From assembly GCF_003334765.1 (NCBI RefSeq), contig NZ_QOWT01000040.1: a stretch of DNA of 31,100 nucleotides, one strand, 5' to 3'. The stretch is from Escherichia coli. GTDB taxonomy: Bacteria > Pseudomonadota > Gammaproteobacteria > Enterobacterales > Enterobacteriaceae. The notes under the pieces are model-generated. The model was given only the letters and a program-made list of their open reading frames with translations, searched no databases and had not been told where the DNA came from. Below are positions 1 to 31,100 of this stretch, piece by piece. Both the position numbers and the translations under genes were made by a program. Numbering within the stretch: the first letter of the stretch is position 1; every line of letters begins with the position of its first letter.

Positions 1-106
1 AAATCGGCTCAAACATGAAGAAATGAAATGACTGAGTCAGCCGAGAAGTATTTCCCCGCTTATTCGCACCTTCCTTAGTCGCGCGCTGAATGGAATTTAC
101 GCCTCT

Positions 107-487
107 TTGGAAACATCTGATTGGGGAATAATGAAGTTATTTGAGGATTTAGCATATAGAAATTATAAGTCAAGCGCATGGTCCGCTATGCTAAGAAATA
201 AATTAAGATTGAGAATGGACGATAAGCTTGATGAAAAGATAATTTCAATAATTAATGAGAAAGAGCTTGGTAAAAAGTTTTATAGAATTGACAGAGATCG
301 TTTGTTATCGTTAATGTTAGATTATAATATTGATATACCAATTAATCTTAATAATATAATTTACCTTTGTAATTATTTTTTCATAAAATCTACGGAGCTT
401 CAGGATATAGCCCCTGCTTTAATAATGAAAAAGCTTACAGATGCTGATGAAAAATTCAATAAAAATACTATTTTAGCATCTAAATAA
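107..487 (+). CDS. Hypothetical protein, low-GC orphan (TTG start at 107; first ATG at 131)
   Basis: 126-aa ORF from the six-frame track; AT-rich; no recognisable motif; convergent with the recombinase/ParB operon; followed by the 505-534 hairpin. Confidence 0.4.
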   Translation: METSDWGIMKLFEDLAYRNYKSSAWSAMLRNKLRLRMDDKLDEKIISIINEKELGKKFYRIDRDRLLSLMLDYNIDIPINLNNIIYLCNYFFIKSTELQDIAPALIMKKLTDADEKFNKNTILASK

Positions 488-504
488 TAACTATCTCCGG
501 CTAT

Positions 505-534
505 TAAGTAGGCCTTGTATTTTAGGCCTACTTA
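505..534. repeat. Perfect 10-bp stem hairpin (taagtaggcc / ggcctactta, 10-nt loop)
   Basis: Inverted repeat read directly from the sequence, 18 bp after the ORF 107-487 stop. No U-tract follows on either strand, so it is not a canonical intrinsic terminator. Confidence 0.5.
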
Positions 535-866
535 AAAAGTTTCATTATGTGAAGTGATGATGATAGCAAATCTGATATCTTTATGGTTGGATGCGAGAAA
601 ATATTTTTATCCCGACACAACAACTGGTAATGATAGAAAATTTAAACCCAAAAATGCTACAGTAGCCTCAGCTCACAAACGGAGTATAAAGTGGCGGTTA
701 CTCTTTAGTGGGAATACTGTAGATAGTTGATAAACTGGGCTGGATTTTCTTTTCTAACCGAAGGGAAGAAAAGCAAGGGGAACCCAAAGAAACAAGCGCA
801 GCGGCTTCGTAGGGTTAGCCCTTGCTTCTTTTATAATTGGCATTATTCATTCAAGAACAATAGGAT

Positions 867-886
867 CTTCGCTTGTACAAGCGAAG
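867..886. repeat. Perfect 20-bp palindrome CTTCGCTTGTACAAGCGAAG
   Basis: The sequence equals its own reverse complement. Lies in the AT-rich non-coding stretch of the island. Confidence 0.7.
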
Positions 887-1005
887 CTATAATAAAAAAT
901 CAATTAATTATTTTAAAAGTATTAAGCAAGAGCCTATTGACATTCGTAAAATAAAAGTTATTTTTAATGTATGCCATAAATAAAAAGTTTTATGTCATAT
1001 GTATC

Positions 1006-1020
1006 CTGCACTATGTGCAG
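1006..1020. repeat. Inverted repeat CTGCAC-TAT-GTGCAG
   Basis: 6-bp arms with a 3-bp spacer, read directly from the sequence. Confidence 0.5.
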
Positions 1021-1036
1021 TTAATGTGCCACTTGT

Positions 1037-1048
1037 CCCATATATGGG
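1037..1048. repeat. Perfect 12-bp palindrome CCCATATATGGG
   Basis: Self-complementary sequence read directly; 17 bp from the 1006-1020 repeat. Confidence 0.55.
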
Positions 1049-1539
1049 AATATTGGAAAGGTTACTTTGTTTTGAAGTAGCCTTTCGTCCTTCAATATTC
1101 ACGATTACTTATTGCTATTACCAAGTCCAGTCGAATCGAAGAACATCTTTTATCTGAAACGACTCCTAATACCAGGTTGAAGCCACAATATCTCTCGCAT
1201 AAGTAGACCAAAGAAAAATTATGATATTAACTATGTGATTTTTTTTAGTGTTAAGTTGAATAATTATATACTGGAGAGTTTTCTGTACACTACCAATTGC
1301 TGGTTCATCTGTTCTGCCGCTGATGTTTCTGACTAATCTCCCGGTGACACAGAACTGTCCCTCTCTACCAGCCTTTATTCGACTCAATGTCCGGCTGCTG
1401 ATACGCAGTTATCCCTTCGTATCAATGACTGACTCTTAAACGCAATGCTTTGGTTGCTGGCGTATCTGACAGCTTCTTCGGCGTGAAGGTCGTTGTGTAA
1501 GTATACTTCTTGGTTTATTTAGGCTATATAAAACCATGA

Positions 1540-2436
1540 CTATGACTGGCTGTTTTCAGTAAGAGTCTTATCATCCAAAGAATTTATTCTAGAAATTCTT
1601 TTTAACTCATTAAGATAATCAACCTCGTTTTCTAAGAACCAATGAAGAACTTTAGAGTTGCCAAGTAATTTATTAATATATGACTGGATTATAACGAATT
1701 TCAACATATCTGAACCATACTCGGTTTGAAGTTTTTTCGTTTCTTCCGAAGTTGTTGCCATTTCTTGTTCCAGACGAAGTATGGTTTTTTTTATGTCCTT
1801 TTTATAGGGAGTGTTTTTCCCTTTATTTACTATCATCGATGACGGTGTTGCATCCAAGATGCTCATTGCAAATTTTTTACTATAATTATCAAAATTAATC
1901 ATTGTACCGACTGCTTCAATTTGACGAATTGGCTTCATTTTCCTCAAAACGTCAAATGTAGCCTTAGGTATAGGTTTATCAGAAAGTTTCGCAATTACAC
2001 TTGGATCTATGCCGTTCATCACATTAGCTTTATCTTTTATGGCATCAACAGATATGCCCAAAGCAGCACTAAGTTTTTCAATTGATACTTTTGCCAGAGA
2101 CTTAATTATCATTCTATGTTCTTCAACTACATTTATATGATTCACTTGTTTGTTAGGAGTGAAAGCATCATCTATGCTCGAAAGTATACATGGAGCTTTT
2201 TCTATATCTAAGTCTTTTAAAGCCTCAACCCTTAAATGGCCATCAAGTATCTTAGTGACATCTTTATCTTTGTCATAGAATACTATTATTGGTTCAATAA
2301 TACCCAAGCTTTCGATAGAGGTAACTATTTGATGATATTTATGGCTTCGCTTTACGTTTTCTAATAATTCCTTAGATGGAATTAACTTATTAGTTTCCAG
2401 GTAAATAAAATTTTTGCCAAAACGTATCTGAATCAT
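1540..2436 (-). CDS. ParB/Srx-like protein B (298 aa), third gene of the operon
   Basis: ParB-like N-terminal layout (IIEPIIV...ILDGHLRVEAL...APCIL) followed by a helix-turn-helix-like segment (SIEKLSAALGISVDAI). ATG overlaps the stop of the upstream gene by 4 nt (ATGA). Confidence 0.6.
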   Translation of the reverse strand: MIQIRFGKNFIYLETNKLIPSKELLENVKRSHKYHQIVTSIESLGIIEPIIVFYDKDKDVTKILDGHLRVEALKDLDIEKAPCILSSIDDAFTPNKQVNHINVVEEHRMIIKSLAKVSIEKLSAALGISVDAIKDKANVMNGIDPSVIAKLSDKPIPKATFDVLRKMKPIRQIEAVGTMINFDNYSKKFAMSILDATPSSMIVNKGKNTPYKKDIKKTILRLEQEMATTSEETKKLQTEYGSDMLKFVIIQSYINKLLGNSKVLHWFLENEVDYLNELKRISRINSLDDKTLTENSQS

Positions 2437-3329
2437 TTTGATACCTCTTTGTTTACTGGGTTTAATATCTGAGATGGTAGTTCTGAAAGATTCTCTTGTT
2501 CAAGTATATTTTGAAAGCTTTTATTCATCATTATGATGTTAAAAATCTCATTTATTATTAGTAGATTGGTTTTTATAAATTTCGAGTTGTTATAAACAGA
2601 TTTATGTTCAGCGATACTATTTTCATAAAGCTCAATCAACTCCTCTGCAGTCATCCTTTTTGATGGTTTGTGATAATAAAATCCGGCTGCTTTTGCACCT
2701 TTATTCCCAACTGTTCTTTGATTTAGAATGTATTTTATCTTTATAATGTCCCGACTTTTTATTAATTTTTTATCATATGCTTCGGTAAGAATATCTTGTG
2801 CTTCCTCAGTTTCACATCTTGCAAATTGCACTGCGAGATACAGAGGCAAATTACCCCGTTCGACTGCTGAGAGAAGTTTATGCTCTCCCTTATCAAGAAG
2901 CATATTAATACTGCTCACCCAGTTCGATGAATATCCAGTAATCTCACTTATTTCGGAGTCTGAAAGTCCTCTGATTTTCATGTCTTTAATCACCTGTAAT
3001 AACTCATTAGAACGTGGTCTTCTCCTTGCAATGTTTTCAACTAAACTCATAACGTAAGCATCTTCTTCTGATACATCTCTTATAATTGCTGGAATAATAG
3101 TTTCACCTAATGCAACAAGAGCCTCTATTCTCCCTTGACCACAAATTAAAGCATATTTGAAATCGTCTTCATCAATAGCTCTTACGCTTATAGGCTTGCT
3201 TAATCCTCTTTTTTTTATGCTTTCCTTTATTTCTTCATGCACTACCTTATTTCTTGTTCGTGGGTTAAGAAATTTTATTTTTGCAATCTCAATTTGAATT
3301 ATTGGGAATTCATTTTTTTCAGGCAGCAT
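2433..3329 (-). CDS. ParB/Srx-like protein A (298 aa), second gene of the operon
   Basis: Close positional match to ParB/Spo0J N-terminal domain plus HTH: PISVRAI...ICGQGRIEAL...IPAIIRDVSEEDAYVMSLVENIARR...LSDSEISEITGYSSNWVSSINMLL. GAGGG Shine-Dalgarno 7 nt upstream; start overlaps the recombinase stop by 11 nt. Confidence 0.65.
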   Translation of the reverse strand: MLPEKNEFPIIQIEIAKIKFLNPRTRNKVVHEEIKESIKKRGLSKPISVRAIDEDDFKYALICGQGRIEALVALGETIIPAIIRDVSEEDAYVMSLVENIARRRPRSNELLQVIKDMKIRGLSDSEISEITGYSSNWVSSINMLLDKGEHKLLSAVERGNLPLYLAVQFARCETEEAQDILTEAYDKKLIKSRDIIKIKYILNQRTVGNKGAKAAGFYYHKPSKRMTAEELIELYENSIAEHKSVYNNSKFIKTNLLIINEIFNIIMMNKSFQNILEQENLSELPSQILNPVNKEVSK

Positions 3330-4875
3330 ATAGTTCCCTCACTTTCATGCGAGTAATAATTTGTAGAAATTTATCAAGATTATCAAATCTATAGAGATCT
3401 AACCGAATGTTGTTTGTTTCCATCATACACATTTTACTATATTCGTTTTCAATCTTTGGTATGATATAAAAATCAAGAGGTGAAATATTTTGTGAATTCA
3501 TTCGTATAACAATTGTTATGTCTGCTTTCTGTGAGTTATCAAACCGGACTTTCCATCTAAGTTTACCTGATTTCATATGTATGCATTTAGTAACAAGGAC
3601 GGAAATTAAAAACTCATCATTGATGTAAAGCATTGGGTAATATTTATACTCGTCTATATGACAGTTACTTTTTAATATTTCGCCCTTAAAATCCTCAATT
3701 ATCTCTGAGTAAAATGATCTTAGTGCTTCATTTATTTGGAGATAGCTGTAATCATGTTCTGGCTTATAACCAATCAAAGTATATGCTCTTAAAAGACCAC
3801 CAAATCGGGTTCTATAAACAGAAGATGAAGGGCCTGTATCATCTTCATCAATGATAAAGCCTGATAGTTTTCCATTAGATTCTAATTTTTCTTTTAGCTT
3901 TTCTAATAGATCTTCATTAGTCAAATGAATGGATCGGAGCTGAATTATTTCTTGAGCTTTATTATATTTTTTCTTTGAAATAATTGGTTTATATGCCTTG
4001 TCACATCTAATCCATTCATGTTTGGGGTTTTTTACAAGCTTACTTTTTAGTTTAGATGAGGTTTTGTTATATATGTTGTTTCCAATATATTTTTCATTTG
4101 TCAAAATTTGATGTATTTTTGCACGAGTCCATGATGTTCCATTTTCTGCAGGTATGCTCTGTTCATTTAATCTCTCAGCAATAATGAATTCTGGGACGTT
4201 ACTATCTATAAAGAGATCATAGATTCTATTTACAATTTTTATTTCATTTTTTGGTCCCGGAATTAATATTACCCTATCTGTTTGAATACTCTTTCTTTTG
4301 CGGAAATTCAATATTTCTTTAGCTATGCCATTTTCGTCTACTAAAAGACGTCTCAGCCCATAACCAGCCATACCGCCTTGATGATAACCAAGCTTTATTA
4401 AATTTACTTGCCCTATAAATACCTTTTCAGATAGATTCCTGCTGTGATATGCAGCACTTGATCTTTTTATATTCAGTATAACAGAGGACTCTAAAGGGAA
4501 ATCTTTAGTGGGTATAGGTTCGGAACAATATATAAGATCTACACCATTTCTTTCAAATAGAAAGGAATAATATGCAGCTTCATCACTATTTTGAAAACGA
4601 CCAAAACGGCTCACATCATAAAATAATACAGCCTGTATATCTATTTTCTTTTGTTCTACATCGCTAAGTAACTGCTGCAAAGAATGCCTGCCTACGATAC
4701 TGACTCCGCTCTTACCTGCATCATCGTAGGTATAAGCGATTTCCATATTGTTCTTTTCAGCATAATCTTTGATATATTCAGACTGATTATGTAAAGAATA
4801 TTGCTGATGGTCGGTAGACATCCTCAAGTACTGTGCGACCCTAACTCTATGATTTTTTTCATTTCCGCTAGCCAT
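3319..4875 (-). CDS. Large serine recombinase-like protein (about 518 aa; track ORF starts at TTG 4881, first ATG at 4875)
   Basis: Resolvase-type catalytic domain motifs in the right order: YLRMSTDHQ (presumed nucleophile Ser), DDAGKSG, RHSLQQLL, VSRFGR. Then a recombinase-domain signature: GGMAGYGL ... WTRAKIHQILTNEKYIGN. GAGG Shine-Dalgarno upstream of the ATG. Confidence 0.7.
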   Translation of the reverse strand: MASGNEKNHRVRVAQYLRMSTDHQQYSLHNQSEYIKDYAEKNNMEIAYTYDDAGKSGVSIVGRHSLQQLLSDVEQKKIDIQAVLFYDVSRFGRFQNSDEAAYYSFLFERNGVDLIYCSEPIPTKDFPLESSVILNIKRSSAAYHSRNLSEKVFIGQVNLIKLGYHQGGMAGYGLRRLLVDENGIAKEILNFRKRKSIQTDRVILIPGPKNEIKIVNRIYDLFIDSNVPEFIIAERLNEQSIPAENGTSWTRAKIHQILTNEKYIGNNIYNKTSSKLKSKLVKNPKHEWIRCDKAYKPIISKKKYNKAQEIIQLRSIHLTNEDLLEKLKEKLESNGKLSGFIIDEDDTGPSSSVYRTRFGGLLRAYTLIGYKPEHDYSYLQINEALRSFYSEIIEDFKGEILKSNCHIDEYKYYPMLYINDEFLISVLVTKCIHMKSGKLRWKVRFDNSQKADITIVIRMNSQNISPLDFYIIPKIENEYSKMCMMETNNIRLDLYRFDNLDKFLQIITRMKVRELYAA

Positions 4876-5157
4876 GCACAAAACCTCATGGATGATTCAA
4901 TACAATGTAGAGGATAAAATTGATCAAATTTTAACCGAATTCAACTGTTTTATCATTGATTAGAGCGAATTTGGTAGTTCTTCGAGGTGTATGATAATCG
5001 AGAAGAGATGTGAATTATTTAGCTGATATGACCGACAGCTTTCGTTATGTGGCCTCAAGGTACCCATTTGTAAATGGCTATGCTTAGTCCACATAGGTTA
5101 ATGGTGTGATCATTAATTCTTCAAATAAATCAAGATAGTTAACCCATCATGGAAGAG

Positions 5158-6387
5158 TTATGCGGCAATAACTTTGTATTTTTGAGACGAAACATAGTCA
5201 CTCCACCATTGCATGAGAACCACACGTTCTGTGAGATACTCTGCACGATTGTAGGCTGCAATTATTTCATCTTTTTTCGAGTGGGCAAGGGCGGCTTCTA
5301 AGACATCAGTTCTAAACTTGCCACACTCCTCAGCCGCCGTTCTAGCGATTGATCGCATACCATGAGCTACAAGCTCACCTCCGAAGCCCATACGGATTAT
5401 AGCCGCATTAGCTGTTTGTTCATGCATGTGATTGAGTGGAGCTTTGATACTGGGAAAAACCCACTCTCTATGCCCGCTGATGGCTTTCATTGAATCCAAG
5501 ACTCGCAAAGATTCTTTGCTCAGTGGAACTTTGTGAGGCTTCTTCATTTTCATAAACTCCGCCGGGATGTTCCACATGCTGGTTTCTATATCAATATCTG
5601 ACCATCTTGTGCGAACAGCTTCACCAGGGCGAACCCATGTGAGAAGTTGCCACTCAATCAGTAGCCTTGTTTCTAAACGGATAGAAGCATTGTTTAGAGC
5701 AACCAGGAAGCGGGGGAGTTCGGAAGGGGGTAATGCTGGCATATTCTGTTTTTTTGGCTTGCTGAACCGTTGCCCCAGGTTGTCAGCCGGATTGAATTCT
5801 ATGAGTTCTTCTGTTGCTGCATAGCGGAAAATTTCATTCAGGCGGGATATGACGCGGCGAAGTGTTTCAAGGACACCTCGTTTTTCTATGGGGTCTAAAT
5901 GCTGTTTAAGCATTTTAGGGCGAATCTCCTTAATGGGGGTATCACCCAACGTTGGAAAGATATTTCTCTCTAGGCTTCGCCAGATGTCGTTAGCATGATC
6001 CTGGGAGATGCCTGACGTTTTGACTTTCTCATCAAGCCACTTCTTGGCTACTGCTTGAAATGTATGTTCCGTTGCATCCTTAAGGGCATTGGCTTTGTGG
6101 GTGTTATGAATTTGTGGGTCTATACCATTTGCAAGCAACGACAAGTACTCATCACGTAAAGCTCGTGCCTTCGCAAGTGTAAGGTGAGGATAGGTTCCTA
6201 AGCTCACCTTAGTTCGCTTTTTGGTCACAGGCACTGCATATCTGAAATACCAATTTTTCTTTCCTCCCTTCGCTAAGGGGGCGATTCGCAGGAGCAAACC
6301 ATCGCCGTCAAAAAGGTTAACCTCTTTCTCGGCAGGTTTGGTGCTTTTGATTTCAGTGTCAGTGAGCTTCTTAGCGATTTTTGCCAT
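5158..6387 (-). CDS. P4-family tyrosine integrase (409 aa from MAKIAKKLTDTEIK; the track ORF extends upstream to 6531)
   Basis: N-terminus typical of P4/CP4-57-type integrases; C-terminal tyrosine recombinase motifs (HGMRSIARTAAE ... AHSKKDEIIAAYNRAEY); sits directly beside the ssrA 3' end. Confidence 0.85.
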   Translation of the reverse strand: MAKIAKKLTDTEIKSTKPAEKEVNLFDGDGLLLRIAPLAKGGKKNWYFRYAVPVTKKRTKVSLGTYPHLTLAKARALRDEYLSLLANGIDPQIHNTHKANALKDATEHTFQAVAKKWLDEKVKTSGISQDHANDIWRSLERNIFPTLGDTPIKEIRPKMLKQHLDPIEKRGVLETLRRVISRLNEIFRYAATEELIEFNPADNLGQRFSKPKKQNMPALPPSELPRFLVALNNASIRLETRLLIEWQLLTWVRPGEAVRTRWSDIDIETSMWNIPAEFMKMKKPHKVPLSKESLRVLDSMKAISGHREWVFPSIKAPLNHMHEQTANAAIIRMGFGGELVAHGMRSIARTAAEECGKFRTDVLEAALAHSKKDEIIAAYNRAEYLTERVVLMQWWSDYVSSQKYKVIAA

Positions 6388-6553
6388 GTTTGGGACCCTC
6401 ATGTTTTGGACCCTTTGTGTTGGGTCCCAAAAAGGGTGCCATAACGAGTAGATTCTAGCAATTCTCGGTAGACTACTATAGACGTAAAAAAGCCCGCAAG
6501 GCTGGTTCCATGCGGGCTTGATAGACTTCACTGAACTTCAATATATCAAAAAT

Positions 6554-6916
6554 TGGTGGAGCTGGCGGGAGTTGAACCCGCGTCCGAAATTCCTACATCC
6601 TCGGTACTACATGCTTAGTCAGTCTTTACATTCGCTTGCCAGCTGCGGACGGACACGCCACTAACAAACTAGCCTGATTAAGTTTTAACGCTTCAACCCC
6701 AGGCAGGGCTTCCACGCGATCTCTTTTGGGTTTGACCTCTCTTGATCCCCGTCCTAAGAGCGGAGGCTAGGGAGAGAGGGCTCTAAGCAGGTTATTAAGC
6801 TGCTAAAGCGTAGTTTTCGTCGTTTGCGACTATTTTTTGCGGCTTTTTACGAGGCCAACCGCCCCTCGGCATGCACCTTGGGTTTCGCAAATCCCGTCGA
6901 ATCCAGAATCAGCCCC
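6554..6916 (-). ncRNA. ssrA: tmRNA (SsrA), 363 nt
   Basis: Reverse complement reads GGGGCTGATTCTGGATTCGACGGGATTTGCGAAACCC ... GGGTTCAACTCCCGCCAGCTCCACCA, i.e. the tRNA-like 5' and 3' ends of tmRNA including the CCA end. Confidence 0.92.
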
Positions 6917-7130
6917 AATGTGTAAAGGTAAGTATACCAGATTTATGAGCGCCATGACCAGCCTCAATGGCGTTATCGTTAAAGATTTAGCACCCATGTA
7001 GCCTGATTTTTATTCGATTAAGCAATGGGATGGCAACATTTGTGTCGGATGTGATAGCCAATAAGATGTTCATTCGCGCCGCCGGAGAGGGAGGCGCGGT
7101 GAGGAACTGGTCAATAATTGGAGTGCAGGT

Positions 7131-7613
7131 TTAACGGTGGGCGTTTTTCATGATACGTGCTTTATCCACCTGCCATTCGCGCTCTTTGATATCTGAACGT
7201 TTATCGTGCTGTTTCTTACCTTTGGCGACGCCGATTTTCACTTTGCACCAGGCATTTTTCCAGTACAGGGAGAGCGCCACTACGGTATAGCCTTCTCGAT
7301 TGACGCGACCGTACAATGAGTCCAGTTCGCGCTGGTTGAGAAGTAACTTGCGGGTACGGGTAGGATCGCACACCACATGCGTGGAGGCCACGGCCATTGG
7401 CGTGATGTTAGCGCCAAACAGAAATGCCTCTCCGTCACGCAGAAGGACGTAGCTGTCGCTGATATTGGCTTTTCCTGCGCGCAGGGATTTAACTTCCCAG
7501 CCTTGCAGGGCAAGTCCCGCTTCGAACTCTTCTTCGATAAAGTATTCGTGACGGGCGCGCTTGTTAAGCGCGATGGTCGCTGAACCAGGTTTATGTGCTT
7601 TTTTCTTCGTCAT
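7131..7613 (-). CDS. smpB: SsrA-binding protein SmpB (160 aa)
   Basis: Recognised translation ([28 protein letters not shown]...); located beside ssrA. Confidence 0.92.
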
Positions 7614-7744
7614 AAGCGTCGTGAATCATCGGTAATCTGAAATCGAAAACACCCCATATCAATCCTGCGGGGGACAAGGCTCTATCTTAGCATGAACCCG
7701 ATGTTACCCAGCGCCGGGATAGCGTTTTTTTTACAGCAGGATAA

Positions 7745-8221
7745 ATGATATTATTTGTTGGATTTTTGTTGATGGAAATTGTTATGCCTCAGATTAGCCG
7801 GACCGCACTGGTACCCTACAGCGCGGAGCAAATGTATCAGTTAGTGAATGACGTTCAGTCTTATCCTCAGTTTTTGCCGGGTTGTACCGGAAGTCGGATT
7901 CTGGAGTCCACTCCTGGGCAGATGACTGCGGCGGTAGATGTCTCTAAGGCTGGGATCAGCAAAACGTTTACTACCCGCAACCAGTTGACCAGTAACCAAA
8001 GTATTCTTATGAATCTGGTGGATGGGCCGTTCAAGAAATTGATTGGTGGATGGAAGTTTACGCCGCTGAGCCAGGAGGCGTGTCGTATCGAGTTTCATCT
8101 CGACTTTGAGTTTACCAATAAGTTGATTGAACTCGCCTTTGGTCGCGTGTTTAAAGAGCTGGCGGCTAATATGGTCCAGGCTTTTACGGTTCGTGCGAAA
8201 GAGGTTTACAGTGCCAGGTAA
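7745..8221 (+). CDS. ratA: Ribosome association toxin RatA (SRPBCC family, 158 aa)
   Basis: Recognised translation and synteny with smpB. Confidence 0.85.
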
Positions 8222-8501
8222 AATTGCCGTTGAGGTGGCTTATGCGCTACCTGAGAAGCAGTACCTGCAGCGAGTGACGCTGCAGGAGGGCGCGACGGTT
8301 GAAGAAGCTATTCGCGCCAGTGGCTTGCTGGAATTGCGTACCGATATCGATTTAACTAAAAACAAAGTCGGCATTTACAGCCGTCCGGCAAAACTAAGCG
8401 ATAGTGTGCATGATGGCGATCGGGTGGAGATTTATCGCCCTCTCATTGCCGATCCGAAAGAGCTTCGCAGGCAACGAGCAGAAAAATCAGCGAATAAATA
8501 A
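8211..8501 (+). CDS. ratB: RatB / UPF0125 protein (96 aa), GTG start overlapping the ratA 3' end
   Basis: The track ORF 8127-8501 contains [20 protein letters not shown]...; the GTG at 8211 gives the 96-aa product. Confidence 0.75.
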
Positions 8502-8508
8502 CAGACAG

Positions 8509-8538
8509 AAAAAAGGTGCTCATTGAGCACCTTTTTTA
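8509..8538. terminator. Bidirectional intrinsic terminator between convergent ratB and bamE
   Basis: A-run, 8-bp stem AGGTGCTC/GAGCACCT with 3-nt loop, then T-run. Confidence 0.7.
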
Positions 8539-8562
8539 ACGTCTTTGAGAGCAACTTTATTA

Positions 8563-8904
8563 TTAGTTACCACTCAGCGCAGGTTTGTTATCAATATTGG
8601 TCAACACACCGCTACTGTTAAAGGTCAGCGTCAGCGTTTGCTGAGTTACACCTTCATGACCTGGTTGCTGGCGGAAGACATAGAACCAGGTATTCGTACC
8701 AAATGGATCGGACATCAGCGGTGTACCCAATGCGTACGCAACTTGTTGTTGCGTCATGCCAACACGTATTTTGGATACGTCGTTAGCGGTCAGATAGTTC
8801 CCCTGGTTGATGTCAGGACGGTAAACCACTCGCTCCAGAGTGGAACAGCCTGCGGTCAACATCAATAGTACTGCTGCTGCAGCAGTCAGCGTTTTACAGC
8901 GCAT
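8563..8904 (-). CDS. bamE: Outer membrane assembly lipoprotein BamE (113 aa)
   Basis: Recognised translation with lipoprotein signal (LTAGCSTL). Confidence 0.9.
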
Positions 8905-9052
8905 AGTGATTTGATTCCTTTTCGGGCCCGAGCAGTACGTGGCTCATCTGTAATATGCCGATGATAATAGACCTTTCATCACTTTAAAACCTTTTGCTTT
9001 CCGGTCTTACGGCGTTTTGCTGTTTACTCTGACCGTGAAGCAGGAAAAAAGT

Positions 9053-10714
9053 TTACGCTGCAAGCAGTTCTTTCGCATTCGCCAGTGTATTACGTGTGAC
9101 TTCACTGCCACCAAGCAGGCGCGCCAGCTCTTGTAACCGCGCTTTTTTATTCAGGGATTGCATATGCGTTTCTGTCATCGCACCATCGGTTTCTTTGCTG
9201 ACAAAATAGTGTTGATGACCACATCCCGCGACTTGTGGCAGGTGGGTAACACACATCACCTGAGTTGATTCGCCGAGTTGACGCAGCAGTTTGCCGACAA
9301 CTGCCGCTGTTGGACCGCTAATCCCTACATCCACTTCATCAAAAATCAGTGCCGGGGTTTCCATTTTACGCGCCGTGATGACCTGGATTGCCAGTGCGAT
9401 GCGGGACAATTCACCACCGGATGCGACTTTGGCAATAGGCTGCATTGGCTGACCTGGGTTGGTGGTTACCCGAAACTCAATACGATCGGCACCGTCAGCG
9501 CCCAGGTGATGCTCGTCAAATTTAACATCGATCGTAAACTGCCCATGCGGCATTGAGAGCGCATGCATACTGTCGGTGATCAGCTGTGCAAGTTCTTCTG
9601 CATATTGCTGGCGTTGTTGGTGTAATGCGCGCGCGATTTCCAGTGCCTGCTGATGATGTTTCGTTACCGCCAGCGCAAGCGTTTCTTGTGAGTCGGCCTG
9701 ATCGTCCAGTTGCTGCTGTTCTTCCAGTAGCGACTGGTAATACTGTGGCAATGCCTCAGGGCTGACGTGATGTTTACGTGCCAGCGAAATCTGTTTTGAG
9801 ATGCGCTGTTCAAGTTCAAATAGTCGGTTGGGATCGAGATCCAGACGATCGCAGTAGTGGCGCAGTTCATCGCTGGCTTCAGCAATCTGGATGGTAGCTT
9901 CTTCCAGCATATCAAGTACGCCGGACAGTTTGCTGTCCATGCCAATCAATTCGCTCACCAGTTGTTTAGCCGTGTAAAGCTGACTTTGCAGGTTTGCGTC
10001 TTCACCGTCGGCCATTAATGCCAATGCATTCTGGCTGGTGGTCAGCAATTGACCGCTGTTCGCCAGACGTTTGTACTCTTCGTCGATTTGTTCAAACTCT
10101 CCGGGCTGCGGATTAAATTCGTTAAGTTCTTTTAATTGGTATTGCAGCAGTTCCGCACGGGCGGCGCGTTCCTGACTTAACTGTTGATGATGCGCGAGGT
10201 CACGGCAGCTTTGATGCCACAACTGATAACGTGCGGTCATTTCCTGCAGTAGAGAGGTTTCATTGGCATAGCCATCAAGCAGGAATTTTTGGTGCTCAGG
10301 TTTGGTGAGTAATTGATGAGCGTGCTGACCATGGATCTGAATCAGCAACTGACCCAGTTCGCGCAGTTGTGACAGAGGAACAGCTGTACCGTTGATGAAA
10401 CCACGGGAGCGACCATCGCTGCTGATCACGCGACGAAGCAAACATTCATGCCCGTCTTCAAGCTGGTTTTCTTCCAGCCAGCGCAGAGCCGCTGGCGTAT
10501 CTTTCAGAGAAAAACGGGCGCACAGGTCAGCGCGAGCAGCGCCGGTACGCACCATGTCGGCTTCAGCGCGACCACCGAGACAAAGACCGAGGGCATCTAT
10601 TGCAATAGATTTACCCGCGCCGGTCTCGCCAGTTATTACGGTCATGCCGCTATGAAAATCAATCTCAAGCTCACGAACGATAGCAAAGTTGCTGATGGTC
10701 AGTTGTGCCAACAT
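9053..10714 (-). CDS. recN: DNA repair protein RecN (553 aa)
   Basis: Recognised translation; N-terminal Walker A (GETGAGKS); SMC-like coiled-coil middle region. Confidence 0.93.
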
Positions 10715-10740
10715 AGTCGTTTTCCTGTATGAAAAACCAT

Positions 10741-10782
10741 TACTGTTATTGTGTACAGTATAAACTGGTTTTATATACAGTA
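10741..10782 (-). promoter_or_regulatory. Two tandem LexA (SOS) boxes in the recN promoter region
   Basis: TACTGTTATTGTGTACAGTA (10741-10760) and TAAACTGGTTTTATATACAGTA (10761-10782) fit the CTGT-N8-ACAG consensus, just upstream of recN. Confidence 0.75.
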
Positions 10783-10799
10783 AAGAGGCTGGCGTAAAA

Positions 10800-11678
10800 T
10801 TAGAATAATTTTTTTGACCAGCCGAGCTTGGTGCTTAATGTGTTGAAATAACTGTAATCTTTCGGATGAATCAGATTCAGATGGTAATCACAGCGACGAA
10901 TCAGGACATCTTCACCTTCCTGAATCGGCAGTGCTATCTGGCTGTCGCAACTGATTTCCAGGTCGTTACGGCGATGCGAAAAACGCAGACGGATCGTGCT
11001 GCTGCTGTTTATGACCAGTGGTCGTGCTGACAACGTATGCGGGAACATGGGCACCAGGGTAATCGCATCCAGAGAGGGGGTCAGAATAGGACCGCCTGCA
11101 GAGAGGGAATAGGCGGTGGAGCCTGTTGGCGTCGAAATAATTAGTCCATCAGATCGCTGAGAAAACGCAAAGATCTCGTCGATATACACTTCGAACTCAA
11201 TCATATGCGCCACTTTGCCTGGATGAAGCACCACTTCATTTATCGCGGTGCTGATGCGTTTCTGGCAATCTTGCTGACAGACTTGCGCTTCCAGCAAAAA
11301 ACGTTTCTCGCTGATGTAGTGGCCTTCCAGCACATCGGCTAACTGTTGCTGGGCGTTATCGGGGTCAAGGTCAGTCAGGAAACCCAGGTTGCCACGGTTG
11401 ATTCCAATAACTTTAATATCGTAACGGGCGAGTGTGCGTGCCGCGCCCAGCATATTACCGTCGCCACCAACGACTACCGCGAGATCAGCTAGTTGCCCAA
11501 TCTCCGCGAGCGTGCCAGTTTTCACATTCTTCAGTTGCAGTTCGTGAGCGATTTGTTGCTCAACGATGACCTCGTAACCTTTTGTGCACAGCCAGCGGTA
11601 GAGCATTTCATGTGTTGTCAGTGCAGTGGGGTGCCGTGGGTGTCCCACAATGCCAATACACTTGAAATGATTATTCAT
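10800..11678 (-). CDS. nadK: NAD kinase NadK (292 aa)
   Basis: Recognised translation; GGDG motif; synteny. Confidence 0.9.
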
Positions 11679-11724
11679 TTTTCCGAGGTCCTTGTTGCGA
11701 AGATTGATGACAATGTGAGTGCTT

Positions 11725-11755
11725 CCCTTGAAACCCTGAAACTGATCCCCATAAT
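11725..11755 (+). promoter_or_regulatory. Sigma-32 heat-shock promoter of grpE
   Basis: CCCTTGAAA, 13-bp spacer, CCCCATAAT, about 45 bp upstream of the grpE ATG. Confidence 0.75.
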
Positions 11756-11767
11756 AAGCGAAGTTAG

Positions 11768-12394
<627 letters not shown>

Positions 12395-12448
12395 TTTCTG
12401 CTTTCGTAATAATTCACGGCCCTGCATGCGAATGCCGGGCCGTTTTCG

Positions 12449-13711
12449 TTACTCCGCCACACTCTCGCGCAGCGGTTTCACAGGAAAAACTTTTACCTGC
12501 TTAATCATATTGTCCTGTACGTCGAGAATATCGATATCGTACTCGCCAATACGCACGCGGGTGCCTGCGACAGGGATCTCTTCCAGTGCCTCAAGAATGA
12601 CGCCATTAACCGTGCGGGCATCATCTTCCGGTAGATGCCAGTTAAAGGCTTTGTTGATTTCCCGCACGTTGGCGGTGCCATCGATAATCACCGAACCGTC
12701 GTTTTGCGGCGTGACCTCTTCGGCAAGTGTTGGCGACATCGACGTAGTGAAATCGCCGACAATCTCTTCCAGAATATCTTCAACCGTCACCAGCCCCTGA
12801 ATGTCTCCATACTCGTTGACGACCAGGCCGACTTTCTTTTTGTTGCGCTGAAACTTTACCAACTGCGTGCTGAGCGGCGTACCTTCCGGCACAAAATAGA
12901 TCTCGTCCGCGGCGCGCAGCATGGTTTCTTTGGTGAACTCTTTTTTCTCCGACATCAACCGCCAGGCTTCACGTACTCGCAGCATACTGATGGCGTCGTC
13001 CAGCGAATCACGGTAGAGCACGATGCGCCCGTGAGGTGAGTGGGAGAGTTGGCGCAGAATCGATTTCCAGTCATCGTTGATATCAATACCGATAATTTCA
13101 CTGCGCGGCACCATGATGTCATCAACGGTCATTTTTTCCAGATCGAGCACCGACAGCAGCATATCCTGATTGCGACGGGAAATTTGTGAGCGTGATTCGT
13201 GCACGATAGTGCGCAACTCTTCTTTGCTCAAAGAGCCGCTAACCACGATATCGGTTTTGATACCCATCATGCGCATCAGCATACGGGTGATAGCATTCAG
13301 CAACCAGACCAGCGGCATCATCAAAATTTGCAGCGGAGCCAGCAGAAAACTACTCGGATAAGCGACTTTTTCCGGGTACAGCGCGGCAATGGTTTTCGGC
13401 AATACCTCAGCAAATACCAGTACGACAAAAGTCAGCACACCAGTCGCAATTGCCACGCCCGCATCGCCGTACAAACGCATCCCAACAATAGTGCCGAGCG
13501 CGGAGGCAAGAATATTGACCAGGTTATTGCCGATTAACACCAGGCTTATCAGGCGGTCTGGCTTACGCAGCAATTTTTCGACGCGTTTGGCCGAGCGATT
13601 ACCCTGTTTCGCCATATGTCGCAGACGATAGCGGTTGAGGGTCATCATTCCGGTTTCGGACCCGGAAAAATAGGCTGAAATGACCACCATGATGATCAGA
13701 ATAATGATCAA
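12449..13711 (-). CDS. corB: CNNM-family inner membrane protein CorB/YfjD (DUF21-CBS-CorC_HlyC); start uncertain by a few codons
   Basis: Recognised translation and synteny. The track ORF begins at a TTG; the in-frame upstream extension (EHISTTT) has no ATG, so the true start is unresolved. Confidence 0.8.
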   Translation of the reverse strand: MIIILIIMVVISAYFSGSETGMMTLNRYRLRHMAKQGNRSAKRVEKLLRKPDRLISLVLIGNNLVNILASALGTIVGMRLYGDAGVAIATGVLTFVVLVFAEVLPKTIAALYPEKVAYPSSFLLAPLQILMMPLVWLLNAITRMLMRMMGIKTDIVVSGSLSKEELRTIVHESRSQISRRNQDMLLSVLDLEKMTVDDIMVPRSEIIGIDINDDWKSILRQLSHSPHGRIVLYRDSLDDAISMLRVREAWRLMSEKKEFTKETMLRAADEIYFVPEGTPLSTQLVKFQRNKKKVGLVVNEYGDIQGLVTVEDILEEIVGDFTTSMSPTLAEEVTPQNDGSVIIDGTANVREINKAFNWHLPEDDARTVNGVILEALEEIPVAGTRVRIGEYDIDILDVQDNMIKQVKVFPVKPLRESVAE

Positions 13712-13755
13712 CGTAGTAGTAGAAATGTGTTCCAGGGGAAACTCCTTTTCTGGGT

Positions 13756-14547
13756 TTAGCTGATTAACTGCTGGACAATTCGGCTGCCGAAGTAGGCCAG
13801 TGTCAGAATTACCGCGCCCGCAACGTTAAACCAGACGACGCGGCGTCCACGCCATCCTTCATGATAATGTCCCCACAGCAGCACAATATAGACAAACCAC
13901 GCCACGATAGAGAGCACAGCCTTGTCGATATTTTCCATGCTAAATAAGTTGTGCATGTAGAACAGGCCAGTGCAAAGCGTGAGCGTTAGCAGCACCACGC
14001 CAATCTGCGTGATGTGGAACATTTTACGCTCGATACTCATCAATGGCGGCATTTCCTGGTTAAACGCCAGCTTCTTGTTCTTCAGTTGGTAATCAATCCA
14101 CGCCAGTTGCAGCGCGTACAGGGCGGCGATAATTAGCGTGGCATAGGAAAAGAGCGATAAGCCAATGTGCACCAGCATCCCAGGCGTAGCTTCCAGATGG
14201 GTGATGTATTCATTGGGCATGAAGGTTGCCAGCGCCAGGTTGATAAGCGCAAAGGCATAGACAATGGGTAGCAGCAGCCAGCCACGATTGCGAGAAGCCA
14301 CAATGGTCATTACCGTACAGATCATCAAACTGACCAATGAACCAACGTTCAGCAGGCTGAGGTTTTGTCCGCTATCACCGTCGGGCAGGATGCGGGCTTC
14401 CAGAGCGATTGCGTGGCAGACCAGCGCAATGACCGCAGAAATAATAGCCATGCGCCGCCAGCCGCCGTTTTTTTGCAGCAGACCGGGAACAATCAGCGCA
14501 AGACTGACGGAGTAGGCGACAAGCGCGAGCAGAGCAAAAACGGGCAT
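13756..14547 (-). CDS. ypjD: Inner membrane protein YpjD (263 aa from MPVFALLALVAY)
   Basis: Polytopic membrane protein; synteny. The track ORF extends 25 codons further upstream to 14622. Confidence 0.8.
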   Translation of the reverse strand: MPVFALLALVAYSVSLALIVPGLLQKNGGWRRMAIISAVIALVCHAIALEARILPDGDSGQNLSLLNVGSLVSLMICTVMTIVASRNRGWLLLPIVYAFALINLALATFMPNEYITHLEATPGMLVHIGLSLFSYATLIIAALYALQLAWIDYQLKNKKLAFNQEMPPLMSIERKMFHITQIGVVLLTLTLCTGLFYMHNLFSMENIDKAVLSIVAWFVYIVLLWGHYHEGWRGRRVVWFNVAGAVILTLAYFGSRIVQQLIS

Positions 14548-14713
14548 AGTGATGTCGACAGTTTGAGCAATAAGAAAGAGAAGCAGTATAGCGTCAGGTG
14601 AACGCTGCTCCAACCGTTGCATAACAACAAAGACGCCTTCATGTTATACTGCGGCAAAATACTGATGATGTGTCGCGATTGCGGCCAACCGTTTCCACCC
14701 CAGGCGAGAGACA

Positions 14714-16075
14714 ATGTTTGATAATTTAACCGATCGTTTGTCGCGCACGCTGCGCAATATCAGTGGCCGTGGACGCCTCACTGAAGACAACGTAAAAGAT
14801 ACGCTGCGCGAAGTGCGCATGGCGCTGCTGGAGGCGGACGTAGCTCTGCCGGTAGTGCGTGAGTTTATCAATCGCGTAAAAGAGAAAGCGGTTGGTCATG
14901 AAGTTAATAAGAGCCTGACGCCGGGGCAGGAGTTCGTCAAAATAGTCCGTAACGAACTGGTTGCGGCGATGGGCGAAGAGAACCAGACCCTGAACCTGGC
15001 TGCGCAACCGCCTGCGGTCGTACTGATGGCGGGCCTGCAAGGTGCCGGTAAAACAACCAGCGTTGGTAAACTCGGTAAGTTCCTGCGCGAGAAGCACAAG
15101 AAGAAAGTGCTGGTGGTTTCTGCCGACGTTTATCGCCCGGCGGCAATCAAACAGCTTGAGACGCTGGCAGAGCAGGTGGGCGTTGATTTCTTCCCTTCTG
15201 ATGTTGGTCAGAAGCCGGTAGATATCGTTAACGCGGCGCTGAAAGAAGCCAAACTGAAATTCTACGACGTGCTGCTGGTGGATACCGCTGGTCGTCTGCA
15301 CGTTGACGAAGCGATGATGGACGAGATCAAACAAGTCCATGCGTCGATTAACCCGGTTGAAACCCTGTTTGTGGTTGACGCCATGACCGGTCAGGATGCG
15401 GCCAATACGGCAAAAGCATTCAATGAAGCGTTACCGCTTACCGGCGTAGTGTTGACCAAAGTGGACGGCGATGCCCGCGGCGGTGCGGCGCTCTCTATTC
15501 GTCACATCACTGGCAAACCGATCAAGTTCCTCGGTGTTGGCGAGAAAACTGAGGCGCTGGAGCCGTTCCATCCGGACCGCATCGCGTCGCGTATTCTCGG
15601 CATGGGCGACGTACTGTCGCTGATCGAAGATATCGAAAGCAAAGTTGACCGCGCGCAGGCAGAGAAATTAGCCAGCAAGCTGAAAAAAGGTGACGGCTTC
15701 GATCTCAACGACTTTCTTGAGCAGCTGCGCCAGATGAAAAATATGGGCGGCATGGCTAGTCTGATGGGCAAGCTGCCGGGCATGGGGCAGATCCCGGATA
15801 ACGTCAAGTCACAGATGGACGATAAAGTGCTGGTGCGTATGGAAGCCATCATCAACTCGATGACGATGAAAGAGCGCGCTAAGCCAGAAATCATCAAAGG
15901 TTCGCGTAAACGCCGTATTGCTGCCGGTTGCGGTATGCAGGTGCAGGACGTTAACCGTCTTCTGAAACAGTTCGACGACATGCAGCGCATGATGAAGAAA
16001 ATGAAGAAGGGCGGAATGGCGAAGATGATGAGAAGCATGAAGGGTATGATGCCCCCAGGCTTCCCTGGTCGCTAA
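14714..16075 (+). CDS. ffh: Signal recognition particle protein Ffh (453 aa)
   Basis: GTPase motifs (GLQGAGKTT, DTAGR) and Met-rich C-terminal M domain. Confidence 0.95.
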   Translation: MFDNLTDRLSRTLRNISGRGRLTEDNVKDTLREVRMALLEADVALPVVREFINRVKEKAVGHEVNKSLTPGQEFVKIVRNELVAAMGEENQTLNLAAQPPAVVLMAGLQGAGKTTSVGKLGKFLREKHKKKVLVVSADVYRPAAIKQLETLAEQVGVDFFPSDVGQKPVDIVNAALKEAKLKFYDVLLVDTAGRLHVDEAMMDEIKQVHASINPVETLFVVDAMTGQDAANTAKAFNEALPLTGVVLTKVDGDARGGAALSIRHITGKPIKFLGVGEKTEALEPFHPDRIASRILGMGDVLSLIEDIESKVDRAQAEKLASKLKKGDGFDLNDFLEQLRQMKNMGGMASLMGKLPGMGQIPDNVKSQMDDKVLVRMEAIINSMTMKERAKPEIIKGSRKRRIAAGCGMQVQDVNRLLKQFDDMQRMMKKMKKGGMAKMMRSMKGMMPPGFPGR

Positions 16076-16245
16076 TCGGCCTGGCTTGTTTGCCATTTTG
16101 GCACCGGGATGTGCTCGTCATCCTCACGTACTGCGTGTACGCTCCGGTGACTGCGCGCACTCCGGCACCAAACTGGCTGCACCGCCGACGGCCTTTTACA
16201 GCAGAGTTAGCAACTGTTGATTGCAATTCCCGCAAAAATGAGTAA

Positions 16246-16572
<327 letters not shown>

Positions 16573-16590
16573 TCTGTCACGGTGGTCATG

Positions 16591-17139
16591 ATGAGCAAAC
16601 AACTCACCGCGCAAGCACCTGTTGATCCCATCGTTTTGGGAAAAATGGGTTCGTCTTACGGTATTCGTGGGTGGCTCAGAGTGTTTTCTTCCACCGAAGA
16701 CGCCGAAAGCATTTTTGACTATCAGCCCTGGTTTATCCAGAAGGCGGGTCAGTGGCAGCAAGTCCAGCTGGAAAGCTGGAAGCACCACAATCAGGACATG
16801 ATCATCAAGCTGAAAGGCGTTGACGATCGTGATGCGGCGAACCTGCTGACGAATTGTGAAATTGTCGTGGATTCATCGCAGCTGCCTCAGCTTGAAGAGG
16901 GGGACTACTACTGGAAAGACCTGATGGGCTGCCAGGTAGTAACCACTGAAGGCTACGATCTCGGTAAAGTCGTCGATATGATGGAAACCGGATCTAATGA
17001 CGTTCTCGTCATTAAGGCAAACCTGAAAGATGCGTTTGGTATCAAGGAACGTCTCGTACCGTTCCTCGATGGGCAGGTTATCAAGAAAGTCGATCTCACT
17101 ACTCGTTCAATCGAAGTAGATTGGGATCCTGGTTTTTAA
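16591..17139 (+). CDS. rimM: Ribosome maturation factor RimM (182 aa)
   Basis: [31 protein letters not shown]...; operon position. Confidence 0.9.
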
Positions 17140-17169
17140 ACCACCGGATAAACGGTAAAAGACGGCGCT

Positions 17170-17937
17170 ATGTGGATTGGCATAATTAGCCTGTTTCCTG
17201 AAATGTTCCGCGCAATTACCGATTACGGGGTAACTGGCCGGGCAGTTAAAAATGGCCTGCTGAGCATCCAGAGCTGGAGTCCTCGCGACTTCACGCATGA
17301 CCGGCACCGTACCGTGGACGATCGTCCTTACGGCGGCGGACCGGGGATGTTAATGATGGTGCAACCCTTGCGGGACGCCATTCATGCAGCAAAAGCCGCG
17401 GCGGGTGAAGGCGCAAAGGTGATTTATCTGTCACCACAGGGACGCAAGCTTGATCAAGCGGGCGTCAGCGAACTGGCAACGAATCAAAAATTGATTCTGG
17501 TGTGCGGTCGCTACGAAGGTATAGATGAGCGCGTGATCCAAACCGAAATTGACGAAGAATGGTCAATCGGCGATTACGTTCTCAGTGGTGGTGAGTTACC
17601 AGCAATGACGCTGATTGACTCCGTTTCCCGGTTTATTCCGGGAGTACTGGGACATGAAGCCTCGGCAACGGAAGATTCCTTTGCTGAAGGATTGCTGGAT
17701 TGCCCGCACTATACGCGGCCTGAGGTGTTAGAAGGGATGGAAGTTCCGCCAGTGTTACTGTCGGGCAACCATGCCGAGATACGTCGCTGGCGTTTGAAAC
17801 AGTCGCTGGGCCGTACCTGGCTTAGAAGACCTGAACTTCTGGAAAACCTGGCTCTGACTGAAGAGCAAGCAAGGTTGCTGGCGGAGTTCAAAACGGAACA
17901 CGCACAACAGCAACATAAACATGATGGGATGGCGTAA
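17170..17937 (+). CDS. trmD: tRNA (guanine37-N1)-methyltransferase TrmD (255 aa)
   Basis: Recognised translation; operon position. Confidence 0.93.
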
Positions 17938-17975
17938 GCCCCCGAGATATCAGTTTACCCAGGATAAGAGATTAA

Positions 17976-18326
<351 letters not shown>

Positions 18327-18354
18327 GATTTCGCTTAAGCGACATCCTGTTAAG

Positions 18355-18386
18355 AAGGGCTGGCCAATTGGCTGGCCCTTTTTTAT
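18355..18386 (+). terminator. Intrinsic terminator of the rpsP-rimM-trmD-rplS operon
   Basis: GC-rich stem-loop (GGGCTGGCC-AATT-GGCTGGCCC, two wobble pairs) followed by TTTTTT. Confidence 0.75.
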
Positions 18387-18401
18387 CTGTTTGCTGGTGT
18401 T

Positions 18402-18884
18402 TTAAGGGGTAGTAATCACCACTGCGACGCGGCGGTTCTCGGCGCGGCCCTGGGCGGTCTTGTTACTGGCTATGGGATATTTTTTTCCTAAACCCTGTGT
18501 GGTGAGATTGCTGCGTGGAATTTGTCCACCCATAGCCCATGCATCGGCCACGACATTCGCCCGTTTCAATGATAAGCCTTCGTTGTAACTGTCTTCACCA
18601 TAGTTATCGGTGTGTCCATCCATACGGGCATGTGTTAGCCCTGTCGAGGCCAATTTAGCTGCCATGGTTTGGATCTGTTGCTGGCTTTCCGGGAGCAATT
18701 TGTAGTCATTTTTTGCGAACAGAATGGCATCTGATAAGCCCAGCGACCAGTCGCCGGCGGATTCAGTAAATCCATAAGATTGCATAGCGGCGACTTGCTC
18801 AGGAGTAAACTTTCCCTGAGGGGACTGGCAGCCAGTCAGTATTAGTGAGGTGAAAACCAGGGGTGCTACCAGGTGCTTTATCAT
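18402..18884 (-). CDS. yfiB: OmpA-like outer membrane lipoprotein YfiB (160 aa)
   Basis: Lipoprotein signal (LILTGCQSP) and OmpA-like C-terminal region; synteny. Confidence 0.88.
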   Translation of the reverse strand: MIKHLVAPLVFTSLILTGCQSPQGKFTPEQVAAMQSYGFTESAGDWSLGLSDAILFAKNDYKLLPESQQQIQTMAAKLASTGLTHARMDGHTDNYGEDSYNEGLSLKRANVVADAWAMGGQIPRSNLTTQGLGKKYPIASNKTAQGRAENRRVAVVITTP

Positions 18885-18899
18885 ATCGATATATCCTTG

Positions 18900-20126
18900 T
18901 TATCTCACCAGCTTTTCGGCACGCTGGTGTTTGGCCTGATACATATTGTGATCGGCAAGCTCTTGTAATTTTTCCGCAGAGGCGTGCTCAATGGTCATCG
19001 CGTAACCAATGCTTAATGTCATGGTGGTCTGATGGCCATTATGAAGATCAAACGGGAGATTAAAGATTTGTGTCAGTGCTGAACATATCTGCTGCACTTC
19101 AGATTCCGACTGTACATCATAGAGCACCATAGCGAATTCATCGCCGCCCAGGCGGTATGCTTTATGTCGCAGCCCGCCAAATTCAGCTAACCGTTTTGCG
19201 ATTTCAATCAAGACTCTATCGCCCGTCGCATGACCCCAGGTATCATTGATGTATTTGAAATTATCGCCATCAAGAAATAGTAACGCCGACGTTTTTCGGG
19301 CATCGGAATTGTTCATCAACGTGTTGATGCCGCTACGAAACGCTGCGCGGTTAGCCAGCCCGGTTAATGGGTCATGTAGCGCGGTACGTAGAAGCTGCGC
19401 ATTTTTAGCCTGTAAACGAAGCTGCCACTCTTCCATTTCATCCAGCAGACTGTTGAAGTCGAGAGCGAAGCGGTGAAACTCAGCGATACGTTCTTCCGAA
19501 ACTCGTCGGGAAAAATTGCGGTTGGAACGCACATCATGTACGACATCGGTGATATTTTTCAGCGCTTCTACCAGGCCATTGTGCAAATGGCGGGTGAGGG
19601 TAATTGCGATGCCTGATGCTAGCAGAATACAACCGGTCAGTACGGCGAGCGAAAACCAGATAAAATGGCTGATTGAACTGTCGCGAGCGGTTAAGCGTAC
19701 TTCGCCAATGGTTTCACCATTGTGACGAATCGGCTGAATGATGGGGGCAGGGAAGAGCCAGTGGCTTATGAAATTACTGAAAGTATCGCCTGGATCCTTA
19801 CGGGTGTAATGCCAGGATGCCAGAATATTTTGCTGCTTATCACGTACTTCTGCAGTTGAAAATTGCCCTTGCTGGCCCAGCGCTGCCAGTGTTTCAGTTG
19901 CTGCAGGGCCATCGGCAAAAACGACAGCTGCTTCCAGACTGTAAGTCATTGTTGCTGCTGTCAGTGCCAGGTTTTTTTGCGCGTACTGTTTCAGGGTCAG
20001 CACCGAGGTCACGGAAAGCAGCAACCAGATCAGCATCATAGTGATAAATATGCTGGTCATACTGATGTTGCGTAATGCTCTTTTAAACGTGGGGCGCTTA
20101 TTAAGAGAATTATCGTTATCCATCAT
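18900..20126 (-). CDS. dgcN: Diguanylate cyclase DgcN/YfiN (408 aa)
   Basis: Transmembrane N-terminus; GGDEF motif ([12 protein letters not shown]). Confidence 0.9.
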
Positions 20127-20634
20127 TTTTCTTCCGTGCGAGCATTAAGACATCCGGGTTGACCTTTACACCGCTACGCGATAAGGCATCCAGGTTTACG
20201 GCAAATCTGACGTCATTATTGTGGATGATCAGACAAAAGGCGCTACCAATAATGCACTCGGTATTTTGTTCGGCAATTAATAATAACGCCTTTGACGGAT
20301 ATTGTTCGGTTAATTCCATCTGGAATGTCGGTGACTCGTTGCCAAAATAAAAACCATTGCAGCCTGAAATCATCGCCTCTTGTTGAGTGTGAATGATGAC
20401 AGGCAGATAAGGCAAAGATGTCGCGGCATTCTCTTGTAGGGCGGTACTAAAACGTGAAGATGAAAAGATACATAACTTTGGTGGCCCTGATAGCGCAGGC
20501 CAGCGGGTGTAACTGACAATACCGGAAACCATCATACGCACGTTTTTCGCAACGTCAGAAGGCTCCTGAGCGAGTATTGGTGCTCCCGTCAGCAGGAGAA
20601 TCAGAAGTAAGAACAGTCGGTGAGAAAAACGCAT
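20116..20634 (-). CDS. yfiR: Periplasmic DgcN repressor YfiR (172 aa)
   Basis: Signal peptide; synteny; 11-nt overlap with the dgcN start. Confidence 0.85.
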
Positions 20635-20783
20635 TCAGGGATCCCCACCATCTTCGCTCGAAATGCATCGATATTTTTTCAGAATGCTCATTAAAATATC
20701 ATTTTTTCATGCGACCGTCATCAATGTGAGAAATAAAACACAATGAGTAAAATCTTATGTTTAATTTATTTGTGGGGTTTTAA

Positions 20784-21149
20784 TTAATTTAATCGTATTG
20801 TGCTGGCATTTTCATCAGCCCCTTTTTGCCATACTTCATGCAGTTGGCTGGCATTTTCAACATTGTTGCAGCTGGCAGGAAAGCTTTTACCGGAAAGTCC
20901 TCGGGCATAAGTAAAATCGGTCTGGCAAGTTTTCTTTTGTCCTTCGGCATATCCTTTAAGGTATAGACCGCGATCCGCCTGTGAATCGCTAAATGCATCG
21001 TCATCTTTTATGGCGCTGCCCGATATCGCATCTTCCATACCGACATCATACCAGTCGGTGCTGGTCAAGGTTGGCGCGTGAGTATAAGGATCAATCTGAC
21101 ATCCGCTAACCAGTAAAGCCAACAAGGGGGCGATAAACTTTTTCATCAT
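20784..21149 (-). CDS. yfiL: Lipoprotein YfiL (121 aa from MMKKFIAPLLALLVSGCQ)
   Basis: Lipobox; synteny; the track ORF extends 13 codons upstream to 21188. Confidence 0.75.
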   Translation of the reverse strand: MMKKFIAPLLALLVSGCQIDPYTHAPTLTSTDWYDVGMEDAISGSAIKDDDAFSDSQADRGLYLKGYAEGQKKTCQTDFTYARGLSGKSFPASCNNVENASQLHEVWQKGADENASTIRLN

Positions 21150-21194
21150 TTCTTTCTCCTTTTTCAAAGCATAGCGGATTGTTTTCAAAGGGAG

Positions 21195-21264
21195 TGTAAA
21201 TTTATATATACAGAGGTAAGGGTTGAAAGCGCGACTAAATTGCCTGTGTAAATAAAAATGTACG
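21195..21264 (+). promoter_or_regulatory. aroF promoter region with TyrR boxes
   Basis: TGTAAATTTATATATACA (21195-21212) and TGTAAATAAAAATGTACG (21247-21264) match the TGTAAA-N6-TTTACA TyrR consensus upstream of aroF. Confidence 0.65.
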
Positions 21265-21358
21265 AAATATGGATTGAAAACTTTACTTTATGTGTTATCG
21301 TTACGTCATCCTCGCTGAGGATCAACTATCGCAAACGAGCATAAACAGGATCGCCATC

Positions 21359-22429
21359 ATGCAAAAAGACGCGCTGAATAACGTACATATTACCGACGAA
21401 CAGGTTTTAATGACTCCGGAACAACTGAAGGCCGCTTTTCCATTGAGCCTGCAACAAGAAGCCCAGATTGCTGACTCGCGTAAAAGCATTTCAGATATTA
21501 TCGCCGGGCGCGATCCTCGTCTGCTGGTAGTATGTGGTCCTTGTTCCATTCATGATCCGGAAACTGCTCTGGAATATGCTCGTCGATTTAAAGCCCTTGC
21601 CGCAGAGGTCAGCGATAGCCTCTATCTGGTAATGCGCGTCTATTTTGAAAAACCCCGTACCACTGTCGGCTGGAAAGGGTTAATTAACGATCCCCATATG
21701 GATGGCTCTTTTGATGTAGAAGCCGGGCTGCAGATCGCGCGTAAATTGCTGCTTGAGCTGGTGAATATGGGACTGCCACTGGCGACGGAAGCGTTAGATC
21801 CGAATAGCCCGCAATACCTGGGCGATCTGTTTAGCTGGTCAGCAATTGGTGCTCGTACAACGGAATCGCAAACTCACCGTGAAATGGCCTCCGGGCTTTC
21901 CATGCCGGTTGGTTTTAAAAACGGCACCGACGGCAGTCTGGCAACAGCAATTAACGCTATGCGCGCCGCCGCCCAGCCGCACCGTTTTGTTGGCATTAAC
22001 CAGGCAGGGCAGGTTGCGTTGCTACAAACTCAGGGGAATCCGGACGGCCATGTGATCCTGCGCGGTGGTAAAGCGCCGAACTATAGCCCTGCGGATGTTG
22101 CGCAATGTGAAAAAGAGATGGAACAGGCGGGACTGCGCCCGTCTCTGATGGTAGATTGCAGCCACGGTAATTCCAATAAAGATTATCGCCGTCAGCCTGC
22201 GGTGGCAGAATCCGTGGTTGCTCAAATCAAAGATGGCAATCGCTCAATTATTGGTCTGATGATCGAAAGTAATATCCACGAGGGCAATCAGTCTTCCGAG
22301 CAACCGCGCAGTGAAATGAAATACGGTGTATCCGTAACCGATGCCTGCATTAGCTGGGAAATGACCGATGCCTTGCTGCGTGAAATTCATCAGGATCTGA
22401 ACGGGCAGCTGACGGCTCGCGTGGCTTAA
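21359..22429 (+). CDS. aroF: Tyrosine-sensitive DAHP synthase AroF (356 aa)
   Basis: [24 protein letters not shown]... lies inside track ORF 21290-22429. Confidence 0.93.
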
Positions 22430-22439
22430 GAGGTTTATT

Positions 22440-23561
22440 ATGGTTGCTGAATTGACCGCATTACGCGATCAAATTGATGAAGTCGATAAAGCGCTGCTGA
22501 ATTTATTAGCGAAGCGTCTGGAACTGGTTGCTGAAGTGGGCGAGGTGAAAAGCCGCTTTGGACTGCCTATTTATGTTCCGGAGCGCGAGGCATCTATGTT
22601 GGCCTCGCGTCGTGCAGAGGCGGAAGCTCTGGGTGTACCGCCAGATCTGATTGAGGATGTTTTGCGTCGGGTGATGCGTGAATCTTACTCCAGTGAAAAC
22701 GACAAAGGATTTAAAACACTTTGTCCGTCACTGCGTCCGGTGGTTATCGTCGGCGGTGGCGGTCAGATGGGACGCCTGTTCGAGAAGATGCTGACCCTCT
22801 CGGGTTATCAGGTGCGGATTCTGGAGCAACATGACTGGGATCGAGCGGCTGATATTGTTGCCGATGCCGGAATGGTGATTGTTAGTGTGCCAATCCACGT
22901 TACTGAGCAAGTTATTGGCAAATTACCGCCTTTACCGAAAGATTGTATTCTGGTCGATCTGGCATCAGTGAAAAATGGGCCATTACAGGCCATGCTGGTG
23001 GCGCATGATGGTCCGGTGCTGGGGCTACACCCGATGTTCGGTCCGGACAGCGGTAGCCTGGCAAAGCAAGTTGTGGTCTGGTGTGATGGACGTAAACCGG
23101 AAGCATACCAATGGTTTCTGGAGCAAATTCAGGTCTGGGGCGCTCGGCTGCATCGTATTAGCGCCGTCGAGCACGATCAGAATATGGCGTTTATTCAGGC
23201 ACTGCGCCACTTTGCTACTTTTGCTTACGGGCTGCACCTGGCAGAAGAAAATGTTCAGCTTGAGCAACTTCTGGCGCTCTCTTCGCCGATTTACCGCCTT
23301 GAGCTGGCGATGGTCGGGCGACTGTTTGCTCAGGATCCGCAGCTTTATGCCGACATCATTATGTCGTCAGAGCGTAATCTGGCGTTAATCAAACGTTACT
23401 ATAAGCGTTTCGGCGAGGCGATTGAGTTGCTGGAGCAGGGCGATAAGCAGGCGTTTATTGACAGTTTCCGCAAGGTGGAGCACTGGTTCGGCGATTACGC
23501 ACAGCGTTTTCAGAGTGAAAGCCGCGTGTTATTGCGTCAGGCGAATGACAATCGCCAGTAA
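22440..23561 (+). CDS. tyrA: Chorismate mutase / prephenate dehydrogenase TyrA (373 aa)
   Basis: Recognised translation; immediately downstream of aroF. Confidence 0.93.
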
Positions 23562-23568
23562 TAATCCA

Positions 23569-23602
23569 GTGCCGGATGATTCACATCATCCGGCACCTTT
23601 TC
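23569..23602 (+). terminator. Terminator between convergent tyrA and pheA
   Basis: Perfect 12-bp stem GTGCCGGATGAT/ATCATCCGGCAC with 4-nt loop, then CTTTTC. Confidence 0.7.
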
Positions 23603-23603
23603 A

Positions 23604-24764
23604 TCAGGTTGGATCAACAGGCACTACGTTCTCACTTGGGTAACAGCCCAATACCTTCATTGAACGGGTGATTTCCCCTAACTCTTTCAATGCTTTTTGC
23701 ATTTCCGCTGATTCAAGATTGGCCTGAATATCCAGATAGAACATCTCTTCCCATGGATTACCGTGAATCGGGCGTGATTCCAGACGGGTCATAATCAGAT
23801 TGTGGTTGCGCAGTACCAGCAACGCTTCAACCAGCGCACCGGCTTGTTGCCCGGTCGCCATTAACAACGTGGTTTTCGCCGGAACCTGATCAGACACGTT
23901 AATGGCTTTACGCGCCAACACCACAAATCGGGTGAAGTTTTGTCGCTGATTTGCTTCAATACGCTCCAGTACCTGCAAACCGTACAAAGTGCCGCCAGCT
24001 TCGCTTCCCAACGCAGCAACATGCGGTGATTTTGCCTGTGCAACCTTTTCCATTGCCGCAGACGTACTTTCGGTATATTCAATCTTCCAGTGCGGATAAC
24101 GATTAAGGAATTTGCTGCATTGCTGGAATGGCTGCGGATGGCTGTAGACCGTATTGATGGTGGATAAATCAGTAGTGCCGGAGACCAACAAACAATGGTC
24201 GATAGTTAACGTCATCTCGCCAACAATCGACAAGCTGGTATGTTGCAGCAGATCGTAAACGTCGTTTATGGCACCGGAGCTGGTATTTTCAATCGGTACG
24301 ACGGCATAGTCGGCCTGGCCGGTTTCCACCTGATTAAAAATATCGGCAAATTTGGCGCAGCCACTTTCAATGAATTGCTCAAAGTGACGGGCAGCATACT
24401 GGCGCGCCGCAAGATGGGAATAAGAACCTTTGGGGCCGAGAAAAGCGATGCGTGCTGAGTGCGGATTAATTTTATTGAGATGTTGTTGGAGCAAAGCCTG
24501 CTGAGTTAATACGGAATCTTCAATGATGAGCTGGAACAGGCGAGTAATGTAATGGGCGTCCAGATGGTGCGCTTTACCGAGCGTAATTAATCTTTCCAGC
24601 AAATCGCGTTCACGATCAATATCACGTACCGGGCGATGCGAGAGCAGTTTGGCTTTTCCCACCTCGACGGCCAGTTCGCGCCGTTCTGCCAGTAACGCTA
24701 ATAATTTTTCATCCAGCGCGCTGATTTTCTCTCGCAGCGCCAGTAACGGGTTTTCCGATGTCAT
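23604..24764 (-). CDS. pheA: Chorismate mutase / prephenate dehydratase PheA (386 aa)
   Basis: Recognised translation. Confidence 0.93.
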
Positions 24765-24786
24765 AGTGTTGCCTTTTTGTTATCAA

Positions 24787-24817
24787 TAAAAAAGGCCCCC
24801 CGATTTGGGAGGCCTTA
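24787..24817 (-). terminator. pheA attenuator terminator
   Basis: Minus strand reads AAGGCCTCCCAAATCGGGGGGCCTTTTTTATTG between pheL and pheA. Confidence 0.8.
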
Positions 24818-24862
24818 TTGTTCGTCTTCGCATTCTGTTTCACACGACGAAACGCCTCCCAT

Positions 24863-24910
24863 TCAGGGGAAGGTAAAAAAGAATGCGAAGAAAAACGGTA
24901 TGTGTTTCAT
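24863..24910 (-). CDS. pheL: pheA leader peptide PheL (15 aa, [15 protein letters not shown])
   Basis: Reverse complement reads ATGAAACACATACCGTTTTTCTTCGCATTCTTTTTTACCTTCCCCTGA; Phe-rich leader. Confidence 0.85.
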
Positions 24911-24965
24911 GTTTGTTTCCTTAAGTGACTTTAGTACAGTACCCGTACTGTTTTCACGCTGTCAA

Positions 24966-24990
24966 CAAAAAACGCGCCCGAAGGCGCGTT
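24966..24990 (-). terminator. Intrinsic terminator downstream of raiA
   Basis: Stem ACGCGCC/GGCGCGT with CGAA loop; T-run on the minus strand. Confidence 0.7.
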
Positions 24991-25013
24991 GGCGATACAC
25001 TCAATATAAAGGA

Positions 25014-25409
<396 letters not shown>

Positions 25410-25577
25410 TCAAAATGTGTGATGAAAATCTCATAATTTTGTCACTTTTTGTCAACGAATCTTTTTTGTGAGAAATCGCAGGAAGAGATGTTTTTTTACT
25501 TGAGGAATATCTCAAAGCGAGCCATATTTGATGAGATCGATAGCGACTAAATCGCTTCAGTTTCACAACTGACAGAA

Positions 25578-25610
25578 TAAAAAAACGGCAGCTCAAGGGC
25601 TGCCGTTTTG
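25578..25610 (-). terminator. Intrinsic terminator downstream of bamD
   Basis: Stem ACGGCAGC/GCTGCCGT flanked by an A-run and a T-run. Confidence 0.7.
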
Positions 25611-25625
25611 TGTTTCAGGTTTCTG

Positions 25626-26363
25626 TTATGTATTGCTGCTGTTTGCGGCGATGATTTTCGCTACTTTTTCAGCTTGCGCATTCATCTGCATCTGACGGTA
25701 TGCATTTTCCATCAGCGGCAGCGCATCACGCGTAGCCTGGGTATCCGGGTAGTCGCGCAACATGCCTTCTACGCGGTTAACGACGGCAACCCATGCGCCA
25801 CGTTCTGTATAGTACTCGGCCACGGAGTATTCATATTTCGCCAGACGATCTTTCAGGAATACCAGACGTTTGGTGGCATCGGTGGTGTACTGACTGTTCG
25901 GATAGCCGCGCACCAGTTTGGAAAAGTCACTAAACGCAGCTCGTGCATGTTGAGGATCGCGATCGCTACGATCGACGCCAAAGAACCCTTGCAGCGCACT
26001 GTCATCCAGCGCCATATTGGTCAGGCCACGCATGTACATGACATAATCGATATTCGGATGGGTCGGGTTAAGGCGAATAAAACGATCGATGGCAGCCTGT
26101 GCTAACGGCAAATCGGCGTTTTTATAGTAGGCGTAGATGAGATCCAGCTGCACCTGCTGCGAATACGGACCAAACGGATAGCGATTATCTAACGCTTCCA
26201 GTTGCGTTATTGCCTGTCTCCAGTTACCGTCCTGCAGCTTTTGTTGTGCAGTCGCGTAAATTTCATTTGGCGGATTATCAGGTACTTCTTCCTTTGACCC
26301 CGAGCAACCCGCCAAAAACAGGCTTAGTGTGGCGGCTGCCACCAGATATTTCATGCGCGTCAT
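25626..26363 (-). CDS. bamD: Outer membrane assembly lipoprotein BamD/YfiO (245 aa)
   Basis: Lipobox (LFLAGCSGS); TPR-like sequence. Confidence 0.92.
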
Positions 26364-26497
26364 GACGTTTTGACTTTCCTCAAAATGTAATACGGGAGAT
26401 TCTCTGTTCCTGCTCCCGGTTAAGACCAGCTACAATAGCACACTATATTAAACGGCAAAGCCGTAAAACCCCAACGATAAACGAAGAAGCAGTATAT

Positions 26498-27478
26498 ATG
26501 GCACAACGAGTACAGCTCACTGCAACGGTGTCCGAAAACCAACTCGGTCAACGCTTAGATCAGGCTTTGGCCGAAATGTTCCCGGATTATTCACGTTCGC
26601 GAATAAAAGAATGGATCCTCGACCAGCGAGTGCTGGTTAACGGCAAAGTTTGTGATAAGCCGAAAGAAAAAGTATTGGGTGGCGAGCAGGTTGCCATCAA
26701 CGCTGAGATTGAAGAAGAAGCGCGTTTTGAACCGCAGGATATCCCGCTGGATATCGTCTATGAAGATGAAGACATTATTATCATTAATAAACCGCGCGAC
26801 CTGGTGGTACATCCTGGCGCGGGTAACCCGGATGGCACGGTACTGAATGCGTTGCTTCATTACTATCCACCCATTGCCGATGTACCGCGTGCGGGCATCG
26901 TCCATCGTCTGGATAAAGACACCACTGGCCTGATGGTTGTGGCAAAAACCGTTCCGGCTCAGACGCGTTTAGTCGAATCTTTGCAACGGCGTGAAATTAC
27001 TCGTGAGTATGAAGCGGTGGCGATTGGTCATATGACCGCAGGTGGCACGGTGGACGAGCCAATCAGTCGCCACCCGACCAAACGTACCCATATGGCGGTG
27101 CATCCGATGGGCAAACCAGCGGTGACTCACTATCGCATCATGGAACACTTCCGTGTGCACACGCGTCTGCGGTTGCGTCTGGAAACTGGACGTACGCACC
27201 AGATCCGCGTGCATATGGCCCATATCACTCATCCGCTGGTGGGCGATCCGGTTTATGGTGGCCGTCCGCGTCCGCCAAAAGGTGCTTCGGAAGCATTTAT
27301 CTCCACGCTGCGTAAGTTTGACCGCCAGGCGCTACATGCAACCATGCTGCGTCTTTATCACCCGATCTCCGGCATCGAAATGGAATGGCATGCGCCTATT
27401 CCACAAGATATGGTGGAGCTGATTGAGGTGATGCGCGCCGATTTCGAAGAACATAAGGATGAAGTGGACTGGTTATGA
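26498..27478 (+). CDS. rluD: 23S rRNA pseudouridine synthase RluD (326 aa)
   Basis: S4-like N-terminus and pseudouridine synthase motifs (HRLDKDTTGLMVVAK). Confidence 0.92.
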   Translation: MAQRVQLTATVSENQLGQRLDQALAEMFPDYSRSRIKEWILDQRVLVNGKVCDKPKEKVLGGEQVAINAEIEEEARFEPQDIPLDIVYEDEDIIIINKPRDLVVHPGAGNPDGTVLNALLHYYPPIADVPRAGIVHRLDKDTTGLMVVAKTVPAQTRLVESLQRREITREYEAVAIGHMTAGGTVDEPISRHPTKRTHMAVHPMGKPAVTHYRIMEHFRVHTRLRLRLETGRTHQIRVHMAHITHPLVGDPVYGGRPRPPKGASEAFISTLRKFDRQALHATMLRLYHPISGIEMEWHAPIPQDMVELIEVMRADFEEHKDEVDWL

Positions 27479-28206
27479 GTAAGCTGATTGTCCCGCAGTG
27501 GCCGCAGCCAAAAGGTGTTGCGGCCTGTAGCTCCACTCGTATCGGCGGCGTGAGCTTGCCCCCGTATGACTCACTCAACCTCGGTGCCCATTGTGGCGAT
27601 AACCCGGATCACGTTGAGGAGAATCGCAAGCGACTTTTTGCTGCGGGCAATTTGCCTTCTAAACCGGTCTGGCTTGAGCAGGTACACGGCAAAGATGTGC
27701 TTAAGCTCACTGGCGAACCTTATGCCTCAAAACGGGCGGATGCCTCTTATAGCAATACGCCCGGCACGGTTTGCGCAGTGATGACTGCCGACTGCCTCCC
27801 TGTGCTGTTTTGCAATCGAGCGGGAACGGAAGTCGCCGCCGCTCATGCTGGCTGGCGTGGACTGTGCGCAGGCGTGCTGGAAGAGACGGTTTCCTGTTTT
27901 GCTGATAATCCGGAAAATATTCTCGCCTGGTTAGGGCCGGCAATTGGTCCACGCGCGTTCGAAGTGGGGGGGGAGGTTCGCGAGGCGTTTATGGCAGTAG
28001 ACGCTAAAGCAAGTGCAGCTTTCATTCAGCATGGTGATAAGTATCTGGCGGATATTTATCAGCTTGCCCGGCAGCGTCTGGCGAACGTGGGTGTTGAGCA
28101 AATTTTCGGCGGCGACCGTTGTACATATACGGAAAATGAGACTTTCTTCTCTTATCGTCGCGACAAGACCACCGGTCGTATGGCAAGTTTCATTTGGCTG
28201 ATATAA
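27475..28206 (+). CDS. yfiH: YfiH/PgeF family protein (243 aa), start overlapping the rluD stop
   Basis: Recognised translation; 4-nt overlap with rluD. Confidence 0.88.
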   Translation: MSKLIVPQWPQPKGVAACSSTRIGGVSLPPYDSLNLGAHCGDNPDHVEENRKRLFAAGNLPSKPVWLEQVHGKDVLKLTGEPYASKRADASYSNTPGTVCAVMTADCLPVLFCNRAGTEVAAAHAGWRGLCAGVLEETVSCFADNPENILAWLGPAIGPRAFEVGGEVREAFMAVDAKASAAFIQHGDKYLADIYQLARQRLANVGVEQIFGGDRCTYTENETFFSYRRDKTTGRMASFIWLI

Positions 28207-28268
28207 CCTAAAGAATCAAGACGATCCGGTACGCGTGATTTTCTTTTCACATTAATCTGGTCAATAAC

Positions 28269-28297
28269 CTTGAATAATTGAGGGATGACCTCATTTA
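28269..28297 (+). promoter_or_regulatory. Sigma-32 heat-shock promoter of clpB
   Basis: CTTGAA, spacer of about 14 bp, CCTCATTTA, about 40 bp upstream of the clpB ATG. Confidence 0.65.
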
Positions 28298-28335
28298 ATC
28301 TCCAGTAGCAACTTTGATCCGTTATGGGAGGAGTT

Positions 28336-30909
28336 ATGCGTCTGGATCGTCTTACTAATAAATTCCAGCTTGCTCTTGCCGATGCCCAATCACTTGCACT
28401 CGGGCACGACAACCAATTTATCGAACCACTTCATTTAATGAGCGCCCTGCTGAATCAGGAAGGGGGTTCGGTTAGTCCTTTATTAACATCCGCTGGCATA
28501 AATGCTGGCCAGTTGCGCACAGATATCAATCAGGCATTAAATCGTTTACCGCAGGTTGAAGGTACTGGTGGTGATGTCCAGCCATCACAGGATCTGGTGC
28601 GCGTTCTTAATCTTTGCGACAAGCTGGCGCAAAAACGTGGTGATAACTTTATCTCGTCAGAACTGTTCGTTCTGGCGGCACTTGAGTCTCGCGGCACGCT
28701 GGCCGACATCCTGAAAGCAGCAGGGGCGACCACCGCCAACATTACTCAAGCGATTGAACAAATGCGTGGAGGTGAAAGCGTGAACGATCAAGGTGCTGAA
28801 GACCAACGTCAGGCTTTGAAAAAATATACCATCGACCTTACCGAACGAGCCGAACAGGGCAAACTCGATCCGGTGATTGGTCGTGATGAAGAAATTCGCC
28901 GTACCATTCAGGTGCTGCAACGTCGTACTAAAAATAACCCGGTACTGATTGGTGAACCCGGCGTCGGTAAAACTGCCATCGTTGAAGGTCTGGCGCAGCG
29001 TATTATCAACGGCGAAGTGCCGGAAGGGTTGAAAGGCCGCCGGGTACTGGCGCTGGATATGGGCGCGCTGGTGGCTGGGGCGAAATATCGCGGTGAGTTT
29101 GAAGAACGTTTAAAAGGCGTGCTTAACGATCTTGCCAAACAGGAAGGCAACGTCATCCTATTTATCGACGAATTACATACCATGGTCGGCGCGGGTAAAG
29201 CCGATGGCGCAATGGACGCCGGAAACATGCTGAAACCGGCGCTGGCGCGTGGTGAATTGCACTGCGTAGGTGCCACGACGCTTGACGAATATCGCCAGTA
29301 CATTGAAAAAGATGCTGCGCTGGAACGTCGTTTCCAGAAAGTGTTTGTTGCCGAGCCTTCTGTTGAAGATACCATTGCGATTCTGCGTGGCCTGAAAGAA
29401 CGTTACGAATTGCACCACCATGTGCAAATTACTGACCCGGCAATTGTTGCAGCGGCGACGTTGTCTCATCGCTACATTGCTGACCGTCAGCTGCCGGATA
29501 AAGCCATCGACCTGATCGATGAAGCAGCATCCAGCATTCGTATGCAGATTGACTCAAAACCAGAAGAACTCGACCGACTCGATCGTCGTATCATCCAGCT
29601 CAAACTGGAACAACAGGCGTTAATGAAAGAGTCTGATGAAGCCAGTAAAAAACGTCTGGATATGCTCAACGAAGAACTGAGCGACAAAGAACGTCAGTAC
29701 TCCGAGTTAGAAGAAGAGTGGAAAGCAGAGAAGGCATCGCTTTCTGGTACGCAGACCATTAAAGCGGAACTGGAACAGGCGAAAATCGCTATTGAACAGG
29801 CTCGCCGTGTGGGGGACCTGGCGCGGATGTCTGAACTGCAATACGGCAAAATCCCGGAACTGGAAAAGCAACTGGAAGCCGCAACGCAGCTCGAAGGCAA
29901 AACTATGCGTCTGTTGCGTAATAAAGTGACCGACGCCGAAATTGCTGAAGTGCTGGCGCGTTGGACGGGGATTCCGGTTTCTCGCATGATGGAAAGCGAG
30001 CGCGAAAAACTGCTGCGTATGGAGCAAGAACTGCACCATCGCGTAATTGGTCAGAACGAAGCGGTTGATGCGGTATCTAACGCTATTCGTCGTAGCCGTG
30101 CGGGGCTGGCGGATCCAAATCGCCCGATTGGTTCATTCCTGTTCCTCGGCCCAACTGGTGTGGGGAAAACAGAGCTTTGTAAGGCGCTGGCGAACTTTAT
30201 GTTTGATAGCGACGAGGCGATGGTCCGTATCGATATGTCCGAGTTTATGGAGAAACACTCGGTGTCTCGTTTGGTTGGTGCGCCTCCGGGATATGTCGGT
30301 TATGAAGAAGGTGGCTACCTGACCGAAGCGGTGCGTCGTCGTCCGTATTCCGTCATCCTGCTGGATGAAGTGGAAAAAGCGCATCCGGATGTCTTCAACA
30401 TTCTGTTGCAGGTACTGGATGATGGGCGTCTGACTGACGGGCAAGGGAGAACGGTCGACTTCCGTAATACGGTCGTCATTATGACCTCTAACCTCGGTTC
30501 CGATCTGATTCAGGAACGCTTCGGTGAACTGGATTATGCGCACATGAAAGAGCTGGTGCTCGGTGTGGTAAGCCATAACTTCCGTCCGGAATTCATTAAC
30601 CGTATCGATGAAGTGGTGGTCTTCCATCCGCTGGGTGAACAGCACATTGCCTCGATTGCGCAGATTCAGTTGAAACGTCTGTACAAACGTCTGGAAGAAC
30701 GTGGTTATGAAATCCACATTTCTGACGAGGCGCTGAAACTGCTGAGCGAGAACGGTTACGATCCGGTCTATGGTGCACGTCCTCTGAAACGTGCAATTCA
30801 GCAGCAGATCGAAAACCCGCTGGCACAGCAAATACTGTCTGGTGAATTGGTTCCGGGTAAAGTGATTCGCCTGGAAGTTAATGAAGACCGGATTGTCGCC
30901 GTCCAGTAA
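28336..30909 (+). CDS. clpB: Chaperone ClpB (857 aa from [10 protein letters not shown])
   Basis: Two AAA+ modules ([16 protein letters not shown]); the track ORF extends 4 codons upstream to 28324. Confidence 0.95.
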
Positions 30910-30915
30910 ATGATA

Positions 30916-30943
30916 AAACGAGCCCTTCGGGGCTCGTTTTTGT
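30916..30943 (+). terminator. clpB intrinsic terminator
   Basis: Stem ACGAGCCC/GGGCTCGT with TTCG loop, then a T-run. Confidence 0.8.
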
Positions 30944-30989
30944 CTATAAGTTAGACGGAAAAGACTATATTTAAGATGTTTTGCCTGAA

Positions 30990-31060
30990 AAGTGAGCGAA
31001 CGATAAAGTTTTTATATTTTTCGCTTGTCAGGCCGGAATAACTCCCTATAATGCGCCACC
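30990..31060 (+). promoter_or_regulatory. rRNA operon P1 promoter with AT-rich UP element (rrnG by synteny)
   Basis: TTGTCA (31025-31030), 16-bp spacer, TATAAT (31047-31052), GCGCCACC discriminator; AT-rich UP-like sequence upstream. Confidence 0.7.
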
Positions 31061-31100
31061 ACTGACACGGAACAACGGCAAACACGCCGCCGGGTCAGCG

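Follow-up and report, generated by a model that had tools for sequence, protein, structure and literature searches.

The tmRNA locus is defence hotspot #9 of Escherichia coli and holds integrative mobilisable elements among others (Hochhauser et al., 2023; PMC10121019). In Dehalococcoides, islands at the tmRNA gene (ssrA) carry an integration module made up of DsiB, DsiA, RecF-like, ParBc and Mom genes with an embedded tRNA-like RNA, so that a 540-aa CcrB-like serine recombinase is found together with a ParBc protein and this RNA (McMurdie et al., 2011; PMC3146451). As hotspot #9, integrative elements of a non-phage kind in this place are a phenomenon already published. The new part of the locus reported here is an operon of three genes, hereafter the triad, which codes for a large serine recombinase and two ParB-like proteins (ParB-A and ParB-B) and for which no describing paper was found in the literature.

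The window is the whole stretch of E. coli DNA that was analysed (31,100 nucleotides), and the integrase-side arm of the island occupies its positions 1-6553 (Table 1). Like CP4-57 of K-12 (intA ... ypjF), the island is inserted at the ssrA 3' end, with a degenerate far repeat (psaA), a homologous integrase (~79% DNA identity) and an AlpA-type excisionase; with CP4-57 and other elements of hotspot #9 it also shares a variable, defence-rich cargo. However, the integrase of CP4-57 adjoins yfjH/alpA and not the triad, and the studied island type has a relaxase instead of the DUF3987 primase-like yfjI or other CP4-57 genes. As in Dehalococcoides, a CcrB-related serine recombinase of ~520-540 aa is encoded at ssrA in one operon with a ParB-domain protein, DsiB and the triad recombinase being likened by description and not by sequence. 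A conserved structured RNA is also shared, for the triad in its non-enterobacterial versions only. Unlike the Dehalococcoides module, the triad has two ParB_N + RepB proteins and no DsiA, RecF-like or Mom gene, and its recombinase does not overlap att, where a separate tyrosine integrase is found.

Table 1. Features of the island arm and the adjoining tmRNA gene (window coordinates).
Feature	Position	Strand	Remarks
IS5 end, terminal 74 bp	1-74		remainder left of the window
RelA/SpoT-domain gene, 3' remnant	74-487	+	residues 165-301 of a 301-aa protein
Spacer	488-1539		without credible genes
ParB-B	1540-2436	-	298 aa; ParB_N + RepB-C (Pfam)
ParB-A	2433-3329	-	298 aa; ParB_N + RepB-C (Pfam)
Large serine recombinase	3319-4875	-	518 aa
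Intergenic region, integrase stop to recombinase start	4876-5157		presumed operon promoter
Tyrosine integrase, P4 family (IntA-like)	5158-6387	-	409 aa, intact
ssrA (tmRNA)	6554-6916	-	intact, full length (ARAGORN + Rfam)

The island at the tmRNA gene

Positions 1-6553 make up the arm, on the integrase side, of an AT-rich (31-33% GC) non-phage island, which was acquired horizontally and inserted by its P4-family tyrosine integrase into the ssrA 3' end. An earlier note, made from the sequence of the window, had described an island integrated at ssrA with cargo unlike the usual prophage regulatory set, and had held both the integrase and its target to be intact; the boundaries and gene content of the relatives confirm the former, and the latter stands as well. 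The full-length tmRNA gene scores 295.8 bits in Rfam against a gathering score of 47. The integrase gives a full-length match to NCBIfam NF007246 (444.3 bits, cut-off 434; model positions 1-395 of 413), has the R...HxxR...Y residues in its translation, matches PHROG 1 (integrase) and displays a pN/pS of 0.10 relative to the BL21 allele. A GTG-started version of its reading frame, reaching 6531, was rejected as an over-extension of the true gene. By comparison with K-12 attL, K-12 psaA and the distal boundary of the island in H3, the integrase-proximal att core was placed at the ssrA 3' end, from 6554 to ~6567 on the + strand (TGGTGGAGCTGGCG). The earlier note had suggested that the element may still be able to excise. 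Integrase and attL are intact and relatives have an AlpA-like excisionase, but IS insertions are present in the island, and in BL21 an IS1 deletion has removed its far arm.

The far boundary lies outside the window, as already noted, and was located in relatives only, by extension through near-identical islands in the complete genomes of H3 (L001) and NCTC9041 (L093). The leftward search for a duplicated ssrA 3' end, which had been proposed as a check, led in the H3 island to a degenerate copy (TGGTGGGCTGGCG) at the position of K-12 psaA. Between ssrA and this degenerate repeat, the island of H3 and NCTC9041 measures ~24 kb. It harbors a relaxase/mobilisation gene, genes for ankyrin, DUF4928 and DUF6387 proteins, IS elements and a pair of NACHT and RelA/SpoT genes.

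A prophage in decay, or a satellite of the P4 kind, with the operon as a normal component could be suspected from the P4 family of the integrase, from the K-12 P4-like cryptic prophage CP4-57 in the identical site and from the PHROG families that match both ParB-like proteins. However, these PHROG families (31451 for ParB-B) are of unknown function, and phage structural, lysis and replication genes are absent from positions 1-6553, which bears out the earlier statement that no recognisable phage regulatory, replication or structural genes lie in the 5 kb beyond the integrase. The same is true of the full H3 and NCTC9041 islands, where no capsid, tail, lysis, replication, primase (DUF3987), psu, sid or delta genes are found. 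P4 hallmarks (DUF3987/D5 primase/helicase, psu, sid, delta, cos) are unannotated in the H3, NCTC9041 and YD786 islands, and when the unnamed proteins of the islands were scanned with PHROG, an AlpA-like excisionase (PHROG 66 and 2790) was the sole match. Among 50,697 phage records, a full-length homologue is present on a single unverified 7.4-kb contig. Since there are no PADLOC matches and the PHROG families have no known function, the operon is a known part of no prophage or satellite; neither a standard prophage nor a P4-like satellite containing it, the outcome that the earlier note had named as refuting its claim, was found in the relatives. Such an origin is thus highly improbable.

The relatives combine a relaxase, an integrase and an AlpA-like protein, the set by which integrative mobilisable elements are recognised, and judged from its gene content their ~24-kb island looks like a decayed element of this type. 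The integrase and the triad form a constant core, and the cargo behind it differs from strain to strain and from genus to genus: the studied island has a NACHT + RelA/SpoT pair, inactivated by IS5, most E. coli have type I R-M, and other Enterobacteriaceae have Gabija or restriction genes of the Mrr/McrA type.

The recombinase and the two ParB-like proteins

The triad follows the integrase directly, as the gene order in the window had been read before, with the recombinase first, then ParB-A and ParB-B (overlaps of 11 nt and 4 nt). In the intergenic region ahead of the operon, promoter matches are at consensus level only and do not exceed the shuffled expectation; a divergent regulator gene known from other taxa is missing there. 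The triad genes are considered functional because their catalytic residues are invariant and the two E. coli alleles compared, with a pN/pS of 0.25-0.31, show purifying selection.

The recombinase displays a Resolvase (PF00239, 1.4e-21) and a Recombinase domain (PF07508, 1.1e-21), and R18, S20, D87, R90 and R93 are invariant. It thereby resembles the large serine recombinases phiC31, Bxb1, A118, SPbeta SprA, TnpX and CcrB, where a resolvase domain with invariant Arg, Ser, Asp, Arg and Arg also precedes a Recombinase domain; it matches PHROG 95 'integrase' at 234 bits and, distantly, CcrB. In contrast with these enzymes, no zinc ribbon or coiled-coil was identified in its C-terminal part, and it is always co-encoded with two ParB-like proteins. 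Residues 313-518 were modelled as a helical segment, which resembles a homing-endonuclease-associated repeat, followed by a beta-rich domain with a PD-(D/E)xK-like fold. A canonical (D/E)xK triad was not identified in this C-terminal domain, which is likened to PD-(D/E)xK enzymes as a putative nuclease.

Regarding the ParB-like proteins, ParB-A exceeds the cut-off of TIGR00180 (61.7 bits), has Spo0J, Noc and KorB as PDB relatives and keeps the NPR, GQGR and VENxARR motifs in an alignment of 79 homologues against Spo0J. Like the ParB clamps (Spo0J/ParB, Noc, KorB), it thus has equivalents of boxes I, II and III followed by an HTH region. The N-terminal motifs of ParB-B are degenerate (76 homologues aligned): DGHxR alone is kept and ENxxR is missing, and ParB-B therefore lacks the motif set of a ParB CTPase clamp. 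Of the two, only ParB-A retains the CTPase-type motifs. Unlike known clamps, the triad has no ParA partner, a recombinase as partner enzyme, a RepB-type C-terminal domain and two paralogous subunits, one of them degenerate. The two are occasionally fused, as in L006, where they form a single 594-aa reading frame.

Distribution, neighbours and possible function of the triad

Matches to the triad come from at least 570 species, and gene order and orientation are identical in all 80 GTDB loci with a contig long enough. The triad is conserved across Proteobacteria, mostly on chromosomes; plasmids also carry it, and so does at least one Tn7-like transposon, immediately after tniQ. Plasmid records with full-length homologues number 65, among them Agrobacterium pAt and plasmids of Sphingobium and Burkholderia. 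In Rhodobacterales, a common 4.07-kb unit ends at terminator-like hairpins, and the sequences on either side of it are arranged differently from genome to genome. Because of the invariant order, the pAt and Tn7-like settings, the L006 fusion and the bounded Rhodobacterales unit, the triad is regarded as a self-contained, autonomous cassette.

The plasmid records, together with the RepB plasmid-partition C-terminal domain on both ParB-like proteins, could point to a plasmid-type stabilisation cassette for multimer resolution and centromere-like ParB binding, brought into islands from large plasmids and with little current function on the chromosome. This is improbable: no ParA/RepA ATPase occurs in the operon, in the E. 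coli islands or among the gene families that recur next to the triad at 83 loci, the recombinase, with 518 aa, belongs to the large type and is not a small resolvase, most matches are chromosomal, and the pAt copy is remote from repABC, next to AbiEii and Fic. The two chromosomal alleles compared in E. coli, which show purifying selection, also argue against it.

Within E. coli, the triad is present in 655 of 5,426 complete genomes (the laboratory strain BL21 included), as one copy per genome at a constant location and never on a plasmid; in 604 genomes it co-occurs with the integrase, which belongs to a single lineage. The distribution is patchy and horizontal spread has been recent: proteins from Escherichia, Klebsiella, Enterobacter, Salmonella and Citrobacter are 95-97% identical.

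Downstream (3') of the triad, a new conserved structured RNA was found in many non-enterobacterial loci, mostly alphaproteobacterial. None of 4,227 Rfam covariance models reached its gathering score in 7 loci, and the best E-value for the element itself was 9. A divergent HTH regulator is encoded at 28 of the 83 loci. Of the 83, 6 have a P4-type integrase no more than 7 kb from the triad and 11 have a tRNA gene no more than 9 kb away.

The main rival to a conflict function is a mobility or maintenance module, in which the recombinase would integrate, excise or resolve the element or a sub-element and the ParB pair would handle the excised circle, for example through site recognition, control of directionality or segregation; such a module would resemble DsiB/DsiA/ParBc of the Dehalococcoides islands or CcrAB of SCCmec. 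The recombinase is of an integrase/transposase class by its domains, its PHROG 95 match and its distant CcrB match; the strict linkage of the E. coli triad to one integrase lineage beside att, the loci with a nearby integrase or tRNA gene, the structured RNA in many taxa and the precedent of the Dehalococcoides ssrA islands (PMC3146451) point in the same direction. Yet the E. coli copies stay single, in the same place and off plasmids, the recombinase gene is not at the island end (a complete tyrosine integrase separates it from att), and no att-like repeats flank the triad in E. coli. Neither an integrase nor a tRNA gene is near most loci, and the Rhodobacterales unit ends at hairpins with inner ends that are not mutually symmetric, unlike attP halves. 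Nor could the zinc ribbon/coiled-coil be found by which the known serine integrases control synapsis. A role in mobility is accordingly possible, but rather unlikely.

Among the neighbours, PADLOC confirmed SoFic, ZacABC (Azaca), the DISARM-type genes DrmD and DrmA, type I R-M, ThsB, a Mokosh-like helicase and Gabija, and at least 33 of the 83 loci have such a defence neighbour within 5-7 kb, as do all enterobacterial islands examined. At the remaining loci, where annotation has gaps, 25 of 30 'longest neighbour' proteins gave no defence or transposon match. The association with defence genes is moderate and would be expected too of whatever genes mobile islands carry. Like island defence systems (PARIS, Gabija, type I R-M, SoFic, Azaca), the triad is a compact, patchy operon with recent horizontal spread, in a cargo slot beside an integrase or tniQ with defence genes as neighbours. 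It differs from them by being constant, not variable, relative to its integrase in E. coli and by matching no system model of PADLOC-DB 2.0.0, where the recombinase and ParB-A match no family and ParB-B matches only a methyltransferase model, weakly and through its ParB domain. To our knowledge, no serine-recombinase-based defence system has been described.

Based on the defence neighbours, the divergent HTH regulator, the near-absence from phages, the PD-(D/E)xK-like fold and the ParB-A motifs, we infer that the triad is most likely a conflict module. The best explanation of the locus as a whole would be a non-phage ssrA island with the triad as a DNA-targeting module for defence or exclusion, to which a probability of roughly 0.5 is given. 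ParB-A and its degenerate partner ParB-B may form a heterodimer, with ParB-A providing CTP-dependent clamping and scanning of DNA; once loaded on particular DNA, the pair would recruit or license the recombinase, whose serine active site, possibly with the PD-(D/E)xK-like tail, would break or rearrange that DNA. Integration and excision of the island would fall to the tyrosine integrase and AlpA, not to the triad. As 604 E. coli genomes have the triad with one integrase lineage, a function in the island backbone fits equally well. A more specific proposal, a new nucleic-acid conflict system where a heterodimeric ParB clamp scans DNA and directs a serine recombinase with a restriction-endonuclease-like domain to break or rearrange invading DNA, with a dedicated regulator and a dedicated structured RNA cofactor in many alphaproteobacterial versions, is put forward tentatively; were it true, the version in E. 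coli BL21 would be a minimal one that lacks the RNA.

IS5, the RelA/SpoT remnant and the spacer

At the left end, window positions 1-74 correspond to positions 74-1 of K-12 IS5A (98.6% identity), inserted at TTAG inside the RelA/SpoT-domain gene. This insertion is absent from all complete E. coli genomes in the collection, whose alignments all begin at position 73. What had been taken for an orphan ORF (107-487) is part of the gene cut by IS5: the remnant is identical to positions 20001-20415 of H3 (L001; WP_000282312.1), and the 301-aa gene is uninterrupted in H3 and NCTC9041. It is the second gene of the NACHT + RelA/SpoT pair in intact islands, the pair being complete in NCTC9041, and the remnant weakly matches NCBIfam GTP diphosphokinase and PADLOC PDC-S33.

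The spacer, previously called non-coding, indeed has no credible ORF, but it contains a fragment of an IS3-family transposase (~1355-1466; RefSeq annotation). It matches neither Rfam nor the model of the triad-associated RNA, and positions 747-1539 accompany the triad in most E. coli islands. The GC content is 0.31-0.35 across positions 1-5000, except for one 500-bp bin at 0.40, and ~0.50 to the right of ssrA.

The island at ssrA

Interest in this region centres on the cassette beside the integrase, not on the island that carries it. The tmRNA gene is E. coli defence hotspot #9, where prophages, P4-like satellites, integrative mobilisable elements and transposons can be found (PMC10121019), and the island itself is ordinary, being one more occupant of this known integration hotspot. 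The window belongs to the E. coli chromosome; smpB, ratA, yfjF and bamE lie to the right of ssrA, and GC drops from about 0.50 to mostly 0.31-0.35 on crossing ssrA leftwards. An earlier note had described an ssrA-integrated island with an intact integrase and an intact ssrA, and both are borne out by the profile and tmRNA matches listed in the table. Of the gene layout that it proposed beyond the integrase, the recombinase/ParB operon stands, its three genes being mutually overlapping and all on the minus strand, but the "orphan ORF" is the remnant of a RelA/SpoT-domain gene interrupted at TTAG by IS5. Window 1-74 is the final 74 bp of that IS5, an insertion shared by 0 of 5,426 complete E. 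coli genomes. The "non-coding DNA" after the operon is indeed about 1 kb without genes left of ParB-B, but it includes an IS3-family transposase fragment (RefSeq annotation).

Features of the window and of other loci bearing the recombinase/ParB cassette (L-numbers)
Feature	Coordinates	Strand	Remarks
ssrA (tmRNA), full-length	window 6554-6916	-	ARAGORN and Rfam
IsrM sRNA match, sub-threshold	window 6486-6563	-	Rfam, 42 bits (gathering score 376); spans the spacer between integrase and ssrA
P4-family tyrosine integrase, intact, 409 aa	window 5158-6387	-	NF007246, 444.3 bits against a cut-off of 434, full model length
Gap between integrase and recombinase genes			282 bp
Large serine recombinase, 518 aa	window 3319-4875	-	Resolvase and Recombinase domains
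ParB-A, 298 aa	window 2433-3329	-	ParB_N and RepB-C
ParB-B, 298 aa	window 1540-2436	-	ParB_N and RepB-C
3' remnant of RelA/SpoT-domain gene	window 74-487		residues 165-301 of 301 aa
Phe leader	window 24786-24911	-	right of the island; above Rfam gathering score
RyfD sRNA	window 28217-28355	+	right of the island; above Rfam gathering score
Divergent HTH-like gene, example	L030 8475-8858	-	
Divergent HTH-like gene, example	L003 5532-5939	-	
RNA motif, example	L023 12379-12484		with the next two, plus 32 other loci, none in the window
RNA motif, example	L067 5002-5106		
RNA motif, example	L018 12302-12406		

Window 73-6553 can be found as identical DNA in many complete genomes. In strain H3, the near-identical island is about 24 kb long, with ssrA at one end and TGGTGGGCTGGCG at the other. 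The latter is a degenerate repeat of the ssrA 3' end and sits exactly at the position of psaA, which in K-12 is the attR of the P4-like cryptic prophage CP4-57. The duplicated 3' end that the earlier note proposed to seek by extension thus lies at the far end of this island. Exact k-mer matching (length 12 and above) did not recover the far repeat; this repeat, 13 nt with an indel, was located by alignment against K-12. Islands in relatives contain a relaxase/mobilisation gene, an AlpA-like excisionase, ankyrin, DUF4928 and DUF6387 genes, and copies of IS3 and IS66, together with a NACHT-domain gene followed by a RelA/SpoT gene. The reading as a standard prophage or P4-like satellite was rejected because complete islands in relatives lack the hallmarks of either, in agreement with the non-prophage nature first proposed.

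Several further observations concern this arm. The NACHT (701 aa) and RelA/SpoT-domain (301 aa) genes form a two-gene operon beside the cassette, intact in NCTC9041 (L093 8990-12000) and inactivated by IS5 here and by IS66 in H3. The pair matched no PADLOC system, with weak PDC-S33 and HalA-like matches only, and is a possible NLR-type defence pair, hitherto uncharacterised. Window 747-1539, about 790 bp without genes, is kept with the cassette in most E. coli islands at 96.6% identity; its GC (0.40) is above that of the operon, it holds the IS3-transposase fragment at about 1355-1466, and no RNA families or repeats were found in it. The IsrM match probably reflects sequence common to att flanks and not an sRNA gene, and the Phe leader and RyfD are ordinary core-genome RNAs.

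The recombinase/ParB cassette and its proteins

The integrase-proximal cassette, a serine recombinase followed by ParB-A and ParB-B (the triad), is a widespread module of three genes, as yet uncharacterised, and its combination of domains is unusual. In the recombinase, the catalytic set Arg, Ser, Asp, Arg, Arg (R18, S20, D87, R90 and R93, all invariant) is retained, with neither a zinc-ribbon match nor a conserved Cys cluster, and a profile search with its C-terminal domain returned no match. ParB-A keeps equivalents of three ParB CTPase motifs (NPR, GQGR and VENxARR), and in ParB-B the only ParB motif left is DGHxR, accompanied by a motif of its own, FTYNKRVNR. A ParB-A/ParB-B heterodimer is supported, by Rosetta-stone reasoning, since the two proteins are occasionally fused, as in a single 594-aa ORF on a plasmid-labelled, GC-rich sequence (L006 7545-9329; its Lactiplantibacillus label is probably wrong).

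No PADLOC system matched the triad, sequence searches of the PDB returned generic ParB and resolvase domains only, and the only Foldseek matches in AFDB50 were proteins of the same recombinase family. The cassette is unnamed and without a model in the defence databases searched, and a full-text literature search found no description of it. It unites a serine recombinase with a PD-(D/E)xK-like domain and a ParB-like pair, a set that is not known to act together. With a probability of roughly 0.3-0.4, we infer that the triad is a defence or exclusion module in which a ParB-A/ParB-B heterodimer on DNA directs the recombinase. The heterodimer would scan or clamp DNA and would target or license the recombinase, with its nuclease-like tail, onto particular DNA. 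Such a system would bring recombinase chemistry and ParB clamps into bacterial immunity.

Distribution, neighbours and putative role of the triad

The triad is present in 655 of the 5,426 complete E. coli genomes (about 12%), including BL21 but not MG1655, as a single chromosomal copy throughout, and in 604 genomes its neighbour is this integrase, in one of two allelic forms. A comparison of the two E. coli alleles gave pN/pS values of 0.25-0.31 for the triad genes, which for this pair indicates purifying selection. A relic of plasmid stabilisation is a quite improbable reading of the triad, given this selection between the two alleles and the lack of ParA anywhere. Across Escherichia, Klebsiella, Enterobacter, Salmonella, Citrobacter and Cronobacter, the triad proteins share 95-97% identity, which argues for recent spread.

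What lies downstream of this constant core varies: NACHT and RelA/SpoT genes in the present lineage, type I R-M in YD786, of the major E. coli lineage, Mrr/ScoMcrA-type HNH genes or ABC ATPase and ThiF genes in Klebsiella, and Gabija in Enterobacter. In Salmonella, the cargo consists of HNH_5, DUF5677 and DUF6602 genes, next to which a P2-like prophage sits in tandem at ssrA. In Enterobacter asburiae, the integrase 3' end recurs as a 262-bp segment (L011 13433-13694; 78.6% identity to window 5139-5400) about 100 bp past ParB-B and ahead of a Gabija system. This arrangement suggests that islands accreted in tandem and that a deletion ensued, a process by which cargo could be swapped. BL21 (L094 13249-19721) and T7Express have the ssrA island cut down to the integrase and the triad. 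The deletion in BL21 is IS1-associated, with IS1 then abutting glaH and the remainder of the island and the ypjA-ygaQ region missing.

A scan of one genome per species yielded at least 570 triad loci. The three genes are consecutive on one strand, usually overlapping, in 80/80 retained loci with sufficient contig, and full-length homologues with recombinase identities of 44-46%, on Agrobacterium pAt, a Piscinibacter plasmid, an unverified "phage" contig and the putative plasmid L006, keep the same gene order. In Rhodobacterales, a 4.07-kb unit comprising a regulator and the triad is common to genomes whose left and right flanks have been independently reshuffled. The triad is an autonomous unit, conserved in gene order and sequence across Proteobacteria, horizontally mobile as a whole and in many cases under tight regulation. 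It is essentially absent from phages, one 7.4-kb unverified "phage" contig carrying it. As the ends of the Rhodobacterales unit are terminator-like hairpins without attP-like symmetry, and E. coli genomes carry a single copy, always in the same place, a self-mobile mini-element is unlikely.

The main rival to a defence role is a mobility or maintenance module, which would constitute a new class of serine-recombinase element. Dehalococcoides ssrA islands use a CcrB-like large serine recombinase that is encoded together with a ParBc protein and a tRNA-like RNA (PMC3146451), and the E. coli triad is tied to one integrase lineage. This reading is nevertheless somewhat less probable, considering that the triad occurs strictly as one copy at one site in E. 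coli, that a complete tyrosine integrase stands between the recombinase gene and att, and that att-like ends are lacking. Around the E. coli operon, the search for flanking repeats and palindromes gave AT-rich matches at chance level only, and promoter and terminator scans gave no excess over shuffled expectation.

The triad is moderately associated with defence genes and recurs in integrase/transposon cargo slots. Among 83 loci with surveyed neighbourhoods, a recognised defence gene lies no more than 5-7 kb away in at least 33, the neighbours of the others being diverse and mostly unrecognised; a P4-type integrase is near the triad in 6/83 and a tRNA gene in 11/83. Recurrent neighbours confirmed by PADLOC are SoFic (12 loci), DISARM-type DrmD with DrmA, Azaca ZacABC, type I R-M, ThsB and a Mokosh-like helicase; AbiEi-like, HipA-like and WYL genes also recur. 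PADLOC on the longest neighbour of 30 further loci gave only three defence and two TnsB matches. On pAt of Agrobacterium C58, the triad is flanked by an AbiEii toxin gene and a Fic gene, and on a Piscinibacter plasmid it directly follows tniQ in a Tn7-like element.

Immediately upstream of the recombinase, 28/83 loci carry a divergently transcribed gene, missing from E. coli (window 4876-5157), whose product of about 120 aa contains an HTH-like motif (RWTGASERTAKNWLSG...GPSGEHL). This product matches no NCBIfam or PADLOC family and is likely an operon regulator. At three loci (L019 5792-7477, minus strand; L046 13447-15057, minus strand; L070), a further paralogue of the triad recombinase stands alone near the triad on the opposite strand, scoring 540-570 bits on the family HMM and having no ParB genes of its own.

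A conserved RNA behind ParB-B

A k-mer survey revealed a strongly conserved non-coding element 20-67 nt past the ParB-B stop codon. Its consensus has 106 positions and five helices with 27 pairs, in which 99.1% of cells are paired, and sliding the partners drops the pairing to about 40%. Compensatory changes occur in 7 pairs vs 2.4 +/- 1.0 in shuffles, none of 500 shuffles reaching the observed value, and frequent G-U pairs place the structure on the sense strand of the operon. This 106-nt RNA is a new, covariation-supported motif, matching no family in Rfam 15. When 89 sources were searched with a covariance model, it was found in 35/83 triad loci, on the sense strand every time and with few exceptions right after ParB-B. 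The E. coli window lacks the motif; there, a search for this alphaproteobacterial 3' RNA with filters off gave at best 3.1 bits (E = 6.5). In an independent metagenome scan, ParB-B ends less than 200 nt upstream in 98 of the 111 informative occurrences, and the 13 orphans lie in unrelated contexts. The RNA could act as a cofactor, as a regulatory 3' UTR or as a processing element.

Follow-up and report, generated by a model that had tools for sequence, protein, structure and literature searches.

A probable origin of transfer and a candidate small RNA in gene-free DNA of a genomic island at ssrA in Escherichia coli

Introduction

Partition ParB proteins bind palindromes of 14–20 bp, and G4-type priming signals typically take the form of three clustered hairpins. 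The nicking substrates of the plasmids RSF1010 and RP4 extend 8 nt past an inverted repeat (PMC4814116, from which the RSF1010 nick sequence used here was also taken), and mobilization of the island SGI1 requires a small RNA adjacent to oriT (PMC9299015).

The window analysed here is a stretch of 31,100 nucleotides of E. coli DNA (contig NZ_QOWT01000040.1, assembly GCF_003334765.1), and this report concerns its positions 488–1539, which adjoin an operon for two ParB-like proteins and a large serine recombinase. We interpret this DNA, with a probability that we put at roughly 0.55, as a non-coding joint in the backbone of a mobilizable genomic island at ssrA, built from separable modules: an origin of transfer (the element that we call E1), a site formed by a 20-bp palindrome, a structured RNA unit, and decayed DNA.

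Results

Coding content and composition of positions 488–1539

A preliminary description of the window had found no convincing open reading frame between 488 and 1539, and this was borne out: the longest start-to-stop ORFs encode 58–75 amino acids, the ten longest stop-to-stop fragments in six frames had zero matches in NCBIfam and PHROGs, and the sole RefSeq annotation over identical copies is a 112-bp IS3-family pseudogene fragment. Two small ORFs, 967–1080 and 999–1157, were excluded because the alleles show frameshifting indels between them and loss of the start codon. The claim that the stretch is non-coding holds for most of its length and fails for 1355–1498, which is a pseudogene and not plain non-coding DNA because it is a decayed IS3-family orfB fragment. 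The DNA had been described as AT-rich, but it is not more so than the ParB and recombinase genes, with a G+C content of 37% compared to 32% in those genes.

An Rfam search at gathering scores found no family within 488–1539, and a permissive search of 450–1600 (E up to 10) gave chance-level matches only. In the whole window, the gathering-score matches were confined to tmRNA, the Phe leader and RyfD. The only match of the region in a BLAST comparison with plasmids and phages was the IS3 fragment, 740–1110 had no match among plasmids, and no integrase remnants were found inside 488–1560. A full-text literature search with exact sequences returned unrelated primers only, and a search for literature on the island family or on the cassette of ParB and serine-recombinase genes found nothing specific.

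Mosaic anatomy of the stretch

It was found by comparison among genomes that 488–1539 is a mosaic. Its left part, 488–746 on the + strand, is a variant-specific 3′ flank of the ORF at 107–487, covered to at least 80% in only 78 of the 613 matching genomes, and the majority allele diverges completely to the left of 746/747. This flank contains a perfect hairpin that had been overlooked previously (504–535; 12-bp stem, 8-nt loop). At the other end of the conserved block there is a tail, from 1096 to about 1290, which is alignable, visibly less conserved than 970–1095, interrupted by indels in the YP3 allele and missing from O19:H7-type alleles; it is followed by an unassigned stretch to 1354. 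Within 1096–1354, a part without strand, IS1 or IS3 breakpoints fall at 1160, 1196 and 1298/1306 in different strains.

Nucleotide and tblastn matches identified 1355–1498, on the + strand, as an internal pseudogene fragment of an IS3-family (ISKpn34-like) orfB. It has 78% nucleotide identity to plasmid-borne ISKpn34 copies, it matches orfB residues 33–94 with a frameshift and a stop, and the local G+C content reaches 48%. Intact element ends are absent from this internal remnant of about 145 bp, and no further IS3 remnants were found beyond 1355–1500. The last part, 1492–1539 on the − strand, is the 3′ flank of the last ParB-like gene and the only part of the stretch that travels with the ParB/recombinase cassette; a palindrome search found the 10-bp palindrome AAGTATACTT within it, at 1499–1508. 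The flank is kept in Enterobacter, Citrobacter and E. coli GF153, followed there by a decayed 3′ remnant of an integrase gene. We interpret the low-conservation tail and the IS3-family fragment as products of decay, and the fragment may have taken the place of the displaced integrase remnant that trails the ParB cassette in other lineages.

Palindromes and the adjacent ParB/recombinase operon

Three inverted repeats that had been singled out in the preliminary description were recovered at the same coordinates: a perfect 20-bp palindrome at 867–886 (CTTCGCTTGTACAAGCGAAG), a perfect 12-bp palindrome at 1037–1048 (CCCATATATGGG) that grows to 14 bp (1036–1049), and a 6-3-6 inverted repeat at 1006–1020. 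To estimate chance occurrence, the 1052 bp were simulated with a first-order Markov model. A palindrome half-length of at least 10 arose in 12 of 5000 simulations (P about 0.002), so that the 20-mer is improbable by chance, whereas a half-length of at least 7 arose in about 10% of simulations and a 6-3-6 repeat in 33%; the 20-mer is the only one of these palindromes that is unlikely by chance. As a class, inverted repeats with 6-bp arms and loops of 3–8 nt were found 8 times compared to 2.5 expected (P = 0.016). Counting the 20-mer and the 12-mer, a check that had been proposed, showed that each occurs once in the 31-kb window, and the palindromes are single-copy per window and occupy one place per genome.

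The palindromes had been proposed as parS or operator sites of the two ParB-like proteins, or as crossover sites of the large serine recombinase. Such sites would fit a perfect 20-bp palindrome that is improbable by chance and 650 bp from two ParB-family genes, but the comparative data are against this proposal, which we regard as highly improbable. The region is downstream (3′) of the operon, the stop of the last gene being at 1540, and operon and palindromes are found apart. Both ParB genes were present in 630 of 5426 complete E. coli genomes, about 434 of which have the palindrome block (840–1100) at 95% identity or more, whereas in about 190 E. coli genomes the palindromes are missing and the ParB and recombinase genes are intact. 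Conversely, about 46 genomes hold the block without ParB or recombinase genes beside it; these carriers are of the YP3 type, located next to ygbA, and of the O19:H7 type, in which the block abuts an integrase gene. In strains Nico21(DE3) (BL21-type), 99-3165 and 23CRST010, the ParB and recombinase genes are intact and the region is cut at 1196, 1160 or 1306 with IS1 or IS3 adjoining the breakpoint, and in Enterobacter vonholyi and Citrobacter the homology of the cassette stops at 1492–1494. Co-inheritance with cognate parB genes, as expected of a parS site, was thus not seen, and in the majority allele, of which E. coli 042 is a carrier, the 12-mer is interrupted and reads CCCATAGATGGG.

Crossover by the serine recombinase fares no better. 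The rearrangement junctions among genomes are at 746/747, 826, 1160, 1196, 1298–1306 and about 1492, none of them on the palindromes, and there is no partner site elsewhere for these single-copy sequences, whereas a serine-recombinase site would have a partner and junctions on the site itself. Furthermore, the 20-mer has a palindromic TA at its centre, in which it differs from the att cores of large serine integrases. The diversity outside E. coli is poorly sampled because the scan of the genome collection with ParB1 returned two loci only. PADLOC made no defence-system assignment for the ParB and recombinase proteins; its only match was a weak one of the ParB1 N terminus to a methyltransferase model. 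These comparisons correct a misreading that is easily made, in that a palindrome beside ParB genes need not be a parS site.

The 20-mer itself has no strand and consists of two inverted CTTCGCTTG half-sites, which makes it a candidate protein-binding site. Its arms, conserved at a background identity of 81%, are invariant across all clade-A alleles; the YP3 allele alters only the centre, from TA to CA, and in divergent alleles the 867–886 interval contains imperfect palindromes and several half-sites of related sequence. The half-site CAAGCGAAG is present in the hairpin at the oriT position of plasmid pGNB2, and CAAGCGCAG in the E1 loop; elsewhere in the window, the CTTCGCTTG half-site is not enriched (11 matches compared to 8.6 expected). 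Binding of a protein is a reasonable reading of the 20-mer, with the partner likely to come from the transfer module of the island and not to be ParB. A site with a half-site that recurs in oriT hairpin loops would most likely serve an accessory or regulatory protein of the island relaxosome.

E1, a probable origin of transfer

E1 (748–826, + strand) is a double hairpin of the oriT type, recognised by compensatory changes, by its position relative to mob operons and by its similarity to plasmid sequences. In hairpin A, 749–755 pairs with 767–773 around the invariant loop AACCGAAGGG; in hairpin B, which has an inner GAAGC/GCTTC stem, 774–778 pairs with 820–824 and 781–785 with 812–816. The conserved tail reads GTTAGCCCTTGCT and extends 10 nt past the inverted repeat. 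Across 20 distinct alleles the borders of E1 are sharp, and there are compensatory pairs in both hairpins, including AACCC/GGGTT, AACTC/GAGTT and AACTT/AAGTT, along with CG-to-UA swaps in hairpin A; the window's own allele has an A·C mismatch in the inner stem.

In five island types (L012, L013, L017, L018 and L019), E1 is adjacent to a relaxase and accessory operon, 105–180 bp upstream of genes encoding a MobC-like protein and a MobA/VirD2 relaxase, and the differing defence cargo of these islands begins directly after the GCT of E1. The relaxase carries the PF03432 MobA/VirD2 nuclease domain, and among its nearest plasmid relatives is the MobA-RepB fusion of the IncQ2 plasmid pGNB2. E1 can be aligned with the sequence that precedes mobC in a Pseudomonas plasmid and in pGNB2; GTTAGCCCTKGCT, a 13-mer, and the motif ACCGAAGGG are found again, in the same orientation, upstream of plasmid mobC (pHNGDW697-2, pGNB2). 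An inverted repeat followed by a conserved nick-type region, related to plasmid oriT regions, is therefore what E1 contains. In the island of the window, about 4.5 kb of cargo separates E1 from the mob operon, which is to the left and outside the window, and no E1-like sequence was found beside the mobC gene of that island.

E1 is a probable oriT because it is upstream of a mobC-relaxase operon in other islands and aligns with the corresponding position in IncQ-type plasmids. As the origin of transfer of the island, this double hairpin would be recognised and nicked by the MobA/VirD2-type (MOBQ-like) relaxase together with the small accessory protein.

Another candidate, the RP4-type motif TATCCTG/C at 1002–1009, which overlaps the hairpin H1 described below, was rejected as a nick site. 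It is changed in two alleles (CTCCTGC and AATCCTG) and is missing from the mobC-proximal intergenic regions, and the probability of such a motif by chance is estimated at about 0.1.

A promoter-like site and a conserved hairpin unit

The preliminary description had raised the possibility of a small RNA, which we find to be moderately supported by a conserved promoter-like site followed by three hairpins with compensatory changes. A promoter scan located a sigma-70 promoter-like site on the + strand at 937–964 (TTGACA, 16 nt, TATTTT), and TTGACAT is invariant in 15 of 15 distinct alleles despite differing flanks. The unit that follows, 969–1095 on the + strand, is a candidate small structured RNA or single-strand DNA signal with conserved pairing. 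It starts with a possible 5′ hairpin (969–1000), followed by H1 (1006–1020, the 6-3-6 repeat), H2 (1036–1049, the palindrome first noticed as a 12-mer) and H3 (1056–1086), a strong hairpin with a 12-bp stem.

By RNAalifold and pair counts, 99.4% of cells in H1–H3 are paired, a value matched by none of 500 shuffles, and the loops vary through substitution and indel. Each helix has one covarying pair (UA to CG; CG to UA through UG; CG to UG). This amounts to about one event per helix in only two or three deep lineages, in a sample biased to intact stems by the patterns used for collecting loci, which fixed most stem bases. A conserved promoter and a covarying structure are thus present in few independent lineages, and symmetric changes in a palindrome can also come from a co-evolving dimeric protein bound there. 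The RNA fold of the unit has z = −4.97 on the + strand and −3.97 on the − strand; the + strand fold is the more stable, and all wobbles seen are G·T on that strand. In every locus that holds the unit, E1 is upstream of it in the same orientation.

No clear U-tract was found after H3 that would define a 3′ end of the RNA. A covariance model of H1–H3 found no further, more divergent copies, including in loci with E1 alone, and the lack of an Rfam relative leaves the unit unclassified rather than refuted. We consider the unit to be a candidate small RNA of about 125 nt, and the sigma-70-type promoter at 937–964 would drive this structured transcript from about 970 to 1095. In O19:H7-type islands, H3 is 6 nt past the integrase stop codon and the unit faces the integrase gene, and because of this proximity the RNA could act on integrase expression or on transfer. 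For a role in transfer SGI1 is a precedent, because its mobilization needs an RNA encoded next to oriT.

The location of H3 so close to the integrase stop codon, and the good fold of the − strand as well, would also be expected if the hairpins were 3′-end terminators or stabilisers of convergent − strand integrase or ParB transcripts. We give this very little credence: on the − strand, the U-tract after the hairpins is absent for all of them and the wobble positions become A·C mismatches, the conserved promoter-like site just upstream is on the + strand, and YP3-type islands have no integrase gene within 6 kb of the block.

An alternative that we consider unlikely is that H1–H3 act together with E1 as single-stranded DNA, in priming or as another leading-region signal. 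In that case a nick at E1 would send the + strand into the recipient first, and the cluster, which is located just 3′ of the E1 tail, would be on the leading side provided that the nick is placed after the inverted repeat, as in RSF1010 and RP4. The restriction of G·T wobbles to the + strand and the single-stranded DNA fold of 740–1100 (z = −6.6) are consistent with such a role. However, the invariant TTGACAT and the −10-like hexamer 16 nt away speak for conventional transcription of double-stranded DNA, and the loop of hairpin A contains, on the − strand, a rival nick-like motif, G/CCCTTCGG.

The presence of the IS3 fragment, the repeated IS1 and IS3 truncations without loss of neighbouring genes, and the compatibility of the 14-mer and the 6-3-6 repeat, taken individually, with chance could indicate that the entire region is decaying junk between modules and that the palindromes have no function. 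We think this distinctly improbable, in view of the conservation of E1 and the hairpin unit across alleles that are 77–81% identical, with compensatory changes in the stems and variable loops, the occurrence of an E1-like sequence in plasmids from other genera, and the excess of small inverted repeats given above (8 compared to 2.5 expected).

Discussion

The interpretation of 488–1539 as a joint of a mobilizable island, with E1 as its probable oriT, bears on how such islands move and change. The island family is located at ssrA or next to ygbA in more than one-tenth of complete E. coli genomes, and its cargo consists of changing anti-phage gene sets: type I restriction-modification, SIR2 and NACHT proteins, a pair of an ATP-dependent nuclease and a UvrD-like helicase, and ThiF/MPN gene sets. 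The location of oriT would indicate which part of the island is needed for mobilisation by a helper plasmid, and it provides a short cis element that can be tested. Should the hairpin unit prove to be a genuine small RNA, this would be a second mobilizable island, after SGI1, with an RNA linked to its origin of transfer.

In 12 island alleles whose cargo is unrelated, conservation ends within 1–3 nt of GTTAGCCCTTGCT. The inverted repeat is about 10 nt to the 5′ side of this point, which is close to the position of an RSF1010/RP4-type cut, at 8 nt. We tentatively suggest, as a possibility that we consider unlikely, that E1 may be nicked precisely where the defence cargo of one island is exchanged for that of another, with the + strand cleaved after ...CCCTTGCT. 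If so, tandem or co-resident defence islands would exchange cassettes through initiation and termination by the relaxase or through oriT-oriT recombination, and the oriT-linked small RNA candidate would be situated beside the cargo joint.

With regard to known systems, the fragment at 1355–1498 resembles ISKpn34, in that it is 78% identical in nucleotide sequence to an internal part of the transposase gene; unlike ISKpn34, it is an immobile internal piece of about 145 bp with a frameshift and a stop and without element ends. The 20-mer is like the parS sites of ParB systems in being a perfect palindrome, within the range of 16–20 bp, near parB-family genes. It differs from parS in being single-copy, downstream of the genes, dissociable from them across genomes, and kept in islands that lack ParB genes.

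The closest likeness of E1 is to the IncQ-type MOBQ oriT of RSF1010/R1162 and pGNB2, which similarly has an inverted-repeat hairpin followed by a short conserved single-strand tail with CCCT. As in those plasmids, E1 precedes mobC, and a MobA/VirD2 nuclease domain is present in the relaxase; E1 and the region upstream of mobC in pGNB2 share ACCGAAGGG and GGTTA-N2-CCTTGCT. In contrast to the IncQ-type oriT, E1 is chromosomal, in an integrated island, and has two hairpins and a tail of 10 nt instead of 8. The E1 of the window is also 4.5 kb from its mob genes, its nick site is a predicted one, and the island relaxase and the relaxase-primase fusion of pGNB2 share only 38% identity.

The hairpin unit resembles the sgm-sRNA of SGI1 (PMC9299015) in that a candidate RNA gene is located by the oriT of an integrative mobilizable element, a likeness of position. 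The two elements differ in their transfer enzymes, SGI1 using the tyrosine-recombinase-like MpsA (PMC9299015), whereas the island of the window has a MOBQ-like relaxase.

Genomic setting and coding content

On this E. coli chromosome segment, an AT-rich island lies to the left of the tmRNA gene ssrA (6554-6916) and carries genes for a P4-type integrase (5158-6531), a large serine recombinase of 520 aa (3319-4881), and two ParB-family proteins of 298 aa each (2433-3329 and 1540-2436), all of them, like ssrA, on the − strand. The second ParB gene is the last of the operon and ends on the 1540 side; therefore, the gene-free region 488-1539 is located 3′ of the operon and not upstream of it. No known defence-system model matched the recombinase or either of the ParB-like proteins; the protein encoded at 1540-2436 shows a weak N-terminal similarity (E = 4e-6) to the N-terminal part of a type II methyltransferase model in PADLOC. 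On the other side of the region, ORF 107-487 (126 aa; hypothetical in RefSeq, no NCBIfam or PADLOC match) precedes a hairpin with a perfect stem of 12 bp (together 107-535), and in identical islands this ORF is downstream of NACHT and RelA/SpoT-like genes. The Rfam matches in the window were ordinary core-genome RNAs, namely the tmRNA, the Phe leader (24786-24911), and the RyfD sRNA (28217-28355).

The preliminary description called 488-1539 AT-rich and non-coding. At 37% G+C, however, it is no richer in A+T than the neighbouring genes (32% G+C). The second term holds, since the largest ORF is at most 75 aa and no protein family was matched by the longest fragments in any of the six frames, except that 1355-1498 is a decayed internal piece of an IS3-family transposase resembling that of ISKpn34. 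Within a short ParB 3′ flank that is kept across genera, positions 1499-1508 form a perfect palindrome of 10 bp, AAGTATACTT, which adjoins the end point of homology with other lineages.

Mosaic structure across genomes

Among 5426 complete E. coli genomes, 613 matched some part of 488-1539, always in single copy and always in the chromosome, and only 78 covered at least 80% of it. Most of the remaining matching genomes contain 747-1539 alone (96.6% identity), with unrelated DNA on the left, and in others homology starts at 1160, 1196, or 1298/1306, right beside an IS1 or IS3 copy. These IS-bordered truncations, of which 99-3165, BL21-type Nico21(DE3), and 23CRST010 are examples, leave the ParB and recombinase genes intact.

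The recombinase-ParB-ParB cassettes of Enterobacter vonholyi and Citrobacter are 94-95% identical to that of the window, and homology ends at 1492-1494. A decayed integrase 3′ remnant follows the cassette in these genomes and in E. coli GF153, whereas the lineage of the window has the IS3 fragment at this position. The cassette appears to have inserted into the 3′ end of an integrase gene while supplying a new 3′ end of its own, which may give a clue to the true target of this recombinase.

The remnants derive from a P4-type integrase gene; the stretches concerned are 1492-5470 of the window and, in three comparison loci, 2930-3270 (L008), 280-620 (L009), and 4150-4610 and 8185-8712 (L060). 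GF153 has an additional integrase fragment upstream of the recombinase. One metagenome contig (L034, 8279-11609) contains the integrase in two pieces about 1.8 kb apart, a C-terminal piece (residues 296-457) with 99% identity to the integrase of the window and, from another allele, an N-terminal piece (residues 1-330) with 91% identity; the two overlap by 35 residues.

Palindromes and the ParB/recombinase operon

All three features are present as described: a palindrome of 20 bp at 867-886, one of 12 bp at 1037-1048 that extends to 14 bp (1036-1049), and the 6-3-6 inverted repeat at 1006-1020. Both palindromes are unique in the window. In simulations of the 1052 bp, a perfect palindrome of half-length at least 10 arose in 12 of 5000 runs, one of half-length at least 7 in about 10%, and a 6-3-6 repeat in 33%; as a class, small inverted repeats are enriched (8 observed versus 2.5 expected, P = 0.016).

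These palindromes had been proposed as parS or crossover sites of the adjacent operon. ParB genes were found in 630 genomes, and the block containing all three palindromes (840-1100) in 480: about 434 with identities of at least 95%, each in ParB context; 35 at 80-90%, in an island beside ygbA (YP3 type) that lacks the ParB and recombinase genes; and 11 at 60-80%, abutting the integrase stop codon (O19:H7 type), again without these genes. Because the operon occurs without the palindromes in about 190 genomes and the palindromes without the operon in about 46, and because the majority allele has a disrupted 12-mer, CCCATAGATGGG, both the parS and the crossover-site readings were rejected.

A putative origin of transfer

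Upstream of the 20-mer is E1 (748-826), a separate unit of about 80 nt that is found alone in many other E. coli islands and whose conservation drops abruptly at both edges. In five island types, it is 105-180 bp upstream of a − strand mob operon for a relaxase, which has a MobA/VirD2 nuclease domain, and a small protein weakly similar to NikA; the island of the window itself has this operon about 4.5 kb to the left of E1, beyond the window, with cargo genes between. The 20 distinct E1 alleles fold into two hairpins. Hairpin A has an invariant AACCGAAGGG in its loop and C-G/U-A swaps at three pairs, and the lower stem of hairpin B varies as AACCC/GGGTT, AACTC/GAGTT, and AACTT/AAGTT; the intermediates are G.T pairs on the + strand, and the apical loop differs in length by up to 8 nt. 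The closest plasmid relaxases are those of Pseudomonas pHNGDW697-2 (46% identity) and IncQ2 pGNB2 (a MobA-primase fusion, 38%), and both plasmids have an E1-like sequence in the same orientation upstream of mobC (...AACTCGGC-GGA-GCCGAGTTAGCCCTGGCT and ...ACCGAAGGG...GAACCAAGCGAAGCGTAGGTTACACCTTGCT, respectively). On this evidence, E1 is probably an oriT. Defence cargo that is unrelated among islands starts 1-3 nt past ...GTTAGCCCTTGCT in E1; an exchange of such cargo between islands at the oriT nick itself is a speculative and rather unlikely idea.

The 20-mer arms are identical in all clade-A alleles, and the YP3 allele is altered at the centre alone (TA to CA). More divergent alleles have in the same interval several CTTC(G/T)CTTG half-sites and imperfect palindromes, including a 104-bp tandem duplication. 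In O19:H7-type islands (locus L014, 5136-5306), this duplication lies between E1 and the downstream hairpins, and each copy contains the half-site GCTTCGCTTG together with a palindrome that is imperfect (GCTTCTCTTGCAG..CAGGAGAAGC), in an iteron-like layout. The half-site CAAGCGAAG is present in the loop of the hairpin at the oriT position of pGNB2, and CAAGCGCAG in the E1 loop; half-site enrichment was not found elsewhere in the window. The pattern is that of a putative protein-binding motif linked to the transfer or regulatory module.

The hairpin unit

All loci with the hairpin unit have E1 upstream in the same orientation. An invariant TTGACAT is located 110-560 bp downstream of E1 and is separated by 16 nt from a −10-like hexamer (promoter-like site 937-964), followed by hairpins H1 (1006-1020), H2 (1036-1049), and H3 (1056-1086). 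In the set of 15 distinct alleles, the stem of H1 goes from CTGCAC/GTGCAG to CTGTAC/GTACAG, that of H2 from UCCCA/UGGGA to CCCCA/UGGGG by way of a U.G intermediate and with a variable loop (UAUA, UAGA, UGUA, CGUU), and that of H3 from a U.G to a C-G pair with the loop shortened from 11 to 6 nt. Standard pairs made up 99.4% of pair cells and no shuffle reached the observed covariation, in a sample of only two or three deep lineages in which most stem bases were preset by the patterns used to retrieve loci. Frameshifting indels between alleles exclude the small ORFs here.

A transcribed small RNA is the likeliest single reading of the unit, at a probability of roughly 0.4. The preliminary remark that the region could hold one is moderately supported, by the invariant promoter-like TTGACAT and the covarying helices on one side, and with few lineages and an H3 lacking a U-tract on the other. 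Ranked second, and improbable, is a leading-region signal acting as single-stranded DNA, which the constant position downstream of E1 would also suit. Structures at − strand 3′ ends rank third and are more improbable still; that strand folds well (z = −3.97), but the fold is stronger on the + strand (z = −4.97), where all wobbles are G.T. Neither a more distant copy of the hairpin unit nor a matching Rfam family was found.

At 1002-1009, partly within the 5′ arm of H1, lies TATCCTG/C, a nick motif of the RP4 or T-DNA-border type that is compatible with chance. Most alleles keep it, but the YP3 type has CTCCTGC and locus L025 has AATCCTG.

Comparison with known mobilization systems

Taken together, the description that fits 488-1539 best is a joint, in a mobilizable island of MOBQ type, that contains the probable oriT together with IS debris, with the hairpin unit as one potentially new component. 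The relaxase substrates of RSF1010 and RP4 consist of an inverted repeat, then 8 nt, with the nick before CCC (PMC4814116), whereas the inverted repeat of E1 is followed by a conserved 10-nt tail, AGCCCTTGCT. In Salmonella Genomic Island 1 (SGI1), a small RNA adjacent to oriT is needed for mobilization (PMC9299015). SGI1 is therefore a precedent for an oriT-adjacent small RNA, for which the hairpin unit is the candidate here.

Follow-up and report, generated by a model that had tools for sequence, protein, structure and literature searches.

The ssrA island and its GC-rich patch

The window analysed here is a stretch of 31,100 nucleotides of Escherichia coli chromosomal DNA around the tmRNA gene ssrA, which lies on the minus strand at 6554-6916. 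To the left of ssrA, positions 1-5157 form an AT-rich island of 33% GC, against 50% in the rest of the window, and this E. coli ssrA (tmRNA) island is the setting of the GC-rich patch described below (Table 1). In its order of tmRNA gene, PRK09692-type integrase, and then cargo, the locus resembles other P4-type-integrase islands at ssrA, which carry variable defence cargo: NACHT genes, type I R-M systems, TIGR04141+Hxs, and nuclease/helicase pairs are found in the related islands. It differs from them in the serine recombinase and two ParB-like genes that stand between integrase and cargo. A tRNA/tmRNA scan with ARAGORN finds a single tmRNA, ssrA, and Rfam, run on the whole window at gathering thresholds, finds only the tmRNA, a Phe leader, and RyfD, none of them in the patch.

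Table 1. Coordinates of the features discussed, in window positions
Feature	Position	Strand	Basis or remark
P4-type integrase	5158-6531	minus	NCBIfam PRK09692, 444.9 bits
Large serine recombinase	3319-4881	minus	
ParB-A (ParB-like)	2433-3329	minus	
ParB-B (ParB-like)	1540-2436	minus	ORF list; 298 aa; last gene of the conserved block
AT-rich 3' tail of ParB operon	1499-1539	minus	28.6% GC; common to lineage-2 loci; expanded (AACCAT)n in some relatives
GC-rich segment, highest-scoring in the AT-rich island	1299-1492		194 nt, 50.0% GC vs 33%; maximal-scoring-segment scan of 77-5157
IS3-family (ISKpn34-like) transposase internal pseudogene fragment, core of the patch	1350-1498	plus	DNA and repaired-protein homology; 149 nt
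GC-rich piece left of the IS fragment	1284-1349		47% GC
Junction where homology of the block to most other lineages starts and IS homology ends	1489-1498		about 10 nt readable either way
Left breakpoint, strain 300709 and others	73		island continues into RelA/SpoT, NACHT; window 1-76 is IS5 end
Left breakpoint, commonest class	745-747		e.g. type I R-M system beyond
Left breakpoint, one genome among the matches listed	937		
Left breakpoint, E. coli C	1196		IS1A beyond
Left breakpoint, 94-95% identical lineage (lineage 2)	1489-1492		
Left breakpoint, strain ET881	1499		IS1A beyond

No curated family or defence-system model for the trio of recombinase, ParB-A, and ParB-B (1540-4881) was found with PADLOC and NCBIfam, which return only generic ParB, large-serine-recombinase, and P4-integrase matches for the neighbouring proteins: ParB-A is barely above the TIGR00180 cut-off (61.7 bits), ParB-B is far under it (32.7 bits), and the recombinase has a weak likeness to CcrB-type large serine recombinases (64.5 bits against a cut-off of 900). 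The literature on ISKpn34 and on ssrA islands with serine recombinase and ParB genes yielded no account specific to this locus. At its far left end, the window starts inside an IS5 copy, the right end of which occupies 1-76 (terminal repeat 61-76); K-12-type genomes have 11-16 copies of this stretch each, and in HB101 it is found directly 3' of the IS5 transposase CDS. IS5 interrupts the island cargo here, and in strain 300709 the cargo runs on into RelA/SpoT-like and NACHT genes.

An earlier note on this DNA, made by eye, had pointed to a GC-rich step at 1300-1540, next to the ParB-like operon and immediately after the stop of ParB-B at 1540. The step is real, in a sliding composition profile as in a segment scan, and in the latter it is significant. 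In 200-nt windows, GC content is 48.5% at 1301-1500, against 22-33% in the flanks (1201-1300 and 1501-1700), and 241-nt windows across the island (1-5157) have a mean of 33.1% and a standard deviation of 4.1%, with the maximum of 47.3% in the window starting at 1273. The highest-scoring segment of the scan has a score of 11.59, which is reached by 0.3% of 1000 first-order Markov simulations (mean 6.2, sd 1.4; p ~0.003). As for the limits, bases 1300-1540 are 45.6% GC. The right limit had been set about 40 nt too far: the GC-rich stretch runs from ~1284/1299 to 1492/1498, and 1499-1540, adjoining the ParB-B stop, is 28.6% GC. The open reading frame of ParB-B does end at 1540, as the note had it; the patch, however, does not follow directly on its stop, being separated from it by ~41-48 AT-rich bases, and the gene is not touched.

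The island has several smaller GC-rich segments besides, at 758-825, 4672-4730, and 2828-2889. That at 758-825 (56% GC) ranks second among all the GC-rich segments and includes, on the plus strand at 809-825, a terminator-like hairpin and T-run. A short way to its left is 745-747, where E. coli genomes most often have their cargo breakpoint.

A decayed fragment of an IS3-family transposase gene

The core of the patch is, by its homology, the dead remains of an IS3-family (ISKpn34-like) transposase gene. When positions 1285-1515 were compared with a plasmid collection (7.3 Gb) by sensitive blastn, more than 1800 plasmids matched, all of them at one part of the query. The best plasmid matches, to 1355-1498, have 78% identity over 146-149 nt (E 1e-22), and most of the matches listed are annotated 'IS3-like element ISKpn34 family transposase' or 'IS3 family transposase'. 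The BLASTN search that had been proposed for the patch region thus returns a transposase, and the suggestion that the patch may be a remnant of a deleted gene is borne out. In a pairwise alignment, the fragment (plus strand) runs colinear with the ISKpn34 transposase CDS over nucleotides ~343-493 of the latter, apart from two 1-nt deletions in the window. With these two gaps repaired, the translation LSLSTSLYSTQCPAADTQLSLRINELTLKRQCFGCWRI(W)QLLRREGRCV, in which the bracketed W substitutes for a stop (TGA in the window, TGG in the IS), is identical to ISKpn34 OrfB at 36 of 49 residues (73%; E 5e-20). On a Pfam map of ISKpn34 OrfB, the fragment covers the N-terminal linker and the first part of HTH_21. 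The rve/DDE catalytic domains come further downstream, and no counterpart of them was found in the window. The patch is an ordinary transposase pseudogene fragment and in that sense nothing new: in several RefSeq genomes NCBI's PGAP pipeline independently labels the equivalent of window 1355-1466 'IS3 family transposase; frameshifted; incomplete; missing N-terminus and C-terminus'.

Homology breaks off sharply at 1350 and 1498, at both ends within the IS coding region. In anchored global alignments with shuffles, the colinear IS flanks (66 nt on the left and 30-42 nt on the right) give no alignment to the window, with z between -0.8 and 1.4, where an internal 66-nt control has z = 12, and the IS homology could be extended neither into 1284-1349 nor into 1499-1540. 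No terminal inverted repeats or target-site duplication were found at the fragment, and no inverted repeats flank it. The resemblance to ISKpn34 orfAB is therefore confined to a small part of the element: just 149 of ~1100 coding bases are left, interrupted by the two frameshifting deletions and the in-frame TGA, and what is left has neither orfA nor the frameshift site. Lacking an intact orfA or orfB, the DDE domain, the ends, and a target duplication, it is not a functional IS3-family insertion sequence. Because the fragment is internal and both IS ends are lost, there would have been a deletion on each side.

The source is a relative of ISKpn34 and not ISKpn34 itself, because identity is only 78%, and no closer parent (>78% identity) was found among the plasmid-collection matches. 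Differences between window and IS are strongly directional (20 GC-to-AT and 5 AT-to-GC), and GC content has gone from 59.6% in the IS to 49% in the fragment, a bias that fits the decay of a foreign, GC-rich gene no longer under selection.

One part of the GC-rich stretch, its left third (1284-1349), speaks against an IS scar as the explanation, having neither IS homology nor any other in these searches. Sensitive blastn of 488-1360 against the plasmid collection gave no match, and local alignment of 1270-1352 on both strands against ISKpn34, IS3, the integrase, and lineage-2 junction DNA gave no hit that survives multiple testing (best p 0.013 in 14 tests).

Distribution and junctions among related loci

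ParB-B is present in 624 of 5426 complete E. coli genomes, in every case on the chromosome, and the full patch is found in 544-546 of these 624 (~10% of complete E. coli), with E. coli B/BL21 and E. coli C among them. Within this main lineage (lineage 1), the patch diverges about as much as its flanks: identity for the commonest allele is 98.3% there, against 98.9% for ParB-B and 98.0% across 747-5200. Its conservation (96-100% in ~545 genomes) is by itself compatible with a secondary role and is on its own no argument against one, because the whole locus is equally similar.

Not every locus keeps the patch together with the operon: lineage-2 and IS1-truncated loci are without it. Lineage 2 comprises at least 61 E. 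coli genomes, and a scan of species-representative genomes gave two matches only, in Enterobacter vonholyi and a Citrobacter sp., both with the lineage-2 arrangement. In all three (E. coli, Enterobacter, and Citrobacter), the operon is intact and the patch is missing. Homology to the window ends at 1489-1494 (in two variants, at 1532). Past the break, ~65 nt of different sequence lead to what is left of a second P4-type integrase, a 3' fragment of ~75 codons that is truncated at its 5' end and 72-87% identical to window 5139-5400. Variable cargo follows ~20 nt after the truncated integrase stop: TIGR04141+HxsABCD, an AAA ATPase with a UvrD helicase, or a nuclease with a helicase. The comparison of loci with and without the patch therefore puts a truncated integrase in place of the patch, and the earlier note's proposal that the patch may mark a junction between acquired segments holds, in that the right edge (1489-1498) is also the limit of homology to most other lineages. 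The patch lies outside the conserved int/rec/ParB/ParB block and starts where the block ends.

The patch-less arrangement with the truncated integrase can be followed in six of the related loci (L006, at 5690-5998; L009, at 5641-5952; L011; L012; L013; and L014). Two of them have a hexanucleotide array, (AACCAT)n, directly 3' of the ParB-B stop, with ~5 copies in L013 (~6430-6490) and at least 13 in L014 (~6290-6385); the equivalent stretch of the window, ~1515-1540, has one AACCAT and then GACTAT GACTG.

For the other end of the operon, the inverted repeats at 4882-5157 had been offered as a sign of a separately acquired cassette. These repeats are weak, the best being a 24-nt hairpin of 75% complementarity at 5046-5095, and the shared block does not end with them: it continues beyond 5157 and takes in part of the integrase gene, from the 3' end up to ~5520-5716. 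A cassette edge at 4882-5157 is thus not supported, and the patch itself is no part of the cassette. The integrase gene is a mosaic in comparison with L009, L013, and L014. Its 3' part is ~94-97% identical, like the recombinase and ParB genes, and its 5' part is at 63-85% identity in L009 and L014 from ~5520-5640 onward, with no drop in L013; L006 and L008 share the block only as far as 5716.

Alternative readings and a possible history

The patch is very probably an inert scar: a decayed internal fragment of an IS3-family transposase gene just outside the block of integrase, recombinase, ParB-A, and ParB-B. Four other explanations could be considered. A functional non-coding element of the ParB operon, whether a 3' UTR or terminator, an sRNA, or a putative parS-like ParB site, might be expected where the patch is, 41-48 nt downstream of the operon's last gene, and the patch does accompany the operon in ~545 of 624 E. 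coli genomes. There is also no canonical terminator elsewhere downstream of ParB-B, a scan of 400-2000 having found no terminator-like site on the minus strand that could serve as an intrinsic terminator of the operon. However, the same scan finds no promoter- or terminator-like site within 1284-1540 either, the Rfam 15 covariance models give no match in 400-1700 at E<=1, and the minus strand (the operon sense) of 1280-1545 folds no better than shuffled sequence (z -0.47). Repeat searches over 1-6600 and 1200-1600 yield only chance-level pairs, the inverted repeats in 1200-1600 being short and weak (10-15 nt at 73-90%), and they give no candidate parS-like palindromes, iterated repeats, or direct-repeat family. 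Given also that lineage-2 loci keep intact operons without the patch and that its sequence is recognisable as a decayed transposase gene, a functional element is very unlikely, and the patch would seem to be inert DNA with no sign of function.

That the patch encodes a small protein is an idea with little to recommend it. Three open reading frames, of 38 aa (1323-1439, plus strand), 33 aa (1436-1537, minus strand), and 73 aa (1166-1387, minus strand), do exist in the ORF list, but frames of this size are expected by chance, none of the three is annotated in the RefSeq loci examined, no promoter-like site accompanies them, and they overlap the IS fragment out of its reading frame or on its opposite strand. 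A chance fluctuation in composition, with no separate origin for the GC excess, is just as hard to credit: the smaller GC-rich segments elsewhere in the island could be cited for it, and against it stand the rarity of the segment's score in the simulations and a specific homology, over two thirds of its length, to a GC-rich IS gene. The position of the patch at a boundary between conserved and variable DNA might suggest an island att site or direct-repeat end, for example a duplicated ssrA 3' end. This has next to no probability, since no direct repeat links the patch with the ssrA-proximal end within 1-6600, ARAGORN and Rfam give one tmRNA, the gene itself, and the patch sequence is IS-derived.

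On the preferred reading, the GC step is a relic of GC-richer DNA of foreign origin, left at a rearrangement junction, and not a functional element. Its most likely history would begin with the insertion of an IS3-family element just beyond the 3' end of the block, bringing a transposase gene that would originally have been far more GC-rich (~55-60%) than the 33% GC island. Deletions would then have taken both IS ends, the catalytic domain, and neighbouring DNA, the last probably being the truncated integrase of the more widely distributed arrangement. A scar of 149 bp would have remained, drifted toward AT, and become fixed in the major E. coli lineage. What the fragment is, its decay, its abrupt limits, and its lack in sister lineages are observed directly; we infer both the order of these events (IS insertion, then deletions) and their polarity (lineage 2 ancestral) from distribution only.

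The arrangement of the patch-less loci invites a further idea. There, the full integrase and its 5'-truncated copy (~75 codons) bracket the recombinase, ParB-A, and ParB-B in direct orientation, with variable defence cargo beyond. The trio might conceivably be a separately mobile, circular module, with the patch marking its outer end, that integrates by a Campbell-type event into P4-type integrase genes of ssrA islands, within their 3' part; such insertion could proceed via its own large serine recombinase or by homologous recombination. Recombination of a circle that carries an integrase 3' segment with the integrase gene of an island already in place would produce this pattern. If so, the main E. 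coli lineage would have lost the outer repeat through the IS3 insertion and the deletion that followed, and the block would no longer be mobile there. We consider this improbable. A sharp shared crossover coordinate in the integrase gene was not found, the breaks falling at ~5520-5640 in two loci and being absent from the third, and the truncated integrase copies could simply be co-inherited and fast-evolving. The duplicated integrase 3' ends flanking the trio in sister lineages bear on how modules may move between defence islands, which they do not establish.

Taking the patch to be a dead IS fragment explains the compositional anomaly and takes the patch off the list of candidate regulatory or binding elements. 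The end of the block can be set at ~40-50 bases past the ParB-B stop, which is useful for delimiting the int/rec/ParB/ParB block.

IS remnants are known as deletion scars in genomic islands, and the patch is like them in being a short, internal, non-functional transposase fragment at a point where related islands differ. Events of this sort are common in this island, as IS5 and IS1A truncate it at other points: IS5 at 1-76 of the window and IS1A at 1196 and 1499 in other strains. The sole unusual point about the patch is its fixation in ~10% of complete E. coli genomes. In the loci of E. coli ET881 (L005) and E. coli C (L007), IS1A abuts the block at the equivalents of window 1499 and 1196, respectively, with the chromosomal genes glaH/lhgO/gabD directly beyond it; the whole distal island is gone from both, apparently through an IS1-associated deletion.

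Follow-up and report, generated by a model that had tools for sequence, protein, structure and literature searches.

A conserved three-gene locus encoding a large serine recombinase and two ParB-like proteins in an ssrA island of Escherichia coli

The window analysed in this study is a stretch of 31,100 nucleotides from E. coli (RefSeq assembly GCF_003334765.1, contig NZ_QOWT01000040.1). Three co-directional open reading frames on its minus strand, hereafter the trio, encode a large serine recombinase (LSR) and two ParB-like proteins, ParB1 and ParB2 (Table 1). The LSR stop codon and the ParB1 start codon share 11 nt (ATGCTGCCTGA, positions 3319-3329) with GAGGGAA upstream, and ParB1 and ParB2 overlap by ATGA (positions 2433-2436) with AGAGG upstream. 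An operon with overlapping starts and stops had been proposed from the letters (the sequence-only reading), and it was borne out by the ORF list and the sequence. The three ORF spans proposed there also held, except for the start of the LSR: the ATG at 4875, preceded by GAGG at a distance of 8 nt and in agreement with RefSeq, was preferred to the TTG at 4881, which gives a gene of 3319-4881. The GC content of the block, described earlier as low, was measured at 0.31-0.35 across positions 1501-5000, against 0.43-0.46 for the integrase gene and about 0.5 for the core genome. In public annotation the trio is a 'partition protein' locus, under the RefSeq name 'ParB/RepB/Spo0J family partition protein'.

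Table 1 Features of the trio and of the adjoining ssrA island in the window.
Feature	Position	Strand	Description
LSR	3319..4875	-	518 aa from ATG 4875; catalytic and recombinase domains, homing-endonuclease-associated repeat, restriction-endonuclease-like C-terminus
ParB1	2433..3329	-	298 aa; N-terminal CTPase-type domain, HTH, RepB-like C-terminus (Pfam ParB_N and RepB)
ParB2	1540..2436	-	298 aa; divergent ParB1 paralogue; Pfam RepB 6.8e-24, ParB_N 7.8e-5
16-bp near-perfect palindrome AAAATTGATCAAATTT	4916..4931		57 nt upstream of LSR ATG; candidate operator or parS-like loading site
Sigma-70-like promoter candidate	4928..4956	-	ATGATA, 17 nt, TAAAAT; consensus scan 9/12; -10 overlaps palindrome
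3' cassette edge	1492..1539		End of homology between two types of E. coli island, 48 nt past ParB2 stop
Tyrosine integrase, P4-type, of ssrA island	5158..6387	-	RefSeq annotation of identical H3 locus; outside trio
ssrA (tmRNA), island integration site	6554..6916	-	ARAGORN; Rfam RF00023 295.8 bits

Pfam searches assigned Resolvase (1.4e-21) and Recombinase (1.1e-21) domains to the LSR, and ParB_N and RepB to both ParB proteins, in agreement with the domains first read from the translations. The catalytic S20 and the R/D/R residues were invariant across the trio LSRs, and the matches in the PDB were to domains of TP901-1, SprA, and TnpX. The C-terminus consists of one homing-endonuclease-associated repeat followed by a restriction-endonuclease-like domain, from which the conserved D...(D/E)xK catalytic signature was absent. 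Ordinary phage integrases have a zinc-ribbon and coiled-coil module for site recognition and the control of synapsis. The zinc ribbon and coiled-coil insert of phage- and ICE-type large serine recombinases were looked for in the LSR and not found. The best NCBIfam match of the LSR was CcrB (7.3e-18), with 64.5 bits against a family cut-off of 900 bits. Its C-terminal domain matched 1,764 protein clusters (50% identity) at E ≤ 1e-10, a number that includes some related recombinases with other C-terminal architectures. Each trio in all loci examined had one recombinase, and no pair like CcrA with CcrB or DsiA with DsiB was observed.

ParB1 scored 61.7 bits against the NCBIfam model parB_part, which is above the cut-off. 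Its closest solved relatives were Spo0J, Noc, and KorB, its HTH region aligned with those of Spo0J and Noc, and its GQGR and ENIARR motifs were invariant (alignment A1). The PHROGs assignment of ParB1 was phrog_3951, 'unknown function'. ParB2 has a strong RepB C-terminal domain and keeps DGHLR, and the conservation pattern (alignment A3) indicated that it lacks the ENxxR box. The suggested paralogy of the two proteins was supported over their full length by profile-profile comparison with hhalign (probability 96%, 17% identity, 249 columns), and they are ancient paralogues. The absence of ParA near the trio was likewise confirmed: the whole 30-kb island of strain H3 has no annotated ParA, nor do the other E. 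coli islands and the pAtC58 and Sphingobium plasmid regions examined. Furthermore, no ParA Pfam family was found beside the trio in Geobacter, Salmonella, and Morganella contigs, and clustering of the flanks of about 85 loci yielded no conserved ATPase neighbour.

The palindrome in Table 1 lies between the integrase gene and the trio operon; its consensus is AAAATTGATCAATTTT, and the copy in the window departs from a perfect palindrome by one mismatch. The same palindrome was found at -57/-58 in the trios of Yersinia, Citrobacter, Erwinia oleae, and an IMG/VR contig, so that its sequence and position are kept although the LSRs are only 46-51% identical to that of the window. Together with its overlap with the predicted -10 element, this looks, by analogy, like the arrangement in autoregulated resolvase and par operons. 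The promoter candidate itself is a pattern match alone, and matches of this kind were no more numerous in the region than expected from shuffled sequence. There is one copy of the palindrome per locus and no cluster of sites; since the sole conserved palindrome sits in the cassette's own promoter, self-DNA is the putative binding target. The idea that every trio promoter has a palindrome was rejected, because promoter palindromes were not enriched across lineages (44 of 137 loci versus 37 of 137 shuffled controls). Many lineages have at this locus an additional, divergent HTH gene, whose product is annotated as a DeoR-like regulator or resembles one of the XRE type.

Homology between the window and trio-less sister ssrA islands stops at position 5191, a short way into the integrase gene from its 3' end, which fits the earlier description of the block as a cargo slot next to the integrase. 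In the sister island of ETEC H10407, this slot is filled by Mokosh type I, with MkoA (1.1e-262) and MkoB (6.4e-99). The sister islands have a related integrase and relaxase and lack the trio, indicating that the trio is dispensable for the life cycle of the island. At the other end, the window aligned with two further loci (L013 and L002) only from 1492 and 1489 onward, respectively, and no terminator-like site was found at the 3' cassette edge. A search for repeats, direct or inverted, at the ends of the E. coli cassette gave chance-level matches only in this AT-rich DNA, and no ssrA-type attachment-site repeat was present beyond the trio in the window or the fetched E. coli islands.

The trio was found in 661 of 5,426 complete E. 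coli genomes (12%), E. coli B/BL21 included. All 661 matches were chromosomal and almost always single-copy, and no inversion, second location, or empty site was observed among these genomes; the 61 genomes with the TIGR04141 cargo, where an empty site was also sought, all carry the trio. Beyond E. coli, at least 593 trio loci were detected in species-representative genomes of Alpha-, Beta-, and Gammaproteobacteria and Geobacter, and the protein identity decreased to 27-31% in the remotest trios. The sequence-only reading had made much depend on whether the three genes occur together in other genomes. Their linkage was strict: in all of the approximately 145 fetched loci whose length allowed a judgement, gene order and strand were constant and the genes overlapped or were closely spaced, so the arrangement is not due to chance. 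All three genes are under purifying selection (dN/dS 0.05-0.3). In five loci, a DUF3987 helicase-like gene, matching phage primase-helicase families, is fused into the operon. Integrases lie next to the trio in E. coli and in the guaA islands of Alphaproteobacteria, and the carriers of the trio include large conjugative plasmids and chromids. A phage origin was rejected, since GenBank phages gave no nucleotide matches and one tiny protein-level match, and the IMG/VR matches resembled islands, not phages. A second, head-to-head trio in one locus (L074) was also rejected, as the extra recombinase proved to be an unrelated LSR.

The trio behaves as a compact swappable cassette of approximately 3.4-3.9 kb. 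Near-identical cassettes (92-98% at the nucleotide level) were observed in unrelated flanks of different genera, with homology ending 2-49 nt past the ParB2 stop codon and 44-227 nt before the LSR start codon, or reaching approximately 500-850 nt before the latter where the divergent HTH gene was included. On Agrobacterium plasmids, a 3,904-bp module consisting of the HTH gene and the trio (97% identical) occurs in two different contexts, and in both, imperfect 20-bp direct repeats (GCCTTGAAnGGrATyGAACC) mark its two ends. The same motif bounds AbiE and Fic modules on Agrobacterium plasmids with no trio nearby; accordingly, the shuffling may be carried out by another recombinase with the trio as its cargo. 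No exact empty site was found on the Agrobacterium plasmids, where the 20-bp motif ends other modules as well.

We tentatively propose, with somewhat less than even confidence, that the trio is an accessory, horizontally shuffled, self-regulated, cis-acting site-specific recombination module of mobile DNA. All three proteins fall into families that are classic in the DNA transactions of mobile elements, which counts for this proposal. So do the invariant catalytic motifs, the purifying selection, the strict linkage, the conserved promoter palindrome, the near-identical cassettes in unrelated flanks, the repeat-bounded Agrobacterium module, the DUF3987 fusions, and the location on conjugative plasmids and beside integrases. 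ParB1 and ParB2 would form homo- or heterodimers that bind the 16-bp palindrome of their own promoter and thereby repress the operon. By analogy with the CTP-gated clamps of ParB, Noc, and KorB, they may also load onto flanking DNA in a CTP-dependent manner. The DNA marked in this way would recruit or license the LSR through a putative contact with the ParB proteins, the LSR having homing-endonuclease-type DNA-binding modules in place of the zinc ribbon and coiled coil. The LSR would then recombine two copies of a site, leading either to the cassette being excised and re-inserted or to the resolution of tandem or multimeric copies of the carrier plasmid or island. Against such a module stand the lack of terminal repeats and of an ssrA-type att repeat in the E. 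coli copy and the uniform state of the 661 E. coli genomes. Its dispensability for the sister islands, the occurrence of the Agrobacterium motif around trio-less modules, and the lack of enrichment of promoter palindromes across lineages also count against it. An element nested in the island, one of the hypotheses raised before, gained from the cassette-like behaviour in other taxa and lost from the missing attachment sites of the E. coli copy.

Several known recombination systems resemble the trio in part. SCC elements have short direct repeats at their ends and encode a replicative helicase near ccrAB. A sequence relationship of the LSR to the Ccr proteins of SCCmec (CcrA/CcrB with the Cch helicase) is detectable, with a CcrB score far below the cut-off, and the DUF3987 fusions and the Agrobacterium direct repeats are further parallels. 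In contrast, the trio has one recombinase instead of two, no zinc ribbon, and mostly no helicase, and its ParB proteins are without an SCC counterpart. Tn3/gamma-delta and plasmid multimer resolution share with the trio a serine recombinase, a conserved protein-binding site overlapping its own promoter (a candidate site in the trio), and a location on mobile DNA. The Tn3/gamma-delta resolvase has 185 aa with a C-terminal HTH, whereas the LSR is considerably longer and has a recombinase domain. The accessory role of extra resolvase dimers, HU, or Fis in resolvase systems would fall to the ParB proteins in the trio, in which no second site was found.

The ssrA-specific islands of Dehalococcoides (DsiB/DsiA) have a six-gene integration module followed by variable cargo (McMurdie et al. 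2011, PMC3146451). Like the trio, this module is an operon at the ssrA end of the island that encodes a large serine recombinase (CcrB-like, approximately 540 aa) and a ParB-domain protein (PMC3146451). It additionally encodes a second, small serine recombinase and RecF-like, Mom-like, and polymerase-domain proteins, which the trio lacks, and its ParB-domain protein is single with 210 aa, whereas the trio has two paralogues of 298 aa (PMC3146451). The Dehalococcoides recombinase is the island integrase with the att site inside its gene (PMC3146451); in the E. coli island, by contrast, the trio is separated from ssrA by a tyrosine integrase, and no att site was found.

The position of the trio also bears on a role in immunity. 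The trio does reside in defence islands: 8 of 30 immediate downstream neighbours, each from a different locus, were strong PADLOC matches (PD-T4-3, type I, II, and III restriction enzymes, AbiEi, ZacC, DrmB, and DEDDh). The trio lies between an AbiE toxin-antitoxin pair and Fic on pAtC58, adjoins AbiEi and a type I restriction-modification system in Geobacter, and fills the exact Mokosh slot of the H10407 sister island. Furthermore, it is patchy in E. coli, AT-rich, and swappable like the neighbouring AbiE/Fic modules, and ParB/Srx-fold domains occur in the defence proteins GmrSD, DndB, and DpdB. These findings would suit a new anti-phage or anti-plasmid defence, which we consider possible, if unlikely: ParB-like clamps would recognise or load onto invader DNA, or sense a nucleotide change, and the LSR as the effector would break, scramble, or integrate the invader or kill the cell via unreligated double-strand breaks. 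The location does not discriminate, since defence islands are also enriched in integrases and other genes of mobile elements. In PADLOC-DB 2.0, 0 families matched the LSR and 0 matched ParB1, and ParB2 matched only a type II methyltransferase model, over the ParB-like segment formed by the model's first 80 residues. Full-text literature searches found no description or function of the trio, in keeping with the initial statement that it is no named system, and literature searches found no defence system with a serine-recombinase effector. The missing D...(D/E)xK signature of the restriction-endonuclease-like domain and the single palindrome, pointing to self-DNA as the target, also weigh against defence. 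That the trio represents an unrecognised immunity class, in which a heterodimeric ParB-like nucleotide-gated clamp acts on foreign DNA with a serine recombinase, not a nuclease, as the effector, is in our view unlikely; if true, the class would extend across Proteobacteria and, within E. coli, to approximately 12% of genomes, BL21 among them.

A carrier-stabilising or regulatory module is rather improbable. On this reading, the two ParB proteins would spread from the palindrome across neighbouring island genes and silence or anti-silence them without ParA, in the manner of KorB, VirB, or Noc, and the LSR would be only a resolvase of multimers or tandem arrays. The relationship to these ParA-independent ParB-family CTP switches argues for it: ParB1 aligns with Noc over approximately 215 residues and with KorB, keeping the GxxR and ENxxR boxes. 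KorB operators, like the candidate site of the trio, are single specific palindromes in promoters. Unlike Noc, KorB, and VirB, the trio has two paralogues, the second without ENxxR, that are always coupled to a recombinase, and its nucleotide binding is predicted by analogy. Spreading from the palindrome could reach both the integrase gene and the operon, the divergent HTH regulator of many lineages would suit a regulatory role, the trio DNA is prone to H-NS silencing because it is AT-rich, and the trio occurs on large plasmids and chromids. However, strict linkage and translational coupling to a recombinase with intact catalytic residues argue that recombination is central and not an add-on. 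The two plasmid regions examined showed accessory genes and no rep or par annotated nearby, and the sister islands manage without the trio, which weakens the earlier hypothesis of a segregation or silencing module in the sense of an island backbone function.

A classical parABS locus whose ParA was lost or is borrowed, as the RefSeq name and the parB_part score of ParB1 would suggest, is highly improbable and close to refuted by the lack of ParA in the examined islands and plasmid regions and of a conserved ATPase in the flanks, the chromosomal location in 661 of 661 E. coli genomes, the constant pairing of two ParB paralogues with a recombinase, and the one palindrome per locus.

With its at least 593 loci and its presence in BL21, the trio is a very common but overlooked architecture. 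It couples a serine recombinase with CTP-switch-type ParB proteins, machines that are not known to cooperate. Because homing-endonuclease-like DNA-binding modules replace the zinc-ribbon/coiled-coil module, the recombination module proposed above could represent a new mode of targeting or licensing site-specific recombination, which would interest work on recombinases for genome engineering. Whether the trio drives cassette exchange in defence islands, hitch-hikes as a mini-element, or is a new defence, each reading bears on how defence islands are assembled.

Finally, in Hxs-type islands 262 bp from the integrase 3' end recur downstream of ParB2 as a duplicate with 79% identity. Insertion of the trio into the integrase 3' end with a replacement copy was rejected, since the identity between island types is unchanged there and recombination has made the integrase gene a mosaic. 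This integrase fragment is accounted for by tandem accretion and a subsequent deletion.

The window is a stretch of E. coli chromosome containing smpB, ssrA and a P4-type tyrosine integrase gene, followed by an AT-rich block. The GC content of the trio block was 0.31-0.35 versus approximately 0.5 in the core genome. The sequence-only reading had described this block as a minus-strand operon of three overlapping genes, encoding a serine recombinase and two ParB-like proteins, and the description was accurate throughout. The stop of LSR (the large serine recombinase) and the start of ParB1 overlap by 11 nt, the ParB1 stop and ParB2 start have an ATGA in common, and purine-rich Shine-Dalgarno-like sequences were found at both junctions. 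An alternative in-frame start of LSR is a TTG at 4881. Further low-GC patches (0.42-0.45) were observed at 20001-21500, 25001-25500 and 28001-28500, where the surrounding core has approximately 50% GC. Other E. coli genomes carry islands that are identical apart from positions 1-72 of the window, which did not align; the best matches begin at 73.

Features of the trio, its flanks and related loci (window coordinates unless a locus is named)
Feature	Coordinates	Strand	Remarks
ssrA (tmRNA)	6554-6916	minus	
P4-type tyrosine integrase	5158-6387		
LSR	3319-4875	minus	518 aa; ATG start, GAGG 8 nt upstream
ParB1	2433-3329	minus	298 aa
ParB2	1540-2436	minus	298 aa
16-bp near-perfect palindrome AAAATTGATCAAATTT	4916-4931		consensus AAAATTGATCAATTTT; 57 nt upstream of recombinase ATG
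RelA/SpoT-domain gene, 3' end	107-487	plus	continues upstream in locus L001 10098-12415
20-bp motif	L159 6930-6949, 10812-10831; L161 5003, 8885; L162 6034; L163 4001		Rhizobiaceae plasmids; L159, Agrobacterium fabrum C58
MkoA and MkoB	L012 3197-8642		ETEC H10407 ssrA island
262-bp integrase copy	L013 5482-5743		Hxs-type E. coli island; also in L002, of the same type
DUF3987 gene	L117 3356-4729; L133 4289-5641; L153 4136-5479		IMG/VR loci; also in L115 and L119

The trio was carried by 661 of 5,426 complete E. coli genomes (at least 80% complete in 620), always on the chromosome and almost always in single copy, and the same integrase adjoined it in 604 genomes. E. coli B and BL21 carry the trio as well, everything beyond it having been removed by IS1. 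When one genome per species was searched with a ParB1 profile, at least 593 loci were confirmed from at least 600 stretches; the best 80 of these came from Enterobacterales, Burkholderiales, Stenotrophomonas, Pseudomonas and many Alphaproteobacteria. Further loci turned up in Geobacter, Salmonella and Morganella, and IMG/VR and PLSDB contributed 65 loci and 54 plasmids, respectively, with pAtC58 of Agrobacterium fabrum C58 among the latter. In every locus with a long enough contig, LSR, ParB1 and ParB2 followed in this order on one strand, all full-length, and the lowest protein identity to the E. coli proteins among the fetched loci was 27-31%. The C-terminal domain of the recombinase matched 1,764 clusters (50% identity) at E≤1e-10, a figure that takes in some related recombinases with other C-terminal architectures. 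Only two extra genes recurred. In 39 alphaproteobacterial loci a small divergent HTH gene lies approximately 150 bp upstream, which on a Sphingobium plasmid bears a DeoR-family annotation; in five loci a DUF3987 helicase-like gene is fused into the operon directly after ParB2. The latter encodes a protein of approximately 450 aa that matched the helicase part of phage primase-helicase families.

LSR contains the Pfam Resolvase and Recombinase domains, and its catalytic signature (Y16, R18, S20, T21, Q24, D87, R90, G92, and R93) was invariant when 26 homologues sharing 39-62% identity with LSR of the window were aligned. PHROGs labels it an integrase, and its best curated-family matches, CcrB, CcrC and the IS607 transposase, were all far below the cut-offs. 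No zinc ribbon was matched in LSR, and its C-terminal 200 residues hold only one nearly conserved cysteine; its helical segment is a single "homing endonuclease associated repeat", of which related recombinases have five or six in tandem after the recombinase domain. On the basis of the missing zinc ribbon and this repeat, LSR belongs to a large-serine-recombinase clade in which homing-endonuclease-type DNA-binding modules replace the zinc ribbon and coiled coil. In the recombinase relative P0121 and similar proteins, the tandem repeats take the place of the single repeat and the restriction-endonuclease-like domain of LSR, and these relatives represent a distinct serine-recombinase architecture. 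Between E. coli alleles, dN/dS was 0.05-0.3 for all three trio genes, indicating purifying selection, and the recombinase C-terminal domain was the fastest-evolving part.

ParB1 and ParB2 each consist of ParB_N and a RepB C-terminal domain. They aligned over their full length with hhalign (probability 96%, 17% identity), and the two are ancient paralogues. The GQGR and ENIARR boxes are invariant in ParB1, whereas ParB2 keeps DGHLR and has lost the ENxxR box. Both families are labelled "unknown function" in PHROGs. In two of three Salmonella enterica contigs (L006 and L008, ~10893-11789) ParB2 was disrupted, one of them lacking a gene call and the other having two pieces of 75 and 198 aa, while the recombinase and ParB1 were intact, indicating that the trio decays in some lineages.

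The palindrome upstream of LSR overlaps the -10 element of the best promoter-like match. A single copy of this palindrome, at -57/-58, was also present in each of the trio loci of Yersinia, of two further enterobacterial genera and of an IMG/VR contig, where the recombinases are 46-51% identical to that of the window. The retention of a non-coding 16-mer at such divergence implies that the palindrome is functional. Because its central AT is itself palindromic, it resembles a dimer operator or parS-type site and not the crossover site of a serine recombinase. Other lineages carry different palindromes upstream of the trio, and palindromes as a class were not enriched over shuffled controls across the trio loci; accordingly, the claim is confined to the lineage of the window.

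Trios with 92-98% nucleotide identity were found in different genera within unrelated flanks, for example in Citrobacter/Erwinia, two Stenotrophomonas strains, Caulobacter/Brevundimonas and several sphingomonads. Homology ended 2-49 nt after the ParB2 stop; on the other side it ended 44-227 nt before the recombinase start or, in units that include the divergent HTH gene, approximately 500-850 nt before it. In Agrobacterium, a 3,904-bp unit comprising the HTH gene and the trio is 97% identical between two plasmid contexts, flanked on pAtC58 by AbiE and Fic, and on pAt1D1460 by a different Fic gene and sugar-uptake genes. Imperfect 20-bp direct repeats, GCCTTGAAnGGrATyGAACC, mark the two ends of each copy; in reverse complement, this motif resembles the T-arm and acceptor 3' strand of a tRNA. 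This 20-mer also stands at the end of the AbiE module on a plasmid that lacks the trio and is syntenic with pAtC58 in its left flank; elsewhere it precedes the Fic module, and in four plasmids from other genera it is found where the second Fic module ends. Since it also bounds AbiE and Fic modules, the trio on Rhizobiaceae plasmids is one of several cassettes that have the same attachment-like site at their boundaries, possibly a shared recombination site for cassette exchange. No comparable repeats were found in the E. coli window.

Taken together, the strict linkage of a catalytically intact recombinase with two ParB paralogues, the coupled translation and the palindrome in the promoter suggest that the trio works as a single DNA-handling machine. 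The reading that we rate most likely, and hold tentatively, is that this machine acts in cis on the DNA that carries it. In this model the two ParBs would bind to the palindrome, regulate their own operon and mark or clamp the DNA. The recombinase, in which the usual control module is missing, would be brought in to recombine two sites. The outcome would be excision and insertion of the cassette, or resolution of tandem or multimeric copies.

A serious rival, possible though on the unlikely side, is a new defence system with the recombinase as its effector, for which both the position in the island and the neighbourhood speak. Sister ssrA islands without the trio (integrases 79-84% identical) aligned with the window only from 5191 on, just inside the 3' end of the integrase gene, and in ETEC H10407 the slot beside the integrase holds MkoA and MkoB of Mokosh type I. 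The trio and H10407 islands have in common a mobilisation relaxase at the far end. Because a sister island with Mokosh in the slot shares this relaxase, the trio is cargo, dispensable for the island's own life cycle. Among immediate downstream neighbours in 30 different loci, 8 of 30 were strong PADLOC matches (PD-T4-3, type I, II, and III restriction enzymes, AbiEi, ZacC, DrmB and a DEDDh exonuclease); pAtC58, with AbiE and Fic, and Geobacter, with AbiEi and a type I system, can be added to these. The trio clearly resides in defence islands, but so do integrases and transposons.

Less probable still is a role in silencing or stabilisation in the manner of KorB/VirB, with the recombinase as an auxiliary resolvase; among solved structures, ParB1 has Spo0J, Noc and KorB as its relatives. 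A classical parABS locus can essentially be excluded: ParB1 scores above the NCBIfam parB_part cut-off and RefSeq names both ParBs partition proteins, but ParA was found in none of the loci examined.

PADLOC-DB 2.0 has no model for any trio protein, and full-text literature searches, protein accessions included, found no description of the trio, which agrees with the sequence-only reading, in which the combination was not recognised as any named system. A 2025 survey of the ParB-CTPase fold noted orphan ParBs on mobile elements and did not mention recombinases. The nearest described analogue is the six-gene integration module of Dehalococcoides ssrA islands, which pairs a CcrB-like recombinase with one ParB-domain protein but differs in composition and in that its recombinase is the island's integrase (PMC3146451). 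The trio is neither an ordinary partition locus nor any system with a name, but a variant of the recombination modules of mobile elements that is widespread and has not been described.

Three trio alleles occur in E. coli (100%, ~98%, and ~94.5% nucleotide identity), all adjoining the integrase. No polymorphic empty site was found among E. coli genomes. Homology between the island types ends 48 nt past the ParB2 stop, and the downstream cargo differs by allele, being a RelA/SpoT-domain gene pair, an IS1 truncation, or TIGR04141 with HxsABCD. In the window, the RelA/SpoT-domain gene converges on the trio, and in strain H3 it is preceded by a co-directional gene for a 470-aa hypothetical protein. 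Neither gene had a PADLOC match; the pair could be small-alarmone-synthetase toxin-type cargo. Just beyond the 3' edge of the cassette, a short fragment at ~1450-1498 shares ~88% identity with the termini of IS3-family elements on plasmids of Klebsiella, Erwinia and Pantoea; in many E. coli genomes the RefSeq annotation has a remnant named "IS3 family transposase" at this place. In the Hxs-type islands, a 262-bp copy of the tyrosine integrase 3' end (79% identical) lies approximately 100 bp downstream of ParB2, ahead of the TIGR04141 and HxsABCD cargo. This copy appears to be left over from a second, older integrase of the island, which suggests tandem accretion.

Follow-up and report, generated by a model that had tools for sequence, protein, structure and literature searches.

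Two tandem genes in an Escherichia coli genomic island, which encode ParB-like proteins referred to here as ParB-A and ParB-B, occupy the second and third positions in a widespread, uncharacterized three-gene unit on mobile islands that carry antiphage defense genes. The first gene of this trio, overlooked in the original prediction for this stretch of DNA, encodes what is, judged by its catalytic residues, an intact serine recombinase (Rec), the defining partner of the pair and part of the same operon. We tentatively favor, at somewhat less than even confidence, the reading that the island backbone includes a recombinase module in which ParB-A and ParB-B serve as DNA-binding accessory subunits. 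The features that bear on this reading are collected in Table 1; "the window" denotes the whole 31,100-nucleotide stretch analyzed. No description of the trio was found in the searchable full-text literature, three RefSeq accessions included, a corpus that does not extend to subscription journals.

Table 1. Trio, island, and candidate cis features in the E. coli window
Feature	Position	Strand	Description
RelA/SpoT-domain gene, C-terminal part	107..487	+	Island cargo, convergent with the trio; cut at window 72/73
ParB-B	1540..2436	-	298 aa; divergent ParB N-domain, helix-turn-helix (HTH), and long C-terminal helical region
ParB-A	2433..3329	-	298 aa; ParB N-domain, HTH, and RepB-type C-terminal region
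Rec, large-serine-recombinase type	3319..4881	-	Resolvase catalytic and recombinase domains
16-bp palindrome AAAATTGATCAAATTT	4916..4931		Candidate operator or parS-like site of the operon, 35 to 50 nt before Rec begins
P4-type tyrosine integrase	5158..6387	-	409 aa as annotated in an identical genome; directly upstream of the trio and co-oriented
ssrA (tmRNA)	6554..6916	-	Island attachment locus; Rfam tmRNA (295.8 bits) and annotation

A serine recombinase heads the operon

Rec is 520 aa long if translation begins at a TTG codon; the annotation, which starts at the ATG at 4875, gives 518 aa. Both halves of a large serine recombinase core are recognized by Pfam (Resolvase, 1.4e-21; Recombinase, 1.1e-21), and Foldseek ranks the SPbeta, Bxb1, and PhiC31 integrases highest, with alignments that span only ~320 residues and end by ~320 to 365. 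The catalytic motif Y-x-R-M-S-T, which contains Ser20, and residues D87, R90, and R93 are invariant among 38 homologs. The C terminus is a conserved helical and beta-rich region or domain; a zinc ribbon has no Pfam match in Rec, and no CxxC pairs are visible in its sequence. A motif in Rec weakly resembles a homing-endonuclease-associated repeat (Pfam E = 0.5).

The gene lies directly upstream of ParB-A in the same orientation and overlaps its start by 11 nt, and the ParB-B frame overlaps the ParB-A stop codon by 4 nt (open reading frame coordinates). Among ~85 loci from alpha-, beta-, and gammaproteobacteria, all that have enough sequence preserve the order Rec, ParB-A, ParB-B with overlapping or abutting frames. 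Such strict co-occurrence of two unequal paralogs in overlapping frames fits the heteromer originally proposed, and we consider that the two non-identical ParB-fold proteins probably act as a DNA-binding heteromer.

Two unequal ParB-fold proteins

The open reading frames, Pfam domains, and signature of purifying selection all bear out the description of two intact ParB-fold genes. ParB-A matches ParB_N (5e-13) and RepB (PF07506; 4e-7); ParB-B matches RepB (7e-24), with a score above that of ParB-A, and ParB_N (8e-5). They are distant paralogs, with 30% identity over 63 aa (E = 0.003). Sequence matches of ParB-A in the PDB include Spo0J, ParB, Noc, and KorB, and the AlphaFold model of ParB-B (pLDDT 82) finds ParB bound to CTPgammaS, Noc, and KorB as its top Foldseek matches, over ~200 residues that cover both the N-domain and the HTH.

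ParB proteins are CTP-gated DNA clamps, and the box II motif GERRxRA is their CTP-binding motif. The original claim that this motif has been replaced holds because PDB sequence alignments place the corresponding residues of both proteins on the GERR of known clamps: "licGQGRieal" of ParB-A aligns with "lvaGERRyraa" of Spo0J, and "ilDGHLRveal" of ParB-B aligns with "liaGERRwrav" of Noc. Box II is CGQGR (GQGRIEA) in ParB-A and GHLRVEA in ParB-B, and the variants GQGR and GHLR are invariant throughout their respective families. In ParB-A, the GERR glutamate is replaced by Q and the box I glutamine by T/V; GxxR is retained, as is a box III ENxxR, present as VENIARR and typical of clamp ParBs. ParB-B lacks boxes I and III, and only its DGHLR core (DGHLRxEAL, invariant) remains. 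The structures matched by the two proteins include PDB entries for Q52A and E93A mutants, positions that have a role in hydrolysis. ParB-B is indeed the more divergent of the two, as its weak ParB_N match and missing boxes attest, but it too has a ParB-type HTH region according to its model and Foldseek alignments.

The trio belongs to mobile islands

The trio occupies the ssrA locus in 669 of 5,426 complete E. coli genomes (12%), BL21 among them, and is single-copy and chromosomal in every one, with no plasmid copies. REL606 is another natural carrier. There are 664 integrase alleles of at least 90% identity, a near match to the 669 trio genomes, and every sampled integrase hit at that identity also covered Rec; related integrases at ~79% identity (573) lack the trio. 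A single acquisition could explain a linkage that involves one allele within one species. Island DNA beyond ParB-B varies, and the genes on the flanks, many of them defense genes, differ widely. Up to an IS1, BL21 retains the integrase and the trio only. The RelA/SpoT neighbor in the window gave a marginal PADLOC match, and none that convincingly makes it a known defense gene.

Across the wider family, an integrase adjoins the trio at five different tRNA or tmRNA sites, in either orientation, and one Dickeya island is composed of tRNA-Pro, integrase, and trio, and nothing more. In a second E. coli lineage, the element that harbors the trio also encodes a MobQ relaxase and TraD, and its stretch from the tRNA-Ile gene to the trio has no other annotated recombinase; a general linkage to MobQ/TraD was rejected, as it occurs at one locus only. 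Citrobacter and Erwinia share a 3,557-bp trio cassette that is 96.6% identical, with sharp ends and unrelated flanks. The Erwinia cassette terminates exactly at the ParB-B stop codon, boundaries vary by lineage, and dyad symmetry at the joined cassette ends is at chance level. The trio has spread horizontally, its alleles have been swapped within conserved islands, and homologs are found on rhizobial and other megaplasmids as well as in a Tn7-like element, where the trio occupies the usual cargo-start position. A divergent small HTH gene lies upstream of the trio in ~39 of 87 loci. Multicopy, transposon-like behavior was sought among Sinorhizobium pSymA copies, which are degenerate or lie in repeat-rich DNA and are therefore uninformative on this point.

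A conserved palindrome precedes Rec

The 16-bp palindrome before Rec has no other match in the window, against an expectation of 0.07. Its strict form, AA[AT]TGATCA[AT]TT, occurs eight times in 1.43 Mb of trio loci, always 50 to 85 nt upstream of Rec; these loci are enterobacterial, and their proteins are only ~45 to 50% identical. It is a single site upstream of Rec, and no centromere array was found. Of the palindromes first suggested as binding sites (867-886 and 1006-1048), the former does exist, but conservation with the genes does not extend to them: both lie in a spacer that is missing from BL21 and Enterobacter vonholyi, and we rejected them as candidates.

Searches for sites on which Rec might act were negative. 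No consistent direct or inverted repeat of at least 10 nt was found between the 450 nt upstream and the 450 nt downstream of the trio at 70 loci, and long imperfect palindromes of the att type upstream of Rec, including one of 50 bp at 5046-5095, did not rise above shuffled sequence. Scans for sigma-70 promoters and terminators likewise did not exceed shuffled expectation.

Weighing the alternatives

In favor of the backbone recombinase module stand the linkage of Rec to the pair, the invariant Rec catalytic residues, the ParB/Noc/KorB-like fold of ParB-B, the alignment of ParB-A with known clamps, the integrase-allele match beside variable DNA, the pared-down BL21 and Dickeya islands, the placement next to integrases at several tRNA or tmRNA sites, the MobQ/TraD element, the sharp-ended cassette, the conserved palindrome, and the divergent HTH gene. 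Against it, an island with a tyrosine integrase should need no second integrase, the trio sits at the cargo start of the Tn7-like element, cassette boundaries depend on lineage, and no recombination sites were found.

The main rival, which we regard as unlikely yet a serious contender, makes the trio an antiphage or antiplasmid defense system in which the ParB-like pair would recognize or load on invading DNA and Rec would break or scramble it. The neighborhood speaks for this: half of the sampled immediate downstream neighbors (15 of 30) match PADLOC defense models, among them DarG, type I and type IIG restriction-modification, Azaco ZacABC, PDC-S24, PDC-S36, GajB-like, MzaC-like, and retron-type PRTase genes. 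On an Agrobacterium plasmid, the trio has AbiEii, Fic, and a restriction enzyme around it; at locus L115 it is preceded by a DUF499/DUF1156/PLD-SNF2 system, and at L120 type I restriction-modification comes after it. The cargo position in the Tn7-like transposon, the patchy distribution in E. coli, the horizontal spread, and the allele swapping inside conserved islands are also what a defense system might display. Rec and ParB-A, however, match nothing in PADLOC-DB v2, and ParB-B matches only the ParB-like N terminus of a methyltransferase model (3.8e-6). E. coli B/BL21 is the classical permissive host of T phages, and BL21 carries an intact trio. A site-specific recombinase requires two defined sites, and we know of no defense system with a resolvase-type recombinase, which we count against this reading. 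The trio is linked to the integrase and does not alternate with other systems at that position, a pattern that suits a backbone gene better than cargo.

A bolder proposal, to which we give a distinctly low probability, adds an RNA that accompanies half of the family and treats the whole as a new DNA-rearranging machine. A heterodimeric, nucleotide-gated ParB clamp would be loaded at one defined site, move along the DNA, and deliver the zinc-ribbon-less Rec, with the RNA as an integral subunit or as the target of recombination. The adjoining defense cargo would thereby be captured, excised, or switched, whether by a recombinase-based organizer of defense islands or as recombinase-based immunity. 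The RNA, ~128 nt long and structured, directly follows ParB-B in about half of the family; the window lacks it. No covariance-model match to the alpha-type RNA was obtained in the E. coli window or in beta- and gammaproteobacterial loci, and no alternative conserved element was found downstream of ParB-B at 40 loci without it. Rfam searches of the RNA and of the window spacer, at gathering and at permissive thresholds, returned tmRNA only. With no Rfam family, the ParB-B-associated RNA may represent a new class of RNA, one linked to a protein machine.

Far less probable is a reading along the nuclease-type lines originally put forward, in which the pair forms a nuclease-type or nucleotide-transfer ParB/Srx complex, kin to DndB, DUF262/GmrSD, or Osa, with ParB folds that serve as enzymes. 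ParB-B retains only the superfamily-wide DGHxR-like core, and weak NCBIfam and Foldseek matches to SerK and sulfiredoxin reflect a shared fold; in the Foldseek ranking of ParB-B, these two are orders of magnitude weaker than ParB, Noc, and KorB. Neither protein has a DUF262, DndB, or nuclease domain by Pfam or NCBIfam, and no dnd or DUF1524 partner is conserved near the trio, a single DUF1524 fragment at L005 being the only instance. The top fold matches are DNA-binding clamps with the HTH included, and the clamp-type ENxxR box of ParB-A argues in the same direction. ParB-B models as a ParB clamp fold with N-domain and HTH, neither DndB nor GmrSD.

We find it less credible still that the trio is a plasmid stability cassette, with a multimer-resolution recombinase and a centromere-binding ParB, from which ParA disappeared upon transfer to the chromosome. 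NCBI annotation names ParB-A and ParB-B partition proteins, megaplasmids carry homologs, and one island also bears a ParM/StbA pair. No ParA adjoins the trio in ~90 loci, plasmid copies included, however, and two ParB paralogs are always there, with all E. coli copies (669/669) chromosomal. As originally predicted, ParA is absent from the window; it is also absent from the 15 kb to its left in an identical genome, and it is not a recurrent neighbor in 87 loci. A distant ParA/MipZ-like gene at L118 is an unrelated chromosomal gene. No repA or repC was found near the trio in the identical genome or among the neighbors at other loci. Both proteins widely miss the NCBIfam equivalog cutoffs for RepB, Noc, and PRTRC ParB: for RepB (TIGR03454), ParB-A scores 37 bits where 201.5 are required, and ParB-B has no match. 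The generic domain model parB_part (TIGR00180; cutoff, 58.45 bits) is reached by ParB-A (61.7) and not by ParB-B (32.7). These results support the original view that this is not a ParABS segregation system.

That ParB-B is a decaying, functionless duplicate, as its weak ParB_N score and lost boxes might suggest, is effectively refuted by its RepB score, its confident model, its 12 invariant and 25 nearly invariant residues in 39 homologs from three proteobacterial classes, and strong purifying selection (dN/dS of 0.07 for ParB-B and 0.05 for ParB-A, the latter against E. vonholyi), which, with the invariant variant motifs, means that neither protein is decaying and that ParB-B is no pseudogene.

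How the module may work

Under the backbone-module reading, ParB-A and ParB-B would be sequence-specific subunits of the ParB-clamp type, each with a nucleotide-pocket N-domain, an HTH, and a helical dimerization region, that cooperate, probably as a heteromer, with the Rec of their own operon. The trio would constitute a self-contained recombination module in the backbone of small mobile islands, among them tyrosine-integrase islands at tRNA or tmRNA genes, mobilizable elements, Tn7-like transposons, and megaplasmids. Their cargo is variable and consists largely of defense and toxin genes. The pair would bind within the element itself, in enterobacteria likely at the TGATCA palindrome before the operon, where it would also mediate autoregulation. 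Rec lacks the zinc-ribbon and coiled-coil part to which large serine recombinases normally owe site choice and directionality, and the bound ParB-A and ParB-B would load or position it. The outcome would be integration, excision, or resolution of the island or rearrangement of its cargo, and not DNA segregation. The analysis establishes the domains, the tight gene linkage, the purifying selection, the island setting, and the cis palindrome; the heteromer, its nucleotide binding, its DNA targets, and the reaction carried out by Rec are inferences.

Known systems resemble this module in part. KorB of RK2, Noc, and VirB of Shigella likewise join a ParB N-domain to an HTH, act independently of ParA, and bind palindromic sites, for which the conserved palindrome is a candidate counterpart; KorB and Noc are the best sequence and fold matches of the pair. 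Unlike these homodimers, the trio has two unequal paralogs always coupled to a serine recombinase, altered GERR motifs, no ENLQR box in ParB-B, and a RepB-type C-terminal region by Pfam. ParB of ParABS and RepB of repABC share the ParB_N and RepB domains, whereas the trio has no ParA/RepA or RepC, no centromere array that we could find, and chromosomal E. coli copies. SPbeta SprA/SprB, PhiC31 Int/gp3, Bxb1 Int/gp47, and CcrAB of SCC resemble Rec in their catalytic and recombinase domains and, like Rec, have small partner proteins encoded alongside them on mobile DNA; Rec differs in lacking the zinc-ribbon/coiled-coil domain, and att sites were not found. To our knowledge, ParB-fold proteins such as the partners of Rec are not known as directionality factors. 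The ParB-like protein of integrative and conjugative elements (TIGR03764) and that of the PRTRC cassette (TIGR03734) share with ParB-A weak N-domain matches, a mobile-element context, and an obscure role, but ParB-A reaches only 50 of 279 and 21 of 144 bits, respectively, no ThiF-like or other PRTRC gene is present, and the architecture differs.

In the cases we know of in which ParB proteins have departed from segregation, such as Noc, KorB, and VirB, the protein is a homodimer and works by itself or with one small partner. Hard-wiring a conserved, unequal ParB pair with altered pocket motifs to a site-specific recombinase would put the fold to a new use, as an "asymmetric clamp" found in nature. 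A module in 12% of complete E. coli genomes, BL21 included, makes the hypothesis directly testable, and the position of the trio beside integrases and defense genes bears on how defense islands are built and moved.

The ParB-like pair and its recombinase

The ParB-like proteins A and B are ParB-clamp-fold paralogues. They are obligatorily linked to a serine recombinase, here termed Rec, that looks active and that the original prediction overlooked. When the three E. coli proteins were searched by tblastn against 87 homologous loci, the genes lay abutting, on the same strand and in the order Rec-A-B, in every locus with enough sequence. Independent gene calls gave the same layout in Rhodovulum, Paraburkholderia, Dickeya, and several metagenomic contigs, and also on a Pseudomonas aeruginosa megaplasmid, an Agrobacterium At plasmid, and a Piscinibacter Tn7-like element. 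Rec is ~44% identical between classes over its full length, and its catalytic serine motif and D/R residues are invariant. It matches SPbeta SprA, Bxb1, and PhiC31 over the catalytic and recombinase domains only. Unlike the large serine integrases, Rec lacks a zinc ribbon; at that position stand a motif like the homing-endonuclease-associated repeat, matched weakly in Pfam, and a C-terminal domain that is conserved and rich in beta structure.

The window is the E. coli chromosome surrounding ssrA, where the integrase is followed by a block of ~32% G+C containing the Rec, A, and B open reading frames (ORFs). The ~1 kb past B (488-1539) holds no credible ORF, and its left extent differs among E. 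coli genomes, BL21 retaining just 1196-1539 before IS1. Within this spacer fall the perfect 20-bp palindrome at 867-886 named in the original prediction and, at 1290-1500, a patch of ~50% G+C inside an island otherwise of 32%. The RelA/SpoT-domain gene, a marginal PADLOC match only, is truncated at 72/73 in this genome, since other genomes match the window from base 73 only; bases 1-72 have no match to the island in other genomes. At this break, related genomes carry IS3-family elements, and their RelA/SpoT gene is full-length (301 aa) and follows a hypothetical gene of 332 aa. Where the island meets the 3' end of the tmRNA (6486-6563), Rfam gives a match to the IsrM sRNA that, at 42 bits, stays below the gathering score of 376; it is probably no sRNA but the region of the attachment site. 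A search for flanking repeats or att-like dyads found none.

Features of the window and of homologous loci (L-numbers)
Feature	Position	Strand	Remark
RelA/SpoT-domain gene, 3' part	107-487		convergent with trio
ParB-like B	1540-2436	minus	ORF overlaps neighbor in trio
ParB-like A	2433-3329	minus	ORF overlaps neighbors in trio
Rec, serine recombinase, 520 aa	3319-4881	minus	ORF overlaps neighbor in trio
Palindrome AAAATTGATCAAATTT	4916-4931		chance expectation 0.07 matches
P4-type tyrosine integrase	5158-6387		
tmRNA (ssrA)	6554-6916		Rfam 295.8 bits
smpB	7131-7613		
Small divergent upstream gene	L036:6859-7314, L074:6690-7397, L088:4258-4773, others		weak HTH matches
~128-nt RNA	L039:10889-11026, L002:8938-9051, L028:10891-11017, L117:10930-11058, ~40 other loci	sense	directly after B stop

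A palindrome of 16 bp, AAAAWTGATCAWTTTT, precedes the Rec start by 40-90 nt in enterobacterial loci; all eight strict matches in 1.43 Mb lie at this spacing, and it is conserved upstream of Rec in ~12 such loci despite strongly diverged proteins. The copy in the window, which holds a Dam GATC site, is the best candidate for an operator or loading site. In ~39 of the 87 loci, though not in the E. coli window, Rec has a small divergent HTH gene on its upstream side; these genes have a common motif of the type '...TVKNWF.G...P.G..L..L'.

Mobile islands and defense neighbors

The trio lies on mobile islands rich in defense genes. Within E. coli it occurs once per genome, always chromosomal and never on plasmids, in 669 of 5,426 complete genomes. 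There are 664 integrase alleles of at least 90% identity, and every sampled match at that identity also spanned Rec; 573 related integrases (~79% identity) sit in other islands. The extent of the DNA past B differs between genomes. BL21 (NZ_CP053601.1, 2594496-2597831), whose trio is intact, 98-99% identical, and beside ssrA, has the order ssrA-integrase-trio-344 bp-IS1, then glaH, so that its island is reduced to integrase and trio. A Dickeya island likewise consists of tRNA-Pro, integrase, and trio, and nothing else. Elsewhere the trio abuts P4-type integrases at tRNA-Arg, tRNA-Ala, tRNA-Leu, and a prfB-lysS-adjacent site, in both orientations. A second trio lineage in E. coli, ~64% identical (L242, SMN197SH3), resides on a mobilizable element that also holds a MobQ relaxase, TraD, a reverse transcriptase, and a TIR-domain fragment. 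That element has no annotated tyrosine integrase, and from the tRNA-Ile gene to the trio no further recombinase is annotated. The flanking ORFs of trio loci are extremely diverse (327 clusters for 370 ORFs), and in Citrobacter and Erwinia a 3,557-bp cassette, 96.6% identical, has sharp ends within unrelated DNA.

PADLOC defense models were matched by half of the sampled downstream neighbors (15 of 30), comprising DarG, type I and IIG restriction-modification, Azaco, PDC-S24, PDC-S36, GajB-like, MzaC-like, PRTase, and PrimPol-type matches, and convincingly by none of 10 upstream neighbors, one of which is polA. This asymmetry is not absolute, the exceptions being locus L115 and the loci with the integrase downstream. 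In several Rhodobacteraceae (L039:11348-17510, ~5 related loci, and L080) Azaco (ZacABC) stands directly downstream of the trio and the RNA described below; it belongs to a block of 11.7 kb shared by Paracoccus and Palleronia at 95% identity.

We lean tentatively, at slightly under even confidence, toward a reading in which A and B are a heteromeric, site-specific DNA-binding accessory to Rec, the trio is a backbone module of islands, and autoregulation occurs at the palindrome. It is suggested because Rec is catalytically intact by its residues and lacks the usual site-selection domain, because the trio adjoins integrases or mobilization genes in many independent elements, and because E. coli islands vary in cargo but keep trio and integrase linked. 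A and B would form a heteromer, bind a specific DNA site, and assist Rec; the trio would serve integration, excision, resolution, or cargo rearrangement of islands and may regulate itself at the palindrome. The main rival, a stand-alone anti-MGE defense system, draws on the defense-island neighborhood and on a trio in Tn7 cargo position, but we consider it rather unlikely: Rec, A, and B matched no PADLOC model, site-specific recombinases require defined sites, and the trio is intact in E. coli B strains, which are phage-permissive.

Fold, motifs, and conservation of A and B

A ParB-like pair with an altered GERR box (the canonical CTP-binding motif) and no ParA had been recognized from the sequence correctly, as Pfam, phmmer alignments against the PDB, and a check of the neighborhood agree. 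Pfam assigns ParB_N and RepB to both proteins, ParB_N stronger in A and RepB stronger in B. A aligns with Thermus Spo0J, Myxococcus ParB, Noc, and KorB, and B with Noc, the counterparts of the GERR box being GQGR in A and GHLR in B. Box III, VENIARR, is kept in A and absent from B; the two share only a remote likeness (30% over 63 residues). No ParA is encoded in the window or the adjoining 15 kb.

An AlphaFold model of B (pLDDT 82) comprises a ParB N-domain, an HTH region made of helices, and a C-terminal helix 49 residues long. Its top Foldseek matches, over ~200 residues, are CTPgammaS- or CDP-bound ParB, Noc, and KorB, with PadC, a serine kinase, and sulfiredoxin ranked far lower. Because the fold matches of B favor ParB, Noc, and KorB, the pair is of the DNA-binding clamp type and not of the DndB/DUF262 type; a nuclease-type ParB/Srx complex, the other form envisaged by the original prediction, is very improbable. 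CTP hydrolysis by ParB requires the box I glutamine and the GERR glutamate, and among the PDB matches are Q52A and E93A structures, which we take to be mutants of these two residues. A might bind nucleotide but hydrolyze it poorly, because T/V and Q replace the glutamine and the glutamate while the last arginine and the ENxxR box are kept. B retains the superfamily core DGHxR only.

Relatives of B fill at least 1,373 database clusters; of ~100,000 species genomes, 452 contain one. Alignments covering alpha-, beta-, and gammaproteobacteria show no variation in B at D65, G66, or R69 and none or almost none at H67 and L68; the A family has the consensus CGQGR-x-EA and SLVENIARR. The variant GERR motifs are conserved signatures, not decay, and both proteins are under selection (dN/dS against Enterobacter vonholyi 0.05 for A and 0.07 for B). 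NCBI uses the names 'ParB/RepB/Spo0J family partition protein' and 'recombinase family protein'. A relic partition or resolution cassette is very improbable, and B as a pseudogene can practically be dismissed. Since a 178-aa N-terminal fragment of B is frequent in databases (cluster P0029, 100% identical over its length, 386 member sequences, ~100 contigs) and the 3' part of B is also missing in some complete genomes (H109), the trio is inactivated in a minority of strains.

A structured RNA in half of the family, and novelty

In 43 of the 87 loci, ~128 nt past the B stop codon outdo coding DNA in conservation. They fold into six helices with 97.6% of cells paired, strong covariation including compensatory changes at 13 pairs, and near-invariant loops; sliding the partners drops pairing to 27-44%. 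G-U pairs are many, on the sense strand only, and independent sequences reproduced the fold, which corresponds to no Rfam family. The copies lie directly past a B gene in 17 cases in an IMG/VR scan (1 orphan) and 102 in a metagenome scan (10 orphans), with 7 in each lacking upstream sequence to judge. Rare orphans include L093:6717-6842, L224, and L028:17652-17778, one of the three lying in a phage-tail or GTA-like region and one after the small HTH gene. The L028 orphan comes after a 560-aa gene whose partner is a NERD-kinase-helicase gene of 1,652 aa; it lies 6.6 kb downstream of the copy that belongs to the trio, and nothing but the RNA is duplicated. The covariance model has no match in the window or any beta/gamma locus, so the RNA is not part of the A/B feature in the window.

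PHROGs lists A-like and B-like families with function given as unknown, and a search of full-text literature that covered few subscription journals turned up neither the trio nor the RNA. It is doubtful that trio and RNA together form a recombination or immunity machine of a wholly new, RNA-containing category. The RNA does show that the trio family is more than a DNA-binding pair, and what we rate as apparently new is the use of ParB-CTPase-fold proteins as an unequal pair in the service of a recombinase.

Follow-up and report, generated by a model that had tools for sequence, protein, structure and literature searches.

The serine recombinase gene of the window (the whole 31,100-nt stretch of Escherichia coli DNA that was analysed) is the first gene of a three-gene operon with two ParB-like genes, ParB1 and ParB2, referred to below as the trio. 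Its product is a large serine recombinase, belongs to a subfamily that had gone unrecognised, and is most probably not a phage's integrase. In the structural model, the C-terminal ~200 residues are a distinct domain and not a degenerate zinc ribbon; they are predicted to serve DNA recognition of the homing-endonuclease type, combining one HNH-associated helical repeat with a PD-(D/E)xK fold. The trio is an uncharacterised, self-contained module, which bacteria of many phyla carry in genomic islands and on large plasmids. We tentatively propose that it may act as a ParB-licensed recombinase/nuclease module, whose use would lie either in the conflict of mobile elements with their hosts or in keeping its carrier element stable.

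Table 1. Features of the trio locus and its surroundings in the window (positions in nt; residues refer to the recombinase).
Feature	Position	Strand	Remark
51-nt tail after the ParB2 stop	1489..1539	(-)	homology of the ssrA-island and argW-island copies ends here
ParB2, 298 aa	1540..2436	(-)	divergent ParB_N and RepB domain
ParB1, 298 aa	2433..3329	(-)	ParB_N and RepB domains
Serine recombinase gene, 518 aa	3319..4875	(-)	RefSeq WP_000146253.1, 'recombinase family protein'
Predicted PD-(D/E)xK (restriction-endonuclease-like) fold, residues 373-518	3322..3759	(-)	without Pfam family
Predicted four-helix module, residues 316-372	3760..3930	(-)	related to 'homing endonuclease associated repeat' (PF18780)
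Recombinase domain (PF07508), residues 161-315	3931..4395	(-)	as in large serine recombinases
Catalytic resolvase domain and long E-helix, residues 1-160	4396..4875	(-)	Pfam, conservation, PDB sequence matches, model
Near-palindrome AAAATTTGATCAATTTT, GATC at the centre	4915..4935	(-)	putative binding site or operator
The island's P4-type tyrosine integrase, with ssrA on one side and the trio on the other	5158..6531	(-)	RefSeq start gives 409 aa
ssrA (tmRNA)	6554..6916	(-)	attachment site of the island

The recombinase gene is full length and free of frameshifts. The open reading frame (3319-4881, minus strand) would code for 520 aa if the TTG at 4881 were used, and RefSeq places the start at the ATG at 4875, with a GAGG 9 nt upstream. 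The identical 518-aa sequence is the representative of thousands of database members, and homologues of 31-45% identity (491-543 aa) align with it from end to end. Pfam matches were obtained with Resolvase (PF00239, residues 16-154, E 1.4e-21) and Recombinase (PF07508, residues 212-314, E 1.1e-21), and the N-terminal part matched the catalytic domains of TP901-1 and TnpX in the PDB sequence search. The nucleophile, Ser20, is 100% conserved in 80 recombinase homologues, as are R18, D52, S56, G57, D87, R90 and R93. The intact catalytic motifs and the mid-protein recombinase-domain signature noticed in the preliminary description were thus confirmed, and the enzyme is, judging from its sequence, apparently catalytically competent. 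The best NCBIfam similarity was to CcrB, over residues 11-311.

The preliminary description had also pointed to isolated cysteines in the C-terminal part (SNCHID, TKCIHM, KMCMME), to the lack of CxxC pairs and to a different domain in this region, and it was right on all three. The protein has five cysteines, at 117, 291, 405, 431 and 483, of which only C117 and C431, each unpaired, are conserved in the 80 homologues; there is no C-x(1-5)-C pair anywhere in the 518 residues and no Pfam match to a zinc ribbon (Zn_ribbon_recom/PF13408). The AF2 model (pLDDT 91) lacks the antiparallel pair of long helices of a coiled coil, and its tail holds one 26-residue helix, which is part of the nuclease-fold domain. 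When the model was compared by Foldseek with the SPbeta, Bxb1 and phiC31 integrases, the ~320-370 aligned columns covered the catalytic and recombinase domains only, and the alignment ended at about residue 325, before the tail. A zinc ribbon with a coiled coil, or a truncating frameshift, had been named as evidence against a different domain; both were looked for and neither turned up.

Downstream of the recombinase domain, a weak Pfam match to HNH_repeat was found at residues 321-366, within the predicted four-helix module; PF18780 was matched by 20 of 38 family members at E<=0.1, and F358, L361 and Y365 of the module are invariant. The conserved residues of the tail comprise N382, R386, W441, P-D452, R458, N463, D468-x-Y470, N488 and R496. 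Since D452, R458, N463, D468, N488 and R496 are 97-100% conserved, the tail must be under strong selection. In a mapping by secondary-structure pattern only, P-D452 opens a strand and D468 falls on the next. The third motif position is occupied by Tyr470 (96%), where (D/E)xK has a lysine, and because of this D-x-Y motif without the canonical lysine the putative nuclease domain may only bind DNA. No sequence similarity of the tail to solved nucleases, I-Ssp6803I, Hjc and RecU included, was detected, and nothing usable came of aligning it with Hjc by hhalign. Unlike these three enzymes, the tail has the conserved tyrosine in place of the (D/E)xK lysine and is fused to a recombinase instead of being free-standing.

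The catalytic serine domain, the long E-helix and PF07508 are common to the trio recombinase and the known large serine recombinases (phiC31, Bxb1, SPbeta SprA, A118, TP901-1 and CcrB of SCCmec), the SPbeta integrase giving a Foldseek E-value of 2.7e-16 over ~325 columns. The trio recombinase differs from them in having a helical repeat and a predicted PD-(D/E)xK fold instead of the Cys4 zinc ribbon and coiled coil, in always being accompanied by two ParB-like genes and in being almost never found in phages. In addition, the search for att sites was negative at most trio loci, and no directionality factor was identified. A sister subfamily shares the catalytic and recombinase domains and the first helical repeat, and in it 3-7 tandem HNH-associated repeats take the place of the nuclease-fold domain. 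ParB neighbours were absent in 3/3 contexts of this sister family, which links the presence of the ParB pair to that of the nuclease-fold tail.

The three genes of the trio are tightly packed. The recombinase gene and ParB1 share 11 nt, at the stop of the former and the start of the latter, and an ATGA overlap joins the ParB2 start to the ParB1 stop. ParB1 carries ParB_N (PF02195, E 5.4e-13) with what appears from its sequence to be the full set of CTP-binding boxes I-III (N22-P-R24, C63-G-x-G-R67, E98-N99-x-x-R102); N22-P-R24, G64-x-G66-R67 and E98-N99-x-x-R102 are at least 96% conserved. Its N-domain and HTH could be aligned with Spo0J, ParB, Noc and KorB, the Spo0J alignment covering residues 8-188. 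ParB2, only ~30% identical to ParB1 over 63 residues, has a conserved D65-G-H-x-R69 and lacks the ENxxR box. The trio thus shares with the ParB/Spo0J, Noc and KorB clamps the ParB_N with boxes I-III and the HTH region of ParB1, but differs from them in its two tandem paralogues, in the degenerate pocket of ParB2 (DGHxR), in C-terminal halves of the RepB family and in having neither a ParA partner nor an identified parS. No ParA-type NTPase was present in or beside the operon at the loci examined, neither a parS-like nor a recombination site was identified for the trio, and the operon contains no second serine recombinase.

The related loci were collected with an alignment of six recombinase sequences. 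The gene order and the overlaps were kept in all 82 loci with enough sequence (80 species-level genomes together with loci L003 and L085), and the pairwise identities of the three proteins correlated (r = 0.86-0.92). The operon is translationally coupled and its ParB-type proteins are co-evolving. The 80 genomes belong to alpha-, beta-, gamma- and delta-proteobacteria, Acidobacteria, Verrucomicrobia and Bdellovibrionota; in all, the trio occurs in at least 579 genomes at species level. Among 5,426 complete E. coli genomes it was found in 620 to 655 (~12%), BL21 included, and never in more than one copy per genome. It is also carried by pAt of A. fabrum C58. Most copies are chromosomal, 68 of 72,556 plasmids having the trio, some of them large repABC-type and conjugative ones, and the recombinase family was found in 1 of 50,697 phage records. 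The preliminary description had supposed that the recombinase is put to a use other than that of a phage integrase. This part found indirect support in the near-absence from phages, the island's own tyrosine integrase and the fixed association with the ParB pair; the use may be inversion, resolution or an effector role, and the search for substrate sites found none.

The flanks of the trio loci are variable and rich in defence genes, and the neighbours include defence and addiction genes: AbiL, AbiE, Fic, type I R-M and SNF2/DrmD-like. No PADLOC-DB v2 model matched the recombinase or ParB1; the sole match of ParB2 was between its ParB-like N-domain and the N-terminal part of a model for type II methyltransferases. 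The literature searched, the paper on E. coli defence islands included, described neither the trio nor a phenotype of the family. We infer a defence or exclusion role from this gene neighbourhood alone.

The GATC near-palindrome overlaps a -10-like hexamer ~45 nt upstream of the recombinase start. It is kept in L085 and in the Erwinia locus L053 and conserved among enterobacterial copies only, and its single match within the window is not significant alone; a palindromic operator conserved across clades was not found. Around the operon in the window, the searches for att-like, inverted or direct repeats gave chance AT-rich matches only. A subset of the alpha-proteobacterial loci carries a conserved structured RNA of ~130 nt at the 3' end of the operon. 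Its covariance model matched neither the window nor any of 49 further loci, the 300 nt downstream of the E. coli trio showed no folding signal (z = -0.18), and nothing relevant was found in Rfam.

A role of the trio in maintenance, with the recombinase resolving multimers or excised-circle dimers of the island or plasmid at a res-like site and the ParB-like proteins acting as accessory factors in architecture or segregation, or as repressors like KorB, is the strongest of the alternatives, though we regard it as rather unlikely. Plasmid partition and regulation are the classic use of the ParB/RepB family, the module does occur on large repABC-type and conjugative plasmids, and the recombinase has the catalytic residues of an enzyme that exchanges strands. 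In the window the recombinase adjoins the tyrosine integrase at the edge of the island (in L085 it is internal), and the E. coli trio, tightly linked to one integrase lineage, is retained beside that integrase even in islands with different or deleted cargo, such as that of BL21; because of this linkage a function in the island backbone or its maintenance fits as well as one of cargo. A precedent exists in the ssrA islands of Dehalococcoides, where a large serine recombinase and a ParB-domain protein lie at the ssrA end (DsiB/DsiA/ParBc; McMurdie et al. 2011, PMC3146451). That module comprises six genes, among them the CcrB-like DsiB, which overlaps attL with its 3' end, a second recombinase of small size, a RecF-like protein, a 210-aa ParBc and Mom (PMC3146451). 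The E. coli island, however, integrates by means of its P4-type tyrosine integrase, and the trio is also found at argW, on plasmids and in other contexts than ssrA. Maintenance is argued against by the lack of a ParA-type NTPase, by the rarity of the trio on plasmids and by the failure to find a repeated site array. A resolvase, moreover, has no need of a 200-residue homing-endonuclease-like tail or of two ParB paralogues, and variable, defence-rich flanks are what is expected of exchangeable cargo.

It is less probable still that the ~4-kb unit is a self-mobile integrative or transposable element, inserted by its recombinase at targets picked by the ParB-like proteins. Such mobility would account for the presence of the same module (93.6% nucleotide identity) in two different E. 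coli islands, at ssrA and at argW, for the Rhodobacterales copies, in which homology recurrently ends near -496 and +220 and the flanks are different, for the position of the L085 trio between two direct integrase 3' fragments and for the direct repeats flanking a few loci (L046, L025, L071). Against it, E. coli genomes hold at most one copy, the two copies on one Pseudolabrys contig fall outside the set of locus pairs with more than about 76% nucleotide identity, and the junctions are mosaic rather than sharp. Flanking repeats were absent from most of the 80 loci, the few exceptions being distant ones, and a tyrosine recombinase lies within 10 kb of the trio at only 12 of the 80. The K-12 intA and the window integrase aligned as one megablast piece (78.8%) to within 33 nt of the stop, and a truncated integrase without the trio resulted from an IS-mediated deletion. 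The more specific reading hinted at by the L085 fragments, in which the trio had inserted into P4-type integrase genes at their 3' ends, was rejected because of the one-piece intA alignment, the IS-mediated deletion, the 12/80 count and the lack of a displaced integrase fragment in the window.

Finally, an ordinary phage or prophage integrase that lost the cysteines of its zinc ribbon, or a decaying or truncated gene, is highly improbable: the best PHROG match is indeed an 'integrase' family (phrog_95, E 7e-69) and the gene does lie in a low-GC island, but this match stops at query residue 399, position 443 of the 651-position profile, the modelled tail folds differently, paired cysteines are missing, the length and the tail residues are conserved across phyla in homologues that align end to end, and the island relies on a tyrosine integrase.

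In the ParB-licensed recombinase/nuclease module that we tentatively propose, ParB1, with its apparently complete CTP boxes and HTH, and ParB2, with its degenerate nucleotide pocket, would form a nucleotide-switched complex on DNA. This complex would mark or scan a DNA molecule and license the recombinase, a contact between them being assumed. The target would be gripped by the recombinase domain, the helical module and the nuclease-fold domain as Ser20 cleaves the DNA, and the cut would be followed by strand exchange or by a failure to reseal. The ParB pair would in this way provide the control that the coiled coil and the directionality factor give in phage integrases. Its role would be to act on DNA when mobile elements, phages and hosts are in conflict (defence or exclusion), or possibly to stabilise its carrier element. 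Against this proposal stand the negative searches for recombination and parS-like sites, for PADLOC models of the recombinase or ParB1 and for a published phenotype, the missing lysine of the nuclease motif and the tight linkage of the E. coli trio to one integrase lineage. A bolder version, which we consider unlikely, makes the trio a new class of three-component DNA-targeting systems, in which a pair of ParB-like switches would detect or scan a DNA molecule and direct a recombinase/PD-(D/E)xK fusion to cut or rearrange DNA as an anti-phage or anti-plasmid defence or as a weapon between elements, the alpha-proteobacteria adding the dedicated ~130-nt structured RNA.

Serine integrases are major tools of genome engineering, and their zinc ribbon and coiled coil are thought to set site choice and directionality. 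A recombinase subfamily with a homing-endonuclease-type tail and a dependence on two ParB-like partners would show another route of targeting and control, and would widen the range of uses known for ParB-type CTP switches. Its function is directly testable by standard genetics because the trio is present in BL21 and in Agrobacterium C58, among defence genes. If the bolder version is true, these would be the first ParB-type clamps controlling a site-specific recombinase and the first serine recombinase acting as an immune effector.

The recombinase consists of 518 residues, among which residues 16–154 and 212–314 matched the Pfam Resolvase and Recombinase families, respectively (each with E ~1e-21). 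Residues R18, S20, D52, S56, G57, D87, R90, and R93 are invariant across 80 homologues, and the chemistry of the enzyme looks intact, judging by its sequence. The gene is full length and not truncated; the identical 518-aa sequence represents thousands of database members, and 17 homologues of 491–543 aa (31–45% identity) align with it to the last residues. The preliminary description noticed neither CxxC pairs nor a zinc ribbon in the C-terminal part, and this observation holds. The protein has five cysteines (117, 291, 405, 431, and 483), the three C-terminal ones being those cited before, with no C-x(1-5)-C pair; no zinc-ribbon family was detected by Pfam, and a weak match to HNH_repeat ("homing endonuclease associated repeat") at residues 321–366 was the sole C-terminal one.

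When residues 316–518 alone were searched against 1.84 billion cluster representatives, 1,444 matches reached E ≤ 1e-3 and 562 reached E ≤ 1e-10. Among the 150 best matches, domain parsing revealed two architectures: the catalytic domain, the recombinase domain, one helical repeat, and a C-terminal domain of ~145 residues in the family of the studied recombinase, and 3 to 7 tandem helical repeats in place of the ~145-residue domain in a sister family. The AlphaFold model of the full-length protein, based on a 72-sequence alignment, was confident (pLDDT 91.3). In a Foldseek comparison of this model with the PDB, the SPbeta, Bxb1, and phiC31 integrases matched only over ~320–370 columns, corresponding to the catalytic and recombinase domains. 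HNH_repeat was found at E ≤ 0.1 in 20 of 38 family members, and the last domain of the tail matched no Pfam family. Taken together, the tail searches, the architectures, the limits of the Foldseek matches, and the HNH_repeat matches lead to the conclusion that two building blocks characteristic of homing endonucleases take the place of the zinc ribbon and coiled coil. As for the preliminary interpretation, its cautious part (a different C-terminal domain, and no standard phage integrase) was borne out, and the protein is an apparently active serine recombinase devoid of the integrase directionality apparatus.

The nuclease-fold tail is strongly conserved, with N382, R386, W441, D452, R458, N463, D468, P473, N488, and R496 retained in 97–100% of 80 homologues. 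The secondary-structure pattern suggests a PD...(D/E)xK arrangement in which P-D452 would begin one strand and D468-x-Y470 would lie on the next, Tyr replacing Lys. No sequence-level alignment of the tail to Hjc or any solved chain was obtained. The domain has a predicted nuclease fold and may cut DNA or only bind it.

In the sister family (proteins P0123, P0149, P0159, P0166, P0207, P0221, and P0258; loci L094–L098), neither a zinc ribbon nor a nuclease-fold domain is present, and 3–7 tandem copies of the homing endonuclease associated repeat take their place. No ParB neighbours were seen in three contexts, and these recombinases likewise appear to be uncharacterised.

The recombinase is obligately coupled to two ParB-type proteins. 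When one genome was scanned for each of 100,044 species, at least 579 relatives were confirmed, and in the best 80 of these at least 579 loci two ParB-like genes follow the recombinase gene in constant order whenever the contig extends far enough, the genes usually overlapping (in the window by 11 nt for recombinase/ParB1 and 4 nt for ParB1/ParB2, stop/start). These 80 loci span alpha-, beta-, gamma-, and delta-proteobacteria, Acidobacteria, Verrucomicrobia, and Bdellovibrionota. A metagenomic homologue preserves the identical order, and pairwise identities correlate among the three proteins (r = 0.86–0.92). ParB1 has the ParB_N and RepB domains, aligns with Spo0J, ParB, Noc, and KorB across the N-domain and HTH, and, in our reading, seems to retain three nucleotide-binding boxes. 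In ParB2, the match to RepB is stronger, the N-domain is divergent and carries a conserved D-G-H-x-R motif, and the ENxxR box is missing. Neither protein is accompanied by a ParA-type gene.

The sole Firmicute locus, L004 from a Neobacillus MAG, shares 94.9% DNA identity, flanks included, with the Citrobacter locus L005 and is probably a binning or contamination artefact; hence, presence of the family in Bacillota is doubtful. Equal caution is due for the match on a 13-kb Lactiplantibacillus "plasmid". Just upstream of the recombinase gene, 26 loci have a small divergent gene (~100–135 aa) with an HTH-like motif, without an NCBIfam match and absent from the E. coli copies, which probably encodes a regulator of the module.

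The window represents the E. coli chromosome, in which a low-GC stretch (31–36% vs ~50%) extends beyond the P4-type integrase gene to the window start. Positions of the relevant features are listed in the table.

Location of the features in the window and in homologous loci (L-handles; L085 is the E. coli argW-island copy)
Feature	Position	Strand	Remarks
smpB	7131-7613		
tmRNA gene	6554-6916		
P4-type tyrosine integrase	5158-6531	minus	
Recombinase gene	3319-4875	minus	first of three genes in low-GC stretch
First ParB-like gene (ParB1)	2433-3329	minus	298 aa
Second ParB-like gene (ParB2)	1540-2436	minus	298 aa
RelA/SpoT-domain gene	73-487		3' part
~130-nt element	L017:13380-13507, L076:5326-5453, L026:5410-5537, and 30 more loci	operon strand	alignment A5, covariance model R1
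P4-type integrase 3' fragments bracketing argW trio	L085:9176-9715, L085:13392-13673	direct	
Divergent HTH-like gene	L017:9347-9650 and 25 more loci	minus	pAtC58 counterpart ATU_RS24150

A near-palindrome, AAAATTTGATCAATTTT (4915–4935), with a central Dam site (GATC), lies ~45 nt upstream of the recombinase start and overlaps a -10-like hexamer; it is kept in the argW copy and in Erwinia and could be an operator. At the ssrA/integrase junction (6486–6563), a partial Rfam match to the IsrM sRNA (42 bits vs the gathering score of 376) is most likely due to the att region that ssrA islands have in common and not to an sRNA gene. The stretch of ~1 kb that separates ParB2 from the RelA/SpoT-domain gene (488–1539) has no annotated gene, no Rfam match, and no folding signal (z = -0.18); its part 747–1539 is ~96.6% conserved across several hundred E. 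coli genomes, and 1196–1539 is retained in BL21. The RelA/SpoT-domain gene encodes 301 aa in strain ML35, where it is partnered by a 332-aa hypothetical gene; the sole PADLOC match, PDC-S33, is weak. Positions 1–72 are unlike this gene in other strains and probably come from the terminus of a multicopy IS element, as several genomes have IS3-family genes annotated there.

The trio resides in islands and plasmids among defence genes. Of 5,426 complete E. coli genomes, 620 to 655 have it, in each case as a single chromosomal copy. In the commonest form of the ssrA island, a type I restriction-modification system is encoded just past the trio, and the window has the RelA/SpoT-domain gene instead; in BL21, the integrase and the trio alone remain ahead of IS1. 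The distinct argW island carries a copy of 93.6% DNA identity surrounded by AbiL, DUF1508, DUF6119, and HxsD/radical-SAM genes. On plasmid At of Agrobacterium fabrum C58, the trio is flanked by an AbiE-type pair on one side and a Fic gene on the other; recurring neighbours elsewhere include Fic ("mobile mystery protein B"), IS66, SNF2/DrmD-like helicases, and tyrosine integrases. The recombinase family occurred on 68 of 72,556 plasmids and in 1 of 50,697 phage records. No PADLOC model matched the recombinase or ParB1, and the sole match of ParB2 was a type II methyltransferase model, via the ParB-like N-domain.

Although both ssrA-type (~590) and argW-type (~65) copies circulate, none of the 655 trio-bearing E. 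coli genomes had two; ~7 double carriers were expected in a rough estimate assuming independence and ignoring phylogeny. Their lack may hint at mutual exclusion.

In 33 of 74 loci, most of them alpha-proteobacterial, an element of ~130 nt follows ParB2 by 2–60 nt on the operon strand and is better conserved than the trio genes. Its consensus structure comprises 25 pairs (98.9% paired), with G-U pairs confined to the operon strand and compensatory changes in 8 pairs versus 2.7 ± 1.0 after shuffling; the observed values were not attained in any of 500 shuffles, and slid controls collapsed. No Rfam family corresponds to it, and the covariance model found it neither in the E. coli window nor in the remaining loci. 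The element probably corresponds to an unnamed RNA that is transcribed together with the trio in that clade.

The ParB pair may form a nucleotide-switched DNA complex that would license the recombinase on chosen DNA, which might then be cut or rearranged in a conflict setting (defence or exclusion); we hold this reading only tentatively, at somewhat less than even chances. Alternatively, the carrier element would be stabilised, and such a maintenance or resolution role of the trio seems less likely.

Self-mobility of the trio is quite improbable. Between the two E. coli copies, homology extends from within the 3' part of the integrase to 51 nt beyond ParB2, where a second fragment of an integrase 3' end directly follows in the argW copy. 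The two fragments cover residues 273–457 (frameshifted) and 364–457 (71% identity). Their origin by attachment-site duplication, which this arrangement had suggested, was rejected on four checks: K-12 intA matched the window integrase as a single megablast piece (78.8%) to 33 nt from the stop, the trio-less truncated integrase represented an IS-mediated deletion, a tyrosine recombinase was encoded within 10 kb in just 12 of 80 loci, and the displaced integrase fragment was absent from the window. We read the bracketing fragments as island decay or accretion and not target-site duplication. Close alpha-proteobacterial copies have common homology limits near -496 and +220, their junctions are mosaic and coincide with hairpins, and most loci have no flanking repeats. 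Because the junctions are mosaic, flanking repeats are mostly missing, and the duplication idea failed, the behaviour of the trio is that of an exchangeable functional cassette and not that of a transposon with defined ends. Finally, a standard phage integrase can practically be dismissed.

No description of the trio was found in the literature. Its nearest precedent is the ssrA-island integration module of Dehalococcoides, in which a ParB-domain protein occurs together with a CcrB-like recombinase (PMC3146451). The recombinase defines a new variant of the large serine recombinases, inside a widespread uncharacterised three-gene system.

Follow-up and report, generated by a model that had tools for sequence, protein, structure and literature searches.

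Genomic islands of the CP4-57 type, known from E. coli K-12, lie at ssrA and carry a P4-type integrase gene on the same strand, followed by variable cargo; in CP4-57, yfjH/alpA come after intA. In P4-type elements, the arm-type sites flank attL and attR, not the 3' end of int. Two further systems concern serine recombinases and ParB-family proteins. The attP and attB sites of Bxb1, phiC31 and TP901-1 are imperfect dyads of ~50 bp with a central 2-bp spacer, beside a serine recombinase gene. In res-tnpR of Tn3/gamma-delta and at O_B of KorB in RK2, a short conserved palindrome lies over the promoter, before an operon for a serine recombinase or a helix-turn-helix ParB-family protein. The stretch of E. 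coli DNA analysed here (31,100 nt, hereafter the window) resembles the CP4-57-type islands in its ssrA, its same-strand P4-type integrase and its variable cargo, and also in that homology between the islands ends at the integrase stop. However, there is no AlpA-type gene in the window, and the first cargo is a recombinase-ParB-ParB cassette with its own leader.

All genes of the region are on the minus strand, in the order smpB (7131-7613), the ssrA tmRNA gene (6554-6916), the integrase, the spacer under study, a serine recombinase and two ParB genes, so the original prediction was right to place the integrase and the operon on the same strand. The P4-type tyrosine integrase has 409 amino acids (5158-6387 from its RefSeq start; NCBIfam PRK09692, E=2e-133), with the stop codon TAA at 5158-5160. 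The large serine recombinase (518 amino acids, 3319-4875) has Pfam Resolvase and Recombinase domains, and the Pfam search found no zinc-ribbon or coiled-coil match in it. It is followed by two genes for ParB/RepB-C proteins of 298 amino acids each (2433-3329 and 1540-2436); the three genes (1540-4875) overlap by a few bases and are served by the leader in the spacer. The GC content is 46% in the integrase, 35% in the spacer, and 32-33% in the recombinase/ParB/ParB trio. The spacer is 282 bp long (4876-5157) when the RefSeq start of the recombinase, ATG at 4873-4875, is used, and 276 bp, the length originally given, when counted from TTG 4881, the farthest possible start. A GAGG Shine-Dalgarno sequence (4884-4887) lies 8 nt upstream of this ATG, and the segment with the ribosome-binding site and the start codon (4873-4887) is unchanged in all 12 homologous leaders that were aligned. 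The program-made integrase open reading frame begins 48 codons farther upstream, at GTG 6531 instead of the RefSeq ATG 6387; this extension (6388-6531, minus strand), which reaches within 23 nt of ssrA, is probably not translated.

We take the spacer to be an unremarkable leader, with a probable promoter, of a cassette that is otherwise uncharacterised. The reading that we favour, with moderate confidence, is that it serves as the leader of the recombinase-ParB-ParB operon, with a promoter/operator at 4903-4957 and a palindrome that is lineage-specific and non-essential. It would thus be non-coding and lead into a mobile cassette of three genes (a large serine recombinase and two ParB/RepB-type proteins), which in the ssrA island family of the Enterobacteriaceae would have become fused to the integrase module right past the integrase stop. 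The block at 4903-4957 would act as a sigma-70-type promoter with an overlapping operator at its A/T-rich -10, and would give a transcript with a 5' UTR of ~30-35 nt and the GAGG ribosome-binding site.

The conservation of the leader was assessed with 12 sequences from Escherichia, Cronobacter, Salmonella, Klebsiella, Enterobacter, and three metagenomic relatives. Nine of them are close relatives, including sequences with intact integrases, and the metagenomic loci L019, L020 and L023 are the outgroups; the set is small, with three outgroup lineages only, and the L019 alignment is weak upstream of 5030, where its BLAST match ends. Over the whole spacer, 45/282 columns vary among the nine close relatives and 164/282 among all 12 leaders. 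In the core block of 55 bp at 4903-4957, the corresponding numbers are 9/55 and 18/55, the latter against 58-74% in the other leader segments. Within the spacer, only this block is under detectable constraint, and in it the operon most likely has a promoter and an operator of its own.

Read on the minus strand, the core block contains an A-tract (ATAAAACAG, 4945-4953), a -35-like TTGAAT (4939-4944), and a -10-like AATTTT (4916-4921) at a spacing of 17 nt; an alternative -10-like TTTTAT (4914-4919) is spaced by 19 nt. A GATC-centred palindrome, TTGATCAA inside TGATCAATTTTA, is located at about 4915-4927. As a promoter, TTGAAT-17-AATTTT scores a weak 7/12, is unlisted by the promoter scan, and has an ambiguous -10 placement (17- or 19-nt spacer). 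Another predicted minus-strand promoter, ATGATA-17-TAAAAT (4956..4928), was rejected since the sixth base of its -10, a T, is lost in most variants. The core motif, in the form of an A-tract, TTGnAn, TTGnTT, an A/T run, TGATCAA, and TTtT, recurs at recombinases that are 60-69% identical (L025, L021, Pectobacterium L026, and Xenorhabdus bovienii L027), where the rest of the upstream region is unalignable. In every one of 11 leaders, the motif ends 39-41 nt before the start codon. That the start codon is always equally far away, although the interval is itself unconserved, is promoter-like; the aligned position in Xenorhabdus lircayensis (L008) reads TTGAGT-19-TATAAT. The palindrome TTGATCAA is invariant in 10/11 leaders, and in the H5, F719, FDN-11 and Enterobacter variants it is lengthened to the perfect 16-mer AAAATTGATCAATTTT. 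In the window, the TTGATCAA/TGATCAATTTTA palindrome occurs as a single copy, and the count of its short form is at chance level. A usable map of transcription start sites for E. coli B (BL21/REL606) was not found in the literature.

A palindrome between or over the promoter hexamers is in the usual place of a repressor site, and Spo0J, Noc and KorB bind palindromic sites via a helix-turn-helix. Residues 8-188 of the first ParB protein align with residues 21-200 of Spo0J (1vz0), over the N-terminal domain and beyond, and the protein also aligns with Noc and KorB. It is therefore reasonable to infer that a cassette protein regulates the operon that encodes it, and the first ParB protein may well bind a palindromic site. 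By analogy with ParB/KorB and with resolvase autoregulation, the operator would likely be occupied by a DNA-binding protein that the cassette itself encodes. The arrangement resembles res-tnpR and KorB O_B in having a short conserved palindrome over a promoter, here a predicted one, in front of the operon. However, in sequence the block resembles neither res subsites nor parS, NBS or O_B, the palindrome is single, and the cassette in the window has no ParA partner.

Where the cassette leader begins can be seen from several independent breakpoints of homology. P4-type integrases ~80% identical to that of the window are found in about 700 other E. coli genomes, and their homology to the window ends at 5156-5192, at the stop codon. 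The original prediction had proposed a comparison with the integrase-proximal regions of related ssrA islands, and in this comparison, homology between the islands ended at the integrase stop codon. In several strains, a piece of 244 bp from the 3' portion of a second integrase gene follows the second ParB gene and matches 5139-5382 of the window only. From the other side, the trio leader is homologous up to about 5150 in the three metagenomic relatives, whose recombinases are 87-88% identical. Upstream of their trio leader, L019 has ankyrin genes and no integrase, L020 has a remnant of the same integrase, and L023 has a remnant of a tyrosine recombinase that is only 26% identical. At the same position, GC steps from about 0.36 to 0.43-0.48. 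With independent homology breakpoints and a shift in composition, the place where the integrase module meets the leader of the recombinase cassette has the marks of a module junction in a mobile element; it lies at 5139-5157 (minus strand) and takes in the ~19 nt next to the integrase stop. As judged from these alignments, practically the whole spacer belongs to the cassette of the recombinase and two ParB genes, and moves with it even where there is no integrase or an unrelated one.

The junction is 45-110 bp upstream of the inverted repeats which had been suggested as an operator, a promoter, or an insertion junction, and the core block is 90-190 bp downstream of them, toward the operon. This suggestion therefore holds in part for the spacer and fails for the repeats: the spacer has a promoter/operator-like element and abuts a junction, but neither the junction at 5139-5157 nor the block at 4903-4957 coincides with the repeats, which are the least conserved part. 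Two other functions for the region were rejected, namely oriT, with the relaxase more than 9 kb away, and arm-type integrase sites, on position.

Both repeats are present as described: TATGTGG/CCACATA at 5046-5052 and 5089-5095, and CCATTT-GT-AAATGG at 5064-5077, with arms at 5064-5069 and 5072-5077. They are concentric around the central GT and form parts of one imperfect palindrome of 24+2+24 at 5046-5095, in which 18/24 positions are complementary. Their significance was evaluated with 1000 dinucleotide shuffles of the spacer. Four perfect 7-bp inverted repeats within 60 bp were seen versus a mean of 1.8 in the shuffles (p=0.16), and a 6-bp inverted repeat with a loop of <=4 has p=0.39. By itself, each repeat is at the level of chance for an AT-rich sequence of 282 bp. 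The 24+2+24 dyad has p ~0.001 (about 1 in 1000 shuffles), and the nesting has p=0.005. The palindrome is real and locally non-random; a comparable feature may occur once per few hundred kb. No second copy of the dyad or of its half-sites, as for an invertible segment or an att partner, was found in the window, in the strain 300709 locus (L001), in L018, or in 49 kb of the island. A dispersed repeat or MITE was also rejected, as genomes have a single copy of the spacer (median 1, maximum 2) and no indel is seen at the palindrome in the homologous leaders. The recombinase start region at 4869-4882 (TTTGTGCATGGCTA) resembles the palindrome centre at 5067-5080 (TTTGTAAATGGCTA), with 12/14 identical as an inverted pair, and this likeness is probably due to chance.

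The palindrome has 14/50 variable columns among the nine close relatives and 37/50 among all 12 leaders. In the close relatives, it is the most variable segment of the leader, as compared with 31/232 elsewhere (28% vs 13%, Fisher p=0.018). The substitutions leave the arms mismatched: CCACATA is changed to CCAAATA in Salmonella and Klebsiella, TATGTGG is changed to AATGTTG in FDN-11, and the inner right arm is broken in Enterobacter and F719, all uncompensated; no compensatory change was found in the palindrome arms of the aligned leaders. Across the close relatives, the energy of the hairpin ranges from -19.8 to -8.0 kcal/mol. In L019, L020 and L023, the homologous segment is ungapped and the dyad is absent, with 11-14 of 24 positions complementary and z about +0.5. 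The strongest dyad, with a perfect outer stem of 10 bp and z=-4.7, is in the BL21-type leader, the commonest E. coli variant, and its strength could reflect lineage-specific selection. The palindrome is variable, uncompensated, and lost in close homologues; neither an operator nor a recombination site would show such a pattern, and nor would a conserved RNA element. In the reading that we favour, the 50-bp palindrome would have arisen in the E. coli-type lineage without being maintained by selection; it would then be neither an essential operator nor a recombination site nor a junction, and at most a weak lineage-specific RNA hairpin behind the integrase gene.

The fate of the integrase transcript has to be considered in this connection. 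On the sense strand, the palindrome is predicted to form an RNA hairpin of -16.4 kcal/mol (z=-2.8), which begins 63 nt past the integrase stop. As in intrinsic (Rho-independent) terminators, a stable stem-loop is thus found soon after a stop codon. It differs from these terminators in that no U-tract follows (the bases after the hairpin are ACGAAAGCUGUCGG), interruptions break up its AT-rich stem, and the scan does not pick it up: a consensus scan of 4500-5600 on both strands found no terminator at all, which bears out the earlier statement that the integrase stop is followed by no evident intrinsic terminator. Therefore, the integrase transcript may read through into the recombinase operon; the conserved core block argues that the operon also has a promoter of its own.

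As RNA, the palindrome could have a function where the integrase transcript ends, its hairpin being either a 3'-end stabiliser or a partial (non-canonical or Rho-assisted) terminator that insulates the operon from integrase read-through; it would then have evolved only where the cassette follows an intact integrase. We regard this as unlikely, though some observations are in its favour. In the window, BL21, H5 and Cronobacter, which all have intact integrases, the hairpin reaches -16.4 to -19.8 kcal/mol with z from -2.8 to -4.7; it is weak or absent in FDN-11, L020, L023 and L019, whose upstream integrase is lacking or survives as a remnant. It is also improbable that drift led from the non-palindromic state of the outgroups to a perfect stem of 10 bp. 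On the other hand, Salmonella and Klebsiella have intact integrases, yet their hairpins are weak (-10.2 and -11.7 kcal/mol; z about -1), and phylogenetic distance confounds the relation of an intact integrase to a strong hairpin. Moreover, the hairpin segment has the highest density of substitutions with no compensatory pairs, and neither a U-tract nor a terminator in the scan goes with it. On neither strand of 4700-5350 did a search with Rfam covariance models give a match with E<=1.

It is quite improbable that the palindrome is a protein-binding site, be it a recombination site of the serine recombinase or a site that the ParB proteins would recognise as an operator or in the manner of parS. 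It adjoins the recombinase gene, its dyad is non-random, and a 24+2+24 arrangement with a non-palindromic central dinucleotide resembles attP and attB of large serine recombinases. In its length of ~50 bp, its imperfect symmetry, and its central 2 bp, the dyad agrees with the Bxb1, phiC31 and TP901-1 sites. In contrast to these, it is not conserved together with its recombinase, as it is missing at homologues that are 87-88% identical, and in the close relatives substitutions strike both of its arms freely. Furthermore, neither the window nor 49 kb of the island contains a partner for it, and the recombinase has no detectable zinc-ribbon or coiled-coil domain. Upstream of distant trio loci (pAtC58/Agrobacterium, Piscinibacter, Burkholderia, and Xenorhabdus), no comparable dyad was found; these upstream regions are short (60-90 bp) or unrelated, and those of Agrobacterium, Piscinibacter and Burkholderia have no shared motif either. 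The related proposal that leader and trio are a self-contained cassette, repeatedly placed just 3' of unrelated tyrosine-integrase genes (at the integrase stop in E. coli and at the stop of the 26%-identical remnant in L023), with the lineage-specific 24+2+24 GT dyad as the site for the cassette's serine recombinase, seems to us very improbable. Hardly more plausible is it that the spacer encodes an antisense RNA (plus strand, from TTGGTA-16-GATAAT at 4971-4998 across the palindrome and into the 3' end of the integrase) or a small protein (a minus-strand frame of 44 codons, 5094-4960): the plus-strand hexamers score 9/12 and lie inside 4958-5030, a segment near-invariant in close relatives (6/73 variable columns) and not conserved in distant ones, and the 44-codon frame appears in the list of open reading frames, but the hexamers are lost in L019 and L023, the plus strand has no terminator in the scan of 4500-5600 and no Rfam match, and the frame is not conserved, lacks a Shine-Dalgarno sequence, and in L020 is without its ATG.

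If the spacer is the leader of the operon, as we favour, it matters little in itself, being an intergenic leader with a probable promoter. Its junction shows precisely where the integrase module gives way to the cargo in an ssrA island family present in about 12% of complete E. coli genomes, and the putative cis-element TTGAAT...TGATCAATTTTA offers a handle on the regulation of a widespread, uncharacterised cassette of a serine recombinase and two ParB proteins. The spacer is found in 660/5426 complete E. coli genomes, usually once. BL21(DE3) is among them, with its island cut down to the integrase and the three genes, followed by IS1; its copy of the spacer is at NC_012971.2 2,623,754-2,624,035, where the genes are on the plus strand. 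The order of ssrA, integrase, 282-bp spacer and trio is also present in Cronobacter, Salmonella and Klebsiella, and an IS1-disrupted version of it in Enterobacter. Past the trio, the cargo of the window-type island includes NACHT and RelA/SpoT genes and a relaxase, and that of another island type includes the HXS anti-phage operon with a TIGR04141/DUF6119 gene. A search of plasmid sequences gave no match to the spacer, and the full-length recombinase had only one match in the phage collection, an unannotated record of 7.5 kb.

The trio itself occurs across Proteobacteria in mobile contexts. It is located between AbiE and Fic genes on pAtC58, directly after tniQ in a Tn7-like element, on plasmids of Burkholderia, Sphingobium and Piscinibacter, and in Xenorhabdus and Pectobacterium, and it is without a ParA partner. 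It tends to adjoin mutually unrelated tyrosine integrases, either upstream on the same strand or downstream and convergent (L023 1276-1650, L019 7830-8948, and L021 7587-8876). Since these unrelated integrases are found on either side, the trio appears to lie at island ends. A role of the trio as a defence system was considered and rejected, as PADLOC gave no match besides a weak methyltransferase-domain one for the second ParB protein. Nothing usable on the trio was found in the literature.

Right after the second ParB gene, a convergent DUF6119/TIGR04141 gene is present in E. coli (L004-L006 and L017), in Pectobacterium (L026 7332-8927), and in metagenomic relatives (L020 5726-7284; L023 5274-6866). 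In E. coli, this gene is followed by the HxsDBCA operon, which is the HXS anti-phage system (published 2026); the window-type island is without it. The 244-bp fragment of the second integrase belongs to these HXS-type islands (L004 4306-4549; also L005, L006, L007 and L017), where it lies ~64 bp after the trio and is ~80% identical to 5139-5382 of the window. It suggests tandem accretion of islands followed by deletion. In E. coli E15 (L017) and FDN-11 (L004), a diverged block with a truncated integrase, the spacer, the trio and HXS lies in a tandem island array at tRNA-Arg by yfdC, not at ssrA.

Two more strains differ from the window near the integrase. In strain SHP24, an IS3 element is found 58 bp past the integrase stop (L003 6001-6058, equivalent to 5100-5157 of the window), and the strain lacks the palindrome, the trio, and some of the cargo; this region is therefore dispensable for the host. 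In strain 300709 (L001 14222-24851), a P2-like prophage and an anti-phage dCTP deaminase gene are inserted on the ssrA side of the integrase, and the strain is otherwise identical to the window over 1400-6598.
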